IMG/VR virus record: IMGVR_UViG_3300020045_007953
Coordinates: 1-29,733 of that record
DNA length: 29,733 bases
Direction: 5' to 3' (one strand)
From: a virus
Lineage: Duplodnaviria; Caudoviricetes
In this document: positions 1 to 29,733 of the stretch, piece after piece
Numbering within the stretch: the first letter of the stretch is position 1
How the letters are laid out: each line of letters starts with the position of its first letter
Program-made: the position numbers and the translations under genes
The notes under the pieces: model-generated
Told to the model about the DNA's origin: nothing
What the model saw: only the letters and a program-made list of their open reading frames with translations
Databases searched by the model: none

Positions 1-121
1 TTTTTATTAACGGCGCATGTAAAACAGATAATTTTCATTCGATTGCAGTTTTATGCTTATTTTATTAATCCTAAATCTTTAAGTGCTTCGAGTAGTGTTA
101 CTTCGGTGCGGTTTTCGTAGG
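1..121. repeat. Direct repeat copy 1 (identical to 3202-3322; may extend past the window edge)
   Basis: Base-by-base identity of 1-121 with 3202-3322; sequences diverge at 122/3323. Confidence 0.95.
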
Positions 122-287
122 CTTCCCATGCAACTCTTTGTTCAGGCTCGTAATATCCAACACGCGAAATAACCCAACCACGGTATTGGTATTTACCAGC
201 TCTTATTTTTTTGCAAGGATAAACGGCAGGTAACACAGTGTCATACTGCATACCCTCCGTATTTTGTTGCTTATTTTCTTCGCTCAT
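57..287 (-). CDS. Hypothetical chimeric protein (cassette-gene N-terminus fused to the C-terminus of the 3258-3464 protein)
   Basis: ORF track; last 20 aa YENRTEVTLLEALKDLGLIK identical to ORF 3258-3464; start lies within attC-like site A. Confidence 0.55.
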   Translation of the reverse strand: MSEENKQQNTEGMQYDTVLPAVYPCKKIRAGKYQYRGWVISRVGYYEPEQRVAWEAYENRTEVTLLEALKDLGLIK

Positions 288-356
288 AATTTCTACTGTT
301 TTTAAGGTTTATCGCCCGTAGCAAAAGGCTACGCAGCATACACTAATCCGTTATGG
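225..356 (+). other. attC-like recombination site A
   Basis: TAAC (231-234)...GTTA (350-353); arms AGTGTcATACTGCATACCCT / AGGCTACGCAGCATACACT form an imperfect stem with an extra C and A.C mismatches. Confidence 0.75.
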
Positions 357-542
357 GTTATTTAAGTCGCTACTTTCAGCATTCTTTCGGACTTCTTTGA
401 CTTTCTCATAGAATTTGCATAGTGCAGACTCATATCGGACTTTTGCGCTGCTATTTGCATACGCAATCGGTGACAAGCCAAAGAACTCGGCTATATCCGT
501 ATTGGTTAAGCCAAGTTCTTTTTTTAATTCGTTAATTGTCAT
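351..542 (-). CDS. Small helix-turn-helix (XRE-like) protein
   Basis: MTINELKKELGLTNTDIAEFFGLS is HTH-like; likely ATG at 542 overlaps the upstream gene; stop TAA lies in the GTTA core of site A. Confidence 0.6.
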   Translation of the reverse strand: MTINELKKELGLTNTDIAEFFGLSPIAYANSSAKVRYESALCKFYEKVKEVRKNAESSDLNNP

Positions 543-741
543 CTCCGTAGTTTTGCCAGTTAAAACTATCCGGCGAAGAAACATACATCAATATTGGATT
601 ATTATCTTCATAAATAATACCCACGCTTGATTCTTCCCCTTCATGCTCAAAATCCTCAATGTACTTTGCAATTTCTGATAGTTTATCAAAACTTTCAGTC
701 TGTGATCCGGCAACGCTGTCTGAGTAAGTGAATTTTTTCAT
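532..741 (-). CDS. Hypothetical acidic protein
   Basis: 69-aa ORF with ATG start, tightly packed between neighbours. Confidence 0.55.
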   Translation of the reverse strand: MKKFTYSDSVAGSQTESFDKLSEIAKYIEDFEHEGEESSVGIIYEDNNPILMYVSSPDSFNWQNYGDDN

Positions 742-761
742 TTTGTTGATTTTTAGAATTG

Positions 762-1067
762 TTAAAAAGATGTTATTTCATTTTCAATTTTAATAAAAGC
801 AAAGGCAATACACCAAGTTTGTTTTTCGCTCATTGGAAATGTTGACATGCGGAATCTTTTTGCAATGTCAACAACAAAACCCGAACAATTATTTTCAACT
901 GCAAAAAGAATAGAATCGGCAACGTTTGTATAAGTTTTGTCATTGTAATCAAAATTCATACAGTCGAAAACTTTTTTTGCATTTTTAGAAGTTCTAAGGT
1001 CGTTGATCATTTCTTTTGTCACTGTCTGATAAGTGGCTGCTGCTCTAAGGTCTGCTAATTTTGTCAT
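762..1067 (-). CDS. Hypothetical protein
   Basis: ORF track 762-1100; ATG at 1067 fits the promoter box at 1098-1105. Confidence 0.65.
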   Translation of the reverse strand: MTKLADLRAAATYQTVTKEMINDLRTSKNAKKVFDCMNFDYNDKTYTNVADSILFAVENNCSGFVVDIAKRFRMSTFPMSEKQTWCIAFAFIKIENEITSF

Positions 1068-1097
1068 GGTGTCTTGTTTTATTGTTTTTGTATACAC

Positions 1098-1130
1098 CAA
1101 ATATAAGCATTTACTTAATTCCAGTCAATA
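1098..1130 (-). promoter_or_regulatory. Bacteroidetes-type sigma70 promoter inside cassette 1
   Basis: Minus-strand TATATTTG (-7 consensus TAnnTTTG) at 1105-1098 with ATTG about 20 nt upstream. Confidence 0.55.
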
Positions 1131-1196
1131 GGCAAATGAAAATAAATGAAAATATTTTAAGTATTTACTTAGTTTATATTGATTCTAAATAAAAAC

Positions 1197-1329
1197 AACC
1201 CATAACAAACAAATAACCGCAAGTGGGGCGAAGTCACGCTAAGGATGCTATCCAGAATACGAGCATGTCATTTTTAATGAACTTCAATTAATGCCATCCC
1301 CACCTGCGTTTATTTGCGGCACGTTATAA
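1197..1329 (+). other. attC-like recombination site B
   Basis: TAAC 1203-1206...GTTA 1323-1326; arms CAAATAACCGCAAGTGGGG / CCCCACCTGCGTTTATTTG pair 17 of 19. Confidence 0.8.
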
Positions 1330-1339
1330 ACCCATAATA

Positions 1340-1537
1340 TTAGCATTTCGACAGGTTTTTAGCTGCATTTTTCCAAGCTAACGATGGAAACCATCCACGA
1401 CCTAAAATAAAATGATCAGGCTTTGTGAAACAGTCTGATAAAATCAAATAATGATCACGACTGCTATTTGCCATATCTCTTTTGAAAAATAACTCCGCTT
1501 TCGGATATTTTTCTAATATTTTTTGTCTATCAGTCAT
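1340..1537 (-). CDS. Hypothetical protein (sole gene of cassette 2)
   Basis: 65-aa ORF that fills the space between sites B and C. Confidence 0.65.
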   Translation of the reverse strand: MTDRQKILEKYPKAELFFKRDMANSSRDHYLILSDCFTKPDHFILGRGWFPSLAWKNAAKNLSKC

Positions 1538-1544
1538 AAATTAC

Positions 1545-1642
1545 GGGTTATAACTTCGGCTACCCAAAATAGCCGTTTGGTTTCTTCGTTGACAAGTAAG
1601 TATTTCAAAATCGGCTACTTCGTGTAGCCTTCAACGTTATGC
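1545..1642 (+). other. attC-like recombination site C
   Basis: TAAC 1551-1554...GTTA 1636-1639; arms GGCTACCCAAAATAGCCG / CGGCTACTTCGTGTAGCC pair 15 of 18. Confidence 0.8.
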
Positions 1643-2428
1643 ACAACTTAATTTAGCGTAGTGCATTTTGATACATTCAAAAAGATAATGAGCTATTGTT
1701 GGGTTGACAGAGTTTCCGACTGATCCAACTCTGTGTGTCCAGGATTGAAACCCATTGCCATTTCGAATAACTTCACTCGATCCGATTTGGTGAATCCTTT
1801 TCGACAAAGAATATCCATCATTCTGATTTGGTGTCCACTTTCTAAATATCGACTCAAAGCCTCTGTTTGTGCAAACGTAGCTTTGTAATCGCTTTTCGTT
1901 GGAGTAGGCAATAGCATAGAGTCTTTCTCTTTTGTGTGGGTATCCAAAAGCGATGTTTGATATACATTACCATTCTGTACTATACCCGATTTCGGAAAGG
2001 TCGCATAAGACCCGCTCAAATCCTCGTATAAGCAAATCTGGCGAGTTTTCAATGATGACGTATTCAGGTCTAATACTCCGAATAATTCGGTGCATTTCAC
2101 TCCACAACCCACTGCGCTCTCCTTTGATACCTTCCATTTTTCCCGCAACACTAATGTCCTGGCATGGAAATCCTCCACTAATGATGTTAACTCTTTCGGA
2201 TATTGCTGCTGTTCTAACGTCTGTAAATTGCTCATTATCTTTGTAGTGTTTCTTTAAAATGTTTCTTTGAAATGTTTCATATTCGCAATTCCAAAGGGTT
2301 TTAATTCCAGCTCTTTCAGCACCTTCCTCAAATCCACCGATACCGGAAAACAGAGAACCATGTAAAAGCTGTGCATAACTTTGTATTGCCGTCAAGTCCG
2401 GCAGTGTTGGGTTTTCGAGTGCATTCAT
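1637..2428 (-). pseudogene. dcm: DNA (cytosine-5)-methyltransferase interrupted by one in-frame TAA at 1967-1969
   Basis: Motifs SLFSGIGG (I), GGFPCQD (IV), ENS (VI); past the stop the same frame reads CISNIAFGYPHKRERLY (VIII)...GSVGNSV (X) and ends at TAA 1637-1639. Confidence 0.8.
1693..2235 (-). CDS. Alternative-frame protein nested in dcm (putative beta-subunit-like, motif IX carrier)
   Basis: 180-aa open frame wholly inside dcm; LLPTPTKSDYK and FEMAMGFNPGHT resemble alternative-frame products of phage C5-MTase genes. Confidence 0.55.
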   Translation of the reverse strand: MSNLQTLEQQQYPKELTSLVEDFHARTLVLREKWKVSKESAVGCGVKCTELFGVLDLNTSSLKTRQICLYEDLSGSYATFPKSGIVQNGNVYQTSLLDTHTKEKDSMLLPTPTKSDYKATFAQTEALSRYLESGHQIRMMDILCRKGFTKSDRVKLFEMAMGFNPGHTELDQSETLSTQQ

Positions 2429-2503
2429 TCCGTTTGTAGTTTAAATTAATTTGACACTTTTTTACTCGCAGTCCGTCCCTGCGTCAATACATCAGCGTTA
2501 TAT
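2370..2503 (+). other. attC-like recombination site D
   Basis: TAAC 2376-2379...GTTA 2497-2500; arms TGTATTGCCGTCAAG / CCTGCGTCAATACA. Confidence 0.75.
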
Positions 2504-2509
2504 GGGCAT

Positions 2510-2731
2510 TTAAAGAAGGTCGCGGATCAGGCATTCCATTTCTGTTTGATTTAGCTTTGACTTATCAATCCACTCGCAGACAAATACATTTTTTAGGACT
2601 ATTTCTACATTTTTGATTCCACATTCTTCTTCAATTGTATTTATTGCCCTTGCAAGCTTTCTGGCTTTCGAAAGACTTTTGATTTGAAGTCCTTCAAGTA
2701 TTATTTTACTCTGTTCCATCTTCGGTTGCAT
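2510..2731 (-). CDS. Hypothetical protein (cassette 4)
   Basis: 73-aa ORF overlapping the upstream gene. Confidence 0.55.
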   Translation of the reverse strand: MQPKMEQSKIILEGLQIKSLSKARKLARAINTIEEECGIKNVEIVLKNVFVCEWIDKSKLNQTEMECLIRDLL

Positions 2732-2921
2732 TAAATAGACTTAGTCGTTTTTTATAAAGGCTACAGGCTCTTACTGACAATAGATCCACGTCAACATAAT
2801 TCAGTCTAATTCCCAAATCTCGAATTGCTTCTTTTAACGCATAATCAAATATTCCTCTTTTTGTCGTTGCAACTCCGTCTTTCACTAAGACATTTTCTTT
2901 TTGTTTAATGTAATTACTCAT
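2706..2921 (-). CDS. Hypothetical protein (cassette 4)
   Basis: 71-aa ATG ORF starting just after site E. Confidence 0.55.
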   Translation of the reverse strand: MSNYIKQKENVLVKDGVATTKRGIFDYALKEAIRDLGIRLNYVDVDLLSVRACSLYKKRLSLFNATEDGTE

Positions 2922-2942
2922 AATTTAACTAAGATTAAAAAC

Positions 2943-3067
2943 GCCCAATAACTTATGCTTGCCGTCAAGTGGGGCATAGTCGCTCTCTGACAAGTAACCG
3001 GAAATAATCTGTACTTAGGTGTGATCCGGTTAATTTCCACACCTGCGTCAAGCATTCATGCGTTTAT
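2943..3067 (+). other. attC-like recombination site E (array boundary)
   Basis: TAAC 2949-2952...GTT 3062-3064; arms ATGCTTGCCGTCAAGTGGGG / CCACACCTGCGTCAAGCAT. Confidence 0.75.
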
Positions 3068-3068
3068 C

Positions 3069-3239
3069 TCAAAATAATTTCAATTCTGTTACTTTCTCTT
3101 TTGGTGGTGGTGGTGGCTTGCTGGTGCTGTCTTTTCGGTAATCGGGGCAGCTTTGCAGGTCTTTGGCTTGTATGCCTGGTATTTTCAAAATGCTGCATGT
3201 TTTTTTATTAACGGCGCATGTAAAACAGATAATTTTCAT
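3069..3239 (-). CDS. Small Cys-containing hypothetical protein (56 aa, not in ORF track)
   Basis: Manual translation MKIICFTCAVNKKTCSILK...SCPDY...ELKLF*. Confidence 0.5.
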   Translation of the reverse strand: MKIICFTCAVNKKTCSILKIPGIQAKDLQSCPDYRKDSTSKPPPPPKEKVTELKLF

Positions 3240-3322
3240 TCGATTGCAGTTTTATGCTTATTTTATTAATCCTAAATCTTTAAGTGCTTCGAGTAGTGTT
3301 ACTTCGGTGCGGTTTTCGTAGG
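3202..3322. repeat. Direct repeat copy 2
   Basis: Identical to 1-121. Confidence 0.95.
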
Positions 3323-3464
3323 TGTAGCGGCCTTCTATACAATGCGGACAATTTGCTTTGAATTTCTGCCCGGAGGCGTTGGCTTTTAGCTTATAGCCTA
3401 ATCCGCCGCAAATACCGCATAGTCTGGTAACATTTTCGAGTTTGGAAACTTTATATTCTGCCAT
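3258..3464 (-). CDS. Small zinc-finger protein (DnaJ-like CxxCxGxG)
   Basis: CGICGGLG...CPHC motifs. Confidence 0.7.
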   Translation of the reverse strand: MAEYKVSKLENVTRLCGICGGLGYKLKANASGQKFKANCPHCIEGRYTYENRTEVTLLEALKDLGLIK

Positions 3465-3474
3465 TTGTCTGGTT

Positions 3475-4752
3475 TTAAACCGCGCGCTTGCGGATGGTGT
3501 CCATGTTGTTTTGTATCAGGCTTATTATTTGGCTGTGGTATGGCGTTTCTGAATTATGAATGCCCCGGCTTTGCAAAATGTCGAAGGTGTCTAATGAAAC
3601 CTCAACGGTTTCTAACCTTTTATTTTTTTTGCGGGCCGATAAAATAAGCGATTTCGATTTTTTGTAATATTCGTTAGTGAATACACAATGGTGCAGCTCG
3701 TCGCCTTCTTTTAAAAATTCGGACACATCGGGCAAAACCATTATTTTTAGGTCTGCCTCCTGAATTGTTAAGTCTAAAAAATTGGCCTTTGCTTTTAAAT
3801 ATTCGGCGTTTGCTTCGCTTATCCGCTGTTTTTGTTTTTCTATTTTTTCGAGGGCTTGTTTTTTCCTTTTTTTCACCATTAGCCGGTCGTGTTCGGCTTT
3901 TAAATTCTTCGGACAAACGTAATGCGCATTGTGTACGTCTTTATTGAAATACTTCAATAAATCGATGTAATCGGTCCACAAAACAGCGTCTTTTATCTTA
4001 TAGTTGTTGCGGATGCAAATTTTTACTGATGGCCAAAATCCGTATAAACTGCGGTTAATCCTGAAACTTAATAAACTACCCTGTTTGGCTTTTAGCAGCG
4101 TTTCAAAATATTGGTCAGAAATTAGCTCTTTGAAAAATTTAAGCGGCGAAATTCCGTAAAAATTACCATCAAAACCGTTGCGTTTAAATACCGGTAATAT
4201 TTGCGCTTCGGGGTGTGTAGTGTATGGTGGTATGTTGTGCCTGTATTCTGCTTTGTAGTTTCCGCGTGATTCCTGTACTTTCATTTCTTTACTGAAATTC
4301 CAACAATCTACGGGCTGACTCATTGCATTACATGGTAAACACATGGTAACATGTTCGGCTTTTTCTGTTATGTAGTGCTGCATTACTTCTTTAGCGTAGT
4401 ATTGTGCCGGTTCGTTTAATTTCAGTATTTTACTAACCCATACAATGCGCACAATCTGGTAACCTCCGCAAATTTCTAATACGGCAAAATATCCGGCGTG
4501 GCGGTAACCTGTATAGTATTGGCTTATCCTTTGTAGTTTTGTGGCACATTCGGGGCATGTTTGTTGTTTTCTTTTATTGGTGGCTGTCCACTTATGCCCG
4601 CACTCCAAACAATACAATTTACCCCGCGAAGTATGAAAAAATTTATCAAGCGCGTAGGTTTGTCCCCATTCTTTTTGAGCGGCTGATATTGGCAATAAAT
4701 GCCATTTACTTAGCTCTGTTATTCGGGCGTGTAGTTTGTATTTTGGTTCCAT
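3475..4752 (-). CDS. pcfJ: PcfJ-like protein
   Basis: N-terminal Cys pairs; WTDYIDLLKYF, YVCPKNLKAEHD, EGDELHHCV, RLETVEV motifs; adjacent to a pcfK-like gene. Confidence 0.9.
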   Translation of the reverse strand: MEPKYKLHARITELSKWHLLPISAAQKEWGQTYALDKFFHTSRGKLYCLECGHKWTATNKRKQQTCPECATKLQRISQYYTGYRHAGYFAVLEICGGYQIVRIVWVSKILKLNEPAQYYAKEVMQHYITEKAEHVTMCLPCNAMSQPVDCWNFSKEMKVQESRGNYKAEYRHNIPPYTTHPEAQILPVFKRNGFDGNFYGISPLKFFKELISDQYFETLLKAKQGSLLSFRINRSLYGFWPSVKICIRNNYKIKDAVLWTDYIDLLKYFNKDVHNAHYVCPKNLKAEHDRLMVKKRKKQALEKIEKQKQRISEANAEYLKAKANFLDLTIQEADLKIMVLPDVSEFLKEGDELHHCVFTNEYYKKSKSLILSARKKNKRLETVEVSLDTFDILQSRGIHNSETPYHSQIISLIQNNMDTIRKRAV

Positions 4753-4755
4753 AGT

Positions 4756-5130
4756 CTAAAATAAACGGGGTTGTAATTCGTCTGCATTTGCTTTTTGGGG
4801 CTGTTTTTTTGCCTCTTTTTGTGGTGTTTGCTTCGCTTGTGCCTCCGGCTCCATATCGGCGCCGGCTGAATGATTTACCACTACTTTGCATTTTATTGGC
4901 TTACCTACTTCTATGGCGGCCTCATCGTAGTAATGTATGGCCATGCCAAATATTTCGGAGTCAGAAAATCCGTTGCAGCCCGATTTTTGCACCTGATTAA
5001 GTATGTAGGTTATACAGTCGTCAATATTTTTATTTTCGGCGGCGAATTTTTCGGCGAATGGTGCATCGTTGGCGGCTTTGGCTTCTAAATGCTCCTGTAT
5101 TATCTGTTTAAATGTATCGGTCGATTTCAT
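4756..5130 (-). CDS. pcfK: PcfK-like protein
   Basis: KNIDDCITYILNQVQKSGCNGFSDSEIFGMAIHYYDE is the PcfK signature. Confidence 0.9.
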   Translation of the reverse strand: MKSTDTFKQIIQEHLEAKAANDAPFAEKFAAENKNIDDCITYILNQVQKSGCNGFSDSEIFGMAIHYYDEAAIEVGKPIKCKVVVNHSAGADMEPEAQAKQTPQKEAKKQPQKANADELQPRLF

Positions 5131-5148
5131 TGTAGTAGTTTTTAGCTG

Positions 5149-5328
5149 TTAATTTTCTTCGGGTTGCTTTTTTATTTTCCAAACTTTATCCAGGTTGCGC
5201 GGTTCGGTGCATTCTCTGAATTCGTAGCACTCGGCTTGTATTTCGCAGCCGTCGCAGCATAATGGCGCGGGCTGTTTTTTGGCTTGCTTTACCAGCTCGT
5301 AGGTTATTCCGGCGTGGGTCTTTTCCAT
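5149..5328 (-). CDS. Small Cys-rich hypothetical protein (59 aa, not in ORF track)
   Basis: Manual translation MEKTHAGITYELVK...CCDGC...EC...EC...*; fills the gap between neighbours. Confidence 0.55.
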   Translation of the reverse strand: MEKTHAGITYELVKQAKKQPAPLCCDGCEIQAECYEFRECTEPRNLDKVWKIKKQPEEN

Positions 5329-5330
5329 GG

Positions 5331-5546
5331 CTATATGCTTATGTGTTGACCGTTTATTTTGGCGGTTGGTAGCCGTATTCCGCCGCTCAATGGTTTATCG
5401 GGCCGCCTCAACGGTGCAACCGGATAGCCTAACAGTGAATTGTAGTCTTTGGGCAGGTGACAATTGTATAGCCCGTTTACAAATGGCTTAAATTTCGAGA
5501 ATACCATTTCTTCTGATGGTATCGACTCGCGGCGTTTACATCCCAT
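5331..5546 (-). CDS. Hypothetical protein
   Basis: 71-aa ORF in an operon-like chain. Confidence 0.5.
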   Translation of the reverse strand: MGCKRRESIPSEEMVFSKFKPFVNGLYNCHLPKDYNSLLGYPVAPLRRPDKPLSGGIRLPTAKINGQHISI

Positions 5547-5799
5547 GTTTATTGTGTTTTAGTTGTTTAATGCTCGATTGTAGTAGATAGTAGCGGGCTA
5601 CTTTTTTGCCGCCTTTGAGTGTTACCATTTCGCGCTGTATGGGTAAATTGTACGGGTCGGTGCGCAGGTCGAAAATACGGGCGCCGAGGCGTAGCGATCC
5701 GTAAAAGTTGAGCGCTTCGATGGGTGTTATCTTTTCGCCGCTGAGCAAATGGCTGCGTATTTGTTCGTTCTGGCTGGCTGTGGTGTCGGCTTTGCTCAT
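5536..5799 (-). CDS. Winged helix-turn-helix protein (HTH_39-like)
   Basis: SQNEQIRSHLLSGEKITPIEAL...RLGARIFDLR pattern. Confidence 0.8.
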   Translation of the reverse strand: MSKADTTASQNEQIRSHLLSGEKITPIEALNFYGSLRLGARIFDLRTDPYNLPIQREMVTLKGGKKVARYYLLQSSIKQLKHNKHGM

Positions 5800-5801
5800 G
5801 G

Positions 5802-6365
5802 CTACCCGAATAATGAATCGTTAATAATTTTCGGCATAACAATAGCCTCCTGTCCCTCAACCCCCGGGCAGTCGATTAGTATGGCGGTTGAAACGCCCGT
5901 AAACTGCATACGCATATTGTTTGATGGGTTGTAAATGGCTTTGGCGAGGCGTGCGAAGTGTTCTGGGTTAATGCCTATAAATGTTAGTGATGTAAGGCCC
6001 CTGCGTGTTAACATGCTTTCGAAATTCGGGGTTTTTTCGCCCATCTTTTCGAAATAATCGAAAAACGCTGTTTGCCCTGATGTGCTTTTGCAATATACGC
6101 CCGTTTCGGTGGCTTCGGCAATTTCGAAAGTCATAATTACCTTGTAACTGTCTTTGTGTATGGCTTTGCCTTCTAATTGCTCTTTGTTTACTACTGAATG
6201 TAATTCGAGCGTTTGTTTAATCATTACTATGCCGTCGGAGGCATAGGCAAAACCATTCATAAAATGAACGCATTGCATCATGGGGCGCAGTTCGTCGTTG
6301 GCGCAGCATTCGTACAGTTTTGTTGTAAATGTCTGCTTTTGGGTTTTTTCGGTGTTTGTTGCCAT
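5802..6365 (-). CDS. DNA polymerase III beta-clamp-like protein (half length)
   Basis: ANDELRPMMQCVHF...YASDG and C-terminal AIVMP resemble the DnaN middle and C-terminal domains. Confidence 0.55.
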   Translation of the reverse strand: MATNTEKTQKQTFTTKLYECCANDELRPMMQCVHFMNGFAYASDGIVMIKQTLELHSVVNKEQLEGKAIHKDSYKVIMTFEIAEATETGVYCKSTSGQTAFFDYFEKMGEKTPNFESMLTRRGLTSLTFIGINPEHFARLAKAIYNPSNNMRMQFTGVSTAILIDCPGVEGQEAIVMPKIINDSLFG

Positions 6366-6403
6366 TGTAGTGAAATTATAAATGTTAAATTTTGAATGTT
6401 GAA

Positions 6404-6559
6404 TTATTCGTCGTTTGTTTCGGTGTAGTCGAAATGTATGTCGCTGGGTATTACGCCGAGCTGTTGGCTTAAATCTACTTTTAGCGCGGCCAGGCTTTGC
6501 AGGTCGTCAACCAATATCTGCGAGTTCAGGACTGTGATTTTTGTTACTTTTAAAATCAT
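6404..6559 (-). CDS. Hypothetical protein (51 aa, not in ORF track)
   Basis: Manual translation MILKVTKITVLNSQILVDDL...HFDYTETNDE*. Confidence 0.45.
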   Translation of the reverse strand: MILKVTKITVLNSQILVDDLQSLAALKVDLSQQLGVIPSDIHFDYTETNDE

Positions 6560-7136
6560 GGCTGTTGTGGGTTAAAAAGTTCGTTATTTGCTTTATTATC
6601 ATTTTTTGCCTGGTGCCGCGCATAGGCTCCGACTGTATAAAATGTCGGGTGTATATTTGCTGTACTTCGGCTGAATATCCGTATAGCTCTAAATTTTTCA
6701 GGTTGGCGGCGTGCATACGGTCGAGCGTGGCGGCGCGGCTGGTGTTGTATGTGCTTTCGTCTTCCTGGTCGTTTTTGTCGCTTATTTCGCAAAATGTGGC
6801 TACCTCAACGGTGTTACCTTTTGTGTTCAGTATCTTTTGTCCTACTGTGTTTTTCCTGAAACTGGCAAAGTGTGAGCTGGCGTTTACTTTTATCATTGTC
6901 AACACAAATTTGTCGAGCTCGGTGGTTGGCCGCCCGTTTACTATTTTGCGAGTTTCGCGGCTTATCATGCCTTCTATTTTGTCTTCGGGCTTGCGTAGCA
7001 GGTCGGCTATTATGTCGTTCATCAGGTCGTCGGCCCATCCTTCCAAATGCTGTACCTTACACAGGTGGCGGCTGTAATCCATCCAGTTCGGATATCGGAA
7101 GGTTATATAGGCTGAAATGATGGCGGACATGGGCAA
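6507..7136 (-). CDS. Hypothetical protein, possibly sigma-factor-like regulator
   Basis: 209-aa ORF; N-terminal YPNWMDYS...ADDLMNDII loosely resembles ECF sigma region 2. Confidence 0.55.
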   Translation of the reverse strand: MPMSAIISAYITFRYPNWMDYSRHLCKVQHLEGWADDLMNDIIADLLRKPEDKIEGMISRETRKIVNGRPTTELDKFVLTMIKVNASSHFASFRKNTVGQKILNTKGNTVEVATFCEISDKNDQEDESTYNTSRAATLDRMHAANLKNLELYGYSAEVQQIYTRHFIQSEPMRGTRQKMIIKQITNFLTHNSHDFKSNKNHSPELADIG

Positions 7137-7165
7137 ATGTTGAATTTTGTGTCTTGTGTCTTAAA

Positions 7166-7396
7166 TTATTGGCGTTGATTGTAGCCGCATATTTTACATG
7201 TTTCGAAGGTGGCGCCGTGTGTTTTGGGGTCGGTTTCGAATTCATGTTCGCAAATGGCCTGCAGGTCGAGTTTTGCTACTTTAAGCTGGCGTTGGCGCTT
7301 TTCAGTCTTCTTTAGTTCCTGGTCAATTTGTGTTACCAGCGAATTGATGTTTTCTTTCATCAGGTCGGTATCGATTTTTAGCGGTACTGTAAACAT
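7166..7396 (-). CDS. Coiled-coil plus Zn-ribbon hypothetical protein
   Basis: CEH...CKICG motif after a coiled-coil segment. Confidence 0.65.
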   Translation of the reverse strand: MFTVPLKIDTDLMKENINSLVTQIDQELKKTEKRQRQLKVAKLDLQAICEHEFETDPKTHGATFETCKICGYNQRQ

Positions 7397-7480
7397 GCTG
7401 TAAGTTTTTTAAATGTGCGCCGGTGACGTACCTACCGGACCAATACGGCGCACATTTTGATTTATAGGCAAAAAAGTATG

Positions 7481-7554
7481 TGGCGCGGGCCGGACTCGAA
7501 CCGGCGGCATCCAGACTATGATTCTGGCGAGATGGCCAACTTCTCTACCGCGCA
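7481..7554 (-). tRNA. tRNA-Met(CAT)-like gene, atypical
   Basis: 74-nt cloverleaf: acceptor GCGCGG/CCGCGC, D stem GAGA/TCTC, anticodon arm CCAGA-ATCATAG-TCTGG, T arm GCCGG-TTCGAGT-CCGGC. Confidence 0.75.
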
Positions 7555-7653
7555 AAAATTTGAACTATACTTATTGAACCAATCAATTTTTTTTGTGTGC
7601 CCCGTAGTTGAAAGCCAGGAGCATGGCGAGTAATACCGCCCAACCGATTAATA

Positions 7654-7815
7654 TTAGCGCTGGCATGGTTGCGGCTTGAAATTGTAAAGTACTGCGGCCA
7701 TTATTGCCATTAGTATGGCTGTGGCTAAGTGGTGGGTGGCTCCGCATAGGTAACCAGTAAAACATGCTACTGATAATCCGGCGGCTATTCGGGCAAGTAT
7801 TTTCGATCCTTTCAT
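7654..7815 (-). CDS. Small two-helix membrane protein
   Basis: MKGSKILARIAAGLSVACF...ILMAIMAAVLY; internal ATG preferred over the ORF-track start at 7890. Confidence 0.5.
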   Translation of the reverse strand: MKGSKILARIAAGLSVACFTGYLCGATHHLATAILMAIMAAVLYNFKPQPCQR

Positions 7816-7973
7816 TATCTCCAGTAATTTATGCGCCATTTGCATGGGCGGCGGTGGTTTCGTATGGCGTAGCGTATCAGGTTTGTCCAAAACAGTACGA
7901 CTACAATTAGGGCTAATGCTGTTTGCAAATCTTCTGACATTGGTCTGAATGGTTAATGGTTAATTGTAAATGG

Positions 7974-8264
7974 TTAGTTTATTGCTGTTTTGCGTTTTTT
8001 GAGGTCGTGGAAATTCAGGGCTAAAACTTCGGATAGCTCGAATTTGTATAGCTTGCCTTCTTTGATGTGGGGTATTAAGCGGGCGTTGGCGTAGCGTAGT
8101 ACTGTGTCGCGGTGTACTGCGTGTATGTCGGCTACGGTGTCGGCGCATACAAGGCGGCCCGCAAATTGCCCCAATACTGCCGATTTACTAAGCTCGGTTA
8201 ATTCTTCCTGAACTACCCGTTTAAGGTCGTCGGCATCGAGTTGTAAAATGGTTTGGTGTATCAT
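7974..8264 (-). CDS. Excisionase-like HTH DNA-binding protein
   Basis: ADTVADIHAVHRDTVLRYANARLIPHIKEGKLYKF fits an HTH_17/MerR-like pattern. Confidence 0.7.
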   Translation of the reverse strand: MIHQTILQLDADDLKRVVQEELTELSKSAVLGQFAGRLVCADTVADIHAVHRDTVLRYANARLIPHIKEGKLYKFELSEVLALNFHDLKKRKTAIN

Positions 8265-8268
8265 GGCG

Positions 8269-8481
8269 CTAGGCTTTGCGGGTTACCTCAACACTGGTGC
8301 CGGTTGAGCTGTGCGAAAATTTAAGCCCATCGGCTTTGTATTTGCGCTGTAGCCGTTGTATGCCCTGCACAATACCGTCGTACTGAATGTGTGGAAAATT
8401 GGCTTTTTCTCCTACTTTTAAAGTGCGCAGCGTGGGTGCTATGCTTACTTTATTGTCTGGTGTTGCTGTTTGTAGTGTCAT
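8269..8481 (-). CDS. Small putative DNA-binding protein
   Basis: TLRTLKVGEKANFP...VEVTR pattern typical of small Bacteroidetes phage early proteins. Confidence 0.6.
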   Translation of the reverse strand: MTLQTATPDNKVSIAPTLRTLKVGEKANFPHIQYDGIVQGIQRLQRKYKADGLKFSHSSTGTSVEVTRKA

Positions 8482-8487
8482 TTTTTA

Positions 8488-8868
8488 TTATGCTGTTAAA
8501 TAGTTAAAATCGGTGGTATGTTCGCTGCGGCGGGTACGGGTGGCGCTTCGGGTTATTGTTGTGCGGGTGGCGGCGCGTTCGGGCTTAAAACTTCCGCACA
8601 TAGCAAAAAGCATAAGCGATAAAAACGAAAGCGAAAGCATGGCCCGCGTAATGGGCGAAATGTTTAAACTGATTTTGTAATTGCTGATAAAATACCAGGC
8701 TGTTAACTCGGTCGATTTTTGGAGGTGTAATTTTTCTTTAGCGTGGCGTATTGTAATATCGACGGTGTGGATTGATAGCGCGAGTTTTTCGGCTATCTCT
8801 TTTTGTGCTAAACCAAAGGCAGTAAGTTCTACCATCTGAAATTCGCGGCGGGTTAAAATTGCTTCCAT
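8488..8868 (-). CDS. LuxR-type HTH regulator (Cro position) with C-terminal hydrophobic segment
   Basis: LTRREFQMVELTAFGLAQKEIAEKLALSIHTV; divergent from the repressor. Confidence 0.85.
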   Translation of the reverse strand: MEAILTRREFQMVELTAFGLAQKEIAEKLALSIHTVDITIRHAKEKLHLQKSTELTAWYFISNYKISLNISPITRAMLSLSFLSLMLFAMCGSFKPERAATRTTITRSATRTRRSEHTTDFNYLTA

Positions 8869-9030
8869 TGTCGTAGTTTTTAGTTATAGCGTTTTTTCGT
8901 TATTGTATTTCGCTTTGTAGTTTCGTACCTTTGAATAATACAACTATGCAAATATCGAAATATATTTCGAATAACGAAACTATATTCGATAATTTTTCGA
9001 ATAATTTTTCGAATAATTTTTAATAAATTG
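8869..9030. promoter_or_regulatory. Immunity control region: divergent promoters and putative operators
   Basis: Plus-strand TACCTTTG at 8926-8933; repeated TTTCGAATAA units at about 8965-9020. Confidence 0.6.
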
Positions 9031-9033
9031 ATT

Positions 9034-9483
9034 ATGAGTACAATATCTGATAGAATTAAAACGCTGGTTGATCAGTTTGCCGATGGTAATAATTCTAAAT
9101 TTGCTAAAATTGTTAATACTAGTGAAGCTAATGTTAGAAATTACATTGCTGGAACTCAACCAAAATTTGATTTTTTACAAAGTGTTGCTGAAAAATTCGA
9201 AATAAGTTGCGAGTGGCTTTTACTTGGGAAAGAAAAATTAAATTGTGTTGCTGAACCTCAACCTGTTTATGGGAATCAAAATAATACACTTTTAAAAGAA
9301 AAGGATAAACGAATTGATGAATTAAAAGATCAGATTGCTTCACTTCAAAGAATTGAAAAATACTTTAATGATCGATGGACGCAGTATCAATTTGAAAAGG
9401 ATAAATTTATTGATCAAAGGGATAAACTTATTGAATTGATTTATGAATTAGGGGCCGGTGAGCGTCTTAAAGGAATCATTTAA
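9034..9483 (+). CDS. Phage repressor (CI-like HTH)
   Basis: ISDRIKTLV...NSKFAKIVNTSEANVRNY...SCEWLLLG; divergent orientation; no S24 peptidase domain visible. Confidence 0.8.
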   Translation: MSTISDRIKTLVDQFADGNNSKFAKIVNTSEANVRNYIAGTQPKFDFLQSVAEKFEISCEWLLLGKEKLNCVAEPQPVYGNQNNTLLKEKDKRIDELKDQIASLQRIEKYFNDRWTQYQFEKDKFIDQRDKLIELIYELGAGERLKGII

Positions 9484-9530
9484 AAGTTGTTCATATTTCC
9501 CCACCAAAAATTAAACAAAAACTTTGAATT

Positions 9531-9974
9531 ATGAGAAAAATTTTTTCTACCCTAATTGTTTTTTTTACTGTTACTATTTGTATTGCTCAAAATCGCGATG
9601 TCGTTAATTTTACTCCAAAGCCTAAAATTCAAAAAAGTATTGTAGTTGTTTCCGATTTGTCGCCCGATATGAAAGTACAATACCAGTTAGATTATGTCAG
9701 GCATTGTTTACACAAGTATCAGGCACAAAAAAAAATCGGTTATTATATTGGGCTGTCGGGGGCGGCTCTATCGGCTCTGGGTGCAGTTGTTGAGCCTTCC
9801 GAAGATTATTATTCAGGAAATACGCATTTTGTTGAAGATGGTAATAAACAAGCTATGTACATAGCTGGCGGTGCTTTGTCAATAATTGGAACTGTTATAA
9901 TTATCGACTCTGAAAAATGGTTAAAACGTGCCTATATTGGCCCCGATGGTTTAGGGGTTAAGTTTACGTTTTAA
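9531..9974 (+). CDS. Signal-peptide membrane protein (lysogenic accessory gene)
   Basis: N-terminal signal peptide, two hydrophobic Gly-rich segments, C-terminal GVKFTF. Confidence 0.7.
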   Translation: MRKIFSTLIVFFTVTICIAQNRDVVNFTPKPKIQKSIVVVSDLSPDMKVQYQLDYVRHCLHKYQAQKKIGYYIGLSGAALSALGAVVEPSEDYYSGNTHFVEDGNKQAMYIAGGALSIIGTVIIIDSEKWLKRAYIGPDGLGVKFTF

Positions 9975-10003
9975 GCTCCGAAAATCAGTATTAAATTTGT
10001 GTC

Positions 10004-10243
10004 TTAATCTTTGCTTTCAATAAATATATTAACTCCAATAGCTTTGCAATATTTTAAAAAAACATGTAGAGTAGGCGCATATTTATGTCTAAAAAATCTG
10101 CTTACGTTTGAGGGATGAAAGCCTGTTAATTTGGCTATCTGGTCTTGACTTATATTTTTTTCTATTGCAATTTCGCGTAAATTATGTATAATAATTTTCC
10201 ATTGCTCGTCTTCCGGTATTGATAAAATTCTTTTGTTACTCAT
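10004..10243 (-). CDS. XRE-family HTH regulator
   Basis: ISQDQIAKLTGFHPSNVSRF...PTLHVFLKYCKAIGV. Confidence 0.85.
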   Translation of the reverse strand: MSNKRILSIPEDEQWKIIIHNLREIAIEKNISQDQIAKLTGFHPSNVSRFFRHKYAPTLHVFLKYCKAIGVNIFIESKD

Positions 10244-10584
10244 GTTATAAAAAAATTAATTGATCTGAATTAAAACCACTCATATTGCCGTTATATATTT
10301 TATTTCCTAAATTATCAATAATAAAAAAAATAATATCGCCTAACTCTATTCTTTTATAACTAATAAACCCCATTTGATTTGTTGGTTTTACTAAAACTTT
10401 TTCCATTTTTTCTTTTATTTTATTGTTAAATATTGTTATTTTTCTATTTCTGATTTCATTTTATTTAGCCAAATTAAAACTGTTTTACTCTAGCTTTATT
10501 GTTTGATAAAGCAAATATACGTATCATTTTTGATATATACAATGGTAAATAGAAAATAATTGTCAAATTTGATAATATTTTTTA

Positions 10585-11901
10585 TTATGGGTTAAAATAG
10601 GGGTGTGTGGCTATTAGCCTGGCGTTTTCTTCCTGGCTTATGCGTATGTAGCGCATAAATGAGCGCTCTGTTTTGTGCCCTGTAATTTTCATTATCGATA
10701 TAGTCGGTATTCCGGCTAGATACATGTTTGTAGCTCCGCTTCGGCGGGCGGTGTGCGAGCTTACCAGTTGCCATTTTTCGAGCGTGCGGCTTATTTGCTT
10801 GCCGCCTTCGGTGCGCACTACGGTAACGGGTTTGGTAATTCCGGCTAGTTGTGCCAGTTCTTTGAGGTGTTGGTTAAATCGCTGGTCGCTCATTTTTTGC
10901 GATAAGTCGAAACCGGCTGCTAATATTTCATGTATTACCGGGTGTATGGGTATTACTACGTCGTCGTTTTTCTTTACGCCTTTTCTGGGCTTTATGCGTA
11001 TGTATTTGTCGCCAATGTTGTAGCGCTCTAATCGCGAAAAGTCGGAAATTCGCAGGGCTGTGTAACATCCGATTAAAAACAGATTGCGGGTTTTGCTGAT
11101 GGCCTCAACTTTTAAAGCTATATGTTTGCGGGGCAAATTCGGATTAATGAGTGAAACGGTTTCGTAGTTTATTACTGCAGCGCGTAGGCTGGCTAGTTCG
11201 GCGGCGTTTAAATAAATGGTGTCGGCTTCTTCGGTGGTTTTTACAAATTTGCGGTGGTGGTAGTCGGTGGTGGCGTGCAGCTTTTCACCATCGGGGCCGG
11301 TGGCTGTCATTACTGCTTTTATGTGTTTTATGAAGTTTCCGAAGGTGTTGGCGGCGTAATACCTGGGCGGCTGCCCTTCTTTGGTTTCGCGGGGGGTGGC
11401 GTTTACCCATTTGCGCAAACTGTTGTAAAAATCGATGTTAATGTCGGCAAAGGTTAAGCGGGTGCGGTGGGCTGCTTCGTACTTTGCTAAAATGTTGGCG
11501 GTGGTGCCGTAAAATAGGCGCGTGCGCGGTTTTAAATTGGCGGTGTCGGCGTAGTGCCTCATTTGTGGTATAAATAAATCGGTGGGCGTGGCTGGTGCCT
11601 GTTTTATGGCTTTCGGGTTGCATTGCTGTTTTATTTCATCGAGTGCGGGGATTGTGTTTTTGATTCGGGCTTCGTTGAATAGTGTTTTGGCTGCGGCTTC
11701 CCATTGCTCGAGTTTAATGTTTATGGTTTCATGGTCGGGGTAGTCGCGGGTGTTGCGTGCGCGGTGGGTGGCGGCGTCCCAGTAGGTAACCTCAACGGAT
11801 ATGCCTGTAGATAGTTTGTAGCGCTGTCCTTTGTAGCGCATTATCGACAAAATAGCTGTTTTGGTGGCTTTTTTGTCTTTGAGAAAAAAGTTAATATTCA
11901 T
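10585..11901 (-). CDS. int: Tyrosine recombinase / phage integrase (Bacteroidetes type)
   Basis: Arm-binding N-terminus (YKLSTGISV..WD); catalytic motifs TALRISD, HTARRS, ITGH...Y; ATG at 11901 follows a TAGCTTTG box at 11929-11922. Confidence 0.95.
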   Translation of the reverse strand: MNINFFLKDKKATKTAILSIMRYKGQRYKLSTGISVEVTYWDAATHRARNTRDYPDHETINIKLEQWEAAAKTLFNEARIKNTIPALDEIKQQCNPKAIKQAPATPTDLFIPQMRHYADTANLKPRTRLFYGTTANILAKYEAAHRTRLTFADINIDFYNSLRKWVNATPRETKEGQPPRYYAANTFGNFIKHIKAVMTATGPDGEKLHATTDYHHRKFVKTTEEADTIYLNAAELASLRAAVINYETVSLINPNLPRKHIALKVEAISKTRNLFLIGCYTALRISDFSRLERYNIGDKYIRIKPRKGVKKNDDVVIPIHPVIHEILAAGFDLSQKMSDQRFNQHLKELAQLAGITKPVTVVRTEGGKQISRTLEKWQLVSSHTARRSGATNMYLAGIPTISIMKITGHKTERSFMRYIRISQEENARLIATHPYFNP

Positions 11902-11943
11902 TGCCCGAGTAGTTAGGTTTACAAAGCTACTGAATATTTTAAA

Positions 11944-12137
11944 GGGTAACAAAATGGGGAACACCAAAAGCATTATGAACCGCATTTTTATACTTTATTC
12001 GCTCTGAACTACGCGCTAAATGCAGCGTTTTAAATGATCAATATAAAATGTGTGTTATTATTTGGTATTCCCAACCGGGATACAAAAAGCCGCTATTTAA
12101 GCGGCTTTTATTGTTTTGGGGAACAAATTGGGGAACG
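11944..12137. other. Putative attP: paired arm-type repeats flanking a tRNA-3'-end-like core
   Basis: GGGTAACAAAATGGGGAAC (11944) and GGGGAACAAATTGGGGAAC (12118) flank TGGTATTCCCAACCGGGAT (12063), whose reverse complement ends GGGAATACCA. Confidence 0.6.
12084..12109. terminator. Bidirectional intrinsic terminator-like hairpin
   Basis: AAAAAGCCGC-TATTTAA-GCGGCTTTT. Confidence 0.65.
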
Positions 12138-12142
12138 GTGGC

Positions 12143-12170
12143 AAAACAAAAGCCGAGCGAGTGCCCGGCT
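12143..12170 (-). terminator. Intrinsic terminator after the lysis genes
   Basis: Minus strand AGCCGGGC-ACTC-GCTCGGCT-TTTGTTTT. Confidence 0.6.
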
Positions 12171-12252
12171 GATGCTACCTAACTAAACTAAACTACAATG
12201 AAAAAAACCTCGTTCTGGAATGCTCTGCTTTTGGTCGTGCTGTAAAATTATC

Positions 12253-12474
12253 TTATTTCTTTGGCTGGTGCCGCTGACTGTGGCGCATTAATGTGCGCCG
12301 CTTTAGCATGAATGATAAAATGCCTAAAATTATGCCGGTCAATAGGCTGATAACTGTTAAAACTGGTGCTATTTTTTCGCATAATGAAACTATGCCAATG
12401 CCACCGGCTGAAACGGGGGCGCCTACGGTTACGGCTGTATGGGCTAATGTGTCTTTTATTTTCTCAACGTCCAT
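12253..12474 (-). CDS. Small membrane protein, holin-like
   Basis: Hydrophobic helices, basic C-terminus, located in the lysis cluster. Confidence 0.6.
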   Translation of the reverse strand: MDVEKIKDTLAHTAVTVGAPVSAGGIGIVSLCEKIAPVLTVISLLTGIILGILSFMLKRRTLMRHSQRHQPKK

Positions 12475-12498
12475 CGATTGTTATTTTTCAATAATATG

Positions 12499-12735
12499 TT
12501 AGCCTTTGTCTGCGGCGTCCCAGCACCATCGGCACCCGTTATAACCATCTTCTTTTATTAGCTTTAAAGCCTTTCTGCGGCTTACATATTCGCGGTTTTG
12601 TTTTGCAATTAAATGTACTTTGCAGTTTTTGTGTTTCTCATTTAATTGGTGTATTTCTTTGCTTCGGTGGTTTACCAGGTGACCAAAGCCCAAAAAGATT
12701 AAAAATACTTCGGCGAGTGTTAGTTTGTTGTCCAT
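12499..12735 (-). CDS. Small putative metal-binding protein
   Basis: EIH...C...GYNGCRWC. Confidence 0.6.
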   Translation of the reverse strand: MDNKLTLAEVFLIFLGFGHLVNHRSKEIHQLNEKHKNCKVHLIAKQNREYVSRRKALKLIKEDGYNGCRWCWDAADKG

Positions 12736-12739
12736 GGTC

Positions 12740-13222
12740 TTATTTTTTAAATGCGTCTATCGTTTTTTGTTTGTCGGCGCTTCCGGCGGATGAACCGAAA
12801 TGATAGGAATAAACCTGCGTTAATATGGCTGAAAGTACGCCTAAAATATAAATAACTATTTCGCGCGAGGTGGCAGGTATGAGGTTTGGCGAAAATATGA
12901 TAACGTAAAAAAGTACGAATGATAAAATAACCGTACCTATGGCCATTAGTGGCTGCGTGTTTTTGGCTAATTTGGTGGCGTGTTCGGATTTGGCTATCTC
13001 TACTTCGCGGCTGCGGGCGTTGGCTGTGTCGTCAATTACCATGCGCCGTTCGTCAATCGAAAGTTTTTTTAGTTCTATTTGAAATTGTAGCTCTGATTTG
13101 CGGATTTCGTTGTCGAGCTGTTGTTTTTCTTCTTTGGTGGTTATTACATTGTCCAAGACCTTGCCAACTGAATCGACTAATGTATTTGCGCCGCCTGAAA
13201 ATATTTCGGTTAAAAAACTCAT
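12740..13222 (-). CDS. Holin (3TM/GTA-holin-like)
   Basis: GKVLDNVITTKEEK, DTANARSRE, two TM helices, YHFGSS; next to the endolysin. Confidence 0.75.
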   Translation of the reverse strand: MSFLTEIFSGGANTLVDSVGKVLDNVITTKEEKQQLDNEIRKSELQFQIELKKLSIDERRMVIDDTANARSREVEIAKSEHATKLAKNTQPLMAIGTVILSFVLFYVIIFSPNLIPATSREIVIYILGVLSAILTQVYSYHFGSSAGSADKQKTIDAFKK

Positions 13223-13232
13223 TGGTTTTGTT

Positions 13233-13769
13233 TTAATTGGTTTCTCCTAATGCGCGGCATACCCATCCATAAAAATATTTTTTGCTGGTGGGCCGTTTTT
13301 TTACTATAATTATGTAGCGGGCTATTTTGGCAACTGTAAAGGCTGCTAAAAAGTATTCTGGGTCGATGGTGTTTAGTGCTGTTACTGTTTGCGGACCTAT
13401 TACCCCGTCGGCTTTGCTGTTTACTACCATTTGCGCCAATGTGGCGGCGGTGGTGGTTCCGGCGTTTACGGCAAAATCAAAAATTGAGTCGGCTATTTCC
13501 TGGCTGTTCATGTCGTCGCCTTTTATCTTTTCCCAAAATTGCAGCGTGTAAAATTGTTCTACTTCGGCCTGTAGTTCGGCGCTTTGATTTAAATTTTGCG
13601 GAAAATTTGACTGCATTTTCAATAAATCGATAATGTGCCAGCCTAACCATTTTGGCCAATTGTTTCGCGAAACTCCCTTATGAGTTTCTCCGCCCGGATC
13701 TTCGGCGTCGTTCGCGTAGCCGCCTTCGTTATTTATTACTTTTTCGAATGCTGTTTTAAATTGGGCCAT
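13233..13769 (-). CDS. Endolysin, glycoside hydrolase family 108
   Basis: EGGYANDAEDPGGETHKG, FDFAVNAG, DGVIGPQT, GWVCR motifs. Confidence 0.92.
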   Translation of the reverse strand: MAQFKTAFEKVINNEGGYANDAEDPGGETHKGVSRNNWPKWLGWHIIDLLKMQSNFPQNLNQSAELQAEVEQFYTLQFWEKIKGDDMNSQEIADSIFDFAVNAGTTTAATLAQMVVNSKADGVIGPQTVTALNTIDPEYFLAAFTVAKIARYIIIVKKRPTSKKYFYGWVCRALGETN

Positions 13770-13771
13770 TA

Positions 13772-15412
13772 TTAAGAATTTAATTTTAGCGGTATGCCGT
13801 TGTGTTTTATAAAACTCGCGCCGAATTTTATTTTAGTAGTTGTGCCTGTTGATGACACGAAGTATTCAAGCGCACCTATGTCAATTGGAAGAGTTCGGGT
13901 ATGCCCTGCATAATCGGTAGTTAACCCCGTATTTACACCGGCATTTTTAGCCGGGGAAGTTGCCTGAATCGAATAGTCTGAATTTAATAAAGGATCAACA
14001 ACCTGCCCGTGTGCTTCATATCCTAAGCCCTGAAAATAGGCAAACGACCGCTGTACACTGTTAAGCAAAAAGTACGGCGAACCGCTTGTCGATAGATAGA
14101 AATTATAGTCACATACCAAGTTAGTAGGCACTCCATTTATCCGGCTGTAGGTGGCATTTGTGTTGTAGAAAATATTGTTCTGAATTGTCAGATAAATTGC
14201 TGTGTTGTATGTTGTATACAGCTTGAACCCCGCCCAATTGCCAATAACCGTATTGTTTAAAAAGTAGTTCATTCCAACCTCTGATAGCCCTTGATTGAAT
14301 GTAAAACCAGAGTTTGAACCACAATTCACTATTTTGTTGTTATATACCCAATTGCCCGAAAAGCCTATCGAAGTGGGGTTGCTGTCGAACGAAATTGGCG
14401 CGTGGCTGCTATCTTTAATATAATTGCGGTAAATCAGGTTATTCCGCGAATACTGATTTGCAATATTCCAAACATTTACCCCTAACTGATAACCTCCGTG
14501 GATATAATTATCGTACACTTCGCAGCTCTGAATGTTGTTCAGCCCTATTGCCTCGTAATCGGTACCGTATCCACTCCACCATAAAGTAGTACCGTCAATT
14601 GTTCCACAAGCGTCCATCTCGTTTGCATATATTTTGCAATTCTTATTCTGGCTTGCCGTTGAAGTTCCAATAGTAGTTGCTAAAGTGCAGTAAAATCTAA
14701 TTCCGTTGTGACACCACTTGAAGTAATTATTGTGAATAAGAGCACCTGTATTATGGTTTGCATCCGGCATAAGAAAAACACCATCTTGACAATAATAAAA
14801 GTCGCAATCTGAAACTTCTATGCTCGTCGTTCCTGCTCCGGAGTCCCAACTTGTGATACCCTCAGCACATCGCTGAAACTGCAAGCCTGTTATTTTGATG
14901 TATGAGCGGTCAGACACATTGAATGCTGGCATGTAATTTCCGGTGCCACCGTAAAGTCTGGCATAGCTTATTACATGATCGGATGGCGTTCCGCTCGTTG
15001 GCTTGTAGTAAGTTGTTGAGCTTCCGTAATACCATTGCCCGTCCGTACAAGCCGAACTTGTTGCCCGTGTCAGTGATTTGTTCCCTTCCCAAACAAATGC
15101 ATAAATACTGCCTATACCTCCGGCGGTTGAATACACACCACCACCAACAGAAGTCCATGTTGCCGTTAATACAAGGCTTGAAAATAAAGGTTTTGCGCCC
15201 GTTCCGTAGCTTGAAATGGTGATAGAGTTACCAGATGCGCCCGAAGTTGGAACAATAAAGTGTTCGCTCCATGTGTCTCCGCATTTGAACTTGATCTGAT
15301 CTCCTGCAGCAAAACTTGCAGCATTGAAGTTAGTTGCTGTTTTCCAAGCTAAAGCCTCCGTAAGTCCACTGTTAGCATCGTTCCCACCCGAAAAACTGAT
15401 ATAATAAATCAT
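13772..15412 (-). CDS. Right-handed beta-helix (pectin-lyase fold) protein, possible depolymerase
   Basis: YYIS..GNDANSG...AWKT, GDQIKFKCG, parallel beta-helix repeats, C-terminal SPAKNAG...DIGALE. Confidence 0.8.
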   Translation of the reverse strand: MIYYISFSGGNDANSGLTEALAWKTATNFNAASFAAGDQIKFKCGDTWSEHFIVPTSGASGNSITISSYGTGAKPLFSSLVLTATWTSVGGGVYSTAGGIGSIYAFVWEGNKSLTRATSSACTDGQWYYGSSTTYYKPTSGTPSDHVISYARLYGGTGNYMPAFNVSDRSYIKITGLQFQRCAEGITSWDSGAGTTSIEVSDCDFYYCQDGVFLMPDANHNTGALIHNNYFKWCHNGIRFYCTLATTIGTSTASQNKNCKIYANEMDACGTIDGTTLWWSGYGTDYEAIGLNNIQSCEVYDNYIHGGYQLGVNVWNIANQYSRNNLIYRNYIKDSSHAPISFDSNPTSIGFSGNWVYNNKIVNCGSNSGFTFNQGLSEVGMNYFLNNTVIGNWAGFKLYTTYNTAIYLTIQNNIFYNTNATYSRINGVPTNLVCDYNFYLSTSGSPYFLLNSVQRSFAYFQGLGYEAHGQVVDPLLNSDYSIQATSPAKNAGVNTGLTTDYAGHTRTLPIDIGALEYFVSSTGTTTKIKFGASFIKHNGIPLKLNS

Positions 15413-15424
15413 AGCTTTAAATTA

Positions 15425-16417
15425 TTAGTACAGTAACCATGACGGCGAAATTGCAGCCGATGTAATTCCAGAAGTTGCTAAAGTTGCAGAAGGTACTGCC
15501 GTAACCGCGCTGGTTATATATCCTTCAATTTTATCAGTGTTTGCAAGCAGTTGCGAAAAAACAGTACTAGCCACGCCCTGATTTGTGAGCATCTGTGGAA
15601 CTGCTACAGGGCTTCCGTCGGATGTGCTGTAAACCCCAAACAGTTTATATCGGCCGGGTGCCAACACAACAGGCGCGGTGAATGCTTTCTGTGTATAAGT
15701 GTTTGCAGTTGCTTTCCAAATACTTGCATCGTTTGCCGTTTGTGCGATTGGTGTTGATATGGTTGAGCCAGATAACGAACAAAGGAAAAACCCGTTAAAA
15801 TTATCGCCGTTAAAATTCCCGGCTGTTGACATTCCATAACCCACTCCGGTAATTGTCATTTCCTCCTCAATATCAAACGTGGCCTGGTATGCTCTACCGT
15901 CTGCCATTGCTTGCGCGCCATAGAATAGGCTACTAACAGAAGCAGGCACAGCTTTTACGGTCGAACCGCCCTCCTGTAATGCGCGTAAAATAGGCGAACG
16001 CCGCGCTTTTGAAAACAATAAGGCACCATCAACAAAATCGGCATTATCCGTTTTTGCGTCAAGCTGCTCCTGAATTGTTTTCGAAGTGTCTATTCCAACA
16101 AGTGCTAACAGCTCTTCGGATGAAACAAGCCCGCTTACCCTAAAAAAAAAATTCGTTGCTAATTGTTCTATTAGGTCGGCGGCGTCGGTAAAGGTTAATC
16201 CTGATATGTCGGCGGTTTTTATCAGTATGCCGTTGTCGGCGCTTTGGTCTACTTTGTCGGTTATGATTATGTAGCCGTTTAGCCGGTCTTCGGTGCGCAC
16301 GTTGGCGGTGCCGTCTACCAGGTAGGTTTCTGATTTTTCGCTATCGATGGGCGGATTAACTACTTTTTTAATCAGTACTTTTGAGTTTATGCGTTCGAAT
16401 GTTACTGTAGTTGACAT
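15425..16417 (-). CDS. Tail-associated hypothetical protein
   Basis: 330-aa ORF in the tail module; beta-rich C-terminus; T10 tract at about codons 90-93. Confidence 0.7.
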   Translation of the reverse strand: MSTTVTFERINSKVLIKKVVNPPIDSEKSETYLVDGTANVRTEDRLNGYIIITDKVDQSADNGILIKTADISGLTFTDAADLIEQLATNFFFRVSGLVSSEELLALVGIDTSKTIQEQLDAKTDNADFVDGALLFSKARRSPILRALQEGGSTVKAVPASVSSLFYGAQAMADGRAYQATFDIEEEMTITGVGYGMSTAGNFNGDNFNGFFLCSLSGSTISTPIAQTANDASIWKATANTYTQKAFTAPVVLAPGRYKLFGVYSTSDGSPVAVPQMLTNQGVASTVFSQLLANTDKIEGYITSAVTAVPSATLATSGITSAAISPSWLLY

Positions 16418-16443
16418 GGCTATATTTTTATTGTAATATGTTT

Positions 16444-16908
16444 TTACTCAGCTACAAAAATGCTTATAGCGTTAAATTGTGCGTCGGTTAAATCTTCGGG
16501 TAATTCGTTGAAGGCTACCCGGTGCAGCTCTATGGTGGTTTCTTCTTCCAGAAATTCGTTTATCTGCTTTTGGTAGGCGGCTGTTTCGTCTTTCCATTCG
16601 GCGCAGTAGTCCCATTCCTGAATAAATTTTTGCTCTATTTCAAAGGCTTTGCGCGGGTCGGTTATGTTTTCAATTAATGGCTTTACTGCTTCTATTAACT
16701 GTTCTTTCAATTGGGTGTACCTCAACGGGGAAAGTTCTTTGATGGTGTTTTCTATTGCTTCGGCTTCGGCTTTTATGCGGGGTAAATTTTTAAACTTCGC
16801 ATAGCTTAATTTTGTTGATTTTACGCCATTAAATTCTACGGCCTCAACGCCTTGTTGTGGGTTACCTGCTAATAAATTACGGGTTTTAATTACTTCCAGT
16901 TTTTTCAT
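16444..16908 (-). CDS. Hypothetical helical phage protein
   Basis: 154-aa ORF directly after the tail fibre gene. Confidence 0.75.
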   Translation of the reverse strand: MKKLEVIKTRNLLAGNPQQGVEAVEFNGVKSTKLSYAKFKNLPRIKAEAEAIENTIKELSPLRYTQLKEQLIEAVKPLIENITDPRKAFEIEQKFIQEWDYCAEWKDETAAYQKQINEFLEEETTIELHRVAFNELPEDLTDAQFNAISIFVAE

Positions 16909-16919
16909 TGCTTTAGTTT

Positions 16920-19900
16920 TTAAGATGTTACGCCTTTTATAATTGCAAAGCCTATTACGGGGCTTTCGGTTTTGCTTGCTGTGCTTACATTAGAATATGT
17001 TATGGCGAACGAACCGGCTGAAACATTTGAAACTTGCACCAGATAGGCGCCGTTTGTTCCGCCTGAAACGTGGTTTACTATTACTAAGTCGCCGGCCTCT
17101 ACCTTGCTGTTGGTAACTGTAAACGTAGCCTCGGCGGCGGCGGCTAATGCTGCGCTGAATGTGGTTATTCGCCCGCAAAGTGTGTTTAATGTTACGCCGG
17201 TGGCTTTAGATGTGCCCTGTGTTTGGGTGCCGCCTGCGCCTGTTGAATAGCCTACCCCGCCGCCTGAACTTACCAGCCCGCCGACTGTAGATAGCAGCCC
17301 GTCTTTTGTTAGTGTCATTTTTTCGGCTAATGTTCCGCCGTTTTTTAATTGCCATACAAAACTTCCTGATTCGTTGGCCGATGTTATAGCTGTAGAAACT
17401 AGCCCAAAGCGCCCGTATTCTATATTCGAAGTATTGCTAGTGGCGTTATTTGTTGTAAATGCAATATGTACCCCTATTCCGTTTGCGGGGGTGCCTGTAG
17501 TAAAGCGGCTGGCTTCTATTGCGCATTGACTTGCATTTGTATTTGAATATTGCGCCTGTGCCTGAATTGCTGCGGCTCCTATTGATCCTACTACTATACC
17601 ATATCCGCCCCAGTTCATAATATTGGCAGCTCTGGCAGATGTGGTAACATTTATTTCAAACCCATTGTTTGAAGTGGATGTAGGGTAAATATATAAACTA
17701 CCTGCAAAACGTCCGTCGCCGGTTACCTGAAATAATTGCCCGCCTATTGATGTTGTACTACCAATTCGTACCTGGTCGGTAATGGTGGCGGGGGCTATCC
17801 AACCGCTACCTGTTTGCCAGTAGTTTGTGCCGGTTACTGTAATGTCGCCTGATCCTAATATCGTTGAGCCGTTAATGGTTTTTATGTTTGTGCCCGAAAT
17901 AAGCGTTGGCTGAAGCGATAGGTTTCCAATGCCGATCAGTGAGGTGCTATTTATTGTTTTTAGCTGGAGCGAAATAACACCACCGACGATTGAGAAATTT
18001 GTACTATTCAGATAACCAATCAGCGTAGTATTGTCATGAAATGCCACTTTACCCATATTTGAGTAAGCTTCATTCCAATTTGCTGAATTATCAACAATTG
18101 AAGTACCCCATGAACTTCCGGTACTAACCGCAATGCCCGCGCCTGGGTATATCATACTTGGCGTATAACTTGCACTAAATGTTAATGTATTTCCTGATCT
18201 GGAAATAGATATATTGGAGCCTTGACTGAATGTTACAGTATTGCCCTTTGCAATTGCTGCCGTCGTTCCTGAATTTGCCTGAATATTGAAGCTGTAATTT
18301 GTTGCTCCGGTTTCAATTCCTTCTAATTTCGTAAAATCAGAAGCGGTCATAAACCCGGCAACTAATGCGGTCGCATTACCGTGAGCCGTACCTGTTGCTC
18401 CTACGTGGGCAATTGGCGCATAAAGACCGGCATGGTTACCCCAGCCATAGGCCGTATTCCAATTGCTTGAATTATCGGTTATTGAAGTAGCCCATGCGCT
18501 TCCTGTGCTTTTAGCTAAACCGGCTCCCGGGTAAACCATTGTGCCGCCGCTTGCTGATATGGTAATGGTGCGCGGGGTGGCAAATGTTCCGGCTACTCCG
18601 TTGTCGGCTATGGTTATGTTTGTTCCGGCTGTAAAATTTATGTAATTGTCTTTTTCAACTTTTCTGTATGTGCTTCCGGTGCCTAACATCCAGCCTGAAT
18701 AGTTATCGAATGTGCTATTGTCGTAGCTTATGGTGGTGCCGCTTATTTTTACAAAGCCGGTTCCGCTTAATGGTGCCTGGTAGTTGGTGGCTACTGATAT
18801 AGTGCCGTCTCCGGTTACTGATACGCCGCTACCTATTTTAACGCCTCCTAATATTGATGCGGTGGCTACGGGCAGGGTGTAGCCTGATGTGTCGGCTGGC
18901 TTGTTTTTTATGTAGTCGGGGCTGGCAGGGTCGTCTTGTGTCCAGTCGGCCTGATAGGGTCTAAATCGGGTTACTCCGTAGTCGATATCGGTAATGTGTA
19001 TAAACCAATCTGCATCGAAATAGCCGTAAGGTGTTACTAATACATTTTCGATGTCGATTAATGAAACTTTTTTATCGACGTTTAGCGGGGTTTGGGTGCC
19101 GGTGGTTACTTTCTGGTTTGTGGTGGTGGGCTTGCCTGTTTTTTCGTCGAATTCTTCGGCGGTTTCTACGGTAAAACCATCGATGTATATTTCGGGCATT
19201 TGTATATAGGTGCCTTCTACGGCTCCCATGCGGTTGTCGTAGGTTATGCCGTTTTCGATAAAGTATAGCCCTTCTTCGAGTATGTCGGGAATTATTATGG
19301 CGAGGGTTGGCACCATATACATTAGCCTGATGTTGTATTGCTGGCGGGGGGCTCCCATCAGATTGACGCCGAGGCGGCCCAGCATTTCGACAAATGTGTA
19401 GGTGGCTATGCTTCCGGGTATTGTCCAGGCGCTTGTGTAGGTTTCGTCGGCGCGGCTTAATCCGTTGTTGTAGATTATGTCGGCGTTTGGCATGTCGGGG
19501 TAGTCGCCTATGGTGTAGGTTTCGTCGTCGGGCTTGTAGGTGTTGTTTGGGTCGTTTATTATTTTAAATGAGCGCTGCAGGGGGTAGTGTAGTGTTTCTT
19601 CGTTCAGTAATTCGAGCTTAACGGAGTGGTAACACGCCCCGGCTATTTGCACGCGGTTGGTAAATGCTACGTATAGCGTTACTTCTAAATTTCCGCTAAT
19701 TGGTAAGCCCTCAACGGTGGCGCTAAAATCTTCGAAATGGTCGGGTATTATGTCCCATTTCCATGCGGGTACATAGTCGAAGGTGTTGTAATATTTGCCT
19801 TCTACGTTGGTGTAAACGCCGTCGATGTTGTCAAATATCTGATTTGTTTTTTTGCGGGTGCTGGCTATGGTTATGCGGTCGTCGCCTAAGTCGGGGCTGG

Positions 19901-21131
19901 CAGGTTGCAGTTTCCATGTAAATAATGGATCTGTGTTGGCGGTGTATGGGTAGCGGCGCAAGTAGTATGTTTGGGTGCTTCCGACTATGCGCACGCGCAT
20001 AAATAGGGGGCAACTGTAGGAGGCGCCCATTAGTGCATATTTAAACGATATTTTAAAGGTTGATGCTGCGGCTGATATTTTTATAATGCGGCTTATGCTT
20101 TGGGTCATATCGCCGTAGCCGAATGCTTCGAGTGTTCCGGGGTATTGTTTGCCGGGCAGGTAGCAATATTTGTTTCCTTCGTTGTCTAAGTCGTGCTGTT
20201 CGGGTAGTATGCCGCCGTTGTTGGTCCAGTTTTTAAATGTTTCTGATTCCTGGTTGAATATTTCGAAGTCGCCATTGTTTATTAGGTTGTCGGTGTAGCC
20301 GTAGTCTTGTATGGCTATTTGCTGTTTGCAAGCTGGTAATATTTCAAGCTGTGGTTCGCCTTCTATCCAGTAGTCGGCGGCGCGTACTGATATGGTGGCG
20401 GTGGCTGGGCTTAGTACGGTGCCGTCGTATGCGTACCGGTGGTAGCTTATTGTAGGCATCTGAAACGAATTGTAGCCGATTATCCACCATTGGCCGAGGC
20501 GCTGAAATACGCGGCATTTGGGTAGTAATTGCTCTAGTAGTTCGTAGCTGTTTTGGTTGGCTAGTGGCTGGGTTTTGCGGTAGTGTACGTCGAGCGGGTC
20601 GGCGCCTGTGGCTTGTGCGCTTTCTTCCCATTCTACGCAGGTATTTATGGGCAGGTTTAGCCCTGTTTGCTGTAGGATGGTGGCTATTATTTCGAGTAAT
20701 GTTTTGCGGCTTTCTTCGGCTGGTGGTTCGGGGTAAATTTCGTTTTTCAGGTTGCCAAGCCCATCTACGGCGGTGGCTTCTACGCAGTAGTTGGCGGCTA
20801 TTAATGGTTCGTTCCAGTTTTCGGGTGCTATGAAACCGGACCAATCTAGCGCGCCGTCGTAGGTGTGTGTTACTTTGTATTTGCGGGCGTCGGATGTGAA
20901 CAAAAATAGAAATTCAAAATCGGACTCGGCGTAAAATTTTATTATTGCTTCGGAGCCGTAAATGCAGGGCAGTGGGTTTGATGTGTCGCCCCATGTGGTT
21001 TGTAACGGGCTGGCTCCTTCGAGCGTGCGGGTTATGTATGCGCCGGTGTAGTCGCGTTCGGATATGTCGATTGTGGATAGCTTTCCTAAAAAATCGTGGT
21101 GCTCTAATCGTATGCGTAGGCCGTAGCTCAT
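16920..21131 (-). CDS. Large tail tip / tail fibre protein
   Basis: 1403 aa after the tape measure; QADW...DYIKNKP, YTLPVATASILGGVKIG, duplicated YPGAG...DNS.NWN.AY and KTIN repeats. Confidence 0.85.
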   Translation of the reverse strand: MSYGLRIRLEHHDFLGKLSTIDISERDYTGAYITRTLEGASPLQTTWGDTSNPLPCIYGSEAIIKFYAESDFEFLFLFTSDARKYKVTHTYDGALDWSGFIAPENWNEPLIAANYCVEATAVDGLGNLKNEIYPEPPAEESRKTLLEIIATILQQTGLNLPINTCVEWEESAQATGADPLDVHYRKTQPLANQNSYELLEQLLPKCRVFQRLGQWWIIGYNSFQMPTISYHRYAYDGTVLSPATATISVRAADYWIEGEPQLEILPACKQQIAIQDYGYTDNLINNGDFEIFNQESETFKNWTNNGGILPEQHDLDNEGNKYCYLPGKQYPGTLEAFGYGDMTQSISRIIKISAAASTFKISFKYALMGASYSCPLFMRVRIVGSTQTYYLRRYPYTANTDPLFTWKLQPASPDLGDDRITIASTRKKTNQIFDNIDGVYTNVEGKYYNTFDYVPAWKWDIIPDHFEDFSATVEGLPISGNLEVTLYVAFTNRVQIAGACYHSVKLELLNEETLHYPLQRSFKIINDPNNTYKPDDETYTIGDYPDMPNADIIYNNGLSRADETYTSAWTIPGSIATYTFVEMLGRLGVNLMGAPRQQYNIRLMYMVPTLAIIIPDILEEGLYFIENGITYDNRMGAVEGTYIQMPEIYIDGFTVETAEEFDEKTGKPTTTNQKVTTGTQTPLNVDKKVSLIDIENVLVTPYGYFDADWFIHITDIDYGVTRFRPYQADWTQDDPASPDYIKNKPADTSGYTLPVATASILGGVKIGSGVSVTGDGTISVATNYQAPLSGTGFVKISGTTISYDNSTFDNYSGWMLGTGSTYRKVEKDNYINFTAGTNITIADNGVAGTFATPRTITISASGGTMVYPGAGLAKSTGSAWATSITDNSSNWNTAYGWGNHAGLYAPIAHVGATGTAHGNATALVAGFMTASDFTKLEGIETGATNYSFNIQANSGTTAAIAKGNTVTFSQGSNISISRSGNTLTFSASYTPSMIYPGAGIAVSTGSSWGTSIVDNSANWNEAYSNMGKVAFHDNTTLIGYLNSTNFSIVGGVISLQLKTINSTSLIGIGNLSLQPTLISGTNIKTINGSTILGSGDITVTGTNYWQTGSGWIAPATITDQVRIGSTTSIGGQLFQVTGDGRFAGSLYIYPTSTSNNGFEINVTTSARAANIMNWGGYGIVVGSIGAAAIQAQAQYSNTNASQCAIEASRFTTGTPANGIGVHIAFTTNNATSNTSNIEYGRFGLVSTAITSANESGSFVWQLKNGGTLAEKMTLTKDGLLSTVGGLVSSGGGVGYSTGAGGTQTQGTSKATGVTLNTLCGRITTFSAALAAAAEATFTVTNSKVEAGDLVIVNHVSGGTNGAYLVQVSNVSAGSFAITYSNVSTASKTESPVIGFAIIKGVTS

Positions 21132-21163
21132 GGGTTAATTGTAAATGGTTAATTGTAAATGTT

Positions 21164-21193
21164 GCCTTCGACTGCTTCGCGCTCAGGCGGCGG
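21164..21193. repeat. REP-like element
   Basis: GCCTTCGACTGCTTCGCGCTCAGGCGGCGG; identical at 23145 and 25816. Confidence 0.85.
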
Positions 21194-21197
21194 TTAA

Positions 21198-23123
21198 TTA
21201 CGTGCGGCGGTTGATGCGGCGCTCGGCTTTCTTGTTTAATATGTGTATTGATTCGGCCTTTATTATGGCTGAATTCATTATTTCTACGTTGCTGGCGGTG
21301 CCTCCTGAATTGTAGCCCATGCCTCTGTTTTTGGAGTGGCGGGGGTCGGAGCTGGTTAGTACTTCTTCGCCAGAGTTGGCGCGTATTAGTACGTTGTCGC
21401 CTGAAAAGCTGGTGCCGGGTACTACCCCCCCAAATGCAAATCCTTTTATGGGTGTGGCTAATGCGGCTATAATTGATCCGATGGTGGCGGCTAGTGCTAC
21501 CAGGTTAAACGGGAAGGGCAGTGACTGGCTGGCGGCTGTTCCTGATGCTATGGCCTCTGAACCTTTGGCCATGGTTATGCTGTTTGAACTGGCTACCTGT
21601 GCGGTGGTTAGTGCTGCTATTTGTGCGAGTAATGTGGGTATGAGGTTTAATATTGTGCCTACCATGCCCAAAAATGAGCCGGTCGTTCCGCCAATGGCGT
21701 CGCCTAACTGCCCAAATGAACCGGCTAAACTGTCGATTTGATCATTTTTAAAGTCGGATAGTTCTTTTTTGAACTTGCGTACTTTCTTGGTGTTTTCGTC
21801 GAGCATACCGCCCATATAACCTAACTGCCCTTTTTGACTACTATTTAATTCGTCGTTCGATCTTACTGAGGTGGCTGTTTTGGTGTTGGTTATTTTGGCG
21901 TAGCTGGTGCCTTTGCCTTCGAGCTGTTTGGCAATTTTACCGCGTAGTTCCATTTCTTTGCTCAGCTCGGTATTGGTGGCGGCTAAAAGGCTGTTAATTG
22001 TGGTTTGTACTTTTTTTGTGTTTTCGGCTGCTGAATTCTGGGCGCTCTGTAAATTTACATAGGCCTGAACCATTTTATTTAGCTGTTCGTCGGTGGTGTT
22101 TCCTGTTTTTACAAGTTCGGCGGCGTAGTCTTTTGTTGCTTGTGCTGTGGAGTCGATTTGCTGTTTTAATGCCAGTATTTCGGGGGTGTCGGCGTTTTGC
22201 ATGTACATAACATTGCCTAGCCCGTTAGTCATGGCTGTTTGATTTGCGGCGCGTAGCTCTTGTATTTGCTTTAATTGGTCGTTGTAGGCTTGTGCTCTTA
22301 CTTTAGCTTCGCTGTCCATGTCGGAAACTACCTGCATTAACTTTTCTTTGCTTAGTTTGGTTTGCTGGGTGGCTACCATTACTTCGGCGTCGAATGCGTC
22401 TTGTGCTACTTTGATGCGCCCGGCGGCTAATTCTTCTTCTATTTTTAGCCTTTCTTCTCCGGCGGCTATGCGCTCGGCTTTGCTTAGCTGTTTGTTTTTT
22501 AGCTTTATTTCGAGGGCTGTGGCGCGGGCTTGTGCGTCGGCTTCGGATATGCTTAGCGCGCGTGTTTTTTCTTCTATGCTGTCCATCATGTTGGCATATT
22601 CGCGGCCTACGGCTACGGCTTCTTTCATGTTGGTTAAGAAGTTTGACCAGTCGCCGGTTGCCAGGGTGCGCCAAAATTCGTTCATGCCTGATGTTATGCC
22701 GCCGGTAAATATTTCCCATTGTGTTGCCAGTGTGTCGGTGCTGTTTTTTATTTCGCTGAAAGCGTAGGCGGCCCCGGCTCCAATGGCTGCAAATCCGAAG
22801 GCTGGCAGTAATGTTTTTGCCATGCCTACCATTTGCCCTATGCCTCCGGCTGAACTTGTTGATTTGCCCTTAAACCGGTCGATTTCGCCGCTTACTTTTT
22901 TAATTTCGTCGCCTACTTTGGCGTAGTCTTCGGGCGATAAACTGCGCTTTTGTGCTGCTTTTAATGCGCGTAGCTGGGCTTCGAGCTTATTTAATGGGGC
23001 AGATACTTGTTTTTCGACTGTTTGCCCAAATTTTGCGGTGGTGTCTTGCGCCGATTTAAAGCCGGATACAAAGTCTTTGAGGTCGGTTATTAGCTTTACG
23101 CCTATTGAAATTTCTTTTGACAT
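21198..23123 (-). CDS. Tail tape measure protein
   Basis: Ala/Lys/Glu-rich helical 641 aa; C-terminal FAFGGVVPG...DNVLIRANSGEEVL. Confidence 0.85.
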   Translation of the reverse strand: MSKEISIGVKLITDLKDFVSGFKSAQDTTAKFGQTVEKQVSAPLNKLEAQLRALKAAQKRSLSPEDYAKVGDEIKKVSGEIDRFKGKSTSSAGGIGQMVGMAKTLLPAFGFAAIGAGAAYAFSEIKNSTDTLATQWEIFTGGITSGMNEFWRTLATGDWSNFLTNMKEAVAVGREYANMMDSIEEKTRALSISEADAQARATALEIKLKNKQLSKAERIAAGEERLKIEEELAAGRIKVAQDAFDAEVMVATQQTKLSKEKLMQVVSDMDSEAKVRAQAYNDQLKQIQELRAANQTAMTNGLGNVMYMQNADTPEILALKQQIDSTAQATKDYAAELVKTGNTTDEQLNKMVQAYVNLQSAQNSAAENTKKVQTTINSLLAATNTELSKEMELRGKIAKQLEGKGTSYAKITNTKTATSVRSNDELNSSQKGQLGYMGGMLDENTKKVRKFKKELSDFKNDQIDSLAGSFGQLGDAIGGTTGSFLGMVGTILNLIPTLLAQIAALTTAQVASSNSITMAKGSEAIASGTAASQSLPFPFNLVALAATIGSIIAALATPIKGFAFGGVVPGTSFSGDNVLIRANSGEEVLTSSDPRHSKNRGMGYNSGGTASNVEIMNSAIIKAESIHILNKKAERRINRRT

Positions 23124-23144
23124 GGTGCTGAAATGTTGAATGTT

Positions 23145-23174
23145 GCCTTCGACTGCTTCGCGCTCAGGCGGCGG
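23145..23174. repeat. REP-like element
   Basis: Same 30-mer, directly after the stop of 23175-23477. Confidence 0.85.
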
Positions 23175-23477
23175 CTATGTGTTTAAATTGCTGTTATTCA
23201 TTTGTGCCAGTTTACGGGCGGCGGCTTTTCGTTTTTCTTTTAGTGCGGCGTTGGCTTTGGCTTCTTTTTCGAGTTCGGCGCGTGCTTCGGCTTTTAGTTC
23301 GTTGTCCCATGGCAGGGGTAGTATTTGCCCGGTTAAGGCGCCGACTATGCGGCGGGTTTGCTCCCAGGGCTCACGATAAGCCGGTACAATGCTTTCGAGC
23401 TCCCGAAAATCCATATCAAACCAAAAATAAGGGGGAGCAATATGGGCGAAACCAACAGCAAGACTGAAAGCGTCCAT
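23175..23477 (-). CDS. Tail assembly chaperone, frameshift (T) portion
   Basis: In the -1 frame relative to 23345-23800 and open back to the A9 tract; YFWFDM...WEQTR...LPWD pattern. Confidence 0.7.
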   Translation of the reverse strand: MDAFSLAVGFAHIAPPYFWFDMDFRELESIVPAYREPWEQTRRIVGALTGQILPLPWDNELKAEARAELEKEAKANAALKEKRKAAARKLAQMNNSNLNT

Positions 23478-23800
23478 AACGCGAAAAAAGTTTTTGCCAG
23501 GCCTTTTTTTTTAGGTTCTGGTTCGGGTTTTGGCGCTTCTACGGTGCTGGCGTTGGCTGTCTGCAGGTCAATTAATAGTTGTGGGTGTTCGTCGAGTATA
23601 TCGATAAATTGTTCGAGTGTGTAGATAAATTCGGGGTTAAGTGCTTTTAGTGAGCAATAGCAATAGACTACATTGTCCCAGGTGCCGGTAATTTCTTCGA
23701 TTGATTTTTCGCTCATGGCTTCGAATAGCTTAATGGCGTACATGGAGAAACCTATTTTGTATTCTTTTCCGGCTAGTTCGATGGTGGTGCGGTTGTTCAT
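23345..23800 (-). CDS. Tail assembly chaperone (G portion)
   Basis: Between the major tail and tape measure genes; EPKKK encoded by an A9 slippery run. Confidence 0.75.
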   Translation of the reverse strand: MNNRTTIELAGKEYKIGFSMYAIKLFEAMSEKSIEEITGTWDNVVYCYCSLKALNPEFIYTLEQFIDILDEHPQLLIDLQTANASTVEAPKPEPEPKKKGLAKTFFALWTLSVLLLVSPILLPLIFGLIWIFGSSKALYRLIVSPGSKPAA

Positions 23801-23838
23801 TGTGTTTGTTTTTAGATTTTTAATTTTTGTTTAAATGA

Positions 23839-23863
23839 CAAAGGCGGCGCGGGGCCGCCTTTG
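23839..23863 (-). terminator. Hairpin after the major tail gene
   Basis: CAAAGGCGGC-GCGGG-GCCGCCTTTG, perfect 10-bp stem. Confidence 0.55.
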
Positions 23864-23882
23864 GGTAGGTGTGGATGCTGTA

Positions 23883-24386
23883 TTAAACGATTGGGTAAAC
23901 TGGGTCGATTTTAGCCCATGCGGTTGTTACATACTCTAAATATTCGAGCTCTAAACAACCCTGCATAGTGATTGATGCTTTTTGTAATTCGCCGTCGTTG
24001 GCGCCGAGCGGTGTTTTCAGTAGTACGGTGCCGCGGTATGCCGGGCGGGTGGTGTCGATGTCGCCGTCGGCATCGACAAAGGCAAAGAAAATAGTGGGTT
24101 TGTATTTGGCTTTGCGCATTACGGCAATTTCGGCGTAGTCTACTTCGTTGGCGTCGGTGTCGGCGGGCACTAACATGTCGAGCGTGGCGCTCCATCGTTC
24201 GCGGCCATACTGGTAGTTCGCAAACTGCCCGTTATTTTTACTGGTGCTTTCGAGCTGGTCGGAGTCGTCGGATATTGCGCAGTTGGTTTGACTGGCAAAT
24301 GGCCTGTATGTTTTTACTGTAGTGCCTTCTTCTAAAAAGGCCCAAAGGTCGGTGCCTTCTGCTATTACTCTGTTTGAATGTGCCAT
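23883..24386 (-). CDS. Major tail (tube) protein
   Basis: ESTSK...G...WS...SITMQG.G-like tube motifs; gene position. Confidence 0.8.
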   Translation of the reverse strand: MAHSNRVIAEGTDLWAFLEEGTTVKTYRPFASQTNCAISDDSDQLESTSKNNGQFANYQYGRERWSATLDMLVPADTDANEVDYAEIAVMRKAKYKPTIFFAFVDADGDIDTTRPAYRGTVLLKTPLGANDGELQKASITMQGCLELEYLEYVTTAWAKIDPVYPIV

Positions 24387-24416
24387 TTTTATAAATTGTT
24401 AATTGTTAATTGTTAA

Positions 24417-24824
24417 TTAATAATAAGCGGTGCGGATGTTGAAAATTAGCTTGTGCCCGTACATGTTTACTGGTGTGAATTCGTATTCGTCTTCGATTGA
24501 TTTAACGCGGTCGATCCTGAATTCGATGTTTTTAAATGTGCCGCGCTGGCGTTCTAAGGCGTTACGGAGTGCCAGTGCTATTGTCCAGCTTTTTTCGTAT
24601 CCTTTGGCTATGGTTAAGAACGTTAGTATGTGGTCTTGTGCTACTGGCCCGTTTTTGGTGTGCACCGGATACATTACTACACTGTAATATATTGCCGCTA
24701 ATTGTGTTTCGGATTGTTCGGGTATGTCGATAATTGGGTAGATGCGGTCGTCGACTATTGCGGCTAATGCGGTGGCTTCGGTGGTGGCTCCTGTGAGTAT
24801 GTCTATTATTGCTTTTGAGATCAT
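24417..24824 (-). CDS. Tail completion/terminator protein
   Basis: LAAIVDDRIYP...IALALRNALE; gene position. Confidence 0.75.
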   Translation of the reverse strand: MISKAIIDILTGATTEATALAAIVDDRIYPIIDIPEQSETQLAAIYYSVVMYPVHTKNGPVAQDHILTFLTIAKGYEKSWTIALALRNALERQRGTFKNIEFRIDRVKSIEDEYEFTPVNMYGHKLIFNIRTAYY

Positions 24825-24894
24825 GGCGGCTGAAATGTTAAATGTTGAATTATAAATCTTGAATCTTGTGTCTTGTATCTTGTATCTTGAATTA

Positions 24895-25371
24895 TTACAT
24901 TTTGCTTTGTATGAGGTTTTCGAGGCGTGTTATCATGCTGTCGCGTAGCTGGTCGGTTACTTTTAATTCGGTGTTTTGTACTGAGTCGGTGAAAAAGTTT
25001 GTAGCTACCAGTCGCCCGCGGTTGTATCCTTTGCGGGTTTGGCGGTTGGCTGTTCCGGCGTCGATTAAATGGCCGTGAAACCCCCTAAATGGCCGGTATT
25101 TTCGGGCGCCTACTTTGGCGGTTACAAAATTGCTGTTGCCTTTCTTTTTGTCGGGCACAAAGCCGAGCGAGTTATATAAATTCATGGTACGCGAACGGCG
25201 TTTCAGTTTGCGCACTAATTGGCCTTTCGACTCGCTGATTAGTGGCTCGGTGGCTTCCTGGTAGGCGTCTTGTACTAGCTGGTATTTTTCGGCGCGGCTG
25301 AGTGAACGAAAAAAGGCTTCTAGTTTTTCGTCTCCAAACATTTGTGCAGATTCTCGTCCTTTCAAAGCCAT
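24895..25371 (-). CDS. HK97 gp10-like neck protein
   Basis: HGHLIDAGT..R...RG motif; gene position. Confidence 0.75.
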   Translation of the reverse strand: MALKGRESAQMFGDEKLEAFFRSLSRAEKYQLVQDAYQEATEPLISESKGQLVRKLKRRSRTMNLYNSLGFVPDKKKGNSNFVTAKVGARKYRPFRGFHGHLIDAGTANRQTRKGYNRGRLVATNFFTDSVQNTELKVTDQLRDSMITRLENLIQSKM

Positions 25372-25437
25372 GTTTAATTGTAAATGTTGAATGTTGAATT
25401 GTAAATCTTGTGTCTTGAATCTTGTGTCTTGTGTCTA

Positions 25438-25782
25438 TTATGGTGTATATAGTTCGATGGTGCCGGGCATGGTGCGGGTGCCGGTTATGTATAGGTATGT
25501 TTTACGGGCGTCGGCTTCTGGGCTGGCTATGGTGTAGTAGTCGCCGCGCCAAAGTATTACCATGCTTTCGGCGTAGCGGTTTAATGCAAAGCGTACTTTA
25601 AATTTTTGAATTTTGCCTATCATGGCGGCGCCTAGTTCCATTTGCCGCTCTGATGAAACGAAACTAATGTCGGCGCGGTCGAAAAAGGCGTGCTGATATT
25701 TCCGAACCCGTTCGTTTGATTCGTTTTTTGTTATGGTTTCTTCGAGTACTTCTATGCGTTCGCGTTGTGATCCTGATAGCAT
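25438..25782 (-). CDS. Head-tail adaptor (SPP1 gp16-like)
   Basis: G..RERIE...FKVRF...MVILWRGDYYTI. Confidence 0.8.
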   Translation of the reverse strand: MLSGSQRERIEVLEETITKNESNERVRKYQHAFFDRADISFVSSERQMELGAAMIGKIQKFKVRFALNRYAESMVILWRGDYYTIASPEADARKTYLYITGTRTMPGTIELYTP

Positions 25783-25815
25783 GGCAAAAATGTTGAATGT
25801 TGAATGTTAAATGTT

Positions 25816-25888
25816 GCCTTCGACTGCTTCGCGCTCAGGCGGCGGCTGATATGTGCGGCGGTAGCTGAGTAGCGTAGCGTGTCGAAGC
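25816..25888. repeat. REP-like element plus inverted variant
   Basis: 30-mer at 25816-25845 and GCTGAGTAGCGTAGCGTGTCGAAGC at 25864-25888. Confidence 0.75.
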
Positions 25889-26454
25889 TAGCCCCAATAG
25901 GTGCGGATGTGTTTTGCTATTAGGGTGTTGTATGCGTCGTGGCTCATTACTGTCATGGGGCGGTAGCCCTGGCGCTCGTTGTCGTATAAATCGGATATTT
26001 TCAGGATGGCGGCGCCTCTTAATACTTTTGGTATGTTGGCGGCGGCGTATCCGGTTTTGTAGGTTAATTTTAGTTGGTCGGCTTCCAGGCTTGTTAGTAG
26101 CTCAAGGTCGAATTTGTTAAATCCTGGTGTGGTTTCGTAGTCGGTGGTGGCTACGTCGGACCAGTCGCCTCCGGTTATTTTCTTTTCGAGTTTGGTAAAA
26201 CTGAGTAATGGGGCTTGTGGTATAGTGTAGCACTGAAACCCGCGCTCGGTTTTAAATATTAGCGTGTTGGTTGTCTCGAGTACGTCGCTGTTGGTGTCTG
26301 CCTCTAGTTTGTCGATGGCTATGGCTATCTGGTCGGCTATAAATGTGTCGTCGGCTGTAAATTCGGGCTCTATTTGGAGCTGTTTTTTTGCGGCGTCAAC
26401 GGTTATGGGTGTGCCGGTTTTTGTTTTGGTGGGTAGCGTGGTTATGGTGTGCAT
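25888..26454 (-). CDS. Head-tail connector (gp6-like)
   Basis: ITVDAAKKQLQI...DD, YKTGY...IP.VLRGA.ILKISDLYDNER. Confidence 0.85.
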   Translation of the reverse strand: MHTITTLPTKTKTGTPITVDAAKKQLQIEPEFTADDTFIADQIAIAIDKLEADTNSDVLETTNTLIFKTERGFQCYTIPQAPLLSFTKLEKKITGGDWSDVATTDYETTPGFNKFDLELLTSLEADQLKLTYKTGYAAANIPKVLRGAAILKISDLYDNERQGYRPMTVMSHDAYNTLIAKHIRTYWG

Positions 26455-26471
26455 GGCTTTTGTGTTTTAAT

Positions 26472-26542
26472 GTTCCCTTCTACTGCTTCGCGCTCAGGGA
26501 ACGGCGCGGTTTATAATTGTGCGGGGCTGAGCCTGTCGAAGC
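26472..26542. repeat. REP-like variant plus inverted short variant
   Basis: GTTCCCTTCTACTGCTTCGCGCTCAGGGAAC and GCTGAGCCTGTCGAAGC. Confidence 0.7.
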
Positions 26543-26543
26543 C

Positions 26544-26573
26544 AAAAAGGGGAAGGGTTGAGCCCTTCCCCTT
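26544..26573 (-). terminator. Intrinsic terminator after the capsid gene
   Basis: Minus strand AAGGGGAAGGG-CTCAA-CCCTTCCCC-TTTTT. Confidence 0.8.
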
Positions 26574-26599
26574 ATATGGTTATCCGATTTTATCGACTA

Positions 26600-27790
26600 C
26601 TATGTAGCTGAATCGAGATCAGGAGTTTTAACAAATGCGCCTGAATCGCGACAAACAATACCGGCTAGTTTGTTTACGGTGGTGCGAATCTGCCCTTTTT
26701 CCTGAAGGCTGTAAGGATCTATCAGGAGTTCGAGCCCGCCGTACATTCCAATGAAAATTTCGGACCATGCGCCATAAATGATATATTGCTGGTTTGTCCC
26801 GTCAGCAAACAATGTAGAGTAATACACATTTGCGCCGTCGTGGGTTAATCCAATTCCATTATTTGCAGTCATCGCTGCTAAAAATTTACCTGACCCGGCG
26901 TCAAGTTTTACGGCTTTCAATGCAAAGAATGAACCGCGATCCATGGCGAATGCGCCATCTACTTCTATTGCTGCCATAAGTGCATCTAATCCGGCGGGGG
27001 TGAGTGCTCCGGCGGCTACTTCTGTAGCTGCGGTCAATGCGGTGGCATATACCTGCGCGGTTAATTTGCGATCAACAGATTTAACCATGTCGGCCAAAAT
27101 TGCAGCGTGTACGGTTGGGTTTTCCTGGGCTAAAAGTTCCTTGCTCCATGTTTCAGTGATACCGTATCGTGATGGTGCCATGGTAACGTAAGTAGGAATT
27201 GATGGTGTACCGGTAATTGCGGCTTCTTCGGCGTATTTTCCGGCTACGTCTGCGGCTTTCTTTGCTAACTGAAATGAGCCCTGAAGACCTGGCAGAACGG
27301 TACAGCCCATTGCCTGAAATAACGGCTCTTTACCCAAAATTGAAATTCCAAGCTGGGGGGCTAATGGTGTTTCGATGTTGGTGGCGTTGGTGGTGGTGTT
27401 GGCGGCGCGCTGGTGAAATGGGATTAATAAACCGCTTGATGATACCCCACGGCTTAACTCCTGATGTTGTTCGGCCTCAATGCCTGTTAATGCCGATTCT
27501 CCGCCTTTGGTGAATTCGCGGATGGCTTTTGAAACATTGTATTGTTTTGCCTGACCGCCAATATTGAAAGAACGTTTTTGTGGTTCTTCAATGCCGCGGG
27601 CTTCGAGTTCCTCAGCGTCTTTGATGTCGGTATCCATGCGGGCTACTTCGGCTTTTAATCCGTCGTATTTGGTGGCTTCTTCGGTGGTGGCGGCGCGTAA
27701 TACTCCGTCGGTTTTGCGGGCGTCTAAAATGGCTTGCATTTCGGCAACTTTTTCGGCCCTCTTAATTTTTAATTCTTCGGATAGTTTCAT
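26600..27790 (-). CDS. Major capsid protein, HK97 family
   Basis: N-terminal coiled-coil delta domain; WSKELL.Q, GAWSEIFIGMYGGLELLIDPYS. Confidence 0.9.
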   Translation of the reverse strand: MKLSEELKIKRAEKVAEMQAILDARKTDGVLRAATTEEATKYDGLKAEVARMDTDIKDAEELEARGIEEPQKRSFNIGGQAKQYNVSKAIREFTKGGESALTGIEAEQHQELSRGVSSSGLLIPFHQRAANTTTNATNIETPLAPQLGISILGKEPLFQAMGCTVLPGLQGSFQLAKKAADVAGKYAEEAAITGTPSIPTYVTMAPSRYGITETWSKELLAQENPTVHAAILADMVKSVDRKLTAQVYATALTAATEVAAGALTPAGLDALMAAIEVDGAFAMDRGSFFALKAVKLDAGSGKFLAAMTANNGIGLTHDGANVYYSTLFADGTNQQYIIYGAWSEIFIGMYGGLELLIDPYSLQEKGQIRTTVNKLAGIVCRDSGAFVKTPDLDSAT

Positions 27791-27835
27791 GGTGAAATGA
27801 TTATTTTTTAAGTTGTAAAATCTCGAGTTCTTTTG

Positions 27836-28450
27836 TTAATATATCGTATTCAATTTCTCTTTGCAGGGGGCAGGGGGCAGGGGGCGTTCGTTTATGTTGG
27901 TTTGTTTTACCAGTGCTTCTATTACTGATAGTCCGATATAGCCGTCTTCTGATATGTTTCTAAAGTGTAGAATATCGGCGGCGGCTATGGTGTCGGATTG
28001 TGTGCCTGATGCGCGGCGTATTTTGTAATTGGTTATGGCGCCGTCTACTATTTCAATGGATTCTAAACGGGTAGGGTGTATAATTTCTAATCGTTCGACG
28101 TAGGCGGTTTGGCTGTTTTTGTGTGCCCGTACTATGCTGTTGCCAAATTTATTAAAATGTAGCTCTACTGTGCTCCAAAATTGCTGTGCGTTTTGTGATG
28201 GGTTTGGCTGGTACCTCAACAACCAGTATAGACGGTGTTGTTTTAACTCCATGCGCCCCATGTTGTTGTCTGCAAATATGCTGATGGGCATACGTGAAAC
28301 GGAGTCGCTTAAATGTTCGAAGCATGTAAAAACGGTGGAAATTTGTTCTGGTATTCCGCTAACTCCGTTTGTTTCAGTCCGTTGTATTTGTGTGCCTAGC
28401 TTAACGGAGGCGGTTTTATATTGGGACCATAAATATGATAGAAAATTCAT
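27836..28450 (-). pseudogene. Portal protein (HK97 family), C-terminally truncated
   Basis: STVFTC...SRMP, HRLYWLL..QPN..Q...FW, GNS, DILHFRN...G.S; only 204 aa with an unrelated tail. Confidence 0.75.
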
Positions 28451-28474
28451 TGCGCGCGCTTTTCTGTAATATGT

Positions 28475-28534
28475 CCCTTCGATTGCTTCGCACTCAGGCG
28501 GCGGCCTTCGACTGCTTTGCGCTCAGGCGGCGGC
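28475..28534. repeat. Tandem pair of REP-like elements
   Basis: Two near-copies of the 30-mer between the terminase and portal genes. Confidence 0.8.
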
Positions 28535-28537
28535 GCT

Positions 28538-29733
28538 TTAGTCTGAATCTTTAGGGCTCATTAGTGTTTTGAAAAAGTCGGCGGTTATGTCGTTGTTGTT
28601 TTGTAACCATGCGCCTACTGCCATTGCCCAGGCTACCGGTCCGTCTACTGAATCCTGAGATTTGTTTTTCATTATTTTTATGTTGCCGTTTCCGTCTTTG
28701 TATAACACAATGTTGCGAAACATCCAGCGCATTACCGGATTTTTACCCATGTTGAGCGTGTCGTCAAAGAATAGTTTTTCAATGTATTTCAGTGGAAAAT
28801 TAAACCAGGTTGTGTTTTGCCTGAATTTACAGCATGTTATATATAAACTGCTTTCTATTTCAGGAATTATAAACCCGCTGTTCCATTCGTCGTAGTTTAT
28901 TTGGCGGATTTCAAAAATAGTATTCCAGTATTTTATGCGCTCGAGTATTATTTTTTGATCGATGGTGTTGGTCGGATGCTCTATTATGTGGTTTTTTTCG
29001 ATCCATTCGCCTAAGTCTATGCCTGAATTTCGTACTTTCTTTGTTTCGTTTTGCGGGAAATGAAATTCCGGTATAACTCCGTGGCGGCCTGTTGCCTCAT
29101 CAACCCAATGTATTACGGTGGCGGCTAAGTCGCGCTGGCTTGATAGGTCAATTCCCATGTATGCAACTGGGCGGGTTCCGGTTGTTGGCATTTGTACGGG
29201 CCTAAATGCGGTTATATAAATTTCGTCGGGTATCCATTGTTCGTTATTGTCCAGGTAACGGTTTAGGTTTTTGGTTATGAAGTTATTTTTTTCGGTTATG
29301 GTTAGTTTTGCTTTTTCCCATTCGCTAACTAATGACTCCATGGCTACGGTTACGCCTATGTTTGGATTTGCTTTTATCCATGTGCTGTAGTCTTCTATTT
29401 CGTCGTCGTCGTCGAGTGTGTAAAGTGCGTAGAATGTGGTGTTATCTGTTACGGTCCCTTCTAGTACGCGTTTGGCGGTTTCTACCATCAAATAAAATGG
29501 GTAATCTTTGTTAAATCCTGCGGTCGATGTAATTAAACCGAGTGGGTTGTCGCGGTTCAAAATACCTGATTTCATTACGTTGTAGAATTCGAGCGTTTTA
29601 TGGGCGTGCATTTCGTCCATAATAAAAATCGACGGGTTTAATGAGTCGTTGGCCAGTGGTTTGTTGGCCAGTACTTTTAATTTTCCGTAGTTCTTTTTGT
29701 AAATTATTTGGAATTGCTGAACTTTTAACCGCG
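28538..29733 (-). CDS. terL: Terminase large subunit (5' end beyond the window)
   Basis: Frame open to the edge; Walker B IFIMDEMH, ITSTAG, WIKANPNIG, GIDLS, YDEWN, VDGPVA. Confidence 0.93.
   Translation of the reverse strand, partial: RLKVQQFQIIYKKNYGKLKVLANKPLANDSLNPSIFIMDEMHAHKTLEFYNVMKSGILNRDNPLGLITSTAGFNKDYPFYLMVETAKRVLEGTVTDNTTFYALYTLDDDDEIEDYSTWIKANPNIGVTVAMESLVSEWEKAKLTITEKNNFITKNLNRYLDNNEQWIPDEIYITAFRPVQMPTTGTRPVAYMGIDLSSQRDLAATVIHWVDEATGRHGVIPEFHFPQNETKKVRNSGIDLGEWIEKNHIIEHPTNTIDQKIILERIKYWNTIFEIRQINYDEWNSGFIIPEIESSLYITCCKFRQNTTWFNFPLKYIEKLFFDDTLNMGKNPVMRWMFRNIVLYKDGNGNIKIMKNKSQDSVDGPVAWAMAVGAWLQNNNDITADFFKTLMSPKDSD

What the first reader, a model, noticed from the sequence alone, without database searches (positions are those of the whole stretch)
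231..3065. Cassette genes are antisense to the attC polarity and embed start and stop signals in the sites
Seen: in all five sites the unpaired spacer is short (2-3 nt) after TAAC and long (5-6 nt) before GTT on the plus strand. Plus-strand mismatches include A.C pairs (G.T wobble on minus), and B-E share a C.T mismatch 10-11 nt after TAAC. By analogy with canonical attC this makes plus the top strand, yet all genes are on minus, the reverse of typical cassettes. ORF 57-287 and dcm start inside their own hairpin loop, and the stops at 351-353 and 1637-1639 are the core TTA. Inference: this is a phage-adapted inverted cassette class in which the recombination site doubles as translation initiation region and N-terminal coding sequence.
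Basis: partly seen in the sequence, partly recalled or inferred. Interest (0 to 1): 0.72.

Follow-up and report, generated by a model that had tools for sequence, protein, structure and literature searches.

The report
Reversed integron-like gene cassettes in phage
This bacteriophage carries a row of swappable gene cassettes bounded by DNA hairpins, with every gene pointing backwards compared with classical integrons and some genes starting inside the hairpin itself; the row likely belongs to an integron-like system of Bacteroidota run by a simpler recombinase that is not on this contig.

Summary
Confirmed. A strand-blind detector finds exactly five TAAC...GTT hairpins in the 29.7-kb phage contig, all at 231-3065 and all of one polarity. 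Plus is the top strand. Sister contigs and related arrays exchange at G|TT on that strand, and cassette ends pair across the cassette, not within a site. Viral cassettes are antisense (130 called antisense, 0 sense, 24 unclear); chromosomal Bacteroidota ones are sense (12, 1, 3). The G.T bias follows the site, not the gene, so it is not an mRNA effect. Long hairpins often hold the start codon (49 of 95; short ones 2 of 48); dcm has no start outside hairpin D. Related phage arrays end at a conserved attI-like site beside a 270-aa tyrosine recombinase lacking the IntI insertion; this 45%-complete contig has neither. Corrections: ORF 57-287 is chimeric, dcm has a premature stop, and stops at the core TTA are a minority (35 of 143). 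I found no description in print; this scan noted the system before in at least 15 other genomes. Single-strand chemistry is untested.

The parts
231..353 (+). Site A, attC-like hairpin (spacers 2/5, one extra base on the 5' arm); crossover G350|TT; its loop holds ATG 287 on minus
   Evidence: 96% identical copy heading a different gene in L394 and L395
122..287 (-). 5' part of a cassette gene that starts inside hairpin A; its true 3' end is not on the contig
   Evidence: homolog in L394 and a sister contig go on with other sequence left of 115
1..121 (.). Exact copy of 3202-3322 at the contig end, joined at a 7-nt microhomology; makes ORF 57-287 a chimera (assembly artefact or strain-specific rearrangement)
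351..1323 (-). Cassette 1 (TT351 to G1323): Bacteroidota-type promoter-like motif (1098-1105), ORFs 762-1067, 532-741 and 351-584 (faint HTH hit), plus hairpin B; ends complementary at 10 of 10 nt
   Evidence: a sister contig's homology begins at 350
1203..1326 (+). Site B (3/6); best-folding hairpin; crossover G1323|TT; no in-frame start for the next gene
1324..1636 (-). Cassette 2: ORF 1340-1537 (65 aa, no family hit) plus short hairpin C; its start lies outside the hairpin
1551..1639 (+). Site C (3/6), short 89-nt class; crossover G1636|TT; TTA 1637-1639 is the stop of the dcm frame
1637..2497 (-). Cassette 3: C5 DNA methyltransferase gene 2428-1637 (in-frame TAA at 1967-1969) with an overlapping second-frame ORF 1693-2235, plus hairpin D; ends complementary at 10 of 10 nt
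   Evidence: PF00145 E 5e-30; phrog_363, phrog_1008
2376..2500 (+). Site D (2/5); holds ATG 2428 and the first 17 or so codons of dcm; crossover G2497|TT
2498..3062 (-). Cassette 4: ORFs 2706-2921 and 2510-2731 (no family hits) plus hairpin E
2949..3065 (+). Site E (2/6), last site of the array; core GTTT has one T more than sister alleles
3063..3466 (+). Fixed phage flank at the far end of the array (with ORF 3258-3464); preceded by three other hairpin arms at G|TT in three other contigs

Best explanation
The five hairpins bound mobile gene cassettes that exchange at G|TT on the plus strand while their genes read on the minus strand, and they are likely the recombination sites of an integron-like system of Bacteroidota phages run by a short tyrosine recombinase without the IntI insertion. 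Shown by comparison: a cassette is TT...gene...hairpin...G; arrays were built by exchange at that point; in related phages the order on the gene strand is backbone, cassettes, a conserved attI-like site (TACATATAGTAG|TT on the top strand) and the recombinase gene. Recombinase, attI and hairpins therefore have the classical geometry, and only the genes are turned round. In chromosomes the same hairpins lie downstream of a sister clade of the recombinase and carry sense genes. Inferred: the bottom strand folds and is the substrate; a new cassette enters at attI next to the recombinase; cassette genes are transcribed by read-through from the phage early operon or from a promoter cassette, not from a Pc at attI. 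Because each gene's own hairpin precedes it, long hairpins can supply an A-rich initiation region, the ATG and 14-25 N-terminal codons. On this contig the recombinase and attI would lie beyond the broken left end, or the enzyme comes in trans.
For: Only 5 hits, all co-polar. Six bases beside the core are complementary across a cassette at 5 or more of 6 in 3 of 4 (window), 77 of 108 and 84 of 107 (viral) and 25 of 31 (genomes), against 0-14% within a site and 5-6% for random pairs in the three large sets. Pairs sharing only the flank after GTT have different hairpins (0 of 10 at 80% identity or more); pairs sharing only the other flank keep the hairpin up to G in 13 of 22. Three sister contigs join three other hairpin arms to TTATCTC at 3064, and a fourth joins hairpin E's arm to another cassette start. 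Orientation of end-validated cassettes: viral 130 antisense, 0 sense, 24 unclear (the 8 rows counted twice between sets excluded would not change the 0); genome contigs with upstream arrays 7, 0, 2; with downstream arrays 1, 12, 3. Recombinase linkage: 52 of 60 viral loci with 1 kb or more upstream hold a long-first site there, 0 of 60 a short-first one, 0 of 78 any site downstream; controls 4 of 97. attI-like end within 100 nt of the recombinase in 42 of 57 loci, with G at the crossover in 42 of 42 although not required. Antisense and sense types split at one branch (1 change; shuffles 16.9). No I2 insertion. A.C:G.T on top is 510:70 in viral and 74:19 in chromosomal sites. Starts.
Against: No recombinase of this type and no attI motif on the contig; linkage comes from other genomes. 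No biochemical test. In 9 of 22 pairs the same gene end sits on a different hairpin, and hairpin A heads another gene in L394, so the R'' end also exchanges or cassettes are made repeatedly; the bottom-strand-only model does not explain this. An enzyme without I2 and sites without a constant extrahelical base (34 bulges on the classical side, 91 on the other, in 316 viral sites) leave open how a second strand exchange is avoided. Top folds better in 50 of 316 viral sites. A and D fold poorly in the DNA model. Gene calls rest on longest ORFs; sampling was seeded with phage sequences; the tree branch has support 89 (FastTree, unrooted). One chromosomal cassette (L237) was called antisense.
Confidence: 0.8

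Rival explanations
1. Same cassettes and same enzyme, but the enzyme works like Xer or Cre on double-stranded core sites; the hairpin is not the substrate, or both ends of it are used.
For: Best solved relatives are archaeal XerA-like enzymes (4a8e E 9e-49, 5hxy 1e-46) ahead of IntI4 (1e-38), and I2 is missing. No constant extrahelical base. Hairpin and gene are re-paired at the R'' end in 9 of 22 pairs. IntI itself keeps a double-strand pathway (PMC4792948, passages).
Against: Arm sequences vary widely while pairing is kept. The wobble bias is tied to one DNA strand in both gene orientations. All sites of an array share one polarity. The same N-terminal domain as IntI (PF13495).
Confidence: 0.11
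2. An ordinary CALIN: classical attC sites recombined by a host IntI, with genes that happen to be reversed.
For: TAAC...G|TT cores, crossover point and bottom-strand folding match attC. Phage CALINs are published (PMC9892861). The contig encodes no cassette recombinase.
Against: Spacers are 2-3/5-6 rather than 5/6 as in the aadA7 oligo. The one family member tested, P12002L_attC1, gave no IntI1 x attI1 product. Arrays are tied to an I2-less enzyme below the TIGR02249 cut-off (173 vs 265 bits). IntegronFinder reports almost no complete integrons in Bacteroidetes (PMC9024848, passage).
Confidence: 0.05
3. The hairpins are mRNA elements (processing, termination or initiation signals), and genes are shuffled by homologous or illegitimate recombination between them.
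For: In phages the better-folding strand is the coding strand, and loops are A-rich with start codons.
Against: Chromosomal sites keep the same wobble bias although there the bottom strand is non-coding (74:19; bottom folds better in 33 of 45). Breakpoints sit at one base between unlike hairpins. Cassette-specific complementary ends and an attI next to a recombinase have no mRNA explanation.
Confidence: 0.04

Closest known systems
Integrons (IntI, attI, attC cassette arrays)
   Same: Cassettes bounded by imperfect palindromes with AAC and GTT cores; crossover G|TT; longer spacer first on the better-folding bottom strand; an attI-like site beside a tyrosine recombinase with the IntI-type N-terminal domain PF13495; classical int-attI-attC geometry in the phage form.
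   Different: Recombinase lacks I2; spacers 2-3/5-6; no constant extrahelical base, wobble pairs instead; genes antisense in all called phage cassettes, so they point towards attI; long sites supply start codons and N-terminal codons; the chromosomal form has the array downstream of the recombinase gene.
Phage CALINs of Qi et al. 2023 (PMC9892861), esp. Polaribacter phage P12002L
   Same: Hairpin clusters in a Bacteroidota phage with DNA-methyltransferase cargo and no IntI. P12002L_attC1 (NC_028924:30008-30056) has the 3/6 geometry, and five such sites lie short-first on plus among minus-strand genes.
   Different: In the parts I read, the paper treats them as ordinary attC sites, notes divergent directions, reports that attC1 did not recombine with IntI1, and names no cognate recombinase, attI, systematic antisense orientation or embedded starts.
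XerA/XerCD-type simple tyrosine recombinases; the integron-like subgroup of Smyshlyaev et al. 2021 (PMC8138268)
   Same: 270-aa two-domain enzyme without arm-binding domain; best NCBIfam hit NF040815 (208.6 bits, cut-off 220). The paper says the integron insertion is not fully conserved in its integron-like subgroup.
   Different: Linked to hairpin cassette arrays rather than to dif. I did not test whether these proteins fall in that subgroup.
Short ORFs inside attC that couple translation (PMC8876359, passage)
   Same: An attC hairpin influences translation of the next gene.
   Different: There a separate small ORF in the upstream cassette's attC; here the gene's own start and first codons lie in its own site, on the opposite strand.

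Membership tests
Integron (IntI/attI/attC) | Integrase with the I2 insertion | tested here: not met
   Profile positions 154-177 span IntI4 residues 179-245; TIGR02249 173 bits, cut-off 265; none on this contig
Integron (IntI/attI/attC) | attI-like primary site next to the integrase | tested here: met
   In relatives only: 42 of 57 loci within 100 nt, 29 of 42 within 2 mismatches of the consensus; absent from this contig
Integron (IntI/attI/attC) | Imperfect palindrome with AAC and GTT cores, crossover at G|TT | tested here: met
Integron (IntI/attI/attC) | Classical spacer lengths and extrahelical bases on one arm | tested here: not met
   Spacers 2-3/5-6; bulge on the classical side in 3 of 5 window sites, 34 vs 91 on the other side in 316 viral sites, 4 vs 3 in 45 chromosomal sites
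Integron (IntI/attI/attC) | Genes in sense with the top strand, expressed from Pc at attI | tested here: not met
   Viral cassettes 130 antisense, 0 sense, 24 unclear; met by the chromosomal form, 12 of 16. Pc itself not tested
Integron (IntI/attI/attC) | Recombination of the folded single bottom strand, replicative resolution | not testable with these tools
   Indirect only: bottom folds better in 260 of 316 viral and 33 of 45 chromosomal sites
CALIN | Two or more attC-like sites with no integron integrase nearby | tested here: inconclusive
   5 sites and no cassette recombinase, but the record is 45% complete and breaks 230 nt from site A
CALIN | Sites usable by a true IntI | not testable with these tools
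   The one published test of a family member was negative (PMC9892861)
Xer/dif-type modules | 28-bp double-stranded dif-like site bound by XerC and XerD | not tested
   No dif search was run; the sites are 85-128-nt palindromes with variable arms

The most novel reading that the evidence does not exclude
A second, I2-independent hairpin-recombination system, possibly resembling the state before the IntI insertion arose, has split into a chromosomal branch and a phage branch with its own recombinase clade and attI. In the phage branch the hairpin is also the tool of cassette making: ordinary phage genes lose their native start and are grafted in frame onto a hairpin arm that brings the initiation region, and hairpins and genes are re-paired at the R'' end. 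That would make cassette genesis observable and testable.
Probability: 0.4. Interest if true: 0.9.

Novelty: new variant of a known kind. Interest (0 to 1): 0.76.

Why it matters
Integron surveys find almost no complete integrons in Bacteroidetes (PMC9024848, passage) because they look for IntI. Here complete recombinase-attI-array elements are common in Bacteroidota phages and present in chromosomes, with an enzyme lacking I2. Escudero et al. (PMC4792948, passage) call the joint origin of I2 and extrahelical bases a chicken-and-egg problem; a system without either feature makes it testable. Phages would own a platform for swapping methyltransferases and other small genes. The same gene on different hairpins, each in frame with that hairpin's ATG, is a direct lead on how cassettes are made, a long-open question (recalled).

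Tried and rejected
A plain MAFFT alignment of the five sites was uninformative. Rfam found only a tRNA. The first viral pattern gave 38 loci, nearly all chance; a two-site array was seen in L037 only. PcfJ relatives (18 loci) showed no arrays. A blastn search of named phages hit only dcm. Blastn of 188 cassette cores found no homologous pair covering 60%; flank comparison was used instead. Narrow patterns gave 1 hit in 5 genomes and 1 in 301 Bacteroidota genomes, so the frequency in chromosomes is not measured, and the chromosomal sample is the 80 recombinase loci. The metagenome scan with ORF 3258-3464 gave one weak 1.8-kb locus, so the left end of this array and its recombinase were not found. 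No RNA holder listed for certain; no evidence on expression either way. Runs hold 5-12% of the words, so no habitat is claimed. Rejected: the 466-aa integrase at 10585-11985 as the cassette enzyme (arm-binding prophage integrase; E 5e-5 to the profile); an mRNA origin of the wobble bias; stops at the core as a special feature. No covariance model, fold prediction or rooted tree with IntI was made. bioRxiv supplements are closed and most subscription papers are not searched, so a prior description may have been missed.
Full report
Setting. The window is a whole viral record of 29,733 bases, 45% complete by CheckV. It has terminase, major head protein, PcfJ/PcfK and an arm-binding integrase, which marks a temperate phage. 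Its dcm gene best matches Bacteroides phages, and the recombinase family found below is almost confined to Bacteroidota records, so a Bacteroidota host is inferred.

Observation. I wrote a detector that scores both strands alike (G.T and A.C count the same). It returns five sites in the window, all in 231-3065, with spacers 2/5, 3/6, 3/6, 2/5 and 2/6. Shuffles give 1.05 per window and 0.195 per 3.3 kb, never more than 3. Minus folds better as DNA in 5 of 5, but sites A and D are not above shuffled background in that model. Starts and stops are at the stated places.

Which strand is top. The bottom-strand oligo of attC aadA7 in Qi et al. has the longer spacer first (PMC9892861, supplement Table S3), which fits the analogy. 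Three tests replace the analogy. First, the six bases beside the core pair across a cassette and not within a site: 5 or more of 6 in 3 of 4 window cassettes, 77 of 108 and 84 of 107 viral, 25 of 31 in genome contigs; 0, 7, 7 and 14% within sites; 5-6% in random pairs of the large sets, 13% in the five-site window set (P12002L gave 1 of 2). Second, among 411 distinct sites, 10 pairs share only the flank after GTT and none shares the hairpin, while 22 pairs share only the other flank and 13 keep the hairpin up to the G (pairs with partial flank matches were not counted, and pairs are not independent). Third, in public contigs the flank from 3064 is joined to three other hairpin arms that end in G (runs X1, X2, X9, one study), the arm of hairpin E is followed by another cassette start, and one contig (X8) breaks at 3071 instead; another contig's homology begins at 350. 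A cassette is thus TT...gene...hairpin...G on plus, and plus is the top strand.

Gene orientation. A both-ends pattern from site C gave 93 viral loci, most with co-polar arrays. Several arrays end in a 270-aa tyrosine recombinase. Its profile fetched the best 80 of 206 viral and the best 80 of 322 genome loci. For cassettes with complementary ends, longest-ORF calls were: viral sets 70+60+3 antisense, 0 sense, 12+9+5 unclear (133 and 26 in all; 130 and 21 without the eight pattern loci that also hold the recombinase); genome loci with the array upstream of the recombinase 7 antisense, 0 sense, 2 unclear; with the array downstream 12 sense, 1 antisense, 3 unclear; window 2 antisense, 2 unclear because they hold several genes. 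The summary's '130, 0, 24' should be read against these rows: the exact totals are 133 antisense, 0 sense, 26 unclear. Of the seven upstream-type genome loci scanned, L251 has terminase, L252 DnaB and an integrase, L291 an integrase and a methyltransferase, L231, L238 and L244 phage-family hits, and L239 none; downstream-type loci sit among housekeeping genes. Polaribacter phage P12002L has five short-first sites on plus among minus-strand genes.

Platform. 52 of 60 viral recombinase loci with 1 kb or more upstream have a long-first site there; none has a short-first one; 0 of 78 have a site downstream; 4 of 97 control loci have any site. In genomes, 15 of 44 have short-first sites downstream, 1 of 44 a long-first one, and 8 of 72 long-first sites upstream. 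The outer end of the cassette nearest the recombinase was found in 55 of 57 loci, within 100 nt of the gene in 42, behind a conserved motif TACATATAGTAG|TT (29 of 42 within two mismatches; G in 42 of 42, not required by the search). Chromosomal loci show such an end mostly 53-171 nt after the recombinase (up to about 500; one at 1369; 14 of 22 rows found). The enzyme has PF13495 and PF00589, scores below the cut-offs for IntI and XerC/D and lacks about 40 residues where IntI4 has its insertion. On an unrooted FastTree of 146 proteins, 52 antisense-type and 19 sense-type rows split at one branch (support 89; shuffles 16.9 changes, 0 of 500 as low; 75 rows unlabelled; long-branch warnings given). 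The window has neither enzyme nor motif. In relatives both lie on the side where this contig breaks.

DNA or RNA structure. Top-strand A.C outnumbers G.T 510 to 70 in 316 viral sites and 74 to 19 in 45 chromosomal sites; bottom folds better in 260 of 316 and 33 of 45. In chromosomes bottom is the non-coding strand, so the bias follows the site and not the message. That the folded bottom strand is the substrate is inferred from attC (PMC8946536, passages).

Starts in hairpins. Among antisense cassettes the gene frame has an ATG inside its upstream hairpin in 49 of 95 long sites and 2 of 48 short ones; by a looser count 54 of 95 gene frames against 37 of 190 other frames. An open ATG with A at -3 and an A-rich leader occurs in 61 of 173 viral long sites on bottom, 0 on top, and 0 of 34 chromosomal sites on either strand (the context rule is recalled). 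In the window ATG 287 meets that rule or ATG 2428 does not: only 1 of 4 long sites passed. For dcm no ATG, GTG or TTG lies between the hairpin and motif I, whereas most of 80 homologs start 2-8 codons before it. L150 carries a 77% identical dcm on another hairpin in another frame, again in frame with an ATG in the loop. L394 carries hairpin A (96%) on a different gene, and the homolog of the gene at 122-287 on a different hairpin; a one-base length difference keeps each gene in frame with its own hairpin ATG. Stops coincide with the core in 35 of 143 cassettes; 92 stop within 40 nt before it.

What does not fit. Nine of 22 pairs and the L394 case show genes re-paired with other hairpins at the R'' end. 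This may be top-strand recombination, repeated cassette making or microhomology deletion; I cannot tell which. An I2-less enzyme on sites without a fixed extrahelical base has no known way to block the second exchange.

Damage in this copy. ORF 57-287 is a chimera with the duplicated 121 bases. dcm has a stop where 80 of 80 homologs and all 11 overlapping public contigs have a sense codon. Core E has an extra T. The array may be decaying, or the assembly may be flawed.

Literature. Nine searches bore on this or side points; none listed a description of this system. Seen: PMC9892861 parts 2-4 of 7 and part 1 of 2 of its supplement; passages of PMC9024848, PMC8138268, PMC2426708, PMC8946536, PMC4792948, PMC8618304, PMC8876359 and PMC2836561; all others as listings only. 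Qi et al. tested P12002L_attC1, a family member, with IntI1 and got no product; attC2, which worked, is not of this geometry by my detector. The scan's own notes list the same system in at least 15 genomes; my reading was fixed before that look-up, and a sequence look-up found nothing.

Verdict. A real, integron-like cassette array with reversed genes; it works like an integron but fails the IntI, extrahelical-base and orientation tests, so it is filed as a new variant. Confidence 0.8 in the model, interest 0.76.

Noticed in passing
window 1-121 and 3202-3322: Exact 121-nt repeat at the contig end, joined at a 7-nt microhomology; would define a 3201-bp loop holding the whole array. Artefact or real duplication not resolved.
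   Followed up: partly
window 1693-2235 (-): Second-frame ORF inside dcm hits a methyltransferase family (phrog_1008) and ends in a motif-IX-like stretch (recalled); resembles the alpha/beta overlap of M.EcoHK31I (PMC2836561, passage).
   Followed up: partly
window 1098-1105 (-), cassette 351-1323: TAnnTTTG promoter-like motif (consensus recalled) ahead of three small genes, the last with a faint HTH hit; the likely start is 1067, not 1100. The piece 518-1077 occurs in another contig. A similar AT-rich leader follows the last site in L150.
   Followed up: no
window 2918-3055 (-): An ATG in hairpin E opens a 45-codon frame whose stop overlaps the start of ORF 2706-2921 (ATGA); possible translational coupling or chance.
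   Followed up: no
window 21155, 23136, 25807, 26466, 28466, 28495: Six copies of a ~30-nt repeat between structural genes, often behind runs of 7-nt units (also 24819-24901, 25368-25450, 7136-7166).
   Followed up: no
window 7481-7554 (-): A tRNA gene in the early region.
   Followed up: no
L074:623 and 3625; L243:9375 and 15438; L270:11478 and 14140: The same hairpin with the same left flank occurs twice in one array, with different neighbours after G|TT: cassette duplication, as replicative excision and re-insertion would give.
   Followed up: partly
viral loci L057-L149, L311-L390: Site lengths fall into two classes, about 85-92 and 115-130 nt; chromosomal sites are mostly about 125 nt (33 of 45). 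Only the long class holds starts.
   Followed up: partly
L247:13030-15130: A C5 methyltransferase and an NgoFVII-like nuclease lie just downstream of the last detected site of a chromosomal array; cassette status not checked.
   Followed up: no
L237:9290-10200: One cassette in a chromosomal (sense-type) array was called antisense.
   Followed up: no
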